A stretch of 64,000 nucleotides of DNA from Macrostomum lignano (lineage: Eukaryota). Shown here piece after piece: positions 1 through 64,000 of the stretch (position 1 is its first letter; the number at the start of each line of letters is the position of its first letter). A program made the translations under genes and the position numbers. The DNA is taken from the NCBI GenBank assembly GCA_002269645.1, contig NIVC01003961.1, positions 1-64,000 on the forward strand, written 5' to 3'. Below the pieces are notes generated by a model. It searched no databases. It was not told where the DNA came from and saw only the letters and a program-made list of their open reading frames with translations.

Positions 1-424
1 TTTTGTGCTAAAAAAGCCAGTTGCCAAAAGATGAAAATAGATAGAAGACAAATCCTACTGCCTACTCGCGAGTAGTGTAGTGAAAATACAATTATAATTT
101 TGCAAATCTGTTATTCTGCTTTGTCGGTTAAACACTTGATTGCTTCCTGTTTTGCCTTCTTCATATTATCCTGATTAATATTGATTGCAATTGCATTCAG
201 ACTGCCTCTTTAAATGTTATGAGCGTATTCTTATTTCCTCTGATTAGCTGTTTGCAATAAAAATAATAAAAAATAAGGTATATGTAATCGTAAAAATATT
301 TCACTGCTTCTTTGCAACCGAGGCTAACTTTTGCTTGTAAACTAATATCTGACATTTGGTCTTTTTATTCTATTTATTTCTAGTACGTTGGAATTTATCT
401 AATCATCATGCTTCTAAAAACATT

Positions 425-662
425 CAGTTGCTAGGTCAGCCTTTCAGATCTTCAGTTGCTGGGTCAGCCTCCCAGATCCTAAGTTGCTGGTCCACCGCCA
501 GCCTCCCAGATCCTCAGTTGCTGGTCCACCGCCAGCCTCCCAGATCCTCAGTTGCTGGGCCAGCCTCCCAGATCCTCAGTTGCTGGACCAGCCTTTCAGA
601 TCCTCAGTTGCTGGACCAGCCTTTCAGATGCTCAGTTGCTGGGCCAGCCTCCCAGATCCTCA
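425..662. repeat. Short minisatellite, 28-bp unit with a 34-bp variant (CAGTTGCTGGGCCAGCCTCCCAGATCCT)
   Basis: About 8 tandem copies are visible; they explain the ORFs at 356..688 and 484..702. Confidence 0.9.
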
Positions 663-1104
663 GACAAAGCCGTTACTCCCTGTCCTAAGCCCTCCCTTCT
701 GATTCTTGAGCGTCTGTACTGTTGAAAGACGCTTCGAAAGTGCAAGACGCTTTAAATCTTCTTGTTACAGCACAGGTGCGAGCTAAAATGAAATTTGAGA
801 ATCAATAAAATCCAAGGAAGAATACGTTTAAAAACAAACTTGGAGGCAGTCAATTCTGCGAATGAAAAACCTTTCTTTTACAATTTTATTGAGTTATATA
901 GTAAATCAGATAAAATAGTTTTCTTAGCGACCGAGGAAAAAATTTGAGCAGCAGTTAATTGAATCTGCGATAATTGAGAAATCAATTCAAATCAAAGCTA
1001 GAAAACCAGCGTGTAAGATACTCGCAAATTAATAGGAAGGGGGGGTACATGTGTACGTGTGTTTTGGAGTTTCTGAGGTGGAGACGGACAGCTATTTGAA
1101 GGAT

Positions 1105-3546
1105 TTGGGGGTATTTTAACGAGTTAGGGTATTTTTGAGGAGATAAGGTACTTGGAGAAAGCTGGGGTATTTTTGAGGAGATAAGGTACTTGGAGAAAGC
1201 TGGGGTATTTTTGAGGAGATAAGGTACTTGGAGAAAGCTGGGGTATTTTGAGGAGATAAGGTACTTGGAGAAAGCTGGGGTATTTTTGAGGAGATAAGGT
1301 ACTTGGAGAAAGCTGGGTATTTTGGGGAGATAAGTTACTTGGAGAAAAGCTGGGGTATTTTGAGGAGATAAGGTACTTGGAGAAAGCTGGGGTATTTTGA
1401 GGAGATAAGGTACTTGGAGAAAGCTGGGGTATTTTTGAGGAGATAAGGTACTTGGAGAAAGCTGGGGTATTTTTGAGGAGATAAGGTACTTGGAGAAAGC
1501 TGGGGTATTTTTGAGGAGATAAGGTACTTGGAGAAAGCTGGGGTATTTTTGAGGAGATAAGGTACTTGGAGAAAGCTGGGGTATTTTTGAGGAGATAAGG
1601 TACTTGGAGAAAGCTGGGGTATTTTTGAGAAGATAAGGTACTTGGAGAAAGCTGGGGTATTTTTGAGGAGATAAGGTACTTGGAGAAAGCTGGGGTATTT
1701 TTGAGGAGATAAGGTACTTGGAGAAAGCTGGGGTATTTTGAGGAGATAAGGTACTTGGAGAAAGCTGGGGTATTTTTGAGGAGATAAGGTACTTGGAGAA
1801 AGCTGGGGTATTTTGAGGAGATAAGGTACTTGGAGAAAGCTGGGGTATTTTTGAGGAGATAAGGTACTTGGAGAAAGCTGGGGTATTTTGAGGAGATAAG
1901 GTACTTGGAGAAAGCTGGGGTATTTTGAGGAGATAAGGTACTTGGAGAAAGCTGGGGTATTTTGAGGAGATAAGGTACTTGGAGAAAGCTGGGGTATTTT
2001 GAGGAGATAAGGTACTTGGAGAAAGCTGGGGTATTTTTGAGGAGATAAGGTACTTGGAGAAAGCTGGGGTATTTTGAGGAGATAAGGTACTTGGAGAAAG
2101 CTGGGGTATTTTTGAGGAGATAAGGTACTTGGAGAAAGCTGGGGTATTTTTGAGGAGATAAGGTACTTGGAGAAAGCTGGGGTATTTTTGAGGAGATAAG
2201 GTACTTGGAGAAAGCTGGGGTATTTTTGAGGAGATAAGGTACTTGGAGAAAGCTGGGGTATTTTTGAGGAGATAAGGTACTTGGAGAAAGCTGGGGTATT
2301 TTTGAGGAGATAAGGTACTTGGAGAAAGCTGGGGTATTTTTGAGAAGATAAGGTACTTGGAGAAAGCTGGGGTATTTTTGAGGAGATAAGGTACTTGGAG
2401 AAAGCTGGGGTATTTTTGAGGAGATAAGGTACTTGGAGAAAGCTGGGGTATTTTTGAGGAGATAAGGTACTTGGAGAAAGCTGGGGTATTTTTGAGGAGA
2501 TAAGGTACTTGGAGAAAGCTGGGGTATTTTGAGGAGATAAGGTACTTGGAGAAAGCTGGGGTATTTTTGAGGAGATAAGGTACTTGGAGAAAGCTGGGGT
2601 ATTTTTGAGGAGATAAGGTACTTGGAGAAAGCTGGGGTATTTTTGAGGAGATAAGGTACTTGGAGAAAGCTGGGGTATTTTTGAGGAGATAAGGTACTTG
2701 GAGAAAGCTGGGGTATTTTGAGGAGATAAGGTACTTGGAGAAAGCTGGGGTATTTTTGAGGAGATAAGGTACTTGGAGAAAGCTGGGGTATTTTGAGGAG
2801 ATAAGGTACTTGGAGAAAGCTGGGGTATTTTTGAGGAGATAAGGTACTTGGAGAAAGCTGGGGTATTTTGAGGAGATAAGGTACTTGGAGAAAGCTGGGG
2901 TATTTTTGAGGAGATAAGGTACTTGGAGAAAGCTGGGGTATTTTGAGGAGATAAGGTACTTGGAGAAAGCTGGGGTATTTTTGAGGAGATAAGGTACTTG
3001 GAGAAAGCTGGGGTATTTTTGAGGAGATAAGGTACTTGGAGAAAGCTGGGGTATTTTTGAGAAGATAAGGTACTTGGAGAAAGCTGGGGTATTTTTGAGG
3101 AGATAAGGTACTTGGAGAAAGCTGGGGTATTTTTGAGGAGATAAGGTACTTGGAGAAAGCTGGGTATTTTGAGGAGATAAGGTACTTGGAGAAAGCTGGG
3201 GTATTTTTGAGGAGATAAGGTACTTGGAGAAAGCTGGGGTATTTTGAGGAGATAAGGTACTTGGAGAAAGCTGGGGTATTTTTGAGGAGATAAGGTACTT
3301 GGAGAAAGCTGGGGTATTTTGAGGAGATAAGGTACTTGGAGAAAGCTGGGGTATTTTTGAGGAGATAAGGTACTTGGAGAAAGCTGGGGTATTTTTGAGG
3401 AAATAAGGTACTTGGAGAAAGCTGGGGTATTTTGAGGAGATAAGGTACTTGGAGAAAGCTGGGGTATTTTGAGGAGATAAGGTACTTGGAGAAAGCTGGG
3501 GTATTTTTGAGGAGATAAGGTACTTGGAGAAAGCTGGGGCATTTTG
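1105..3546. repeat. Minisatellite, 36/37-bp unit GAGGAGATAAGGTACTTGGAGAAAGCTGGGGTATTTT(T), about 65 copies
   Basis: Direct reading. Unit length varies by one T, so any reading frame shifts. The left edge is degenerate. Confidence 0.97.
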
Positions 3547-4797
3547 ACGATCTGGTGTATATGGACGAGTTGCGGTATTTGGAGGGGTATTCTGGGGAGC
3601 TGGGCACAGCAATAATCAGAGCCAATAGACATGTACGGTACACAGCAATCATCGGCTCCCGCCAGTCGCAGGGAAATGCAGAGGTGCTCAAACGCGCGCA
3701 CAGCGCGCAAAGCAGACAAAATTAGTCCAAGGTTTGTAACTCTGGCTAGAAAAAGCAGTTGGATTGGTGGGTGATAGATAAATGTATGGGGATTGCTGCA
3801 GCTACAGGCAAAATGTTTACCACAGTCTAAAACGGCTACTGAAAATCTAAACCGAAATTCTAAACAAAACTTTAAAAGATAAATAATAGAACTACTTATA
3901 CTGTAATTTTGCTTCTCAAATCAGTGGATCAATCACAGAAAGTTATAAAAATAGTTGAAAAATCACCCATTGAGGAATAACGGAAAGCTCGTTGCAGATA
4001 ATAGACTTTTAGAAATAGAAACCATCTTCAATTCTGTTACCTTCACTCTCTCCTGCTCAGGCTTCCGTTTGACAAATTTGACAATGAAGGCTGCGCATTT
4101 CATGTCCTTTTGAGACGAAAACTCTGAAAATCAGTCCAGAAATGTCCCAGAGTTTTCCATCATTCTCTCCTTGCGCTCTGATGTGCCAGCGGCCCAGGCT
4201 CGATTCCAAGTGCAGTCACATTAATCTGGGGCTAAATTGGAATCTCGGCTTGGCTCTGCTAGTGCAATTAACGCCCTTAAGGGCCAACCCTCAAGACACA
4301 GTGAAGTGTACATGCCGAACGATAAATAAAGCTAGGACCGCTGTACACTCCTGTGTGAGTGTGCCTGTGCGTATGACTGCGTACGTATCCGCGCGCTTGT
4401 GTGCCTGCTCAGGGGAGTCGGCGGAATGGGCAGCAATGCCTCTCGCCGGTTGTGCGACAAAGTCGCTTGAAGTGCGCCAGAGTGCACACAGCCCCCTTGT
4501 ATCCACGATCTAATATAAAAATCAGCTTAGGAGAGTTCGTCTACTGATAAAAGTAGAAAGTGTAGAATGTGGTGCTAAAAGTTTGCACGGCGAGCTGAGT
4601 TTTCGCCATGCTGGACAGTGCAAAGATTTAATAGATTTCTGTTCTCTTTAAACCCTATAGCTGACTGAGAATGACTGACTGGGGCTGTAACAGAGACCTA
4701 AGCAAGCCGCCCCCCATGTACACACACGAGTAGGTCTCGTAAGTATAGGTTGAAGCGAGTAGGTTGAAGTCATTGAATTCTGAGTCATTAGGCCAGG

Positions 4798-7596
<2,799 letters not shown>

Positions 7597-10231
7597 TGTT
7601 GTTGAGGAACTTTTGTGCTTAGCAGTCAACAGTAACTGTTGAAGAGGTTTAAGTAATTATTGCCGCGCTGAAAAAAAGGATTGTTCTAGCTAAAAATATT
7701 TGCATAGAATTCTTAGGAAATAAATTTTTTTTTCGCAGTGTTGGCTGGAAATCAATAGATTATCAAATGGCAAATTAGTCAGTTCAAATGTGAATTAAAA
7801 ATGCACGAATATATAGATAAATATGATATTTCACATTTAACTTACATTTACTACTATAATACCTTATAAATATTTACCTTACGCTGGTAAATTTACATGT
7901 GCAAGGCTAACTAACAGAGATGGAATTATGACGCGAAAAGGAATTTTATTACCTTTAGCATAAATATTTCTGGGCTTTCAAATATAACTTTATTATCTGA
8001 CAAAAATTAATATAGCAGGTGTAAAATAGTAAATACAGGTAATAATATTAATGGAACAGTGTTACAAGGCATCTATAAAAACACAGAACAATATAATCCA
8101 ATCAAAAAGTAAAATTTTAAAGGCTAAGAAATCTATTTTTTGATAAAATTAAGAACCTCTGGATCAATTATTGTGCCTTGAGTAGCCTAAATATATAAGG
8201 CTTCTAAATTCGTAAAAATTAATTGCAACATAAGGCTATTACGAAAGCATTTAATAGTAATATTGTCATTTTCAGAACACTCATTTAGCCATAAGAGTAA
8301 GAAAAGGTGAAACTGTAACACATTGCAATAACTCCAACAACGAGAGAGGACTCTGGGTTTGCTTACTTTTGTTTTTCATTGTAAATTTTTAACTATTTAA
8401 TTTTAAGACGATGCGTGATATTCTCTCTCAAATTTTTTTAAATATAACATTTAGGTTAAGAAGCCGAAGCCAAGGTAATCCAGTTCACGAGTTCAATCCT
8501 TTCCAAAAATCTATCAGAGTTCTGCGTTACTTACAAATAATTTCAATAAAATCCTAAGTTGAATCCGTGCGCATTTTTGTTTACCCTGATTGTCCTAGAG
8601 AGCAAGCAGTATATTAAATTTCGTGATAAACGACTTTGAAGGAATTACTTTCACTGTAAAATTCAATAACTTGTATTTTTGCCAGAAAATTGGCCTCTAA
8701 AAATAGCAGTCTTTAGGTTTTACAGCTGTACGTGCTGTTATACATGGCGAAGCGCATGGCAAGTTTATTTTTACGCGTAGATCCCTCAAAAGAGTAAATT
8801 GTAAGAGTACGTCAGAGTTAATCATGCAAGGTAAATTTAGGCCATTGATCCTCGCAGCACTGTAGCGGCACAAGGACGACTAATTATTTATCGTCTTTCT
8901 TACTACGGTAAGTCCGGTAAGTTAGTTGGTTAGTAAGTAGTCCTAAAGCGGCCAGAATCCGGCATCGGATGGTACCGCAGATATCCCACGTACTGGTGCA
9001 GCCGGTACATGCTATATAGCTTGCTATTAGCTGCATACTAGGACCGACCTGCAGCTCTGGCCAAACTGATCGCCTTCAGCGGAGCGAGGTTGAACTTGAA
9101 GTTATTTTCTGATGTCTCGCACACAGTCGAACAATATTGCGGATGAATCGCTTAGTTCTTAAGACGCCTTAGTGTATAGCTGTTCACGTCGGTCGAGTAC
9201 ATGTAAAGGCCGGGAAGCGAGGAAGTTGCCGAATTGTTTCAACCCCTTCCAATGGCGACGAGCGTAAAATGCATAATTCAGTGTGAAAATGGATGATAAT
9301 AAAAATAATTAATCCATATATTCATTCCAATGGCTAAATAATCAGAGCAATGTTATTAAGACACTTGATGCCTCCTAAACCTGCTGCAGTTTATTCACTT
9401 CCATGGTTTAAGCATGCAGAACATCGATCGGGGTGCTTTCACAACGTACGTCGAAAACTCGAATAGCAGCTACTTTTACAACTGCAGTTCGAAACTTCGT
9501 AAGCTCGAAATTTTACAACTCCGAAAACTGAATACGCTCGTATAGCAACAAACCATTGCAGTTTTCGGTGAAATTTTACTCAACAACATTACTTATCATT
9601 ACTTAATTTTATCAACAAGCTAACAAGAAACTGACAGTGAGCTCTGCATTGGAGTGTGATGTACGGACTGGTGTAATAGGCATGCTTTTTTTACATGCCA
9701 GTATCATTTCAGGAAAATCACATTTGATTGTGATGTACATGTAACCTGGGGAATGATAACTCAGAGCTATGGCCCGAGGTACTGATGCCAGGGTAGAAGG
9801 GGATCAGACCTCACCCTCCCCAGGGGCACCCACCCTAGATGGAGAACTGGTGGCTTGGGTTGTGGTCCGATAGCAAGGTCCGACTGTTCTAATCCCAACT
9901 ACGGCCCATGAGTTTTGAAGATAGGGACTGCTTAAAGTACATGTAGTTCTGCCATCACCCCTAATAATAATTACATTAATAATACCCCTAATAATAATTA
10001 CATTACAGAATAATAATTACATTAATACATCTGAAATCTCCTTACGATCTGCCAGCAGCTTCAGTTTTGTATCCCTGCAGTCCTAGCCTTCTCACTAGCC
10101 TGTATGCTTAAAAGATTAATAAATTAAAGCAGGATAACTGGGTTATGATTTTCATCTGATAGTTAAGTAGCTCAGCTGCAGATACTACAATACTACTCGA
10201 GAATGAATGATTGAATTGTTGCAAAGCGGGA

Positions 10232-10344
10232 TAGGGATCCCGATGGTCAATTCCGGGATTTTCGAATCCCGGACAAGTGTGATCCCGGGATTTAGAATCC
10301 CGGGATTTGGGCCTAATTCCGAGATCCTGGGATTGTATTCACTA
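10232..10344. mobile_element. Possible hAT-type MITE remnant with clustered ATCCCGGGAT motifs
   Basis: Repeated CCCGGGAT/ATCCC motifs lie between TAGGGAT and CACTA ends. No TSD found. Confidence 0.3.
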
Positions 10345-11468
10345 TAGGTAGATTGTGTAAATGGTTTTGGAAGTAGACAATGATTAATTTTTCACGAGTG
10401 GCGAAGTGGCGAAGCCAACCATTGCATGAAATTAGACACAACTAAACCATTGCATGAAACGACTCTAACCAATAAGCGGTCTTGTGCCATTGTAACACGA
10501 TTTAAATGTGTAAAAGCGTGCTTAAATGGCCCGTGATCGCGTATTGGCTATAGAGTCATTTAACGCACGAGATATATATGTTGTGATTACAATGCTGGTT
10601 CTTCTTGCTATGTTATGGCCACATACGAGTATGGCCACATGTCTATGGCCACTCGTACGCTCTACCTGTTCGCCTTATCTATTTGATCCCAAGTGTTAAA
10701 ACATGTGGAGATTATCAGTAGCTTATATTCCCCTACCATAGACAGCGGAATTCTTCTTTTGGTATCGGTGCATTATAACATCTATATCCGTTGATCTCCG
10801 CTCCCTGTACAGATCCATCGCGGCTCACAGGCCGTGAATCCCATTAAAATATTGCACTTAAATTCAGAGATACTCTATGGCACAAACTCCAAAGAACTGA
10901 ACCTCCTCGTTTCAGTGTATTATATATTTAAAACCACTTCGCGCCCAAGCTTGGTTCTGTAAGATGGCTTAAAAGCCCAAAGGCCTGCAGAGCAGTCCAT
11001 AGACAAATTTGTCTTTTTTGCTGAATCGAGTGCACACCCTAGAAGCCCAGAAGTAAAGTATATTGTAGTGTTACTCCTTCTCGGGTTCTTTAAGATGTTC
11101 CTAGCAAATAGAACCCGCTGCTCCTGAAGAAGCTAGATAGCACCGCAGTACTACCTATCGATTTGCCTGAAAATGAACCTAAAACGTTAGCCGTGACTTG
11201 GTAGGGTTGCTGCCACCTTGGTGTGCGGACTCGACGCGTCGGCAGAGTTGTCTATCCGTCACCTGAAAGAAAAATAACAAAGTCGCTCGGAGCAAAGGCA
11301 AATCTGAAAAATGTCTCGACAGTCGATCGTCTTAGTAGAATGCTGCTCGAACCTGAAAACCTGAAAACCTGAAATGAGAGAGAAGAGCTCGGAGGCAGAG
11401 GCAGCTCCAATCGAGGAAGCTCCCGAACGCGGCTCACGATCTGGAGAAAATGGCTCGCAGATGCTCCG

Positions 11469-11623
11469 TATTTATAGCCGAGCGGACCCCCAAAAGTCAC
11501 GTGAGTTTCATGCGGTGAGCGCGTGAAACTTCCTTATTTGGTTACTAAAATCATGCGAGCGACGCGTGATTCAAGGCCAACTTCCAAATAAGGCAACCCT
11601 GCACGCAGCAGTGGCGTGACTCA
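11469..11623 (-). promoter_or_regulatory. Candidate serum-response/immediate-early-type Pol II promoter: TATA, two ETS+CArG composites and AP-1-like sites
   Basis: TATAAATA on the minus strand at 11469-11476. TCACGTGA at 11497-11504. CArG boxes CCTTATTTGG (11532-11541) and CCAAATAAGG (11584-11593), each overlapped by AACTTCC (ETS core). TGATTCA at 11567 and TGACTCA at 11617. Confidence 0.55.
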
Positions 11624-12471
11624 AGGTCAGTGGCCACGCTCCAGCTAAGAAGACAGTATTTTGCTGCAGCCAATGTCCCGGAAATCCTGGTCTCTGTCCA
11701 GATCCATGCTAATTCATCCACGCTTTAATTCCCCTTTAACATTTCCCATTTGAGTGAAAACACAATGGAAATGCATAATGGACGTCTTTAAATCAGTCAT
11801 GGCCTGCACAGCAGGCCATACTGGGCACTTGCTTTAGTGATTGGGATATGGTTTTTGATGCCATAGACATTTTTCAATCTCTGGGTTTCTGGGCCGTTTC
11901 GGTATGGCCTGCAGTGCAGGCCTTTGGCTTCCAAATGGTTAAGCACTCAAAACCACAGATTTATACCTAAGGTATATTAATACCCATGCTGCAAGAATGA
12001 AAACGAGAAGTTGGGGTGTGAGGGGCGAGCCCCCCACATTCCAACCATAGACATTTCCACTTCAATGTAGGCTTAAATGTACGGTATTAAAGGGATGAAT
12101 TAAGTCGCAGGCAAAAAGGTCATATAGAATCTGTGCTCAAAACCGACTATTCAACTCCTCAGTTGAGCACGCTTTTGACGTTTAATGCACGCTTTTTCAT
12201 ATTTGAATTGTGTTACAATGGACGTTTCGGGCACGCTTTTCCCCGCCAATGCGTTGTCTAATTATATTTGATGGTTGGACTGCGTCAACAAACGCTCGAA
12301 TGGCGCTATTTGATCAATCTGTCATCAAGCAAGCAAATGCAAATGCATGCATTATATTTTCATGGCTAGTCAGGCTGCTTCAATTCAGTCTAGTCAGCCT
12401 TGTTTTTGTAAGGGACTTTAACTCAAACAACTTCGCTACTCGGACCGGAAAAACGAGACAACTTATTGCCC

Positions 12472-12478
12472 TATAAAT
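12472..12478 (+). promoter_or_regulatory. TATA box of the secreted E/K/H-rich protein gene
   Basis: TATAAAT lies about 80 nt upstream of the ATG at 12556, consistent with a short 5' UTR. Confidence 0.55.
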
Positions 12479-12555
12479 TTGCAGACCTCGTCTCCGACTC
12501 TGGTGACTTTCGCCGACGACGATTCACATACTCGACGACTCGCTCAATAGCAACC

Positions 12556-13653
12556 ATGAAGTGGCAGCTCGCTCTCGGATTTTTGCTGTGCGCAGCCCTG
12601 GCTGCCCAGGCCGCAAACTCCGGCAATCGTGAACAAGCTCAGGAGCACGAAAAGGAGCACGAGGAGAAGAGGGAGCTCGAGAAGGAGCGCGAAAAGGCGC
12701 ACGAGGAGAAGAGGGAGCTCGAGAAGGAGCACGAAAAGGAGCGCGAGGAGCGCGAGGAACTCGAGAAGGAGCGCGAAAAGCAAGACGACGAGCACGAGGA
12801 GGTCGACCAGGAGCGCGAAGAGCTCGAAAAGGAGCGCGAAAAGGCGCACGAGGAGAAGAGGGAGCTCGAGAAGGAGCGTGAAAAGGAGCACGAGGAGCGC
12901 GAGGAGCTCGACAAGGAGCGCGAAAAGCAAGACGAGGAGCGTGAGGAGCTCGACAAGGAGCGCGAAAAGCAGGACGAGGAGCGCGAAGAACTCGACAAGG
13001 AGCGCGAAAAGGAGCACAAGGAGCGCGAAGAGGAGGACGAAGAAGAGCACAAGGACCACAAAGAAAAGCACAAGGTGAAGAAGGAGCTCGAGAAGGCTGA
13101 GGAGGAGCACGAGAAGCACAAGGTGAAGAAGGAGCTCGAGAAGGCTGAGAAGGAGCACGAGAAGCACAAGTTGAAGAAGGTGCTCGAGAAGGCTGAGGAG
13201 GAGCACGAGAAGCACAAGGTGAAGAAGGAGCTCGAGAAGGCTGAGAAGGAGCACGAGAAGCACAAGTTGAAGAAGGTGCTCGAGAAGGCTGAGGAGGAGC
13301 ACAAGGAGCGCAAGGAGCAGAGGGAGCTCGAGAAGGCCGAGAAGGCCGAGAAGGCCGAGAAGGAGCACAAGGAGCGCAAGGAGCAGAGGGAGCTCGAGAA
13401 GGCCGAGAAGGCCGAGAAGGCCGAGAAGGAGCACAAGGAGCGCAAGGAGCAGAGGGAGCTCGAGAAGGCCGAGAAGGCCGAGAAGGCCGAGAAGGAGCAC
13501 AAGGAGCGCAAGGAGCAGAGGGAGCTCGAGAAGGCCGAGAAGGAGCACGAGGAGCACAAGGAGGAGGTAGAAAAGCGCGATGCTATGCTGGAGGCTCTGG
13601 CCAACCTGGACAGTTTCAACATGCTGGAGGAGAGGGCCGAGAACCTCAACTAG
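12556..13653 (+). CDS. Secreted, highly charged Glu/Lys/Arg/His-rich repetitive helical protein, 365 aa, single exon
   Basis: ATG in GCAACCATGA context; signal peptide MKWQLALGFLLCAALAAQA; GC-rich codon usage with synonymous variation among repeats; stop TAG; AATAAA at 13868-13873. Confidence 0.88.
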   Translation: MKWQLALGFLLCAALAAQAANSGNREQAQEHEKEHEEKRELEKEREKAHEEKRELEKEHEKEREEREELEKEREKQDDEHEEVDQEREELEKEREKAHEEKRELEKEREKEHEEREELDKEREKQDEEREELDKEREKQDEEREELDKEREKEHKEREEEDEEEHKDHKEKHKVKKELEKAEEEHEKHKVKKELEKAEKEHEKHKLKKVLEKAEEEHEKHKVKKELEKAEKEHEKHKLKKVLEKAEEEHKERKEQRELEKAEKAEKAEKEHKERKEQRELEKAEKAEKAEKEHKERKEQRELEKAEKAEKAEKEHKERKEQRELEKAEKEHEEHKEEVEKRDAMLEALANLDSFNMLEERAENLN

Positions 13654-14349
13654 AATTTCATCAATTTTGGGGTTGGTTAGATCGGTCTGCAGTGCAGCTG
13701 AGACAGAACGAGCGAAATCGCTCCATTGAAGATTGAGGACCGGCCGTACACCGAAAGCCAACTGTTTGTAACTCTGTTTCCCACATTCATTGCTGAGTGA
13801 CTTACAAATACTTGAGTGTTCTCGTTTGAAACTACAACAACTTTGATTTCCTGATCAGTTAACACCAAATAAAATACTAAAGTGCCCTTAATCTATCGAG
13901 TTTGGTTATTCTTCATTTAGAAATTTTGAATTCAGAATTAAAAAGCTCAGATTGTAGCTATATGAAATTAAATATGATGACTTATAGTAGCACGAAGGTG
14001 CCTGAAGTTGAGTCAGAACATTGGGTCATGGGTCAAGACTAAATCAATTTAAATTACATTACAGACACGTACCACCGGAAATCACATGAACTAGACGCTC
14101 TACATGCATATGGTCCATAGCATATAGATCTCTGGATTAGAGTAGGAACCCCTACACTTGCAAATCGATAAAACTTCTCGTTTGTTGATGAAAACTTTCA
14201 GCTCGAACGAGGCGCACACTTGCGTCCTAGTTTAATTGTCCATTGCACTAGGCTTCATTACATTGTGAGCTCGTTACATATTTTAGACACTAAAATGGTC
14301 TGTGACCAGCATAGTTACAGAGAATACTAAATAATTTTCTTGGGCTGCC

Positions 14350-14750
14350 TTTCGTTCCGTGAGGGCAGTCCTGCAGTCCAAGGCTGTCAGAAAACCGTCC
14401 TGCTGTACAACGCTGAGACCTGGACAGCTGACGGGCTCGCTCGAGCAACAAGTAGGCGCGGCTCGACGCCTTCAAGCTCGATAACGAGCGGGTCTCCAAT
14501 GCGACACTGAATCGCGGCGCCGGCCTGATTCATCGAAGCGACCTGTTGAGCCGTCGGCGACTCCAGCTGGCAGGCCACATCATCCGCGCCGAGTCGTGGC
14601 TCACAGCCGGTGGCACCCTACCGGCGGGGGCAGGCGCGCACTCGGCGTTTCGTCGATTGCCTGCTGGCTGACGCTGGCGCCCTTCTTCGGTCAGCGGCGT
14701 AGGCTTCGTTCGCGGGCTGGCCCAGAAGCGCGCCCTAGCTGTGACGCTGA
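14350..14750 (+). mobile_element. 5'-truncated, degenerate RTE-clade non-LTR retrotransposon (3' end of the RT ORF)
   Basis: Frameshifted translation gives VLLYNAETWT...ERVSNATL...RRRLQLAGHIIRAES...RRGQARTRRFVDCLLAD. This matches the LLYGxETW and RRRLRWxGHxxR motifs of RTE elements. Confidence 0.75.
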
Positions 14751-15297
14751 CTTCCAAAGACCCTGACAGCGTATTTTGTTGTTTGGGTTGTAAATACCAG
14801 CGTATTTAAATACTCAAATATCATCTTTTTCTGTTGGAGCATCATAATTCCTACAGCTTAATCCAGATTTCAACAATTTCTTCAAGATGTTTTACTAGCT
14901 CGGTAAATCAAATTTTAAGCACCAGAAAGAAGCGTACTAGATTTTAATGCCTAGATGAGTTCAAAGACGGGACATTCCCGCGGTCCATCGCCTGAGCTTG
15001 CACGTGAGCTAAATTTGAGTCGGACCTTGCTTCTCAGTAAATAGCGTGAGTAATTAATTGGCTTGTTAGCTGACAGGCTGGACAATCAAATTCATGCGCC
15101 GCTCGATTTTTCTCAGCGCAAGTGTATTCAATTCACTGCACTCTCCCATCTGATTGTTTGCCAAGATGCGAGCCGTGGAGTGCTAGAGCAGATGGGAGTT
15201 CTCGGACTCCATAATGTGTGCGTGCGTTCTTGAGTAAGCTGGAAAGCATGAAAAAAGCATTAGCAAGGCAACGTCTCTTACTGTTGAATCTGCCAGC

Positions 15298-16170
15298 GCC
15301 ATCCCTCACCCACCCCTCCCTCATCCGCCTCTCCCTCACCCGCCCTCTCTCACCCGCCTCTCCCTCGACCGCCCCTCCCTCATCCGCCCCTCCCTCACCC
15401 GCCCTCCCTCACCCACCCCTCCCTCATCCGCCTCTCCCTCACCCGCCCTCTCTCACCCGCCTCTCCCTCGACCGCCCCTCCCTCATCCGCCCCTCCCTCA
15501 CCCGCCCCTCCCTCATCCGCCCCTCCCTCATCCGCCCCTCCCTCATCCGCCCCTCCCTCATCCGCCCCTCCCTCATCCGCCCCTCCCTCATCCGCCCCTC
15601 CCTCACCCGCCCCTCCCTCACCCACCCCTCCCTCATCCGCCTCTCCCTCACCCGCCCCTCCCTCATCCGCCCCTCCCTCGACCGCCCCTCCCTCACCCGC
15701 CCCTCCCTCACCCGCCCCTCCCACATCCGCCCCTCCCTCACCCGCCCCTCCCTCACCCGCCCCTCCCTCATCCGCCCCTCCCTCACCCGCCCCTCCCTCA
15801 CCCGCCCCTCCCTAACCCGCCCCTCCCTTATCCGCCCCTCCCTGATCCGCCTTTCCCTCATCCGCTCCTCTTCACCAGCCCCCCATGATCCGCGCCTCTC
15901 TGAATCGCAGCTCTGATCCGCTCTCCCTGATCCGCCCTCCCTGATCCGCCCTCCCTGATCCGCCCTCCCTGATCCGCCCTCCCTGATCCGCCCTCCCTGA
16001 TCCGCCCTCCCTGATCCGCCCTCCCTGATCCGCCCTCCCTGATCCGCCCTCCCTGATCCGCCCTCCCTGATCCGCCCTCCCTGATCCGCCCTCCCTGATC
16101 CGCCCTCCCTGATCCGCCCTCCCTGATCCGCCCTCCCTGATCCGCCCTCCCTGATCCGCCCTCCCTAATC
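15298..16170. repeat. C-rich minisatellite: a 15-bp array (TCCGCCCCTCCCTCA) followed by a 14-bp array (TCCGCCCTCCCTGA)
   Basis: Direct reading; the unit switch falls near 15900. Confidence 0.95.
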
Positions 16171-17077
16171 CTTCTTCCCTAATCGACTCTCAAATGTTTT
16201 TGAGCTTTTTAAAATTGAAATTTCGGACTAAAAACAGGTTAGTACTGAAATATGATTTAGCACCGTTACTACTAACAGTAGATTGATGAAAAGAAAAAGA
16301 AGAAAATAATTTGACGAATAAAGCAAAATTAGTTCAGCTCTGCCACAAAGTGTGAGGTGGCAGCCAGCTACAGCACGGAGATAGTTGATGATAGTTCAGA
16401 TCAGATTAGGCCCAATAAATATCCCACATGTGATTTGTTCTTACAAAGAGAAAAGTCTGCTTGATTTCATTGCGTTTCCAATGCTACAGCTTGGAAATAA
16501 GCACTGTTAACATACCCAATGACTGAATAGCATTCTTATTGCACAAGCAAACAAGAAATATTGCTACAATCCAAACAATTATTATCGGTTGCAGTTGCCC
16601 AGCCTGAGATGAATACAGCAGGTAAGCATTGTGGCATCGGTATTAAGTGCCAGATGTAGGCGAACGCTTCCACCCCCAAGCTAAGCTCTCACATATTGCT
16701 ACCTTTAGATAAATGAGAAACTTCTCCTAGCTACTGCCATCAGCTGGATTCCGATTTTCCCACGAGCTTGGCGATTATCCTGCAACTGCAGTCGTGAAAA
16801 TCCTCAGGGGAAATCTATGCCGGAATAAGCAATCGGGATTCCAGTAGCCAAAGGCGGAGACAGTTAAAACTTATACACGCAACAGGGACCCGATTGAATT
16901 GCCGCTTCTCCCTTCTTTTCACTGAATTATTAATTAGTTTTTTCAACTAATTGAGACAAGCCCAGGCGACCTAGGACAGGTGCCTGGAGTGGCAGTTCCC
17001 ATTGTCAGGCAGGTGCAAGCGAGGCAATTTTTTGCCAAATGTTTTGGCGCAAAGTCACCACTGGGGGCGTAGTTATA

Positions 17078-18223
17078 CCATAGACAAGTGTCTAATGAAC
17101 ATTCACCCATTCTTGCAATGGTGTCTGTGGCATTCACCCATTCTTACAATGGTGTCTGTGGCATTCACCCATTCTTGCAATGGTGTCTGTGGCATTCACC
17201 CATTCTTGCAACTGTGGCATTCACCCATTCTTGCAATGGTGTCTGTGGCATTCATTCACCCATTCTTGCAATGGTGTCTGTGGCATTCACCCACTCTTAA
17301 AATGGTGTCTGTAGCATTTACCCACTCTTAAAATGGTGTCTGTGGCATTCACCCATTCTTACAATGGTGTCTGTGGCATTCACCCATTCTTGAAATGGTG
17401 TCTGTGGCATTCACCCATTCTTGCAATGGTGTCTGTGGCATTCACCCATTCTTACAATGGTGTCTAATGAACATTCACCCATTCTTGCAATGGTGTCTGT
17501 GGCATTCACCCATTCTTGCAATGGTGTCTGTGGCATTCACCCATTCTTGCAATGGTGTCTGTGGCATTCACCCATTCTTGCAATGGTGTCTGTGGCATTC
17601 ACCCATTCTTGCAATGGTGTCTGTGGCATTCACCCATTCTTGCAATGCTGTCTAATGAACATTCACCCATTCTTGCAATGGTGTCTGTGGCATTCACCCA
17701 TTCTTACAATGGTGTCTAATGAACATTCACCCATTCTTGCAATGGTGTCTGTGGCATTCACCCATTCTTGCAATGGTGTCTGTGGCATTCACCCATTCTT
17801 GTAATGGTGTCTGTGGCATTCACCCATTCTTGCAATGGTGTCCGTGGCATTCACCCATTCTTGCAATGGTTATTTCAGCCAGTTCTGAATGCCGTTGCTC
17901 ATGATCGGAACTACCAATCGAAACAAGAACTCGAAAAAGATAGCAGGAAGTTCAATGCTTCTAATTTGAAGGATATGCCTGCGATGCTTCAACACCACAT
18001 TACGCATCAGTTGAAGAAAGATTTTTTTCCAGGGTAGGACCCGCAATTTGCCAAGGCAAGACAAACCTTGGATGCTGCTATGAAGGAGACCCGTCCGCGA
18101 GGGAAAAATACTGCTCTTCTGCTGAGTGTACATACCATTTCAATCTGAACTTTGGCAAAAGTGACTTCAATTTTGGCCAGCCCATCGACAAAACGTTAAT
18201 TTACCTTTCGGCAATGTCTATGG
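17078..18223 (+). mobile_element. Degenerate Crypton/DUF3504-like tyrosine-recombinase element remnant bounded by CCATAGACA inverted ends
   Basis: TA-CCATAGACA at 17076-17086 and TGTCTATGG-TA at 18215-18225. Internal translation at about 17950-18110 reads FNASNLKDMPAMLQHHITHQLKKDFFPG*DPQFAKARQTLDAAMKETRPRGK, resembling the Y..SSL..MR..LQRHL...DIF.DP.F...R..LDA.MK.L...GK segment of Crypton/ZMYM proteins. Confidence 0.45.
17090..17870. repeat. Minisatellite, 31-bp unit CATTCACCCATTCTTGCAATGGTGTCTGTGG, about 25 copies
   Basis: Direct reading. Confidence 0.95.
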
Positions 18224-19683
18224 TACCAGGTAACTGTGGCAGAATCAGATAAAAGCCTAAAACAGTCACTGTTACTGATTCAATGATCTAAATTTCATTG
18301 ATGAAGTCACTGAAAAAAAACATTTTCTTTTGTCCTCACGTTGCTTCAAAGCAACGCTAGCTTCAGTGACAAATCTGTGAATGATCGCCTCGGCCTTGGT
18401 TCTCTTCATGTCAGTCGTCTCCAGTCTCTTCCTTCTTGGATGCTGCGCATCAAGCCGTTCTCCATCCTTCAGACCGCCACTCCAGGCCTCTGGTCCTGGG
18501 CCTCCTTGGACAAGCGCAGGTTGGTTTGAATTTTTAATTAGCCGAGCGGCTCGGTGTGAGATGGCAAACGAATTCTGTCACGAGAGAATTTCAAAAAACA
18601 GAAATCTAGTTCAAAATCTTTTTGCTTCATTGAATTGTCTTGAAATGACGGAATTTGCTTCCAAGAGTTGGAAACTGACCGGATTAAATGGGTGATTGTT
18701 ATTTTGATCTGAGTCGGGGTGCAGTAAGAGTGGGGATCTATGGAGATTAATGATGCCGGGATCCATTAGGGTTTAGCATCAGTAACCAAATAGAAATAGA
18801 GTCTATATCAATTAGGATCCGTTAGGATTCGTTAGGATTAGAGTGGTTAGGCATTAAGATTGGAGTTGGGATTCATTAAGAGTATAATACTGGTTTCAAC
18901 TTTTATTGCGAACTATTGTATCAATAACTTCTATTGTATCCAGTAAGTTCCTATTTTAGCTTTTACTAGCATACTATATTCAGATGATAAATCTTCATTG
19001 CGAGATACTATAAATATGAATTCACACTCTTAATTGTTTTATAGTGACAAGAGTACCTGACTTCGACAGTAACGGTGTCACAGTGTATTACATCACGCTT
19101 GTATCAATTCAATACGTAGACGGCAGCGCCAAATTAAATTGCCTTCTTTGAGGAAAGAGATGATGATTTTTTGGACAGCTACAAGTTGAATTTGTGCCGG
19201 TTAAACGTTTCAAACATCTCTGTCTTCTAAGCTGTTTCGTTCGACATTTCTAATATATAAACAAAGTAATAATGTGCCTACAAGCAATGCATTGCTACGC
19301 AGGATACCAGAAATGAAAGTGAAAATGCAGTTAAATGATTATATTCTAACACTTCATACCATCTTGAAAGTACGGGTACAATGTAAAACCACATTTGCAA
19401 GCCATAGGGTTTAAAAACATAGCTTACTTGCTGCGACAATTTCTTAATCTAGCGTAGGTTCTTTTACCCCTTTTAGTCCAATCAGGAGCTTTGGAAGCGA
19501 TATTTGCGATTGGTTCGACTACTACCTGAGCAGCGAGTTGAAGTTCGCTGACAGACTCACCTAAGTTGAGAAGCAGTTTACCAACTGTTAACTCCTGGCA
19601 CATTGTGGCAGCGCTTAAACGGCGAGCATCTCGAAATTCGTCTGGAACCGCTTGGAGCTCGCGAATTTTAGCAGCTGCCCATC

Positions 19684-20202
19684 ATGCGCCCGCTAATCTC
19701 TTGCTGGCTCTTTGTAGCCGCTCTTTGTCTGACCGCCGTTGCCGTCAGCAACGCGAACTCCAACCTGGATGAAGACGATGACTACATTGGAGTAGCTCCT
19801 GAGCATGAGCAGCTCCGATACAACTCAAAAGGCCTCCGTAGAGATCTTCGTAAGTGGCAGTACAATGGCGGCATGTTCGGAAAGCGGCAGTACAATGGCG
19901 GCATGTTCGGAAAACGGCAGTACAACGGCGGCATGTTCGGAAAACGGCAGTACAACGGCGGCATGTTCGGAAAACGGCAGTACAATGGCGGCATGTTCGG
20001 AAAGCGGCAGTACAACGGCGGCATGTTCGGAAAGCGGCAGTACAACGGCGGCATGTTCGGAAAGCGGCAGTACAACGGCGGCATGTTCGGAAAACGGCAG
20101 TACAACGGCGGCATGTTCGGAAAACGGCAGTACAACGGCGGCATGTTCGGAAAACGGCAGTACAACGGCGGCATGTTCGGAAAACGGCAGTACGAAGAGT
20201 AA
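19684..20202 (+). CDS. Neuropeptide precursor, 172 aa: signal peptide plus 11 copies of QYNGGMF-G-KR (predicted pQYNGGMF-amide); SIFamide/NLP-10-like
   Basis: Signal peptide MRPLISCWLFVAALCLTAVAVS, then an acidic spacer. The 30-bp repeats at 19858-20187 differ only at synonymous sites (AAT/AAC, AAG/AAA). Dibasic KR cleavage sites and an amidation Gly are present. Confidence 0.95.
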   Translation: MRPLISCWLFVAALCLTAVAVSNANSNLDEDDDYIGVAPEHEQLRYNSKGLRRDLRKWQYNGGMFGKRQYNGGMFGKRQYNGGMFGKRQYNGGMFGKRQYNGGMFGKRQYNGGMFGKRQYNGGMFGKRQYNGGMFGKRQYNGGMFGKRQYNGGMFGKRQYNGGMFGKRQYEE

Positions 20203-20929
20203 ACTTTAAAGAGACGCGAACAGATAAAAATCTTATAATTCCATTAGCTACCGCTTGCAGTGAGCCGCATCAATGCGATGACCTGCGATTCAGCGGGACA
20301 TTCCATGTGCTTGTTGTGCAATACCCTCGGCCTCTAATTTTTTTCTTGGAAAATGACACTTCGATCTCTCTGAGAGAATAAGTAAAAAAGTGTTCAAGCA
20401 CGATGTTCACAATCAAGAGCTAACACAATACAAAAACCAAAATCTTTTGATTGAAGACAAAGCTTGCACAGAAGCATACGTGGTTTGTGTGTTCCTAAAA
20501 CTCAATGTTAATTCCTCAAGTCACTTGACTTTTCTTAAGGTTTGAATCTTGAGCCATCTTCGCTGAAAACATTTGGGAATAGTTCTCTATCCTCAAGTTA
20601 CATAGTACACTCAGCAACATGATAAAGTTTTTCACACCGAAACCAGTAGTCAAAATTTTCTCAGATCTACCCCCAAGTGAGCAACTCACAACCACGCCCG
20701 CGGTTCTGGTCTCAACTGTAGCTGAGTGATGCAGGTTGCGTCACAAGGCCGTAGCTTAGGCTGGTGAGGAGAGAGTGGAGAGTTTTGGCTAGAGTTGAAT
20801 TAAATGTGCCGCTTGATGACCACTGGTTTCGGAAAGGAAACTTTTGCATGTTGCTGAATGTAGATCCTCTATCCTCTAGATGTAAATATACATCCTCTAC
20901 CCCTTTTAAATGTGCATCCTTTCCAATCC

Positions 20930-21290
20930 TATGTGCACAGTCTCTACCCCTCCAAATGTACATCCTCCCCCGCCCTAGTGCGAATTCTCTACCCCTCCAA
21001 ATGTACATCCTCTCCCGCCCTAGTGCGAATTCTCTACCCCTCCAAATGTACATCCTCCCCCGCCCTAGTGCGAATTCTCTACCCCTCCAAATGTACATCC
21101 TCTCCCGCCCTAGTGCGAATTCTCTACCCCTCCAAATGTACATCCTCTCCCGTCCAAAGTGCGCATTCGCTACCCCTCCTAAATGTACATCCTCTCCCGT
21201 CCTAAGTGCGCATTCGCTACCCCTCCTAAATGTACATTCACTCCCGTTATAAGTGTACATTCTCTACCCCTCCTTAGTGTATATACTCTA
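20930..21290. repeat. Minisatellite, 45-bp unit, about 8 copies
   Basis: CCCTAGTGCGAATTCTCTACCCCTCCAAATGTACATCCTCTCCCG repeated. Confidence 0.9.
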
Positions 21291-22339
21291 TCCCCTCCGA
21301 CTAAATTCTCTAGCCCTAAAAAGTACATAAAAGCCGAATACGAGTATAGGGTGATATCATGCTACAAACGAACCATAAACCATTCTATACAAGAACTTCA
21401 TCTGCAGTATCTGCGACTAGTTAAGAAGCCACTGACAGTTCTTTTAAGCCTAGGCAAGCTAACGCACTCAATAGCCAAAGTCCACACAAGTCTAAATTTA
21501 AAGCCCGCCCTCGCTGCTTAAGAGCCGTCCATTTATATTCAAACAGCAGCTGAAACTCCCCGGGGGACTGAAGCCGGCAACAAGAAAAACTTGATGGCCC
21601 ATGAATTAAGCAACAGTATGTATAGTGCTGCAGCCTGTAGAGCTTAGAGCGGCACCCAGATGGACGGCAACTTGCTATAAAACGGATCGTCTCGCATTGT
21701 TGACTTAGGAACTTTCCACTCGCTCACTAATTCATGCAGCCGGTTTTCTCACTTTCACTCTCGCCTCCGATTAACCTGGGTGAGCCGTGATATAATTATG
21801 GGAATATAAACTTGTGGCTGAGCCAGTATCGACCCTGCATGGCAACCGCCTTTCAGCAGCCCCAGAGGGCAGCTCTCAAGCAGTTTACTCGGTGCGTCAC
21901 ACCCACGCTTCGATGCCAGATTTCTTCTTCGTTCGCAGAAAGAAACGCGAAATTTTATAAGTTTTGCCCAAAGTCATGCGCGCACGCGATTGGAGACTGA
22001 AATTGGCCATTAAAAACATGAAATAGCTAAAAAAATTGCAGGAAACTTCGGCAGCGACTGCAGAGCGTGGTTTGGTTCTAATGAGAAAAACAGCACGTAT
22101 CAGGCAAACGAACGCAGGGCCAGGAGCTCACGTGACTCGGTGGAGTAGCCTTGACTTACATTTGCTTACTGTGCTGGAAGTGAGGATCGGGGACAAGTCT
22201 TATGGGGTTTCATCGTAGGGCGATTGTCTGTGATCAACAGGGCCAGCTTGAAGATTCTTATACATGCACATGCATCTGTGAGGAGGGAAGTTAAAAAGGC
22301 GGAAGAGCGGTTTCAGGCAATGCGACATCAAAAACGGCG

Positions 22340-22525
22340 ATTGTTCAGGGGATTGGGAGGGTGATTGTTCAGGGAATCAGGAGGGCCATTGTTCAGGGGA
22401 TCGGGAAGGTGATTGTTCAGGGAATCAGGAGGGGCATTGTTCAGGGATCGGGAGGGCCATTAGGCAGGTTCAGGGCATTGGGAGGGTGATTGTTCAGGGG
22501 ATCGGGAGGGCGATTGGTCAGGGGA
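22340..22525. repeat. Degenerate ~24-25-bp tandem repeat (GATTGTTCAGGGGATCGGGAGGGC)
   Basis: About 7 imperfect copies. Confidence 0.8.
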
Positions 22526-23104
22526 TTAACGTTCAACTTCAAGATAAAAAGGATAGCTTTTAAAACAATTTAGTTGTTCATTCTGTGTGAATTGAATTGC
22601 AAAAAGATTTCAAGAAGGCAAAAATAGTTAAGCCAGATTTGAGAACCAGCGACTCGCCGACTCAGAATGATAGGTCGCGTGCCGGCTGCTCTGTGGCGGC
22701 CAGCAACTGGGACCCGATGGCAGGCTGGCGCAATTAGCAGCCAGGGCCGGGTTGACAGAGACTTAAGGGAAAATCATCCCTGCCCAAGTCTATACCTGAC
22801 TGTTCGCGCTCCGCATAGGGGGGGGGGCGGCTGAGGTTTCAGTCTATGCCAGAAGGCCAATTAAGCGTGCGTACATGTATTCTGGCAGGCATCAGCCTGG
22901 GCGTAGAATCATCTATCAGAGTTCTTTTGCATGATTAGGAGTTCGGCAAGGTAGCTCAGGTGTGACTGGGCGAATATGCCAGATAAGAGAAGGCCGCTAA
23001 ATTTATTCTTTTGGAAGTTTGTCCGGAGCTGAACTTAATTGCGCTGTATGGTAACTGGACCAAATCGTAACTCGATATACGAATTCAGGAGCCTCTGCAG
23101 TCTG

Positions 23105-24556
23105 CACACAGCTAGATTTCATACACAGGCTGACACAAATCACAGCTAGATTTCATACACAGGCTGACACAAATCACAGCTAGATTTCATACACAGGCTG
23201 ACACAAATCACAGCTAGATTTCATACACAGGCTGACACAAATCACAGCTAGATTTCATACACAGGCTGACACAAATCACAGCTAGATTTCATACACAGGC
23301 TGACACAAATCAAAGCTAGATTTCATACACAGGCTGACACAAATCACAGCTAGATTTCATACACAGGCTGACACAAATCACAGCTAGATTTCATACACTC
23401 CCTGACACAAATCACAGCTAGATTTCATACACAGGCTGACACAAATCACAGCTAGATTTCATACACAGGCTGACACAAATCACAGCTAGATTTCATACAC
23501 TCCCTGACACAAATCACAGCTAGATTTCATACACAGGCTGACACAAATCACAGCTAGATTTCATACACAGGCTGACACAAATCACAGCTAGATTTCATAC
23601 ACAGGCTGACACAAATCACAGCTAGATTTCATACACTCCCTGACACAAATCACAGCTAGATTTCATACACAGGCTGACACAAATCACAGCTAGATTTCAT
23701 ACACTCCCTGACACAAATCACAGCTAGATTTCATACACTCCCTGACACAAATCACAGCTAGATTTCATACACAGGCTGACACAAATCACAGCTAGATTTC
23801 ATACACTCCCTGACACAAATCACAGCTAGATTTCATACACTCCCTGACACAAATCACAGCTAGATTTCATACACTTCCTGACACAAATCACAGCTAGATT
23901 TCATACACTCCCTGACACAAATCACAGCTAGATTTCATACACAGGCTGACACAAATCAAAGCTAGATTTCATACACAGGCTGACACAAATCACAGCTAGA
24001 TTTCATACACAGGCTGACACAAATCACAGCTAGATTTCATACACTCCCTGACACAAATCACAGCTAGATTTCATACACAGGCTGACACAAATCACAGCTA
24101 GATTTCATACACAGGCTGACACAAATCACAGCTAGATTTTATACACAGGCTGACACAAATCACAGCTAGATTTCATACACAGGCTGACACAAATCACAGC
24201 TAGATTTCATACACAGGCTGACACAAATCACAGCTAGATTTCATACACTCCCTGACACAAATCACAGCTAGATTTCATACACTCCCTGACACAAATCACA
24301 GCTAGATTTCATACACAGGCTGACACAAATCACAGCTAGATTTCATACACTCCCTGACACAAATCACAGCTAGATTTCATACACAGGCTGACACAAATCA
24401 CAGCTAGATTTCATACACTTCCTGACACAAATCACAGCTAGATTTCATACACTTCCTGACACAAATCACAGCTAGATTTCATACACTTCCTGACACAAAT
24501 CACAGCTAGATTTCATACACTCCCTGACAAAAATCACAGCTGGAATTCATACACAA
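23105..24556. repeat. Minisatellite, 34-bp unit CACAGCTAGATTTCATACACAGGCTGACACAAAT, about 42 copies
   Basis: Direct reading; AGGC/TCCC/TTCC variants are interspersed. Confidence 0.97.
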
Positions 24557-25204
24557 AAGTAAAAAGCCCAAACATTCGAGCTTCATTTTCGAGCAAGTTT
24601 AAATCAGAAATTTTCCAGTAAATCTTTGATTTTATCCTGTAGCAGCTGGTCTATAATAGTTTGTATTGTCAATAATTTTGTTAACACAGACAGGACAAAA
24701 ACGCGGTAAGGAAGTTGAGAATTTTTCTAAATTTTTTGAGAAACCGGCACTAACAACATGCACAACAGCGGCACAGGCAATAAATTCGAATCATCACTGT
24801 ATCGTTCATCTCGAATGGAAATAATGGAATTAATTAAACGTTAAACACATAATAAGTATTGTTAAAGTAGCGGTTAAACACGTTTTAACGCAATAAACAA
24901 CATTTTAATTAGCATACAACACCCAAAACCGTAGCGTGTACAGTAGAGTCGAAGGTACATCAAGCAAAAAAATAACACAGCAAAAGAAATTTTAAAACTA
25001 GAGCAATGAAACCAACCAAATCATATTTTTCTTCGTTTAACGTATACCAATAGCACAACACTGTATAAATAATGGAATACATTTAACAGTAGAAATACCT
25101 TTTTAAACTCTCACTCTGTCATACTGTCGATATCGATTTTCCTATGCACAAGTTGCAATACAATTGACGGGCAACCTCACTCCCAACCCCTCCATTTCTA
25201 TCCG

Positions 25205-25950
25205 CCTTCTCTCCCTCTCTCTCCCTAGCCCCACTCTTCCTTATTATCAGCCTTCTCTCTCTCTCTCCCTAGCCCCACTTCCTTATTATCAGCCTTCTCT
25301 CTCTCTCTCTCTCTCTCTCTCCCTAGCCCCACTCTTCCTTATTATCAGCCTTCTCTCTCTCTCCCTAGCCCCACTCTTCCTTACTATCAGCCTTCTCTCT
25401 CTCTCTCTCTCCCTAGCCCCACTCTTCCTTACTATCAGCCTTCTCTCTCTCTCTCTCTCTCTCTTCCTAGCCCCACTCTTCCTAACTATCAGCCTTCTCT
25501 CTCTCTCTCTCTCTCCCTAGCCCCACTCCTCCTTACTATCAGCCTTCTCTCTCTCTCCCTAGCCCCACTCTTCCTTACTATCAGCCTTCTCTCTCTCTCT
25601 CCCTAGCCCCACTCTTCCTTACTATCAGCCTTCTCTCTCTCTCTCTCTCTCTTCCTAGCCCCACTCTTCCTAACTATCAGCCTTCTCTCTCTCTCTCTCC
25701 CTAGCCCCACTCCTCCTTACTATCAGCCTTCTCTCTCTCTCCCTAGCCCCACTCTTCCTTACTATCAGCCTTCTCTCTCTCTCCCAAGCCCCACTCTTCC
25801 TTACTATCAGCCTTCTCTCTCTCTCCCTAGCCCCACTCTTCCTTACTATCAGCCTTCTCTCTCTCTCTCCCTAGCCCCACTCCTCCTTACTATCAGCCTT
25901 CTCTCTCTCTCTCTCCCTAGCCCCACTCTTCCTTACTATCAGCCTTCTCT
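25205..25950. repeat. Compound repeat: CCCTAGCCCCACTCTTCCTTACTATCAGCCTT plus a variable (CT)n tract
   Basis: Direct reading, about 17 units. Confidence 0.93.
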
Positions 25951-26072
25951 CCGACTTTATATTTTGTTTAAATCATTTACTACTAAATCAACTTGCATGG
26001 ATTCTTATTCGGTCATCAGCCTGACCTTTGTGACCTTCAGCATGACTAATTATAAAATAACTAATTATAGAA

Positions 26073-28878
26073 TTATTCCTTTTTCAGCCGCAGCCGCTCG
26101 TTGATAATCTTGCACCGCTGGGCGCACTCGTCCGCGCTGCGGGAGCCCACGGCCACAGCCACCTGATCCCAGCGCTCCTTCGTACCTTTGGGAAATTGTC
26201 TGAGCGCCGCCTCCAGCTTAGACTGCTCAGCCTGACTCCAGGCCCGAGTCCGCTGCTGAGCTTCATCTATATCGTCTTCTTCTGCTTTAACGGTTACGCC
26301 TCTCTGCTGCTGCTGCTGCTTCTGGCGCTTATTTCGACGCCTTCGCTGCGCCCTGCCGGCGCCGCCATCCGAATCGGCGTCGCTGTCAGAGTCCGATTCG
26401 CCGCACACCGCCGCCCCATCGGTGTTGACTTCGAAAGCGGCGTTGAGGCTGGCGGCAGCCTGGCGCCGCATCTGCTGCTCGGCCTCGCGAGCCCGGGCGG
26501 CCACGTCCGGCACGGCGCGATGCAGCAGGGCGGCGATTTTCTCCCAGCGGCCGGGCGTGCCGCTTGGGAATCTGGCAACTGCCTTGACCAGAAGCTGCTG
26601 CTCCGCCTCGCTCCAGGGACCCTCGACTAGAGCCGGCGGAGTCGTTGATTCCGCCTGGTCGCCGTTGCTGACGGCGGCTTTGACTGGCGGAGTCGGCAAC
26701 GGCTGCTGCTGTTCAGCCAGCAATTGCTGCTGCACCTGGGCCAGTTGCTGCTCCCGGCGCTCGCGTTTCTGCTGCTTTCTCTGCTCCCGCCTGCGGGCCT
26801 CCTCGGCTGCGGCTTCCGCTTCCGCTTTGGCCGCCCGCTTCCGTTGCAGTTCGGCGTCGCGCCAATCGGCCAGGCTGTCCAGCGCCCAACGGCAGGCGCC
26901 TGGCGCGCCAACAGCGCAGGCGTAGAGTCCGCGACCGATGGCCAACGGCAGGAGGTCCCGCCAGCCTGGGCCCACTAGCGGCTCCTGTTCCAGCTCTTCT
27001 TCCAGTTGTTTCTGCTTTTTCTTGCTCTTCCGCCGGAATAGATCGTCGAATGCTAGTTTCCTTTCAATGTAGACACCCCACAGGACTAAATAGTGGCCGA
27101 CTGTGAACGCCAAGCAGAACACCAGCATCACTTCCGCTAAGCTCATCTTTCGCCACTTCCGGTAATAAAACATCGGGGTGCGCCAGTCGGGCAGCCCATT
27201 GTCAAGGATCTCGTCGTACCTGGCCAGGGTAGAGGGCAGATGGAGAGGTTCAGACTTGATTCTCGGTTCTCGTGATTGAAAAAAAACTTTGAATCAGGCC
27301 TAGGAGTGATTCTTGGTTCCCGGACGGTTCTTGATTTTGGTTACCAGCCTTTCTTGAAAATTGGCCAACCCCCACAACAGAGTGTACATGCCTGACGATG
27401 TACACCCTGTGTGAGCGTGTGCATGAGTGCGTGCACTGTTTTCAGGATGATGTTGCCGAAGGCACTGCGCCAGGGTGCCCACAGCCCAATTGCAAGTATT
27501 ATTAGTAGAAGTTATTCTGAGAATATCTTATGAAAATTCATTTTCGGAATTGACACCGCCGAGATACTTGCGAGCTGGGCGGATCCCACCTGAGCGCTCG
27601 CAATAAGGTATCATTACTTTAGGCATGAGAAATTTCCAAACGCGTCACAAAATGGGGAATTGAAGTATTCGATAAAAAAGTACTTTTTCACCTGCTGGGA
27701 TCAAAGCATAAAATTTGATGGACTGTTAACTTGATTAAACGCTATTAACCGATTAAAAGGCGTGTCATGTGCGTTACAATGAATATAATCACATAAAAGT
27801 TTTTAGCTTGTCTAGACACTTATATAGGACAATCGATAAATAAAAAATGGGGAAACACAAATGCTTGAAAGTAGACGATTATAATTGTATGCGTAGCTAA
27901 TAACTAGGTATTAGGAATGGGCTATTGCGAGCGTAAACAATCCAATTAGAATCGCCGATGACACCGATTAAGAATCGCCCATGACACCATGAGGTATCGC
28001 CCATGACACCCATGAGGAATCGCCCATGACACCATGAGGTATCACCCATGACACCCATTAGGAATCGCCCATGACACCATTAGGAATCGCCCATGACACC
28101 ATGAGGAATCGCCCATGACACCATGACGTATCGCCCATGACACCCATGAGGAATCGCCCATGACACAATGACGTATCGCCCATGACACCCATGAGGAATC
28201 GCCCATGACACCGTGACGTATCGCCCATGACACCCATGAGGAATCGCCCATGACACCATGAGGTATCGCCCATGACACCCATTAGGAATCGCCCATGACA
28301 CCATTAGGAATCGCCCATGACACCATGAGGAATCGCTCATGACACCATGAGGAATCGCCCATGACACCATGACGTATCGCCCATGACACCCATGAGGAAT
28401 CGCCCATGACACCATGACGTATCGCCCATGACACCCATGAGGAATCGCCCATGACACCCATGAGGAATCGCCCATGACACCATGAGGTATCGCCCATGAC
28501 ACCCATGAGGAATCGCCCATGCCACTATAAGGACTCGATGCCATTAAATCAAACGCACCTCCGCCTCAGAGTTTCATCCTTGAGCACTTCATTGATGGCG
28601 TTGAGTTTGCGGAAATAATCCACAGTCTCATCGTCGTGCTTGTTCACCCGATCCGGATGGTACTGCATCGACACCCGACGGAAGGCCCGTCGAATCTCCT
28701 GACTGCTGGCTTCACGTTTCGTGTTCAACAGTTCGTAGAAATTGCCGTTGACCTCTTCAACTAAGTCGAATAGTTGCAGCTCGCGCTGGTCGAATGCGCT
28801 AACGGAGGGCGAGTGAGATAGCACTAGCAGAGTCAGTAGTAGCGAGGGAAGCGGCCACACCATGCCGATGGCTGCCAT
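26073..28878 (-). CDS. DNAJC1: DnaJ homolog subfamily C member 1 (ERdj1/MTJ1), 488 aa, 2 exons
   Basis: Exon 1 is 28878-28559 (donor AG|GTGCGT) and exon 2 is 27219-26073 (acceptor GCCAG|G); phase 2 matches. The protein has a signal peptide, a J domain with HPD, RRRYDEILDNGLPDWRTPMFYYRK, a TM helix and two SANT/Myb domains (WSEAEQQLL..., WSQAEQSKLE...). Confidence 0.95.
27955..28520. repeat. 22/23-bp minisatellite (GAATCGCCCATGACAC(C)CATGAG) in the DNAJC1 intron
   Basis: About 25 copies. Confidence 0.95.
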
Positions 28879-28959
28879 GAATTTAGCATTTAATGAAAAT
28901 GGCTTCTACGTTTCAAATTAGAAAACTGTGAGCTGACGACGGAGAGGGTAATTCGTGAT

Positions 28960-31215
28960 GAAGTGATGGGAAGATGGGAAAACAGGGGAGGAGATAAGAG
29001 TGGAGAAGATGGGGAAGGGAGAAGAGATGAGGGGAAAGATGGGGAAGGGAGAAGAGATGAGGGGAAAGATGGGGAAGGGAGAAGAGATGAGGGAGGAGAT
29101 GGGGAAGGGAGAGAAGAGATGAGGGGAAAGATGGGGAAGGCAGAAGAGATGAGGGAGGAGATGGGGAAGGGAGAGGAGATGAGGGAGGAGATGGGGATGG
29201 GAGAGGAGATGAGAGCAGAAGATGGGGAGAGTAGAGAAGAGATTAGGGGAGAAGATGGGGAAGGGAGAAGGGAGGGAAGGAAGGGAGATAAGAGGAGAAA
29301 AGATAGGGAAAGGAGGAGACAACTGGGGAGAAAATAGGGAAAGGAGGAGACAACTGGGGAGAAGATAGGGAAAGGAGACAACTGGGGAGAAGATAGGGAA
29401 AGGAGGAGATAACTGGGGAGAAGATAGGGAAAGGAGGAGATAACTGGGGAGAAAATAGGGAAAGGAGGAGACAACTGGGGAGAAGATAGGGAAAGGAGGA
29501 GACAACTGGGGAGAAAATAGGGAAAGGAGGAGACAACTGGGGAGAAAATAGGGAAAGGAGACAACTGGGGAGAAGATAGGGAAAGGAGGAGACAACTGGG
29601 GAGAAAATAGGGAAAGGAGACAACTGGGGAGAAGATAGGGAAAGGAGGAGATAACTGGGGAGAAGATAGGGAAAGGAGGAGATAACTGGGGAGAAAATAG
29701 GGAAAGGAGGAGACAACTGGGGAGAAGATAGGGAAAGGAGGAGACAACTGGGGAGAAAATAGGGAAAGGAGACAACTGGGGAGAAAATAGGGAAAGGAGA
29801 CAACTGGGGAGAAGATAGGGAAAGGAGACAACTGGGGAGAAGATAGGGAAAGGAGGAGATAACTGGGGAGAAGATAAGGAAAGGAGGAGATAACTGGGGA
29901 GAAAATAGGGAAAGGAGGAGACAACTGGGGAGAAAATAGGGAAAGGAGGAGACAACTGGGAAGAAGATAGGGAAAGGAGACACCTGGGGAGAAGATGGGG
30001 AAAGGAGGAGACAACTGGGGAGAAAATAGGGAAAGGAGACACCTGGGGAGAAGATAGGGAAAGGAGGAGACAACTGGGGAGAAAATTGGGAAAGGAGGAG
30101 ATAACTGGGGAGAAAATAGGGAAAGGAGGAGATAACTGGGGAGAAAATTGGGAAAGGAGGAGACAACTGGGGAGAAAATAGGGAAAGGAGGAGACAACTG
30201 GGGAGAAGATAGGGAAAGGAGACACCTGGGGAGAAAATAGGGAAAGGAGGAGACAACTGGGGAGAAAATAGGGAAAGGAGGAGACAACTGGGGAGAAGAT
30301 AGGGAAAGGAGACACCTGGGGAGAAGATAGGGAAAGGAGGAGACAACTGGGGAGAAAATAGGGAAAGGAGACACCTGGGGAGAAGATAAGGAAAGGAGGA
30401 GATAACTGGGGAGAAAATAGGGAAAGGAGACAACTGGGGAGAAGATAGGGAAAGGAGGAGACAACTGGGGAGAAAATAGGGAAAGGAGACAACTGGGGAG
30501 AAGATAGGGAAAGGAGACACCTGGGGAGAAGATAGGGAAAGGAGGAGATAACTGGGGAGAAAATAGGGAAAGGAGGAGACAACTGGGGAGAAAATAGGGA
30601 AAGGAGGAGACAACTGGGGAGAAAATAGGGAAAGGAGGAGACAACTGGGGAGAAGATAGGGAAAGGAGACACCTGGGGAGAAGATAGGGAAAGGAGACAA
30701 CTGGGGAGAAAATAGGGAAAGGAGACACCTGGGGAGAAGATAGGGAAAGGAGGAGACAACTGGGGAGAAAATAGGGAAAGGAGACACCTGGGGAGAAGAT
30801 AGGGAAAGGAGGAGACAACTGGGGAGAAAATAGGGAAAGGAGGAGACAACTGGGGAGAAAATAGGGAAAGGAGGAGACAACTGGGGAGAAAATAGGGAAA
30901 GGAGGAGACAACTGGGGAGAAAATAGGGAAAGGAGACACCTGGGGAGAAGATAGGGAAAGGAGGAGACAACTGGGGAGAAAATAGGGAAAGGAGGAGACA
31001 ACTGGGGAGAAGATAGGGAAAGGAGACAACTGGGGAGAAGATAGGGAAAGGAGACAACTGGGGAGAAAATAGGGAAAGGAGACAACTGGGGAGAAGATAG
31101 GGAAAGGAGAAGATAACTGGGGAGAAGATAGGGAAAGGAGACAACTGGGGAGAAAATAGGGAAAGGAGACAACTGGGGAGAAGATAGGGAAAGGAGGAGA
31201 CAACTGGGGAGAAGA
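28960..31215. repeat. Purine-rich minisatellite, 28/31-bp unit GAAGATAGGGAAAGGAG(GAG)ACAACTGGGGA, with a degenerate GA-rich left part
   Basis: Direct reading; it begins about 80 bp upstream of the DNAJC1 ATG. Confidence 0.96.
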
Positions 31216-32129
31216 GGTGATTTCGATTGAGATTTCACAAACCAAACTATATTTAAATAAACTCGAACTCTATGATGCTTCACAACCATTCTACTCGTTC
31301 ATAAGGCCATTCTGTAAGCTGATTTAGCCTCTTTAATACCCTGTTAATGCGTAGCACTCTAGCGAATAATCTCTACAGAAATATTTATGCACTTTTATCC
31401 AGTATAAAATCACTAAAAAACAGCGCAGGTTGCAACTAGGAAGAAAAGGCATGGGATATTAAAAATACAATTAAGACTCAAGCTGAAGCTTAATTATCTG
31501 CTTATAAAGCTCAAGTTTATCCTGCTTTTTGGGAGCAGAAAAAATGATTGCAAGGAAAACAGAATAAAGGGCACGTATTTGCACTAATTAGCGGTGTTGT
31601 GCCGCAGTTAAATTTGCTGTTTGTATTTAAATGATCAAACGGGATTTCTGTTTCAAACACATTCAACCAAATGATACAAACAAATTATGAGCGAATTAAA
31701 AACTAGTTTTAATGGTAATTAATTTGCAATTATAACTATGTTCTAGACTTGAAAGACAGGACAATGTAATAACAATGGATACAATATTTACATAGCAGAA
31801 TAGATTTTCTGCACATCGGCCGTATGTGAATGAACCAAATTTCACTTCAAATCATCTTTTTGGACTGGGTGGGCGGCTAAACAAATGGAATTACAATATG
31901 ATATTACTGTGTAATTGCAACGATATGGATTAGTATTATATGATACAAAGCTTTATAATCGGTAACAAGACATTTGGGCCGAGTGAATTACAAATTTAAA
32001 ACAGAATTTCTATTCATAGCGCAGTAAAACATTTACCGGTTAGAGAGCATAGCAGACATGTACACAACCACGGCCTACGAAACTCCACCCTTGCGAGTGC
32101 ACTAAAGCCGGTTTGCAAGGTCACAAGCT

Positions 32130-33395
32130 AGGTGGCAATTATCTGGGATTAGAAACCGATTCTCAGAGATGGGATGGCGATTATCTGGGATTAGAAGCCG
32201 ATTCTCAGCGATGGGATGGCGATTATCTGGGATTAGAAGCCGATTCTCAGCGATGGGATGGCGATTATCTGGGATTAGAAGCCGATTCTCAGAGATGGGA
32301 TGCGATTAACTGGGATTAGAAGCCGATTCTCAGAGATGGGATGGCGATTATCTGGGATTAGAAGCCGATTCTCAGCGATGGGATGGCGATTATCTGGGAT
32401 TAGAAGACGATTCTCAGAGATGGGATGGCGATTATCTGGGATTAGAAGACGATTCTCAGCGATGGGATGGCGATTATCTGGGATTAGAAGCCGATTCTCA
32501 GAGATGGGATGGCGATTATCTGGGATTAGAAGCCGATTCTCAGAGATGGGATGGCGATTATCTGGGATTAGAAGCCGATTCTCAGAGATGGGATGGCGAT
32601 TATCTGGGATTAGAAGCCGATTCTCAGCGATGGGATGGCGATTATCTGGGATTAGAAGCAGATTCTCAGCGATGGGTTGGCGATTATCTGGGATTAGAAG
32701 CCGATTCTCAGCGATGGGTTGGCGATTATCTGGGATTAGAAGCCGATTCTCAGCGATGGGTTGGCGATTATCTGGGATTAGAAGCCGATTCTCAGAGATG
32801 GGATGGCGATTATCTGGAATTAGAAGACGATTCTCAGAGATGGGATGGCGATTATCTGGGATTAGAAGACGATTCTCAGCGATGGGATGGCGATTATCTG
32901 GAATTAGAAGCTGATTCTCAGAGATGGGATGGCGATTATCTGGGATTAGAAGACGATTCTCAGCGATGGGATGGCGATTATCTGGGATTAAAAGACGATT
33001 CTCAGAGATGGGATGGCGATTATCTGGGATTAGAAGCCGATTCTCAGAGATGGAATGGCGATTATCTGGGATTAGAAGCCGATTCTCAGAGATGGGATGG
33101 GCGATTATCTGGGATTAGAAGCCGATTCTCAGCGATGGGATGGCGATTATCTGGGATTACAAGCCGATTCTCAGAGATGGGATGGGCGATTATCTGGGAT
33201 TAGAAGCCGATTCTCAGAGATGGGATGGCGATTATCTAGGATTAGAAGCCGATTCTCAGAGATGGGATGGCGATTATCTGGGATTAGAAGCCGATTCTCA
33301 GCGATGGGATGGCGATTATCTGGGATTAGAAGACGATTCTCAGAGATGGGATGGCGATTATCTGGGATTAGAAGCCGATTCTCAGCGATGGGATG
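32130..33395. repeat. Minisatellite, 42-bp unit GATTATCTGGGATTAGAAGCCGATTCTCAGAGATGGGATGGC, about 30 copies
   Basis: Direct reading; it decays into degenerate units up to about 33490. Confidence 0.96.
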
Positions 33396-33551
33396 CTGAT
33401 CTTTGGGGATTGGAGGGCGATTTTAGGGGTTTAGAGGGCGACTCTAGGGGATCGGATGGCGATTCTTTAGGATTAGAAGGCGATAGTCAGACAGGGGGCT
33501 GAAATGATTCTAAATGGATTAGAAAAAATATTTATTACACTAGTTGCAGAG

Positions 33552-33875
33552 TTATTGAGTCTTCGTAGGCGCCTTTTTATCACTGCTACTAGTAGTAGCG
33601 CTAGTAGTAGCTTCATCCTTCTCGTAGTACCTGTGCTTGAGCGCCCGGTACTTGCGCAGCATGTACAGCGCCTCCAGCTCTTTGATGACGAACTCACCCC
33701 GGCCAATCAGCACCTTGATCTGGTCCGGGTCCTTGACTCCGCTATTCTTCAAGAATACGGACTTTAGTCGGTCGCGAAAGTAAGCGTAACCTTTGGGATA
33801 GTCGCGTCCCATGTACAGCAGGTTTTTGTACAGGGCGATCACCTGAGAGCGGAGCTGCGGCGGCGGTGACGTCAT
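33552..33875 (-). CDS. LYRM5: LYR motif-containing protein 5 / ETF regulatory factor 1, 107 aa
   Basis: [37 protein letters not shown]...[25 protein letters not shown] matches LYRM5/ETFRF1. AATAAA on the minus strand at 33531-33536; acceptor CTGCTAG| at 33900. Confidence 0.95.
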
Positions 33876-33984
33876 TGGGTCAGAGATCGAGCTTTGCAAC
33901 TAGCAGCGAAATAAAATGTTGAGAAAGCCTGATTAATTTCCGACTTGACAGAAGACGTACTAATCGAGGCATTTTAAATGACAG

Positions 33985-36335
33985 GGGAAGGACGGAGGGA
34001 GCAGCGGGCATCACTGAAGGGCACGGAGAAGCGGGCATCACTGAAGGGCACGGAGAAGCGGGCATCACTGAAGGGCACGGAGAAGCGGGCATCACTGAAG
34101 GGCACGGAGGGAGAAGCGGGCATCACTGAAGGGCACGGAGGGAGCAGCGGGATCACTGAAGGGCACGGAGGGAGCAGCGGGCATCACTGAAGGGCACGGA
34201 GGGAGAAGCGGGCATCACTGAAGGGCACGGAGAAGCGGGCATCACTGAAGGCACGGAGAAGCGGGCATCACTGAAGGGCACGGAGGGAGAAGCGGGCATC
34301 ACTGAAGGGCACGGAGGGAGAAGCGGGCATCACTGAAGGGCACGGAGAAGCGGGCATCACTGAAGGCACGGAGAAGCGGGCATCACTGAAGGGCACGGAG
34401 GGAGTAGCGGGATCACTGAAGGGCACGGAGGGAGAAGCGGGCATCACTGAAGGGCACGGAGAAGCGGGCATCACTGAAGGGCACGGAGGGAGAAGCGGGC
34501 ATCACTGAAGGGCACGGAGGGAGAAGCGGGCATCACTGAAGGGCACGGAGGGAGAAGCGGGCATCACTGAAGGGCACGGAGGGAGAAGCGGGCATCACTG
34601 AAGGGCACGGAGAAGCGGGCATCACTGAAGGGCACGGAGGGAGAAGCGGGCATCACTGAAGGGCACGGAGAAGCGGGCATCACTGAAGGGCACGGAGGGA
34701 GAAGCGGGCATCACTGAAGGGCACGGAGAAGCGGGCATCACTGAAGGGCACGGAGGGAGAAGCGGGCATCACTGAAGGGCACAGAGGGAGAAGCGGGCAT
34801 CACTGAAGGGCACGGAGAAGCGGGCATCACTGAAGGGCACGGAGAAGCGGGCATCACTGAAGGGCACGGAGGGAGAAGCGGGCATCACTGAAGGGCACGG
34901 AGGGAGAAGCGGGCATCACTGAAGGGCACGGAGGGAGAAGCGGGCATCACTGAAGGGCACGGAGGGAGAAGCGGGCATCACTGAAGGGCACGGAGAAGCG
35001 GGCATCACTGAAGGGCACGGAGGGAGAAGCGGGCATCACTGAAGGGCACGGAGAAGCGGGCATCACTGAAGGCACGGAGAAGCGGGCATCACTGAAGGGC
35101 ACGGAGGGAGAAGCGGGCATCACTGAAGGGCACGGAGGGAGAAGCGGGCATCACTGAAGGGCACGGAGAAGCGGGCATCACTGAAGGGCACGGAGGGAGA
35201 AGCGGGCATCACTGAAGGGCACGGAGGGAGAAGCGGGCATCACTGAAGGGCACGGAGGGAGAAGCGGGCATCACTGAAGGGCACGGAGAAGCGGGCATCA
35301 CTGAAGGGCACGGAGGGAGAAGCGGGCATCACTGAAGGGCACGGAGAAGCGGGCATCACTGAAGGCACGGAGAAGCGGGCATCACTGAAGGGCACGGAGG
35401 GAGAAGCGGGCATCACTGAAGGGCACGGAGGGAGAAGCGGGCATCACTGAAGGGCACGGAGAAGCGGGCATCACTGAAGGGCACGGAGAAGCGGGCATCA
35501 CTGAAGGCACGGAGAAGCGGGCATCACTGAAGGGCACGGAGGGAGAAGCGGGCATCACTGAAGGGCACGGAGGGAGAAGCGGGCATCACTGAAGGGCACG
35601 GAGAAGCGGGCATCACTGAAGGCACGGAGAAGCGGGCATCACTGAAGGGCACGGAGGGAGTAGCGGGATCACTGAAGGGCACGGAGGGAGAAGCGGGCAT
35701 CACTGAAGGGCACGGAGAAGCGGGCATCACTGAAGGGCACGGAGGGAGAAGCGGGCATCACTGAAGGGCACGGAGGGAGAAGCGGGCATCACTGAAGGGC
35801 ACGGAGGGAGCAGCGGGATCACTGAAGGGCACGGAGGGAGAAGCGGGCATCACTGAAGGGCACAGAGGGAGAAGCGGGCATCACTGAAGGGCACGGAGAA
35901 GCGGGCATCACTGAAGGGCACGGAGGGAGCAGCGGGATCACTGAAGGCACGGAGGGAGCAGCGGGATCACTGAAGGACACGGAGGGAGCAGCGGGATCAC
36001 TGAAGGCACGGAGGGAGCAGCGGGATCACTGAAGGGCACGGAGGGAGCAGCGGGATCACTGAAGGCACGGAGGGAGCAGCGGGCATCACTGAAGGGCACG
36101 GAGGGAGAAGCGGGCATCACTGAAGGGCACGGAGGGAGAAGCGGGCATCACTGAAGGCACGGAGAAGCGGGCATCACTGAAGGGCACGGAGGGAGAATCG
36201 GGCATCACTGAAGGGCACGGAGGGAGAATCGGGCATCACTGAAGGGCACGGAGGGAGCAGCGGGATCACTGAAGGGCATGGAGGGAGCAGCGGGCATCAC
36301 TGAAGGGCACGGAGGGAGTAGCGGGATCACTGAAG
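33985..36335. repeat. Minisatellite, 31/27/26-bp units GGGCATCACTGAAGGGCACGGAG(GGAG)AAGC, about 80 copies
   Basis: Direct reading. Confidence 0.97.
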
Positions 36336-37045
36336 GACACGACCAAGTCGAAAAATCTCTTACTATGTTAGGATACACAAACCAACTGTATTTAAAAATT
36401 GACACTATTTGCAACTCGGAGAAAGCATGCAATGAAATACACAGGATCATAACAAAAAAGAAAGTAAACGCAAAGAAATAATAGAATTAAATATCCATTG
36501 TACATGATTACATACATATAGTTCAAAAAGCAATAGTTCTGAAGGCCTATCCTTTTTAATCAACAGTACTTAGCATGTTTAATTAAACTAATATCGTTTA
36601 CGTTTAATTGGTATGCAGAAGTTCTTTTTACAACAAAAGTAAGCTTTACAGACTACTTACTAAGTAGTGCATAATAGTCAGCAATGAATCTTCCTCGCTA
36701 TGGCTTTGCTTTACCATTACCTAAAAGTCGCCAGAGAGGCCTAAGAGCCGATTTGAGGCGCTTTATTGTCCTATAATTACTCTGGGACCTGGGACCGAAA
36801 AGTCGCATATGCAGCGTCACCGCGTTGAATTTAAAGCGCATCTTCGTCACTTTAATTATGAATTAGAATCTCATTTCGCATTTATAACAACTTTATTTAC
36901 ACTACTTGAGTTAGTAGAAAGTTAAGCGCTAACATAACGATTCTTGAACGATTTTTGCGACGATTTTTTGCGATTTAAAAACACACGTGATGTACTCGTG
37001 ACTCAACAGTCACCCCTCCGTCGCATTACAGTCGTCTGAGTCGTT

Positions 37046-37412
37046 ACCAAGGATGATATATAACAACTGGATTGTCAAACTACTCCACCTAAAAGGGTTG
37101 AATATGCCTAAAATGTGACTCGCAAAACCCCTGCTTCCTGCTCATTGGCTGCTATTTTTAGCTCACTTGCTTATACTGACCTATGTAGAAACATTGCCTG
37201 GTGGTTAGAAAACTAGCTAGGGACACGAGGGTTCGCGGGCCGTGGTGGGTAGAGAGATAAATGTAGGGGTTTGTTTTCAAGGTTGTTATATATCTTCCTA
37301 GTGTATTTGAAACCCTCCAGCCAATGAACGTGAAGAAGGGGATTTGCGGGTCAAAGTTTAAGCATGCTTTAGCGTCAGTCCGACAATCCAGTTGTTATAT
37401 ATCATCCTTGGT
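37046..37412. mobile_element. 367-bp MITE with 31-bp perfect TIRs and a 4-bp TSD (CGTT)
   Basis: ACCAAGGATGATATATAACAACTGGATTGTC at 37046-37076 and its reverse complement at 37382-37412; CGTT on both flanks. Confidence 0.85.
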
Positions 37413-37452
37413 CGTTACAAATGTTACAAGAGTCGCCCTAGAGTATTTAGAG

Positions 37453-38624
37453 TCACGATTTCGGCGGTTTATAATCTTCGCCATTGAGTCGCATCTGGCC
37501 GGTGAACCGGTGCACCTTGATATTAACCGGCCGTTTGATCATCCGATCGGCGTGCGACCGGCTAGCCAGATGCTGCCGCCAGGCCGCCTCCGAAACGGTG
37601 GCAAAGGCGCAGCGGAGGCAATCGTAGCGGCGCTGCCGTTTGGTGCAGGCGGCCTCGTGCGAGGCCAGAGTCTCCCGCTTAGCTGAGCGATGGCCGCAGA
37701 AGTAGCGGCAGGAGTACAGCGGCTGGATGTTGGCGTGGGCCTGCCGGCGATGGCTAACAATCTCATGGTAGGTGCGGCACACGAACGAGCAGAATGAGCA
37801 CTGGAAGCAGAGCTCTTTATGAGTAGAACAGTGCGCAAAATAGCGGCGCTGACTGTCGCAGGTGAAGCTGCACTTCTCGCAGGCGAATCTAGGCGCAAGC
37901 GGTTTCTCTTCGTTGACTATTTCAATGTCACTGTCGGCGCCGGTGTCTGTTGCGACGGCAGCCGACGAATTCGTGGCAGCAGCAGCAGCAGCAGTGGAAG
38001 CAGGAGCAGACGAAACCAGAGACTGATCAACAAGGCCAGCTAAACTAGCCGAGTGCTTGAGCTCGCAGTGAGCCACGGCAGCATCAGCCGTGTTGAACAG
38101 CATCGAAGCAGCGCAGGCTGTGCAAGCCATCCGGCTGTTGAGATGAAAAGCCAGCAGGTGTTCGGCCAGCACCCGGTCGCTGGGGAATCGACCGCCAGCA
38201 GATTTACAAGCAGCTATGGGACAGCGGATTAACGACCGGGTGGCAGAAGCCGCACCTGTGACAGTTGGAGCGGCTGGAGAGACAAGAACCGTGGGAGGCA
38301 CCACCGGGCGAGATGGTGCGTCAACAATCTGTACATCGTCATCGTCGCCATTGTACACCGTCGAATTCCAACTGACGACATTTCGACTCTGCCTGCTGTT
38401 GATCCCATTGCTATTGCTACTCTGCTGTCTAGCCACATTAGCAACGTTGGGGCTATTCCTAACTCCAATAGTCCATCTGCCATTGCCAACCCCGTGGCCA
38501 TTGTTGCGGATGGCGCTGCCATTGCCACGACTGCTGTTATGGTTGTGATCATCAGTGTCTTCCTCATCGTCAATTATGACAACAATGGGCAGGCCACCAT
38601 TGGGCCGACCACTGCTTGGTGGAA
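37453..38624 (-). CDS. Multi-SIM C2H2 zinc-finger protein (ZNF451-like features); large terminal exon, 5' exon not located
   Basis: The open frame runs from the acceptor CAACAG| (38625) to TGA at 37453. Six zinc fingers: CPIAAC..H..H, CTAC..H..H, CEKC..H..H, CSFC..H..H, CRYFC..H..C, CLRC..H..H. Acidic-flanked SIM-like motifs: VVIIDDEED, DDDDVQIVD, DSDIEIVNEE. Confidence 0.85.
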
Positions 38625-40254
38625 CTGTTGTATGTGGCAAAGACAAAAATAATGCAACAGAATTATTTAATTAATCAAATTTTTAATTAGTATTTATTCA
38701 TATTGATTATATAAGCAGACTTAGGCCTATCTTAGATACTTAACTATTTTTTATGTTCAGATAGAATTAGTAAATATTATATAATGACCAGTACATTTTA
38801 ATAGTATACTATTCCTACAATTGTATATAGTTAATATCATTCATAGCTTTTTAACTTTAAATCTATTGATAAAAATAAATTTAGGCCAGCCAAAATAGTC
38901 AAGCCAATAGCCAATGCAATAAGCCCCCTAATATTTACAGAAATAAGCCTTACAGCTTAGGCCTAAAGTATATAGAGGACTACAAAATAATACATTGCTT
39001 CTTGCTATAGCTCGTGTCTTTAATTTATTTTTCTTTTTGTAATAGCTATATGTCTAATTTAGCAAATTAAGAGATATTTTCTAATTAAAGCAACAAAGCT
39101 AGGGCTAAAAGACCTTTTGCTAACCTGTTGAAAAAGTAGACAATGAGAATTTTATTAGAATTTCATATTTATGGCATGCAAAAACTAAGTGTTGGTTAGG
39201 AATTAAAAAATTTTATTATTGGCCTTATATTTAAACTTTTTATGCTAGAACTAATTATTTAGTAGGCCTAAAGCAAAGTATATTAAATTTTTCAAAATAC
39301 AAAAGCTCTTGATTTTTGTTATATTATATATTTTAACTATAACTCTAGACTATAGCCTCTTTATAAAAAGGAAGTGCTTATCCATACAGTTCCTATGCTA
39401 ATAATTTGTATTTTATTCACATGGATCCATGTCAATAAGTTCCAGCTTATCCCCATGGCAGCTTATTGAAATAGCTAGCTGCCACCATTCAAGTCTATAA
39501 GCTGTGTCAATAATTCCAATTTTATTTACACAGATCCTTGTCAATAATTTCAGCTCATCCCATGGCTAAGATTGTGTAGTTGTTTGTGTTTAGTTTGTAT
39601 ACTGACATTAAATGTTGCTACTAGGCCTAGTATTTTAGTCTTTTTATAGTAACATATATAGCATAGCTTAAAGTAATTGTTATTACAATGTTGTGACTTT
39701 CTGTTAAATTCACAATGTGACAATGTGATTTTAACATCTTGCTAACTCTCCATCCAAAATTGATATTGTCATTATTATTAGTATTATTATCATCATTATA
39801 ACATATTGAATTTTAGATTTTTCAAGTCTTGTTCATCTTTATCTTAGGGTTGTTTGGTCCGTTTGCAAAGCCAGCAGCTAAGCAAATACTCATATTTAAA
39901 ATCAACCCTCTTAATGACAAAAAATTTATCAAAGTACTTGATACCATTTAATATTCAGAAGTTTATTTGGAAGATTTGTAAAATAGTGAAAACAAAAAGA
40001 TGGTTTTTGAAAAGATTTATTTCAAGGTGCTCTATTCTAATAAACTGCTTTGGGGATAAGCTGAAAATTATAGACATAGATCTATGTACTAGCAATCTTT
40101 GCCCCCCAATGGGGGACATCTGGATAGAATCCTTGTTCTTTACAAATAACAAATAGACAGCGAAATAAAGCCTTCATAAAAAACAACAGACATTCCCTCT
40201 TAAAAACAAAACATCCCAAGACAGCAAGCATCCTTAGACAACATTCAAGCATTG

Positions 40255-40660
40255 ATCCCCAAATAGCAAGCATCCCCCCAATAGCAAGAAACCCTAGATA
40301 GCAAGCATCCCCCAGATAGCAAGCATTCCCCCAGACCCCAGATAGTAAGCATCCCCCAGATAGCAAGCATCCCGCAGATAGCAAGCATCCCCCAGATAGC
40401 AAGCATCCCCCAGATAGCAAGCATCCCCCAGATTGCAAGCATCCCCCAGATAGCAAGCATTCCCCTAGACCCCAGATAGTGACATCCCCCAGATAGCAAG
40501 CATCCCCCAGATAGCAAGCATCCCCTAGATCGCAAGCATCCCCCAGACAACAAGCAACCCCTGATAGCAAGCATAACCTAGATACAAAGAGACCTTATAG
40601 ATATCTAACAACCCCCTCTCAGATAGCAAGTACTCTCCACCCCCAAGAGCAAGCATCCCC
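40255..40660. repeat. 18-bp minisatellite (CAGATAGCAAGCATCCCC)
   Basis: About 20 imperfect copies. Confidence 0.9.
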
Positions 40661-41435
40661 CTAATAGCAAGTATCCATCCTTAAATAGCAAGCATCCACC
40701 AGAGAACAAGTAGCTAGTGCAACAATTTCCTTAGCTTTATAATGGTTCCATTTTGTTTTGTATGACACTTCTTTTATGTATGAAATGGTGTCTTTTTTGT
40801 TAAAAAGGTGGTTCTTTAATGTTTGACATGGTAGCTCTTTGATGTTTGACATGGTGGCTCTTCTATGTTTGACATGATAGCTCTTTAATGTTTGACATGG
40901 TGGTTCTTTAATGTTTGACATGGTAGCTCTTTGATGTTTGACATGGTGGCTCTTTTAGGTTTGACATAATGGCTCTTTAATGTTTGACATGGTGGCTCTT
41001 TAATGTTCCATATGGTGGCTCTTCTATATTTGACATGGTGTCTTCTATGTTTGACATGGTGGCTCTTTTGTGTTTGACATGATAGTTCTTTAATTTTGAC
41101 ATGGTGGCTCTTTTTTGTTTGATATGGTGGCTCTTTTTTGTTCTACATGGTAACTCTTTTATGTTTGATACGGTGGCTTTTTAATGTCTGACATGTTGGC
41201 TCTTTTATGTTTGACATGGCGCTCTTTAATGTTCGACAAAGTGGCTCTGTAATGTTTGACATGGTGGCTCTTAATTGTTTGACATGGTGGCTCTTTAATG
41301 TTCGAAATGGTGGCTCTTTAATGTTCGACATGGTGGCTCTTTTATGATTGACATGGTGGCTCTTTAATGTTTGACATGGTGGCTCTTTTATGATTGACAT
41401 GGTGGCTCTTTTATATCTGACATGGTGGCTCTTTT

Positions 41436-43015
41436 GGCTCATTCCATATAAGATGGACATATTTGGAAAATAGAAAAAAGTCAATATTTTTGCTTGCCAT
41501 TGCCTAATTAGCCTATTTTTTACCAAATGTTTATATTGTGCAATATATACAATCTAAGAATAAAGGAATGGTAAAATGTTGGATTAGTATGTTATCATTA
41601 TCAATTGGCAAAAAGTCATTTTTGTAAAAAATTGGACATTTTGCGAAGCAAAAGACATCAGTAAGATTTTGTACCTTTTAAAAACAAATAGAAAGCTTTT
41701 GAAGGTTGAAACAAACTATAGGCTCATTCCATATAAGATTGACATATTTGGAAAATAGAAAAAAGTCAATATTTTTGCTTGCCATTGCCTAATTAGCCTA
41801 TTTTTTACCAAATGTTTATATTGTGCAATATATACAATCTAAGAATAAAGGAATGGTAAAATGTTGGATTAGTATGTTATCAATTGGCAAAAATTCATTT
41901 TTGTAAAAATTTGGACATTTTTCGAAGCAAAAGACATCATTAAGATTTTGTACCTTTTAAAAACAAATAGAAAGCTTTTGAAGGTTGCAACAAACTATAG
42001 ATAAAAGTATAGTACTTGCATCATCAGATAAAAGCATTGGTGACCAAATAATCTATTATATTTTTAATGTATTAGTACCTCAAAGTTACTGAATTGACAG
42101 AAAAAAATATGTTACGACCATAATGTTACGACCATAAGGCTGCCTTTTCTTTTGTATCTTTGTTGCCTTTTGAGTTTATATATTCTAATAAAAGAGTATG
42201 ATTTCTAAAGATGTTCTTAGTCAAATTTTAAAAATGTATTGCAAAATATCAAAAATGAAAAATGTTATAAGACTTTTACCTTTTAGTTTCTATATGTCAA
42301 AAATCCTGTCGTTACGACCATAAGTGTCATTTAAAGTTTAATAGCATCTATACTAATGATGATATCTATATGAAACTCTATAAATATATTCTAGACAAAA
42401 TAATCTTTCATTTAAAATATTGGTTTAGTATATTCTATTATTAGATTTCATTTTATAAGTAAAAATAACCTGTCATGTTATGACCATGCTTATATGGAAT
42501 GAGCCTATAGATAAAAGTATAGTACTTGCATCATCAGATAAAAGCATTGGTGACCAAATAATCTATTATATTTTTAATGTATTAGTACCTCAAAGTTACT
42601 GAATTGACAGAAAAAAATATGTTACAACCATAATGTTACGACCATAAGGCTGCCTTTTCTTTTGTATCTTTGTTGCCTTTTGAGTTTATATATTCTAATA
42701 AAAGAGTATGATTTCTAAAGATGTTCTTAGTCAAATTTTAAAAATGTATTGCAAAATATCAAAAATGAAAAATGTTATAAGACTTTTACCTTTTAGTTTC
42801 TATATGTCAAAAATCCTATCGTTATAACCATAAGTGTTATTTAAGGTTTAATAGCATCTATACTAATGATGATATCTATATGAAACTCTATAAATATATT
42901 CTAGACAAAATAATCTTTCATTTAAAATATTGGTTTAGTATATTCTATTATTAGATTTCATTTTATAAGTAAAAATAACCTGTCATGTTACAACCATGCT
43001 TATATGGAATGAGCC
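41436..43015. mobile_element. Outer copy of a ~790-bp non-autonomous DNA transposon (17-bp TIR GGCTCATTCCATATAAG, 4-bp TSD TTTT; possibly Sola-like)
   Basis: TIRs at 41436 and 42999-43015; TTTT on both flanks; split by a near-identical inner copy. Confidence 0.88.
41721..42505. mobile_element. Inner copy (785 bp) of the same MITE, inserted with a 4-bp TSD (TATA)
   Basis: Junctions read CAAAC-TATA-[GGCTC...GAGCC]-TATA-GATAAAAG. The uninterrupted site CAAAC-TATA-GATAAAAG is visible inside the inner copy at about 41991. Confidence 0.9.
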
Positions 43016-44377
43016 TTTTATGTTTGACATAGTGTCTCTTCTATATGTTCGACATGGTGACACTTTTATGTTTGGCATGGTGGCTCTTTTATAATTGACA
43101 TTGCACTGCTTTTATGTTTAGCATTTTGTGTTTTAAAGTGTTTTAATAAAAAAATTATTTTGCACTACTAAGATTTGAACCCAGGTTGCTACATTAGCAG
43201 TCCAGTCTGTTCGCATCTAGGCTATCTCTTTTCAATTGGAGAACATGAATTGTGGCCCTTATAATTCAATTATTATAGCAAGTCGATTAGAGTAAAAAGT
43301 TATGACATAATCAATTTCTTAGTCAGCCAGCATTAGTCTCAATTCAGTTAGCAATATGGTTACGCAATCACAATCAAGTCTTGTGTGCATTTTTCGACAC
43401 TGTTTTTATCTTGTTGATGCAATCTTTATCACAATTGAAATTCAGTCAGTCAAAAGTTTTCTCTCTCGCATTTTTACAATGCATTTCAGGTTGAAAAAGC
43501 TGCTTGACCTTTGCAAAAAATCATGTTTTTCAAATATTTAATCCCTTTAACATTGAGCAATTTCTTAGCCAAGATGCATGTATTGTCCTAGGAAAATTTC
43601 TGATTGAATGGTGCAAGTTTGAAGAAAATTGGTTGAGCCATTTTTTCTGAAATCTATCGCATAGCTAGATACAGACAACTTTCCAGGTCAATTCGGTGAC
43701 AAGACACTTCGGTGACAACAACTTCGGTGACAACTTGGGACGTTTCGGTGACACCAGTGGTCAATTCGGTGACAAGCTTTTTAGACTTGATTTGACTATT
43801 TTTCGTTGTTAAATATTAATATATATAAGCTGTTAATATAAACTCTTATTAAAGTAATAAAGGTTCGTATGCTATCTGCAATTATCATTTTGTTCGAGTG
43901 CGTTTCGAGGCATAACATTTACAGCGCGCACTTAATTTTTTCCCTACTTTTAATTTTTCAACCCAAGTCAACGACAATTGATTATTAGATTTTTTGTACT
44001 ACATCTACATGTACATGTACTGTAGATGTACATGTACGTCTTAAAAGCCATTGAACGAGTTCAGAAACAACTGTATATCTATAGCGTAGCTTATGACTGT
44101 ACATGTTTTTATGTGCTAATTCAGGGACTATAAGGCAAGGGGCGCCAATAGGGGCGGACGTACCCGCGGATAGAGCTTGATAGAACTTATTGAGCCCCCA
44201 AAAACCTAAGTTTGCACCCTTTAAACTAGATTTTTCGCCTCCTACACGCATTTTTTGCACCCCTAGCTTAAAAATTGGCGCCCCTCATACTCATGAATTA
44301 TTGGCGCCCAAAACTTGGACCGACGCCCCGGCCCCCTTCGGCCCCCAAATGAAATTCTAGATCCGCTACTGTATGTG

Positions 44378-44820
44378 GGTCACTGGTCAGATCGTCATAT
44401 TCCATTTCGTCATATCGGATGACGAAGTGACCAGAAGCAAAGTAGCTTTGAAAAATAATATGACGAAGTGACCAAATATTTAGTTATGCTGGATACTTCG
44501 TCATCAAACCAATCAATCTGTGTGAGATTCGAGTTAGTGTAAACTATTTTTGTCTTTATTAACTATAAGCTGCGGCAAGCAGAACCGATCGATCAACAGG
44601 TTTTATCAATCGAGATGTCAAAATGACTGGGATGATTAGGATTCCATGTAAATATGTTTAATTTCCACATCAATTCACTTGGAAGTTGGAACTGGTGGAT
44701 GGCGAAATGACTCTCTTGAGGTAGTGCATGCAAATCAAGATGACGAAGTGACCCTAGTCGAGGTGGACACCCCAGACACCCCAGATGACGAAATGGCAGA
44801 TGACGAAGTGACTAGGAACC
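44378..44820. mobile_element. 443-bp MITE with imperfect GG...CC TIRs, TTCGTCAT subrepeats and an 8-bp TSD (TGTATGTG)
   Basis: TGTATGTG at 44370-44377 and 44821-44828. The ends GGTCACTGGTCAGATCGTCAT and the reverse complement GGTTCCTAGTCACTTCGTCAT align without gaps. Confidence 0.75.
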
Positions 44821-45304
44821 TGTATGTGCGCCTCACAGAGTATAGATTATGGCCGTGAGTTGGCTTGAAATTTATCATGTAATTAATTTTGGCGCTTATT
44901 GACAAAGCTGTACTGTGAACTTATGGTCGTGGCGATCGTGACCATGTTAACATAAACACATGTGTACAAATGTAAAGTCATACAAAACTTGGTCTTCTAC
45001 ATTTAGTAAATGAATAACACTTATTCGTTCATTCAGCAACACAGTTAAGTGAATGTGATAATTATACTATACAAGCTGTTGAAACCCGCGGATTTTGAAC
45101 CCGGGGAATTCCAATACCCGGAACTACTTTTGCATGTATTCTGAAATCTAAGGCCATACACAAACAAAAACTTGTTAATAGTTAGTAGGATAGAGGTAGA
45201 CATAAAATGGAGCACATTTGAGTAAAATTAGGGTTTGAGACATTGTTGGCTGGGGTACTGCGCAGAATGTCAAGCAATGTCTGTCTGACTCTAAAACATA
45301 TTGC

Positions 45305-45760
45305 TAAACTCTGGTCTCTCCCTGACTCTCCCTACGTCCCTTGGATCCTTTAAAATTTCTATCGTCTCTTTGTTTCCTCTCATCTCTCTCGTCCCTCGTC
45401 TCTCCTCTCTCCTCTCTCCCCTCTTCTCTCGTATCTTCCCTCATCTCTCTTCTCTTTCATCTCTCTTATCTCATCTCTTGTCTCTTCTTTTCTCTCTCCT
45501 CTCCTCTCTACTTTTTCGTTTTCTCTCTCCCCTCCTCTCTCCTCTCTCCCCTTCTCCTCTCTCCTCTCACCCCCTCTTCTCTCTGATCTTCATTCTCCTT
45601 TCTATTCTTTTCTCTCTTCTCTTAACTCTCTCCTCTACTCTCTCATCTCTCCCTCTTCTCTCGCCTCTTCCCTCACCTCTTTTCTCTCTCGTCTTTGCTC
45701 TCTCATCTTTCCTTTCTCTTATCTTATCTCTCTTATCTCTTCTCATTTCTCTCTACTCCC

Positions 45761-45837
<77 letters not shown>

Positions 45838-46030
45838 GTCTTTCTCTCTTATCTCTGCTCCTCTCTCTACTCTCTCCCCTCTCCTTTCTCCTCTTTCCTC
45901 TCCTCTCTCCTCACTCACTTCTCTACCTTTGTCTCTCCTCTCTCCTCTCGTCTCTGTAACCTCTCCTCTGTTCTCTCTACTCTCCCATCTTTTATCTGTT
46001 CACTCTCGTCTCTGCTCTTTCATCCCCCTC
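45305..46030. repeat. CT-rich low-complexity tract including a pure (CT)n
   Basis: Direct reading. Confidence 0.95.
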
Positions 46031-46291
46031 TTTAATCTGGCATCTCTGTCTACGCAATCGAAATTCTGTGATATTGTGATATTCTATTGGTTAAAACGCC
46101 ATCACATTACGTGTATATTGCGCATGCGTCCTATATCAATACTTGTACAGAAGCAATTGAACGCAAGACCCATATAGCTACCAGTCGGCGCACTATATAT
46201 TTACTCTTTAACACTCAAGAATATCGACTTAATATCTTCTCTGCATCTAAAAAGCAACTAGCTAGCTAAAGAATACCAGCTCAATTGTCTG

Positions 46292-47050
46292 ATGGAAGTC
46301 GAAGAAGAAGTCCAGCGTGTGTCAAAGCAGTAACTGACGAGGAGCCTGCATTAAATTGTGACAAGTGCAAACATTGGTTCCATCGACTGTGTTTGACTGG
46401 TAAGTTTATGCCCTATATTCTGCATTCCATCAACTTAGTGTGTATTCACTCTTAAAATGGAAGAGGAGAAAGAGGGTAGAGGGGGGAGAAGGTAGAGGAG
46501 AGAGTGAAGAGGAAAAGAGGGTAGGGGAGAGAAGGTGGGGAGAGAGGGTAGAGGGGGGAAGGTAGAGGAGAGAGTGAAGAGGAAAAGAGAGTAGGGGAGA
46601 GAAGGTGGGGAGAGGAGGTAGAGAGGAGAGAGGGTATGTGGAGAGATGATAAATGGCTGAAATTGTTTTTGCTTTTTATTTTAGGAGCATCGTTCATTTC
46701 TGCTGCACAGTATAAGAAATTGATGAAGAAGAGTTCTTTTTCTTGGTGCTGCATGATCTGCACTACTCAGGAGGTACGTAGAGAGCGATGCTGAGGTTGA
46801 AGTTGCTGCTGCCGGTGGTGATGAGGTAGAGAGCGATGCCGAAATCGAAGTTGCTGCTGCCGGTGGTGATGAGGTAGAGAGCGATGCCGAAATCGAAGTT
46901 GCTGCTGCCGGTGGTGATGAGGTAGAGAGCGATGCCGAAATCGAAGTTGCTGCTGCCGGTGGTGATGAGGTAGAGAGCGATGCTGAAATCGAAGTTGCTG
47001 CTGCCGGTGGTGATGAGGTAGAGAGCGATGCCGAAATCGAAGTTGCTGCA
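46292..47050 (+). pseudogene. Disrupted two-exon PHD-finger gene fragment with an acidic 16-aa repeat, truncated by the right TIR
   Basis: Exon 46292-46399 (G|GTAAGT) and exon from 46685 (TTTTTAG|GA). Restoring one base at about 46310 gives MEVEEE-CPAC-...-CDKC-KHWFHRLC-...-WCCMIC (C4HC3). A 48-bp repeat follows, readable as EVESDAEIEVAAAGGD (about 6 copies) after a second 4-nt shift at about 46776. Confidence 0.75.
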
Positions 47051-48262
47051 GATATACAGTTGTTTTCTGAACTCGTTCAATGGCTTTTAAGACGTACATG
47101 TACATCTACAGTACATGTACATGTAGATGTAGTACAAAAAATCTAATAATCAATTGTCGTTGACTTGGGTTGAAAAATTAAAAGTAGGGATAAAATTAAG
47201 TGCGCGCTGTAAATGTTATGCCTCGAAACGCACTCGAACAAAATGATAATTGCAGATAGCATACGAACCTTTATTACTTTAATAAGAGTTTATATTAACA
47301 GCTTATATACATTAATATTTAACAACGAAAAATAGTCAAATCAAGTCTAAAAAGCTTGTCACCGAATTGACCACTGGTGTCACCGAAACGTCCCAAGTTG
47401 TCACCGAAGTTGTTGTCACCGAAATGTCTTGTCACCGAATTGACCTGGGACCCTGGACGAATAGCGATGTGGTTATTTGTCTAGTTACTAGATAGATAAT
47501 AGCCATGTTTCCCTATTCATCCAATGAATGCTAGACAAATAGGCATTTTGTTATTTGTCTGGTTAAATTAATGATCTATTGGTATAAGACCCATAGTTAG
47601 GATGATGTACATTATGCCGGAAATTTCCGGCGTACAATTGAATATTTTACTTTTTTTGGTATACAATGGGTATAAAAAATGAGGCAAAATATATTTAGCA
47701 TACCTTTTGACTTGACGCTGTGGCATAAATATGCCAAGCAGCGTACGCCAACTCCAACCTTCATGCCAAAGTTAATATTAACAATTGTTGGCATAACGCC
47801 ATAACTTCAAAATCTTATTAAGAAATCATAAAAACCATAAAACTCATAAGATGAAAGTTCATAACTTTTTGTTATTTTAAAAATAAAAAATTCCACATAA
47901 ACTAATTGTGTAATTTTCTAAAAAAACTTAAACAAAAAATTGATTTTTGTTGGCATATTCTATTAGCCAATTTACTTTAAATGAAAACCACACATTTGTT
48001 AAATAATTTATTTGAAGAAAAAGAAATCATTTACTTGTAATCTTCATGAAGTTGATGGTACATATTTTGACATAATTGCCAAATTGAAACGATCTTATTT
48101 GTTCAATTAACATGCAACACGCAAAAAAGGTCATTTATTGTCGCAAAGCCTAGAAAACCTGGCGTAAGTTCCTAGGACCTTGGTGTATGTTTCAGTATAA
48201 AGTGGCATAGATTTTTTAGGGGACTTTTTATTCCGGCATATACCATGACATGATCCTGACTA

Positions 48263-48845
48263 TGGTATAAGACCAAGATGGCCATATACCAAGATGGCCA
48301 AAACATTGAATCTCTGGCTTTGCTCTCTTTTTATCATTAATTAGCAACATAGTAGCTATTGTTATATTAATTATTATGTTTAATCAATCATATTCATAAA
48401 TATTGATGCAATAATAGATTTGAAACTAATTACCTATAATATAAAAACTTTAATCTTTTTCAATGTTTATGCCAATTTATTCTCTTTCATTATATCTATA
48501 AAATCTATCAATATCTGTTTATTAAGAAACCATTGCTACTAGTAATGCTATACAAAAATTAAGATAAATAGACAAGGCAAGGTATTTATTTTGTGTTAGG
48601 CTACTTGCTTGGTGTAGTGAATAAATATATATAGGTCAAGCTATAATAAAAGCTAAAGCCAAAGTAATGACTATAATATAGAGGCTTAATATTATACAAT
48701 TCCAATATAGCATCTATTTAGTATCTATTTCTCTAATTATTACCAATAGGAAATAAGTGAAATATATAACCATAGGCTTATTATTATCTATTTACACACT
48801 TAGAGCTGTGGCCATCTTGGTGTGTGGCTATCTTGGTTATGCGCC
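48263..48845. mobile_element. Possible small TIR element with CCAAGATGGCCA subterminal repeats
   Basis: Tandem CCAAGATGGCCA motifs at about 48270-48300 face inverted copies at about 48810-48840. No TSD seen. Confidence 0.4.
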
Positions 48846-50814
48846 ATTCTATTTTACAGAAACTATAAGGGTGAATATCCTTAGACTTCAAAGACTTCTT
48901 ACTTGTATCTTGATTAGATTACTATGTTGTTATACTAGTGTATAGCTTATTGTTATTGATTTTATACCAAATTATGCCAAATTGCATGTATATTACACAT
49001 ATCTGCTTTGCCTGCACTAGTAGTATATAACAAAATATTAATCAGGATAGAAGAAAAGATCTTAAAAATCTAGAATATTTATCACTAAACAAATAGACAC
49101 TTATATTAGCAATTTAATTAGACAAATAACGAAAAGGCTATTTGTCTGGTCACCAGACTAAATAACAATTGCCAATACTAAAATAAATGATATTAGCTTA
49201 TATAACTTAAATTATAAGGCAAAGAAGGGGCATTTCAGTCATTTTGTCTGCTGCCATTTCGTCTGCTATTCTTTTGTCTACAAAAATACAATGCAATGCT
49301 GATGTAGTTGTTTTGTCTACCAATAAAATATTAAATCATGCTAGTATAACATTAGTATTCATGTGTAGGCCCTTATATAATATTTAAAGAAAATATCTGG
49401 CCTCTGTTTGTATATCTTAAAATACCTAAAGTAAAAATAGGCCTAATGAAATCTTTTTTTTAAGTACTAGTGAAGGCCTATCTAAAAATATTATTACCCA
49501 AAAGACCTAACCAAATATTGAGACTTGAGTTAATTCCACTTATATACTTACATTTTGTTTATTATGAATAAACTTTGCAATAAGATAGCAAATGTGTTAT
49601 CATCATTGGATGGGGTTGGGCCAGGGATCATAACAATGCTCACAATAGCTAGCCAATCATAATCATATTCAACTACAAACTATACTCTATCTTCTGATTC
49701 ACTAACTAGTGAATAGTTTCATACAATCATAGTTTTTATAGTTTTAACTAGATCTTAGAAAATAAAGATTAGCAAGAATATACTTTGAGTAATTAGATAT
49801 GCTAATATTACTTTTTCTATTACTAACCAACTCATTCTTTTTGGCCATAGACATTCTCAAGTATTAGTGCCATATTAGACAATGTTTAATATTTTTGTAT
49901 CAATTTGAAATATAAAAGATTTTAACAAACAATTTAAGAAGAATGCCTTATGTTCAATAGAAATCTCAACCACTGCTTGCTATAGCCAAGCCTTCCAATA
50001 GTTAGGCACTAGTGCTTTGGTTAAAGGATAGCAAAAATAAACTATTAATGGTACTAATACTTGATATCGCCTTGACCAATCTATCAATCAGGTGCTAAGC
50101 ACTTTTAATAGTTGAAGATTACAGCAATGCTTCTTATTTGAGTGGCAACTAATATGTATATTCAACAGGCTATTGTTTGATAAAAGGAATGCATTGTAGA
50201 GCACCTTGTCTAAGAGTAGCACAAAGAAGAATGGTACTAATGTGTTACCTTCTGGAATTCCTAATAAAGTTTCAAATAGGTTAGATAGCCTATCTACTAT
50301 CATGATAATGATATAATATTGTAATATAGCAACCTGACGTGACTAATAGCATCATCTAGTTGCAAGCCCTTAGGTTAGGGATGGCATTTTTTTCAATCTA
50401 AAAATGCAAATCAATGCACTTAATAGCTATTTTATACTTTTAATGACATTTCTTTTTAACATAGCCTGTTATTCTAGGTGCTCATTTATTCAATTAACAG
50501 TCAAATCTACAATTTTGCCATTCACATTTCTGGTTTTATTGATCAAAAATTCTGCTGCAGTATTTATTCTTATTTATTGTATTATAATCAGAATGTATGG
50601 CAAAAGCACTTTATTTTTTCCATGCTAGTTTTTCTATATTCATTGTTTAAAAATCTTGGAAGTTTAATTTGGAGTTTAATTTTTTAGTATGCAGCTATGT
50701 TTTCAATGATAATAATTTAAATGAAATTAGTATTTGTTTTTTGTTTTAATAAAAATTACTCAAACATTTTTTGTTAACACTTCAGCAGTTCACCCTGCGA
50801 CAATAACTTTTTAA

Positions 50815-56019
<5,205 letters not shown>

Positions 56020-56584
56020 TTTTTGGCTCAAATTTTTTGTTTAAAAATAGATATTGGATTCAAAGTATTAATTTGAGTAGCTGTTCGATAAGCGTGCTGC
56101 GTTCTGTTTGCAGCTAACCTAGTAAAGCCTGGTACAGTATAGATTCTTAATAGTGTGATACGCCAGAAACTAATTTAACTAGCGTATTCCAGATTTTCAG
56201 TACCCACACGCTATATTCTGGCTAGATTTTTCTTTAAATTGAGTCAAGAATCATAAAACCACATTACATGTAAAGCTATGGGACTTTTTTCAAAGCTTGA
56301 TCAAACTATTAGGCTGCTTAATTATTTTTCCCTAATTTGTGCTCTTCCACTCCGTGGTTGCCTATAGATTATTGCTCACACGTTGTGAAAAAACTCTTGC
56401 TTTCCTAACGCCTCTGTTGCTTGCAGTGTCAAACATGTGTCAAGAAAACATGTGCCTGATTGAGCAATGGCATTACTGTACAATCTTAGTGAACAGATAC
56501 AGACAGACAACCGTCTTCAATCGGTTTTAAAAACTTCTAAAGTTTTTGCAGTTGTAACAAAACGAAATCACAGTGAAGCACGCG

Positions 56585-57375
56585 CCACGCCATTGCTCCC
56601 GCACCCCATGACACCCACCACCCCATTGCACACACCACCCCATTGCACCCACCACCCCATGACACCCACCACCCCATTGCACACACCACCCCATTGCACA
56701 CATCACCCCACTGCACACATCACCCCATTGCACCCACCACCCCACTGCACACACCACCCCATTGCACACATCACCCCATTGCACACACCACCCCACTGCA
56801 CACACCACCCCATTGCACACATCACCCCATTGCACACACCACCCCACTGCACACACCACCCCATTGCACACATCACCCCATTGCACACACCACCCCACTG
56901 CACACACCACCCCATTGCACACATCACCCCATTGCACGCATCACCCCACTGCACACACCACCCCATTGCACACATCACCCCATTGCACACACCACCCCAC
57001 TGCACACATCACCCCATTGCACGCATCACCCCATTGCACGCATCACCCCACTGCACACACCACCCCATTGCACACATCACCCCATTGCACACACCACCCC
57101 ACTGCACACATCACCCCATTGCACGCATCACCCCACTGCACACACCACCCCATTGCACACATCACCCCATTGCACACACCACCCCACTGCACACATCACC
57201 CCATTGCACACACCACCCCATTGCACGCATCACCCCATTGCACCCACCACTCCATTGCACACACCACCCCATTGCACACACCACCCCATTGCACACATCA
57301 CCCCATTGCACACATCACCCCATTGCACACATCACATTGCACACATCATTGCACCCACCACCCCACTGCACATAC
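56585..57375. repeat. 17-bp minisatellite (CACACCACCCCATTGCA)
   Basis: About 45 copies. Confidence 0.95.
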
Positions 57376-58049
57376 CAACCTATTGGTCCACCAGCCTATT
57401 TGACCCACGACCCTTAGTGTTCTCATTTCTATTGTAAAAATACTGTATAATAAATTCTTCAAGTAAAAGTACAATTTAGCAAATCTGCAGACCAACTGCA
57501 CGAGGCAGTTGCCATTGTAGTAGAATTTCTTGCACCAATATTGTCAATATGTCATTGTAGATCTTTAGGTACCGTTTTATTTGACAGGATTGTTAAAATT
57601 AAAGGATCCACCAAGACACAGATTCCTAAAGATTGTACGTATCTAATCTATGCGATATCACTAACAAATCGCATATTATGGTTTTCTAATTCGACTTTTG
57701 CACATTTATGTTTATGATTTTTCCTGTTTACTGTTTCCTGTTCCCCCTGTTACCGTCTCTGATAAGGAATTTACTTTTTGTTGAACTTTGTGTAATTGAT
57801 GGATTGATGTATGATGCTACCATAAGTAGTATAGTGAACAAGCGATGACCACTGTTGATTCATTTTTTAATAATATAAATATTGTTTTATTCGGTGTATA
57901 TATAAGTACGCGTTTTGTTTTTCTATCCCAATTAATTTTTTTCAATAGCTCTGTTTTCGTTTATTTAATTTTGCAACTTCAACTGCACCGAAATGCCTAT
58001 TTAATTGCTTCAGTGAGATTTAATGTCTGTCTGTCTGTACTTCACTCGC

Positions 58050-58915
58050 TAGTTGTCAGCCTGTAACCCCCTGGTCCCTTCAGTCAGACAGCCTGTTACC
58101 CTCTGGTCCCTTCAGTCAGACAGCCTGTTACCCTCTGGACCCTTCAGTCAGACAGCCTGTTACCCTCTGGTTCCTTCAGTCAGACAGCCTGTAACCCCCT
58201 GGTCCCTTCAGTCAGACAGCCTGTTACCCTCTGGTCCCTTCAGTCAGACAGCCTGTTACCCTCTGGTCCCTTCGGTTCGACAGTCTGTTACCCTCTGATT
58301 CATTCAGTCAGGCAGCCTGTTACCCTCTGGACCCTTCAGTCAGACAGCCTGTTACCCTCTGGTCCCTTCGGTTCGACAGTCTGTTACCCTCTGATTCATT
58401 CAGTCAGGCAGCCTGTTACCCTCTGGACCCTTCAGTCAGGCAGCCTGTTACCCTCTGGTCCCTTCAGTCAGACAGCCTGTTACCCTCTGGTTCCTTCAGT
58501 CAGACAGCCTGTTACCCTCTGGTCCCTTCGGTTCGACAGTCTGTTACCCTCTGATTCATTCAGTCAGGCAGCCTGTTACCCTCTGGACCCTTCAGTCAGG
58601 CAGCCTGTTACCCTCTGGTCCCTTCGGTTCGACAGTCTGTTACCCTCTGATTCATTCAGTCAGGCAGCCTGTTACCCTATGGACCCTTCAGTCAGGCAGC
58701 CTGTTACCCTCTGGTCCCTTCAGTCAGACAGCCTGTTACCCTCTGGTTCCTTCAGTCAGACAGCCTGTTACCCTGTGGTTCCTTCGGTCCGACAGCCTGT
58801 TACCCTCTGATTCATTCAGCCAGACAGTCTGTTACCCTCTGGTCCCTTCAGTCAGACGGCCTGTTGCCCTCTGGTTCATTCTGTCAGGCAGCCTGTTACC
58901 CTCTGGTTCCTTAAT
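58050..58915. repeat. 32-bp minisatellite (GTCAGACAGCCTGTTACCCTCTGGTCCCTTCA)
   Basis: About 27 copies with variants. Confidence 0.95.
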
Positions 58916-59739
58916 CATGCTCATCTACCTTCAGTTTGCTACTACAATATTCCCTATTCAAAGCGCTCAAAGCTTCGCCATGCTTTAACAAACTGACTGA
59001 AATGAAGAAATTAACCATGACAGATGGCTGTCTGTCATAGCGAATTAGTCTGATTGCAGGCAACAGGTTTCTTCATTGCTACTGGGCATCAGTAGCTGAT
59101 GCCGCGAATTCCGCTGTCCAGTGTTCTGCTGGAGCAAAAGCAAATTGGACAACTCGCTAAGCCTTAAACTGTCTTCCTAGCCTAACTGCGGTCTCAAGTT
59201 TCCAAAGGCAGACTGGCTGGCAATAATTACATTACAGCGGATTAATGCCCAGCCTGCCATGCTGGTGGGGAGATTGAATTATTAAGGCAGCAGAAAATAG
59301 TTTAAGGCGAAGTGCGGCTGTTGGCCCAGTCTCTCCTCTGGGTATTCGGTTGATTACACGTCGCAAAAAGTGAGGGTGTGACGCTATATTCATGGTTAAC
59401 TTGACTATATTGGAGAATGTCTTCTCGAACTGCAACATGCTGGCGTTGGGTGTCATTTGGCACTGTCGTGTTAGGGCTATAATGCAAGTTGAGAACTGCA
59501 CCAAGTGAAGATCTCAACACTTCCCCCCCCCGCTCGCTGACTGCACTGAATCAATAGTCTTTTGGCCATAGACATCCTCAGGCTGACTGGTAAATGTGTA
59601 GCTTGTCGGTATCAAATGATACCACAGTAATTTGAAGTTTAATTTACCGCTTTCGGACATCTAGCTTGCTGGGATCAATGATGCTTTCAAGTGTAGCTTA
59701 GATTACACTTATTTTCCGCGATCAAATATGTAAGTTTGT

Positions 59740-60500
59740 ATTGTAGTGTACCGGTTCCAGGTGACAACTATTGTAGTTTACCGGTTCAAGGTGACAACTA
59801 TTGTAGTTTACCGGTTCCAGGTGACAACTATTGTAGTTTACCGGTTCCAGATGACAACTATTGTAGTTTACCGGTTCCAGATGACAACTATTGTAGTTTA
59901 CCGGTTCCAGATGACAACTATTGTAGTTTACCGGTTCCAGATAACATCTATTTTACATGTAGTTTACCGGTTCCAGATGACAACTATTGTACATGTAGTT
60001 TACCGGTTCCAGATGACAACTATTGTAGTTTACCGGTTCCAGATGACAACTATTGTACATGTAGTTTACCGGTTCCAGATGACAACTATTGTACATGTAG
60101 TTTACCGGTTCCAGATGACAACTATTGTACATGTAGTTTACCGGTTCCAGATGACAACTATTGTACATGTAGTTTACCGGTTCCAGATGACAACTATTGT
60201 ACATGTAGTTTACCGGTTCCAGATGACAACTATTGTAGTTTACCGGTTCCAGATGACAACTATTGTAGTTTTACCGGTTCCAGATGACAACTATTGTACA
60301 TGTAGTTTACCGGTTCCAGATGACAACTATTGTACATGTAGTTTACCGGTTCCAGATGACAACTATTGTACATGTAGTTTACTGGTTCCAGGTGACATCT
60401 ATTGTACATGTAGTTTACCGGTTCCAGATGACAACTATTGTACATGTAGTTTACTGGTTCCAGGTGACAACTTTTTTAGTTTACCGGTTCCAGATGATAC
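59740..60500. repeat. 30/36-bp minisatellite (TGTAGTTTACCGGTTCCAGATGACAACTAT, with or without TGTACA)
   Basis: Direct reading. Confidence 0.95.
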
Positions 60501-61479
60501 TGAATTGTAGTTAACCTTTACCAGCTTCATTAAAAATTACATGTAATCTAATAGTGTTACCATTAGTAAGACTTAATTGTTCCGCTTGGCCAGGCTCGTT
60601 GCGATTGCATTGCATTGGCACCAACTCATATTGTTAGGCTTTTAATTTTTACTTGTAATTAACCATTTTCCTTTTAATTTGCCGCATAGCCTATAATGAG
60701 GAGTCAACGACCATGACAGATAGTCATGATATCGCGTGCCTGTCTGTAACATCTGCCTCTGTCACCCTCTCATCACCGACGGAACAACCTGCCCGTCTGG
60801 CTCTCTCCATCTCTCTGGTGATCTCGGCCCTTTCAAAGCCCATGACGGATCCCCGCCCCGTCATCGCCTTCCTGTCTGTCTCCCTCTCTCCCTGAATCCC
60901 CACTCTTCTCCAGTCTCCCTTATCATCTGCGTTGACCTGTCGTCTCAGCTTGTTATATAGCGTCATCATCATCGGCATAATCTCAATATACCGGTATGCA
61001 ATATATGCATTCACAGCAAGCAAAGGCAAGGGGTTTGGGAGAAGGAAGGGGGTTGTTGCAAATTTGAGCAATTTTCTGCCCCGTTGGATACAAGGCCCAC
61101 CGCCTCGCCAAAAAGGCGGCTGCTGCTGCGGCGGCTGTGGTCCGCCATTTTGGGATGCGTGTGGGGGTGGAGGTTGTTGTTGGCGGCAGTTGCAATTGCA
61201 ATTCAAAAGTTGGGCTCAGTATAATAAGCTAGATAGCGTCTGATTGACTGACAGACAGACAGACAGACGACAGCTTTTCAGTAGATTGGAGAGGCTGAGA
61301 GCTGCCCATTCTTGGCCGCTTTGGTTGACGCAATATGCAAAAATGCAGCTAATTGTTAAAATCATAGGTGGCTATTTTAGAGCACACTTAAGAGTTTGAA
61401 ACAATGTTTTCTTTGTTAAAAATAAGCTGTATCTGGCTGCTTTTTCCACTGGCTAAAAACTAATTTACCTGTTTCCAAA

Positions 61480-62787
61480 GGGTCTGAGAGGTTAGTTTAC
61501 CTGTCCCAGTAGGATCTGAGAGGTTAGTTTACCTGTCTCAATAAGATCTGAGAGGTTAGTTTGCCTGTCTCAATAAGATCTGAGAGGTTAGTTTGCCTGT
61601 CTCAATAAGATCTAAGAGGTTAGTTTATCTGTCTCAATAGGATCTGAGGGGTTAGTTTACCTGTCTCAATAAGATCTGAGGGGTTAGTTTACCTGTCTCA
61701 ATAAGATCTGAGGGGTTAGTTTACCTGTCTCAATAAGATCTGAGGGGTTAGTTTACCTGTCTCAATAAGATCTGAGGGGTTAGTTTACCTGTCTCAATAA
61801 GATCTGAGAGGTTATTTTATCTGTCTCAATAAGATCTGAGAGGTTAGTTTACCTGTCTCAATAAGATCTGAGGGGTTAGTTTACCTGTCTCAATAAGATC
61901 TGAGGGGTTAGTTTACCTGTCTCAATAAGATCTAAGAGGTTATTTTATCTGTCTCAATAAGATCTGAGAGGTTAGTTTACCTGTCTCAATAAGATCTGAA
62001 AGGTTAGTTTACCTGTCTCAATAAGATCTGAGGGGTTAGTTTACCTGTCTCAATAAGATCTGAGAGATTAGTTTACCTGTCTCAATAAGATCTGAGAGGT
62101 TAGTTTACCTGTCTCAATAAGATCTGAGAGATTAGTTTACCTGTCTCAATAAGATCTGAGAGATTAGTTTACCTGTCTCAATAAGATCTGAGAGGTTAGT
62201 TTACCTGTCTCAATAAGATCTGAGAGATTAGTTTACCTGTCTCAATAAGATCTGAGAGGTTAGTTTACCTGTCTCAATAGGATCAGAGGTTAGTTTACCT
62301 GTCTCAATAGGATCAGAGGTTAGTTTACCTGTCTCAATAGGATCAGAGGTTAGTTTACCTGTCTCAATAAGATCTGAGAGATTAGTTTACCTGTCTCAAT
62401 AAGATCTGAGAGGTTAGTTTACCTGTCTCAATAGGATCAGAGGTTAGTTTACCTGTCTCAATAGGATCAGAGGTTAGTTTACCTGTCTCAATAGGATCAG
62501 AGGTTAGTTTACCTGTCTCAATAGGATCAGAGGTTAGTTTACCTGTCTCAATAGGATCAGAGGTTAGTTTACCTGTCTCAATAGGATCAGAGGTTAGTTT
62601 GCCTGTCTCAATAGGATCAGAGGTTAGTTTACCTGTCTCAATAGGATCAGAGGTTAGTTTACCTGTCTCAATAGGATCAGAGGTTAGTTTACCTGTCTCA
62701 ATAGGATCAGAGGTTAGTTTACCTGTCTCAATAGGATCAGAGGTTAGTTTGCCTGTCTCAATAGGATCAGAGGTTAGTTTACCTGCA
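61480..62787. repeat. Minisatellite: 32-bp units (GAGGTTAGTTTACCTGTCTCAATAAGATCTGA) switching to 30-bp units (...AATAGGATCA)
   Basis: Direct reading. Confidence 0.96.
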
Positions 62788-64000
62788 TGAATGGATGGAA
62801 ATATACTCATAGTTAACCTTAATCGGACAGTAAATATTTGTTCCGTTTGTCGTATTTTCTAAAGCGATAAAGTTAGCAAACCTATCTTTGCTAAGGTATA
62901 TTATTAGTATTAAGTGCTTCGTATTCATTCTTGCAGATTATTGTAGCGATCTTACCGGTACTCGCTCAGCCCCAATAATGAGTCAGCCAACGAGTCAGCT
63001 CGGTGTATTTCAAAACAACAGTCAGTCCCGCGGCTCCCATCGTATCTCTTTGTTAATTAGTGTGGCAGCAGTAGCAAAAAATTATGGACGAGCCGCGCTA
63101 AAGCTACAAGTTCTTGTCTTCCCCGAAACCCAGGCATGTCCCAAGATATTCGCGGTAAGGTAATACGATGGGCTAAGCAGAGGCTGTTAAAAGTGTGGTC
63201 TTATTATTTTATTACTCTACACTGTCGAGCGGTTCTGATAAGTCTTAATTAATCTGCGATTGCATTTTTCCGCCAGATTTACCTTCCCCTCACTACTAAG
63301 TGTCCTCTCTCGACAAGATGCGTATTGCAGACTGCCATGCAGCATTCTTATCTTCCCGCTCAGCAGCAGCCTCTCTTTGTGTGCGTGCTTATCAAATTGA
63401 GCTCCCCTGTTGTCGCTGAAATAATAATTGTTAGCTGATTGAGATGCAAATGAGCAGTTTAGGGAGAAGCGAGCTGTCAATTCGGGTGTAAAATGCAAAA
63501 AAATTTCTGTGAGCACGACAACAGCTGACGGATACCTCGTTTGAATCGTTAATGCCCCCCCCATGCAGTCAGCATATTCAATACAGAGCTCATGTATGTG
63601 GAAATTTGCTCAGAAGGACACAGATGCTTTTTATAGCCTGCAGATATATAGAGACTTGCTTTGAGGCATTGAGACAAGTCTTATACTTACTATCTGACAC
63701 ACCTGTCTGACTGTTGGTAATTGGTAATTTCTTTGGCTCAAATTTACTTTGACTAGATAAGTGGATCGATTGGATGGGAGAAGAAGACGCTCAGAGGGAG
63801 GGATTTGGGATTAAGGTCATGGTCGTCGCGTGCAGGTTGCGTGAGGAGTAGAGAGAGGAGCTTGTGAAAAATCATTTCTTTCGTGTCTAAAGTTATGAAA
63901 CTCGTCATAACTACTTCTTCTAAAAGTAGATTCTTTGATTAGAAAAGTTCTACAATGTAAATCTTCAAATAATTTTTGCTCAAGGTATATATATTAGATT

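What the first reader, a model, noticed from the sequence alone, without database searches (positions are those of the whole stretch)
19684..20202. Multi-copy neuropeptide precursor for pQYNGGMF-amide, a candidate SIFamide/NLP-10 family member
Seen: a signal peptide, an acidic spacer and 11 copies of QYNGGMF-G-KR whose DNA varies only at synonymous sites, unlike the non-coding minisatellites nearby. Established: Gly-Lys-Arg gives C-terminal amidation, and an N-terminal Gln cyclises to pyroglutamate. Recalled: insect SIFamide ends in PFNGSIF-amide and C. elegans NLP-10 peptides end in PF(N/S)GGMY-amide. The core [Y/F]-N-G-[G/S]-[M/I]-[F/Y]-amide fits both. Inference: this is a SIFamide-type ligand in multi-copy form, possibly not yet recognised as such in this lineage.
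Basis: partly seen in the sequence, partly recalled or inferred. Interest (0 to 1): 0.8.

Follow-up and report, generated by a model that had tools for sequence, protein, structure and literature searches.

The report
Flatworm multi-copy QYNGGMFamide neuropeptide gene
This is a real gene of the flatworm Macrostomum lignano that encodes eleven copies of a small amidated peptide (QYNGGMF-amide). The peptide's core matches the SIFamide/NLP-10 neuropeptides of insects and nematodes, but whether it is a true family member has not been shown.

Summary
Window 19684-20202(+) is an intact 172-aa ORF with a hydrophobic signal peptide and a spacer. It holds 11 in-frame 30-nt units encoding QYNGGMF-G-KR, then QYEE and a stop. 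The organism is Macrostomum lignano. The same locus in GenBank assembly GCA_002269645.1 carries a 192-aa gene model with 13 copies.

The strongest evidence for coding is a paralogous M. lignano gene (BOX15_Mlig004279) with about 31 copies of FNGGMF-G-KR. Its consensus unit differs from this one at four positions across the shared NGGMFGKR codons, and all four are synonymous.

The SIFamide/NLP-10 reading is partly supported. Among the amidated peptides I retrieved, the closest cores are nematode NLP-10-type peptides, followed by arthropod SIFamide and IMFamide. One SL1-bearing nematode transcript encodes PFNGGMF-amide, which contains the paralog's peptide exactly. NLP-10 is the published ligand of the NPFF/SIFamide-type receptor NPR-35.

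Against it, the canonical precursor layout is absent, the spiralian FFamide motif is not matched, and no receptor or expression test was possible. A flatworm SIFamide homolog, Attachin, was already published in 2022, so the family is not new to this lineage. I could not read that paper.

Verdict: a new member of a known kind, of moderate interest.

The parts
19684..20202 (+). Complete single-exon CDS of the precursor (172 aa plus stop).
   Evidence: The same locus in GCA_002269645.1 (L001 19259-19837) carries a called gene of 192 aa with 13 copies.
19684..19755 (+). Predicted signal peptide, residues 1-24 (MRPLISCWLFVAALCLTAVAVSNA). Cleavage after SNA is inferred from the -3/-1 rule.
   Evidence: The Kyte-Doolittle 9-residue mean exceeds 2 for windows starting at residues 3-13 (covering residues 3-21) and then falls sharply. 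No dedicated signal-peptide predictor was available.
19756..19857 (+). Spacer propeptide NSNLDEDDDYIGVAPEHEQLRYNSKGLRRDLRK plus W58. It has an acidic cluster followed by RR and RK cleavage sites.
   Evidence: This non-repeat part of the CDS (19684-19857) is 100% identical to L001, while the flanks are 98.1-98.4% identical.
19858..20187 (+). Array of 11 units of 30 nt, each encoding QYNGGMF-G-K-R. Predicted products are 10 copies of (pyro)QYNGGMF-amide and one WQYNGGMF-amide.
   Evidence: Within-array variation is synonymous only. The consensus differs from the paralog array at four positions in the shared NGGMFGKR codons, and all four are synonymous.
20188..20202 (+). C-terminal tail QYEE and the TAA stop.

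Best explanation
Window 19684-20202 is a functional gene of the free-living flatworm Macrostomum lignano that encodes a secreted prepropeptide.

Inferred processing, from standard neuropeptide biochemistry:
1. The signal peptide directs the protein into the secretory pathway.
2. A prohormone convertase cuts at the K-R, R-R and R-K sites.
3. A carboxypeptidase trims the basic residues.
4. Peptidylglycine alpha-amidating monooxygenase converts the C-terminal Gly into an amide.
5. The N-terminal Gln cyclises to pyroglutamate.

Each precursor would then release ten pQYNGGMF-amide and one WQYNGGMF-amide. A paralogous gene supplies about 31 copies of FNGGMF-amide.

The peptides are most likely neuronal messengers acting on a G-protein-coupled receptor. 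The best candidate family is the protostome SIFamide/NLP-10 (NPFF-type) system, with a multi-copy precursor like the nematode NLP-10 precursor rather than the canonical single-copy SIFamide precursor.

What is shown is the gene, its anatomy, purifying selection on the peptide, the paralog and the motif match. What is inferred is the processing, the neuronal expression and the receptor. My sub-probabilities are about 0.9 that this is a real secreted multi-copy amidated-peptide precursor, and about 0.5 that it is a true homolog or ligand of the SIFamide/NLP-10 type.
For: Gene and selection:
- The ORF is intact, with a signal-like N-terminus and 11 G-K-R sites. It is the only such ORF in the window.
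- The array has period 30 with no indels.
- A gene is called at the orthologous place in GCA_002269645.1, with 13 copies, one of them QYNSGMF.
- The paralog BOX15_Mlig004279 (P0039/P0153; loci L002/L003) has a 27-nt x 31 array encoding FNGGMFGKR.
- The two arrays use different codons for the identical NGGMFGKR. There are four differences, all synonymous (P about 0.002, or about 0.011 counting only the three fixed ones).

Family:
- NLP-10 is the ligand of the NPFF/SIFamide-type receptor NPR-35, in vitro and in vivo.
- An exhaustive phmmer search of 1.84 billion representatives listed 150 hits. Besides the paralog, only nematode NLP-10-type precursors carry the xGG[MVLI][FY]-G-KR core.
- P0259 encodes four copies of PFNGGMF-G-KR. 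Its transcript begins with CAAGTTTGAG, the 3' end of the nematode SL1 leader.
- Among the 214 distinct amidated C-terminal hexamers in the retrieved set, every score of 18 or more to YNGGMF or FNGGMF comes from the paralog, nematode NLP-10-type peptides, or arthropod SIFamide and Bombyx IMFamide. The median score is 2-2.5.
Against: - The canonical SIFamide/FFamide precursor features are absent. Those are a peptide directly after the signal peptide, one or two copies, and a C-terminal Cys pair.
- The conserved Pro and the N-terminal extension are missing, so the peptide is only 6-7 residues long.
- M. lignano is a spiralian, yet the motif scores poorly against spiralian FFamide/SIFamide peptides (PNMN[SN]L[LF]F-amide; scores 0-16).
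- The phmmer E-values are inflated by the G-K-R periodicity. Clearly unrelated multi-copy precursors score as well or better.
- A six-residue motif can arise by convergence.
- No transcript, peptide or receptor evidence could be obtained with these tools.
- I could not check whether M. lignano also has a canonical SIFamide or Attachin gene. The profile search found no named flatworm, but its sensitivity is limited.
Confidence: 0.5

Rival explanations
1. It is a real multi-copy amidated neuropeptide precursor, but it is a Macrostomum- or flatworm-specific family. Its likeness to SIFamide and NLP-10 is convergent, and it signals through an unrelated receptor.
For: - Only a six-residue core is shared.
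- Precursor architecture, N-terminal extension and Cys pair are not shared.
- The motif differs from the FFamide/SIFamide of other spiralians.
- No matching motif was found in the planarian prohormone supplements of Collins et al. 2010, in the spiralian collection of Thiel et al. 2021, or in JGI metagenome contigs.
- From my own recollection of the abstract of Preza et al. 2022, which I could not read, most parasitic-flatworm neuropeptides lack clear similarity to those of other phyla.
Against: - FNGGMF is identical to the core of a nematode NLP-10-type peptide.
- The closest cores in the retrieved set all belong to one receptor-defined family.
- N at -4, a hydrophobic residue at -1 and F-amide at 0 are shared even with the spiralian forms.
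- Nematode NLP-10 shows that a true family member can lose the canonical architecture and become multi-copy.
Confidence: 0.35
2. It is a secreted multi-copy peptide made outside the nervous system. Possible examples are a gland, seminal-fluid, adhesive or antimicrobial product, or a pheromone, rather than a neuropeptide.
For: - Copy numbers are very high (11-13 and about 31), which suggests bulk production.
- There is no expression data.
- Copy number differs between assemblies.
Against: - The Gly-Lys-Arg amidation and cleavage grammar, the short size and the pyroGlu-capable N-terminus are typical of neuropeptides.
- The nearest relatives by motif are neuronal peptides.
Confidence: 0.1
3. It is a non-coding minisatellite that happens to lie in an open reading frame, like the many other tandem arrays in this window.
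For: - 34% of the window is tandem arrays.
- The 30-nt unit is open in several frames.
- Within-array variation gives only two informative sites.
Against: - An ATG, a signal peptide and a dibasic/Gly grammar occur together in exactly one frame.
- The array has no indels, unlike most neighbouring arrays.
- A second array elsewhere in the genome encodes the same NGGMFGKR with different codons, and all differences are synonymous.
- The non-repeat CDS is 100% conserved between loci whose flanks differ by about 1.7%.
- A gene is called at the orthologous place in the GenBank assembly.
Confidence: 0.03

Closest known systems
Nematode NLP-10 / SIFP-1, the ligand of NPR-35/SIFR-1 (an NPFF/SIFamide-type receptor)
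   Same: - Multi-copy precursor with a spacer after the signal peptide and no Cys pair.
- Each copy ends in G-K-R.
- The core is F-[NS]-G-G-[MLIV]-[YF]-amide.
- An SL1-bearing nematode transcript (P0259) encodes PFNGGMF-amide, which contains the M. lignano paralog peptide exactly.
   Different: - Nematode peptides carry an N-terminal extension with Pro (for example AAMPFSGGMY) and mostly end in Tyr-amide.
- Nematode precursors in this set have 4-7 diverged copies with individual spacers. M. lignano has 11-31 near-identical head-to-tail copies and 6-7-residue peptides.
- In this gene Gln-Tyr replaces Pro-Phe.
Arthropod SIFamide (xYRKPPFNGSIF-amide) and Bombyx IMFamide (..APMNGIMF-amide)
   Same: - The C-terminal core is aromatic-N-G-x-[IM]-F-amide followed by G-K-R.
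- IMFamide shows that Met-Phe-amide occurs within the family.
   Different: - Arthropods have a single 12-residue peptide directly after the signal peptide, then a C-terminal peptide with two conserved Cys.
- None of these features is present here.
Spiralian FFamide / 'SIFamide' of molluscs, annelids and nemerteans
   Same: - Same superphylum.
- Shared Asn at -4, a hydrophobic residue at -1, and Phe-amide at the C-terminus, followed by G-[KR]-[KR].
   Different: - The motif is PNMN[SN]L[LF]F-amide with a second xxLLF/GLFF-amide peptide.
- There are two peptides per precursor plus a Cys pair.
- Anchored similarity to FNGGMF is low (0-16, against 19-35 for the ecdysozoan forms).
Attachin, reported as a SIFamide homolog of cestode flatworms (Preza et al. 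2022, J Neurochem 162:467)
   Same: Same phylum and the same proposed family. It is the obvious candidate ortholog.
   Different: Unknown. The paper and its sequences are not in the held library, so no comparison was possible. From the abstract as I recall it, Attachin is a peptide with a conserved C-terminus, not described as a high-copy array.
Echinoderm SALMFamide S1 (GFNSALMF-amide), recalled from general knowledge
   Same: It contains Phe-Asn and ends in Met-Phe-amide. It comes from multi-copy precursors.
   Different: The register differs. The defining S-x-L-x-F-amide positions are not matched by N-G-G-M-F-amide. The receptor is unknown. I treat this as a superficial resemblance only.

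Membership tests
Multi-copy amidated neuropeptide precursor (generic) | N-terminal signal peptide | tested here: met
   A hydrophobic core spans roughly residues 3-21 and is followed by S-N-A. This is a hydropathy calculation only, with no SignalP-type predictor.
Multi-copy amidated neuropeptide precursor (generic) | Repeated peptides, each followed by Gly plus a dibasic cleavage site | tested here: met
   There are 11 copies of QYNGGMF-G-K-R. It is the only ORF in the window with this grammar and a hydrophobic N-terminus.
Multi-copy amidated neuropeptide precursor (generic) | Purifying selection on the peptide sequence | tested here: met
   The consensus units of this array and the paralog array differ at four positions in NGGMFGKR, all synonymous (P about 0.002). 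Within-array variation is synonymous only. One G-to-S copy occurs in the other assembly.
Multi-copy amidated neuropeptide precursor (generic) | Expression in neurons, with processed peptide detectable | not testable with these tools
   No M. lignano transcriptome, single-cell or peptidomic data are accessible here.
SIFamide / NLP-10 (protostome NPFF-type ligands) | C-terminal core [FY]-[NS]-G-[GS]-[IMLV]-[FY]-amide | tested here: met
   YNGGMF and the paralog FNGGMF were compared with FNGSIF (arthropods), FSGGMY and FNGGMF (nematodes). They are the top-ranked cores.
SIFamide / NLP-10 (protostome NPFF-type ligands) | Pro-containing N-terminal extension (..KPPF.., ..[IM]PF..) | tested here: not met
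   The peptide starts at Gln-Tyr, or at Phe in the paralog, immediately after K-R.
SIFamide / NLP-10 (protostome NPFF-type ligands) | Canonical precursor: one or two peptides directly after the signal peptide, then a C-terminal peptide with a Cys pair | tested here: not met
   Here there is a 34-residue spacer, 11 copies and no Cys after the signal peptide (compared). Nematode NLP-10-type precursors also fail this feature, so it is not decisive.
SIFamide / NLP-10 (protostome NPFF-type ligands) | Detectable sequence homology of the precursors | tested here: inconclusive
   phmmer retrieves NLP-10-type proteins at E = 1e-7 to 7e-6. Unrelated G-K-R repeat precursors score equally well or better. 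No similarity exists outside the repeats. There is no Pfam hit.
SIFamide / NLP-10 (protostome NPFF-type ligands) | Activates an NPFF/SIFamide-clade GPCR | not testable with these tools
   This needs receptor cloning and a cell-based assay.
SIFamide / NLP-10 (protostome NPFF-type ligands) | The species possesses an NPFF/SIFamide-clade receptor | not tested
   No tool here searches the M. lignano genome. The literature gives only hints for other flatworms: a monogenean receptor in the SIFa-NPFF clade (PMC9645230) and a planarian EST whose best hit is a SIFamide receptor (PMC3022928).
Spiralian FFamide/SIFamide | PNMN[SN]L[LF]F-amide plus a second LLF/LFF-amide peptide and a Cys pair | tested here: not met
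   The 103 profile hits show this conserved pattern. The M. lignano peptides do not fit it.
Flatworm Attachin | Conserved Attachin C-terminal sequence | not testable with these tools
   The paper is not held and no sequence is available.

The most novel reading that the evidence does not exclude
A basal flatworm keeps an ecdysozoan-type SIFamide core (F/Y-N-G-G-M-F-amide) rather than the FFamide form of molluscs and annelids, and delivers it from two massively amplified genes (11-13 and about 31 copies). This would imply that the ancestral protostome SIFamide-type peptide was xFNGG[MI][FY]-amide-like. It would also imply that the trochozoan FFamide form is derived, and that nematodes and flatworms independently turned a single-copy precursor into a high-copy one. 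Alternatively, the two genes define a previously undescribed flatworm peptide-receptor system.
Probability: 0.3. Interest if true: 0.5.

Novelty: new member of a known kind. Interest (0 to 1): 0.35.

Why it matters
M. lignano is a genetically tractable flatworm model with transgenesis and RNAi, and most of its neuropeptides are not annotated. In GenBank the paralog is listed only as a hypothetical protein, with a gene model that skips most of its array. The gene model at this locus carries no family annotation in the data I could see.

If these peptides are the ligands of the flatworm NPFF/SIFamide-type receptor, they give a concrete and cheap reagent: a 6-7-residue amide. It could be used to deorphanise that receptor, to compare with cestode Attachin, which is reported to stimulate parasite motility and attachment, and to test how the SIFamide motif evolved across protostomes.

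If they are not, they are one more lineage-specific flatworm peptide family. In either case this is an incremental addition to a well-known class of genes.

Tried and rejected
1. The search for homologous proteins with the precursor found nothing. The word index evidently handles the repeat badly, because the exhaustive search later found the paralog.
2. Exact look-ups of the 172-aa and 192-aa products found neither in the collection.
3. Rfam and tRNA scans of the window found nothing.
4. Pfam gave no hit for the precursor.
5. Full-text searches for NGGMF, YNGGMF, GGMFamide, FNGGMY, FSGGMY, NGGLF and NGGIF found no peptide paper.
6. The planarian prohormone paper and its supplements (Collins 2010) contain no GGMF, GGLF, FNGG, YNGG or similar motif.
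7. The Thiel 2021 neuropeptide collection has no GG[ML][FY]G motif, although one of its files was truncated when stored.
8. I tried to find single-copy relatives such as Attachin with a short motif profile.
9. A profile of canonical spiralian SIFamide/FFamide precursors, seeded with chimeric NGGMF rows, gave 103 hits. The one informative hit was nematode P0259.
10. A degenerate DNA scan of JGI metagenome contigs for NGGMFGKR gave 55 loci. All are chance matches in bacterial or phage-like ORFs.
11. Preza 2022 (by DOI and PubMed id) and McVeigh 2009 (by PMC id) are not held. One paper search was wasted because 'Attachin' matched 'attaching'.
12. Rejected as evidence: open reading frames across the array, since several frames are open; a period divisible by three, which is common in this window; and phmmer E-values, which are driven by repeat periodicity.

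Full report
**1. What is there**

Window 19684-20202(+) is one uninterrupted ORF of 172 codons from ATG to TAA. It translates as:
- MRPLISCWLFVAALCLTAVAVSNA (signal peptide)
- NSNLDEDDDYIGVAPEHEQLRYNSKGLRRDLRKW (spacer)
- QYNGGMFGKR, 11 times
- QYEE

Tandem Repeats Finder reports 19856-20193 with period 30, 11.3 copies, 98% matches and 0% indels. The 11 units start at 19858 and are spaced 30 nt apart. They differ at only two columns, AAT/AAC for Asn and AAA/AAG for Lys. Both are third-codon positions and both are synonymous.

The N-terminus has a hydrophobic core (9-residue Kyte-Doolittle means above 2 across roughly residues 3-21), followed by S-N-A. That is compatible with a cleaved signal peptide.

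Three nuances apply. The first copy follows R-K-W, so it probably gives WQYNGGMF-amide. The spacer is acidic only in its first half. And two variable sites are statistically thin (P about 0.04-0.09).

**2. Is it more than chance in a repeat-rich window?**

The window is extraordinarily rich in minisatellites. Twenty-five arrays with TRF score of at least 200 cover 34% of it. About a third of them have a period divisible by three, and this unit is open in several frames. None of those properties proves coding.

What does set this array apart is the combination of features. Of 124 ATG-ORFs of at least 50 aa in the window, only two have three or more G[KR][KR] sites. Only this one, with 11 sites, also has a hydrophobic N-terminus.

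The decisive evidence comes from outside the window; see section 4.

**3. Organism and orthologous locus**

The neighbouring ORF at 26073-27173(-) has SANT/Myb domains and looks DNAJC1-like. It is 99% identical to BOX15_Mlig009023g1 of Macrostomum lignano.

The corresponding contig of GCA_002269645.1 (NIVC01001785.1, locus L001) carries a called gene at the equivalent position. It translates to a 192-aa version of the same precursor, with 13 copies, one of them QYNSGMF.

Unique flanks of the two loci are 98.1-98.4% identical, with indels. The 174-nt non-repeat part of the CDS is 100% identical. The two loci are therefore alleles or very recent duplicates, and the copy number varies between 11 and 13.

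**4. A paralog and selection on the peptide**

An exhaustive phmmer search of 1.84 billion representative proteins returned a 114-aa M. lignano protein, P0039/P0153. It corresponds to BOX15_Mlig004279g1/g2/g4 and is annotated as a hypothetical protein. It has its own signal peptide and spacer and repeated FNGGMFGKR.

At its genomic loci (L002, L003) the array is really 27 nt x 31 copies. The annotated model bridges most of the array with a false intron. Two single-G losses in G-runs (AACGGGGGAATG shortened to AACGGGGAATG) break the frame. With both restored, the C-terminal tail is back in frame with the start codon, so these are most likely assembly errors.

The two genes encode the identical octapeptide NGGMFGKR with different codons:
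- Window gene: AAC GGC GGC ATG TTC GGA AAA CGG
- Paralog: AAC GGT GGA ATG TTC GGC AAG CGG

The consensus units differ at four positions and all four are synonymous. Since 22% of possible substitutions in these codons are synonymous, P is about 0.002, or about 0.011 counting only the three fixed differences.

This shows purifying selection on the peptide. Together with the gene grammar, it makes the non-coding minisatellite explanation very unlikely.

**5. What family?**

SIFamide-type signalling is the protostome counterpart of vertebrate NPFF signalling (PMC5818035). [quoted passage not shown]

Arthropod SIFamide precursors all read signal peptide, xYRKPPFNGSIF-GKR, then a C-terminal peptide with two Cys. 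The Bombyx paralog IMFamide ends in PMNGIMF-GKR (supplement of PMC8557429).

Among the 150 listed hits of the exhaustive search, the only proteins other than the paralog that carry an xGG[MVLI][FY]-G-KR core are nematode proteins:
- Ancylostoma ceylanicum
- Caenorhabditis auriculariae
- Mesorhabditis spiculigera

All have repeated PFSGGMYGKR. From general knowledge, this is the NLP-10 motif. The C. elegans peptides are AIPFNGGMY-amide and xxPFSGGMY-amide, but I could not find them printed in the held literature.

A later profile search turned up P0259, with peptides ending in PMMNGGMF, LPFNGGMF, IPFNGGMF and MPFNGGMF. Its transcript contigs begin with (CAA)GTTTGAG, the 3' end of the nematode SL1 spliced leader. 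So a nematode NLP-10-type precursor contains exactly the hexapeptide that the M. lignano paralog releases.

I also ran an anchored BLOSUM62 comparison of 214 distinct amidated C-terminal hexamers from everything retrieved. Every score of 18 or more to YNGGMF or FNGGMF belongs to one of three groups:
- the paralog
- nematode NLP-10-type peptides
- arthropod SIFamide or IMFamide

The median score is 2-2.5.

**6. What speaks against membership**

- The canonical precursor layout is absent here. That layout is one or two peptides directly after the signal peptide, plus a Cys pair, and it is conserved from insects to molluscs, annelids and nemerteans. Nematode NLP-10-type precursors also lack it, so this is not decisive.
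- The conserved Pro and the N-terminal extension are missing. In this gene Gln-Tyr occupies the place of Pro-Phe.
- M. lignano is a spiralian, but its peptides resemble the ecdysozoan forms. Spiralian FFamide/SIFamide is PNMN[SN]L[LF]F-amide plus GLFF/PLLF-amide, with anchored scores of 0-16.
- The phmmer E-values for the NLP-10 proteins (1e-7 to 7e-6) are not evidence of homology. Unrelated G-K-R repeat precursors score as well or better. Examples are APRFL-, MYSGLL-, GLW- and PLQF-type precursors.
- There is no similarity outside the repeats.
- Nothing could be learned here about transcripts, peptides or receptors.

**7. Prior art**

Two reference lists cite Preza et al. [quoted passage not shown] So a SIFamide-type peptide has already been recognised in flatworms.

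The paper is not in the held library. I could not compare sequences, and I do not know whether the M. lignano genes are mentioned there.

No held paper prints NGGMF as a peptide. The planarian prohormone set and the spiralian collection contain no such motif. A DNA pattern scan of JGI metagenome contigs gave only chance hits.

**8. Mechanism**

Shown: a secretory-type ORF with eleven Gly-Lys-Arg-terminated copies that are under purifying selection.

Inferred from standard neuropeptide biochemistry:
1. Signal peptidase cleaves near Ala24.
2. A prohormone convertase cleaves at RR, RK and KR.
3. A carboxypeptidase trims the basic residues.
4. The C-terminal Gly is converted to an amide.
5. The N-terminal Gln cyclises to pyroglutamate.

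The products would be ten pQYNGGMF-NH2 ([M+H]+ 798.324), one WQYNGGMF-NH2 (1001.430) and a QYEE tail. The paralog would give FNGGMF-NH2 (671.297).

Also inferred are storage in dense-core vesicles, release from neurons and action on a GPCR. The best candidate is an NPFF/SIFamide-clade receptor.

**9. Verdict**

My estimates are:

| Explanation | Probability |
|---|---|
| Genuine secreted multi-copy amidated-peptide precursor | about 0.9 |
| True SIFamide/NLP-10-type homolog or ligand | about 0.5 |
| Real neuropeptide, but lineage-specific and convergent | about 0.35 |
| Secreted peptide made outside the nervous system | about 0.1 |
| Non-coding minisatellite | about 0.03 |

This is a new member of a known kind. 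It is useful for annotating and deorphanising flatworm neuropeptide systems. It is mildly interesting for the evolution of the SIFamide motif, but not surprising to a specialist.

Noticed in passing
window 1-64000: Twenty-five tandem arrays with periods from 2 to 59 nt and TRF score of at least 200 cover 34% of the window. Most are purine- or pyrimidine-skewed minisatellites with 1-10% indels.
   Followed up: partly
window 12556-13653 (+): An ATG-initiated ORF has a signal-like N-terminus (MKWQLALGFLLCAALAAQA) and long in-frame Glu/Lys-rich repeats of 42/48-nt units. It has no Pfam hit and may be a secreted repetitive protein.
   Followed up: no
window 26073-27173 (-): This is the last exon of a DNAJC1-like gene with two SANT/Myb domains. 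It is 99% identical to BOX15_Mlig009023g1, which is what identified the organism as Macrostomum lignano.
   Followed up: yes
window 37453-38646 (-): A Cys/His-rich, C2H2-like ORF has no Pfam hit. It is the same gene as the one called at L001 3445-4632, with one amino-acid difference (Ala/Val).
   Followed up: partly
L002 5001-6045 and L003 5001-5965 (GCA_002269645.1, NIVC01001722.1 and NIVC01000162.1): The paralog BOX15_Mlig004279 really holds about 31 copies of a 27-nt unit encoding FNGGMFGKR. The 114-aa GenBank model skips most of the array as an intron. Two single-G deletions in G-runs break the frame and are probably assembly errors. Two copies read FNGVMF.
   Followed up: yes
P0033 (BOX15_Mlig004832g1, partial; not in the window): This is another unannotated M. 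lignano multi-copy precursor, with about nine copies of xMYSGLL-G-K-[KR], giving predicted MYSGLL-amide peptides.
   Followed up: no
L004-L006 (ENA assemblies ERZ23140454, ERZ23140456, ERZ23184192): Short transcript-like contigs begin with the 3' end of the nematode SL1 leader. They encode an NLP-10-type precursor whose peptides end in PFNGGMF-amide rather than the usual GGMY-amide.
   Followed up: partly
window 19666-19671 and 20203-20802: The sequence ttttag lies 12 nt upstream of the ATG and could be a splice or trans-splice acceptor. There is no TATA-like motif within 400 nt upstream. There is no AATAAA or ATTAAA within 600 nt downstream of the stop, only GATAAA at 20223 and AGTAAA at 20381.
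   Followed up: no
window 32133-33395 and 46778-47049: Two other indel-free arrays have periods divisible by three (42 nt x 30 copies, and 48 nt x 5.7 copies). I did not examine whether they are coding.
   Followed up: no
tool behaviour: The word-indexed protein search missed the M. lignano paralog, which the exhaustive search then found at E = 3e-11. Negative results from the indexed search are unreliable for short-period repeat proteins.
   Followed up: partly

What the first reader, a model, noticed from the sequence alone, without database searches (positions are those of the whole stretch)
38278..38346. ZNF451-type SIM-PxRP-SIM SUMO-ligase module in an invertebrate zinc-finger protein
Seen: DDDDVQIVDAPSRPVVPPTVLVS upstream of six zinc fingers, plus two more acidic SIM-like motifs. 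Recalled: the catalytic N-terminus of human ZNF451 (ZATT) reads [23 protein letters not shown], and its first finger (LCPIMHC...LLLGHLKRFDH) resembles IRCPIAAC...VLAEHLLAFH here. ZNF451-type SUMO2/3 E3/E4 enzymes have been described as essentially vertebrate-restricted. Inference: this may be a distant ZNF451-like SUMO ligase or a convergent one. The second SIM is degenerate and lacks the acidic flank, so activity is uncertain.
Basis: partly seen in the sequence, partly recalled or inferred. Interest (0 to 1): 0.75.

Follow-up and report, generated by a model that had tools for sequence, protein, structure and literature searches.

The report
Flatworm zinc-finger protein with SUMO motifs
A Macrostomum lignano (flatworm) gene encodes a six-zinc-finger protein with three clear SUMO-binding motifs; its likeness to the catalytic peptide of the vertebrate SUMO ligase ZNF451 is really in the sequence, but it is weak, half-matched and no sign of kinship.

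Summary
The peptide DDDDVQIVDAPSRPVVPPTVLVS is encoded exactly at 38278-38346 on the minus strand. It lies in a 397-codon terminal exon of a Macrostomum lignano gene, whose second genomic copy is annotated as a partial hypothetical protein. The exon is under purifying selection: 7 of the 8 differences between the two copies are synonymous. It encodes six C2H2-type fingers and three canonical acid-flanked SIMs.

It is not a ZNF451 family member.
- The five ZNF451-specific Pfam finger models do not hit it.
- Profile-profile probability is 8-10%.
- The finger-1 likeness is generic: unrelated C-x4-C fingers score higher.
- Its nearest relatives are ordinary ZFP64/REST-like arrays and one orphan ortholog group.

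The module likeness is half real.
- The SIM1-PxRP-V half matches. PSRP also occurs in a KIAA1586 homolog.
- The SIM1-PxRP spacer is one residue shorter than in all seven vertebrate sequences compared.
- TVLV fits no canonical SIM pattern and has no acidic tail.
- The invariant L[ED][YC]IDL core is absent.
- Profile-level significance is about 5e-4 per protein, so dozens of such matches are expected per proteome.

Conservation could not be tested, because the ortholog contigs begin just before finger 1.

Best reading: a lineage-restricted SUMO-binding zinc-finger protein. ZNF451-like E3/E4 activity remains an untested long shot, at about 0.1.

The parts
37453..38624 (-). Terminal coding exon of the M. 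lignano zinc-finger gene. The open frame runs to 38646. The likely 3' splice acceptor is the AG at 38626/38625, after a pyrimidine-rich tract. The stop codon is at 37453-37455.
   Evidence: ORF; sequence reading. The two genomic copies differ at 8/1194 nt, 7 synonymous, against 6% divergence in the flanking intron. There is no in-frame ATG before ORF residue 173, so an upstream exon is expected, but none was found.
38548..38592 (-). SIM0: LPIVVIIDDEEDTDD, a hydrophobic core followed by an acidic tail.
   Evidence: Matches the psi-x-psi-psi, psi-psi-x-psi and [PILVM][ILVM]x[ILVM][DES]3 SIM patterns.
38278..38346 (-). The reported peptide: DDDDVQIVDAPSRPVVPPTVLVS.
   Evidence: Translation. Identical in the second genomic copy. 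AF2 pLDDT is 22-24 here, consistent with a disordered region.
38323..38346 (-). SIM1: DDDD-VQIV, with an N-terminal acidic flank, as in ZNF451 SIM1 (EDD-IQFV).
   Evidence: Matches [DES]3[ILVM]x[ILVMF]2 and psi-x-psi-psi. Aligned to ZNF451 SIM1 by BLASTP and by the module HMM.
38305..38316 (-). PSRP, followed by V. It corresponds to PLRP-V of ZNF451. It lies 2 residues after SIM1, against 3 in all seven vertebrate sequences compared.
   Evidence: PSRP itself occurs in a dolphin KIAA1586 homolog, P0173.
38281..38292 (-). TVLV, the proposed second SIM. It is degenerate, preceded by PP, and followed by SPAAP rather than acidic residues.
   Evidence: Matches none of five canonical SIM patterns. 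Not aligned by the module HMM. Vertebrates have an invariant L[ED][YC]IDL core plus an acidic tail.
38143..38223 (-). Finger 1: CPIAAC...HLLAFH (C-x4-C-x15-H-x4-H).
   Evidence: Conserved in the orthologs as CPIRDC...HLMNFH. The ZNF451-F1 HMM gives 9.1 bits, below two unrelated fingers.
38053..38124 (-). Finger 2: CTAC...HCELKH.
37906..37935 (-). SIM3: DSDIEIVNEE, immediately upstream of finger 3.
   Evidence: Canonical SIM patterns. Conserved as DSDSDLEIVDE in all orthologs; D-S-D, E-I-V and E are invariant columns.
37552..37881 (-). Fingers 3-6: three C2H2 and one C2HC. This is the best conserved part of the protein.
   Evidence: All 186 significant database hits align here. AF2 shows beta-beta-alpha elements with pLDDT 55-75. 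PDB phmmer hits ZFAT/CTCF at E about 1e-3.
37471..37512 (-). C-terminal conserved motif: TGxM..NG..ED.
   Evidence: Invariant T, G, N, G and D columns in the ortholog alignment.

Best explanation
This is the last exon of a fast-evolving, lineage-restricted nuclear C2H2 zinc-finger gene of the flatworm Macrostomum lignano.

Shown: the protein has a long disordered N-terminal part carrying short linear motifs, followed by six fingers. Three of the motifs are canonical acid-flanked SUMO-interaction motifs: SIM0 (IVVII-DDEED), SIM1 (DDDD-VQIV) and SIM3 (DSD-IEIV).

Inferred: the protein most likely binds nucleic acid or chromatin through fingers 3-6. It most likely reads SUMO non-covalently through its SIMs. 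That would recruit it to SUMO-modified chromatin or transcription factors, or recruit them to it, as in other SIM-bearing zinc-finger co-regulators.

The PSRP...TVLV stretch after SIM1 is most likely part of a Pro/Val/Ala/Thr-rich linker. It resembles the ZNF451 catalytic peptide in only one of its two halves. The gene is not a ZNF451 relative.
For: Coding and constrained: 7 synonymous against 1 non-synonymous difference between the two copies, with 0.67% exon divergence against 6% in the intron.

Six fingers and exactly three canonical SIMs. SIM3 and all six fingers are conserved at 38-45% identity in the only ortholog group found.

The N-terminal 149 residues have pLDDT below 30, and fingers 3-6 fold as beta-beta-alpha units.

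The nearest non-orthologous relatives are generic multi-finger proteins named ZFP64, REST or gastrula zinc finger. The nearest solved structures are ZFAT and CTCF.

Not ZNF451:
- No hit to PF23101, PF23102, PF23103, PF23104 or PF23108, which do hit ZNF451.
- hhalign probability is 8-10%.
- phmmer against the ZNF451 set gives at most 23 bits, against 36-128 bits for the listed generic hits.

Module likeness is ordinary at scale:
- The module profile gives p of about 5e-4 per protein.
- A higher-scoring non-coding hit lies in the same window.
- The HMM aligns only SIM1 through RPV.
Against: - No SUMO-binding experiment exists. SIM patterns are short and prone to false positives.
- SIM0 and SIM1 could not be checked for conservation, because the ortholog contigs start just before finger 1.
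- The true N-terminus is unknown: there is no in-frame ATG, and the second genomic copy's record (PAA64069.1) is called 'partial'.
- Pfam's general C2H2 models do not reach threshold on these fingers.
- The coincidence is not trivial. A strict pattern (acidic SIM, 2-3 residues, PxRP[VI], 3 residues, hydrophobic run) never arose in 200000 shuffles. Both Pro and the catalytically critical Arg are present. PSRP is a natural variant in KIAA1586.
Confidence: 0.6

Rival explanations
1. Convergent (or very anciently shared) ZNF451-type minimal SUMO E3/E4 module. SIM1 plus PSRP would hold the Ubc9~SUMO thioester in the closed state. TVLV, or another SIM of the protein, would hold a second SUMO on the back of Ubc9. 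The adjacent fingers would recruit the acceptor.
For: - SIM1 has the same N-terminal acidic flank as ZNF451 SIM1.
- P-x-R-P-V is present, including the Arg that is essential in ZNF451 (PMC12630355; PMC4808808).
- PSRP occurs naturally in a KIAA1586 homolog.
- The distance from RP to the hydrophobic run equals that in ZNF451.
- The module lies in a disordered region just upstream of zinc fingers, as in ZNF451.
- The strict post-hoc pattern occurred in 0 of 200000 shuffles.
- In cells, a ZNF451 tag with SIM2 mutated keeps residual activity (PMC12630355).
Against: - The SIM1-PxRP spacer is 2 residues, not the 3 found in all seven vertebrate sequences compared, from shark to mammal.
- TVLV fits no canonical SIM pattern, follows Pro-Pro and lacks the acidic or phospho-serine tail.
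- The invariant L[ED][YC]IDL core is absent.
- Both SIMs are needed for robust activity in vitro (PMC12630355).
- The profile match is expected in roughly 1 of 1800 proteins of this composition.
- No conservation evidence exists beyond a near-identical second copy.
- The literature warns that SIM-rich proteins can masquerade as ligases in vitro (PMC4808808).
Confidence: 0.12
2. A true but highly diverged invertebrate ortholog of ZNF451/ZATT.
For: The two weak similarities are collinear: the module (BLASTP E=0.008) and then finger 1 (hhalign top match, E=0.003, probability 10%).
Against: - No ZNF451-specific Pfam finger model matches.
- The conserved KDH[IV]DxQK...LARHVEVEK...AHGLQELEF...CVDxWLKMPGL block between module and finger 1 has no counterpart.
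- There are six fingers, not twelve.
- Two unrelated fingers beat this F1 on the ZNF451-F1 HMM.
- ZNF451 is not among the protein's significant hits.
- A search seeded with the ZNF451 N-terminus returned only vertebrates.
Confidence: 0.02
3. The N-terminal region, including the module, is not part of a functional protein. It could be an untranslated 5' part of the exon with translation starting at Met173 of the ORF, or a decaying gene. The SIM-like strings would then be chance.
For: - There is no in-frame ATG upstream of ORF residue 173.
- The second genomic copy's record (PAA64069.1) is named 'partial'.
- No upstream exon was found.
- The spliced-leader ATG would be out of frame at the predicted acceptor (with sequence reading).
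- In the orthologs an ATG sits immediately after the acceptor, just before finger 1.
Against: - 172 stop-free codons lie upstream of Met173.
- All three differences between the two copies in this region are synonymous third-position changes in this frame, and there are 8-fold fewer differences than in the intron.
- Three independent matches to stringent acid-flanked SIM patterns are unlikely in non-coding sequence.
Confidence: 0.08

Closest known systems
ZNF451 / ZATT (vertebrate SUMO2/3 E3 ligase and E4 elongase; PDB 5D2M)
   Same: - An acid-flanked first SIM followed by P-x-R-P-V and then a hydrophobic run at the same distance.
- The motif sits in a disordered region N-terminal to C2H2 fingers.
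- The first finger is of the C-x4-C 'CPIxxC' type.
   Different: - The spacer between SIM1 and PxRP is one residue shorter.
- The second SIM is non-canonical and has no acidic tail.
- The conserved helical block between module and fingers is missing.
- None of the five ZNF451-specific finger families matches.
- It has six fingers instead of twelve.
- The protein ends about 30 residues after finger 6.
- No detectable homology (hhalign 8-10%).
KIAA1586 (ZNF451-derived tandem-SIM protein of mammals)
   Same: It carries PSRP rather than PLRP, the same variant as here (P0173).
   Different: KIAA1586 keeps the full ZNF451 N-terminus, including the VLEYIDL second SIM. It has no zinc fingers of this type. 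It is clearly homologous to ZNF451, and this protein is not.
Generic multi-finger C2H2 proteins (ZFP64-, REST-, CTCF- and ZFAT-like arrays)
   Same: Fingers 3-6 align to these with E down to 1e-18 in the full library and to ZFAT/CTCF structures. They share the classical C-x2-C-x12-H-x3-5-H spacing.
   Different: - Only 24-33% identity, with no orthology.
- These proteins lack the F1-F2 pair, the conserved SIM3 and the C-terminal TGxM..NG..ED motif that define the small family found here.
Multi-SIM SUMO readers such as RNF4 (comparison from general knowledge, not tested here)
   Same: Several acid-flanked SIMs in a disordered region, suited to binding SUMO or SUMO chains non-covalently.
   Different: - The SIMs here are about 80-130 residues apart rather than clustered.
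- There is no RING domain.
- The effector part is a zinc-finger array.

Membership tests
ZNF451-type SUMO E3/E4 (tandem-SIM enzymes) | First SIM ([IV]-x-[FI]-[VI]) with an N-terminal acidic flank | tested here: met
   DDDD-VQIV matches [DES]3[ILVM]x[ILVMF]2 and is aligned to EDD-IQFV by BLASTP and by the module HMM.
ZNF451-type SUMO E3/E4 (tandem-SIM enzymes) | Inter-SIM x-x-R-P-[VI] motif (PLRP in human; the Arg is catalytically critical) | tested here: met
   PSRPV is present. Vertebrate variants are PLRP, CLRP, VLRP, TERP and PSRP, with R-P-[VI] invariant. The role of Arg40 is taken from PMC12630355.
ZNF451-type SUMO E3/E4 (tandem-SIM enzymes) | Fixed spacing: three residues between SIM1 and the x-x-R-P motif | tested here: not met
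   Two residues (DA) here, against three (SEG, GEG, SEQ, GEA, GET) in all seven vertebrate sequences.
ZNF451-type SUMO E3/E4 (tandem-SIM enzymes) | Second SIM, L[ED][YC]IDL[VLI], followed by an acidic or phospho-serine tail | tested here: not met
   VVPPTVLV-SPAAP. TVLV matches none of five canonical SIM patterns and adds nothing to the HMM alignment. There is no acidic residue within 10 positions downstream.
ZNF451-type SUMO E3/E4 (tandem-SIM enzymes) | Conserved region between module and finger 1 (KDH[IV]DxQK...LARHVEVEK...AHGLQELEF...CVDxWLKMPGL) | tested here: not met
   The region is present in all nine vertebrate sequences. hhalign and BLASTP find no counterpart. Only 18 residues separate the module from finger 1 here.
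ZNF451-type SUMO E3/E4 (tandem-SIM enzymes) | ZNF451-specific zinc fingers (Pfam PF23101, PF23102, PF23103, PF23104, PF23108) | tested here: not met
   The models hit P0154 and P0162 at 1e-18 to 1e-31. They give no hit for this protein or for ortholog P0152, even at E up to 10. On the F1 HMM, unrelated fingers score higher.
ZNF451-type SUMO E3/E4 (tandem-SIM enzymes) | Catalysis: stimulates Ubc9~SUMO discharge and SUMO chain elongation | not testable with these tools
   This needs an in vitro SUMOylation assay. No multimer structure prediction was available.
ZNF451-type SUMO E3/E4 (tandem-SIM enzymes) | Conservation of the module among orthologs | tested here: inconclusive
   The module is identical in the second M. 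lignano copy, which is uninformative. The three ortholog contigs begin with an acceptor plus ATG just before finger 1 and hold no module-like coding sequence upstream.
SIM-containing SUMO-binding proteins | At least one canonical hydrophobic core with an acidic flank in a disordered region | tested here: met
   Three are present, at ORF residues 21-25, 105-108 and 241-244. The surrounding pLDDT is below 30. SIM3 is conserved in the orthologs.
SIM-containing SUMO-binding proteins | Direct non-covalent binding to SUMO | not testable with these tools
   This needs a pull-down, NMR or ITC experiment.
C2H2 zinc-finger proteins | Cys2-His2 (or Cys2-His-Cys) ligand spacing with a beta-beta-alpha fold | tested here: met
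   Ligand spacing is correct for six fingers. The ligands are invariant in the orthologs. AF2 shows beta-beta-alpha elements for F3-F6. ZFAT and CTCF structures are hit. General Pfam C2H2 models are below threshold.

The most novel reading that the evidence does not exclude
A flatworm zinc-finger protein has independently evolved, or retains from a pre-vertebrate ancestor, a minimal ZNF451-style catalytic peptide (acidic SIM, PxRP, second SUMO contact). It would act as a SUMO E3 ligase or chain-elongating E4. This 'smallest known' SUMO ligase design would then not be a vertebrate invention, and it would tolerate a shorter spacer and a degenerate second SIM.
Probability: 0.1. Interest if true: 0.65.

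Novelty: new member of a known kind. Interest (0 to 1): 0.3.

Why it matters
If the ligase idea were true, it would extend a vertebrate-only class of SUMO enzymes to invertebrates. It would also loosen the sequence rules for the smallest known SUMO E3 module, which is now being used as an engineered SUMOylation tag (PMC12630355).

As things stand, the value is more modest.
- It puts a function-level label, SUMO-binding zinc-finger protein, on an orphan M. lignano gene annotated only as hypothetical.
- It defines a tiny family: six fingers, a conserved SIM before finger 3, and a C-terminal TGxM..NG..ED motif.
- It shows how a striking short-motif match can sit at chance level once it is scored against a family profile.

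Tried and rejected
1. Upstream exon or start codon. ORF lists, GC profile, comparison with the second genomic copy and direct reading of GC-richer islands found only tandem repeats and transposon fragments. The two copies share nothing upstream of window 40088.
2. Spliced-leader start. The M. lignano SL ends in ATG (PMC8629364), but joined at the AG acceptor 38626/25 it would be out of frame.
3. Orthologs carrying the module. A word-index search was swamped and found only self. The exhaustive HMMER search found one ortholog cluster. A profile search found three clusters in all. Their contigs are 2.1-2.6 kb, come from an unidentified organism, and start just before finger 1.
4. phmmer of the 29-residue module against PDB found no hit even at E up to 10, although 5d2m_G is in the library.
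5. Expression or annotation of Mlig024909 in the literature and in three papers' supplements: nothing found.
6. AlphaFold2 of the single chain gave mean pLDDT 43. That is enough to show a disordered N-terminus and finger-like units, but too poor for a fold search, which I did not run.
7. The finger-1 likeness was rejected as evidence of kinship after unrelated C-x4-C fingers scored higher on a ZNF451-F1 HMM.
8. A first attempt to read loci in the sandbox failed because several records share one file. This was solved.
Full report
**1. The observation**

Translating window 38278-38346 on the minus strand gives DDDDVQIVDAPSRPVVPPTVLVS exactly. The peptide lies in an open frame of 397 codons, 37453-38646 (-). 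A pyrimidine-rich tract and an AG at 38626/38625 look like a 3' splice site, and AT-rich (about 28% GC) intron-like DNA lies beyond it.

Downstream of the peptide are six fingers with correct Cys/His spacing. There are also two further acid-flanked hydrophobic motifs, LPIVVIIDDEEDTDD and DSDIEIVNEE.

[29 protein letters not shown] is in PDB chain 5d2m_G. ILCPIMHCNKEFDNGHLLLGHLKRFDH is in the mammalian ZNF451 protein P0154.

**2. Organism and gene**

The contig is NIVC01003961.1 of assembly GCA_002269645.1. A second copy on NIVC01001785.1 is annotated 'hypothetical protein BOX15_Mlig024909g1, partial [Macrostomum lignano]'. [quoted passage not shown]

The two copies differ at 8 of 1194 exon positions. 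Seven differences are synonymous third-position changes, three of them in the N-terminal region, and one is Ala/Val. The adjacent 1.4 kb of intron differs by 6%. The frame carrying the motif is therefore coding and under purifying selection.

There is no in-frame ATG before ORF residue 173. The M. lignano spliced leader ends in ATG (PMC8629364) but would be out of frame at the predicted acceptor. I could not find an upstream exon, because the two copies share no sequence beyond window 40088. The true N-terminus is unknown.

**3. Relatives**

An exhaustive HMMER search of 1.84 billion representative proteins gave 186 hits at E below 1e-3. All align through the C-terminal finger cluster. None aligns to the module region apart from low-complexity overlaps.

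Only one cluster is a real ortholog (P0002, P0152, P0153).
- It is 38-45% identical over all six fingers.
- The SIM before finger 3 is conserved as DSDSDLEIVDE.
- A C-terminal TGxM..NG..ED motif is conserved.
- These proteins come from short contigs of three sequencing runs of an unidentified organism.
- In each contig the exon begins 'ttgcag|ATG CCT...' immediately before finger 1. Only AT-rich sequence broken by stop codons lies upstream.

Either these orthologs have upstream exons that are not on the contigs, or they start at that ATG and lack the N-terminal region altogether. Conservation of the module therefore cannot be judged.

The next-best hits carry names such as zinc finger protein 64, RE1-silencing transcription factor B and gastrula zinc finger protein. 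The nearest solved structures are ZFAT and CTCF, at E about 1e-3.

**4. Is it a ZNF451 family member? No.**

A search seeded with the ZNF451 N-terminus returned 23 proteins. Every named one is a vertebrate, from shark to primate, including KIAA1586. This agrees with the literature's 'vertebrate ZNF451' (PMC4808808).

- Pfam holds five ZNF451-specific finger families. They hit ZNF451 at 1e-18 to 1e-31. They do not hit the flatworm protein or its ortholog even at E up to 10.
- Profile-profile comparison gives 8% probability against the single sequence and 10% against the family alignment.
- phmmer of the flatworm protein against the ZNF451 set gives at most 23 bits. Its generic hits score 36-128 bits.
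- The conserved block that separates module and finger 1 in all vertebrates has no counterpart.
- The best hhalign match is indeed finger 1 against finger 1. However, when a ZNF451-F1 HMM is scored against 48 C-x4-C fingers from the unrelated hits, two unrelated fingers score higher (15.8 and 15.3 bits). The orthologs score 13-15 bits and the M. lignano finger 9.1 bits. The 'CPIxxC...HLxxFxH' likeness is generic.

**5. How good is the module match?**

| Sequence | SIM1 with flank | Spacer | x-x-R-P | Next four | Hydrophobic run | Tail |
|---|---|---|---|---|---|---|
| Human ZNF451 | EDD-IQFV | SEG | PLRP | VLEY | IDLV | SSDDEE |
| M. lignano | DDD-VQIV | DA | PSRP | VVPP | TVLV | SPAAPT |

Seven vertebrate sequences show what is invariant: [IV]xF[VI], three residues, xxRP[VI]L[ED][YC]IDL, then an acidic tail. 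The first two positions of 'PLRP' vary (PLRP, CLRP, VLRP, TERP, and PSRP in a KIAA1586 homolog).

The flatworm peptide reproduces the SIM1 half and R-P-V, including the Arg that is essential in ZNF451 (PMC12630355). It differs in three ways.
- Its spacer is one residue shorter.
- It lacks the L[ED][YC]IDL core.
- It has no acidic tail.

TVLV matches none of five canonical SIM patterns. Those same patterns pick out exactly the three other SIMs of the protein.

**6. Statistics**

- BLASTP of P0154 against the protein ranks the module first, but at 23 bits and E=0.008 for that single pair.
- An HMM of the seven vertebrate modules scores the protein 5.5 bits and aligns only SIM1 through RPV.
- 11 of 20000 shuffles of the protein do as well.
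- In a six-frame scan of this window, a non-coding piece scores higher.
- A loose pattern, SIM-x(1-4)-PxRP-x(2-6)-SIM with Thr allowed, arises in 16 of 200000 shuffles. It also occurs once in non-coding translation of the window.
- A strict pattern written after seeing the match arises in 0 of 200000 shuffles.

The deduplicated M. lignano transcriptome has about 71,500 genes (PMC8629364). The profile-level match is therefore expected dozens of times per proteome, and the loose pattern a few times. The strict pattern is rare but post hoc. The coincidence is noticeable but not compelling.

**7. What it most likely is and does**

The AlphaFold2 model is poor overall (mean pLDDT 43). It still shows residues 1-149 without confident structure (pLDDT 21-29 over the first 140 residues, rising to 43 just before finger 1). 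Fingers 3-6 appear as beta-beta-alpha units with pLDDT 55-75.

The best-supported picture is a lineage-restricted nuclear C2H2 protein. Its disordered N-terminus and inter-finger linker carry three canonical SIMs, one of them conserved in the only known orthologs.

- Shown: the protein is coding and constrained, and it has fingers and SIM patterns.
- Inferred: it binds SUMO non-covalently, and so couples a zinc-finger array to SUMO-modified chromatin or transcription proteins.

I put this at 0.6.

A ZNF451-like E3/E4 activity is mechanistically conceivable, because the half that engages Ubc9~SUMO is the half that matches. In cells, a ZNF451 tag without SIM2 also retains some activity (PMC12630355). 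Against it stand the altered spacing, the poor second SIM, the need for both SIMs in vitro, and the lack of any conservation evidence. I put it at about 0.1. True orthology to ZNF451 is at about 0.02.

**8. Limits**

- The ortholog organism is unidentified.
- No multimer modelling or biochemistry was possible.
- No expression data for the gene were found.

The decisive tests are ortholog sequences from other Macrostomum species and an in vitro SUMO chain or discharge assay with Arg and SIM mutants.

Noticed in passing
window 19684-20202 (+): A 172-residue ORF with a signal-peptide-like start (MRPLISCWLFVAALCLTAVAVSNA) and 11 tandem copies of QYNGGMFGKR. This is the classic architecture of a neuropeptide precursor, with dibasic cleavage and a Gly amide donor. 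The predicted product is (pyro)QYNGGMF-amide. There is no Pfam hit, and no paper in the held library contains the peptide strings searched (GGMFamide, YNGGMF, NGGMFamide, GMFamide).
   Followed up: partly
window 54938-55354 (+), probably exons from about 50.8 to 56 kb: This ORF matches the USP domain of the deubiquitinase CYLD (PDB 2vhf_A, E=1.9e-30). A CYLD ortholog is therefore the neighbouring gene on the other strand. Pfam gave no hit on the fragment.
   Followed up: partly
window 26073-27173 (-) and about 33552-33875 (-): Downstream neighbours on the same strand are a DnaJ + Myb/SANT (DNAJC2/ZRF1-like) gene and a small LYR-motif (Complex1_LYR) gene. The same gene order holds at the second genomic copy.
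   Followed up: partly
window 40257-40578, 40807-41434, 36000-36341, 45377-45984, 46778-47049, and many others across the window: The window is unusually rich in tandem repeats, which produce long spurious ORFs in several frames. Examples:
- An 18-mer (CCCCAGATAGCAAGCATC, 17 copies) and a 23-mer (GGTGGCTCTTTAATGTTTGACAT, 27 copies), both in the intron just upstream of the exon.
- A 31-mer just downstream of the gene.
- Kilobase-scale arrays at 1-3.7 kb, 5.2-7.6 kb, 28.9-31.3 kb and 56.5-57.4 kb.

   Followed up: partly
window >40088 compared with L003 <8549: The two M. lignano copies of the locus are 94% identical from 1.46 kb upstream of the exon through the downstream genes. Further upstream they share nothing. 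The other copy carries a non-LTR reverse-transcriptase-like ORF there (L003 3124-4326).
   Followed up: partly
window 38229-38573 (-): A 114-codon ORF in another frame, which contains ATG codons, overlaps the N-terminal region and the module. The pattern of differences between the two copies (synonymous only in the main frame) argues that it is a by-product of GC-rich coding sequence.
   Followed up: yes
window 49470-49571 (+): An AT-rich, evidently non-coding ORF contains LKILLPKRPNQILRLELI. This satisfies a loose SIM-PxRP-SIM pattern, a useful reminder of how easily the loose pattern arises.
   Followed up: yes
whole window: No Rfam family reaches its gathering score anywhere in the 64 kb.
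   Followed up: yes
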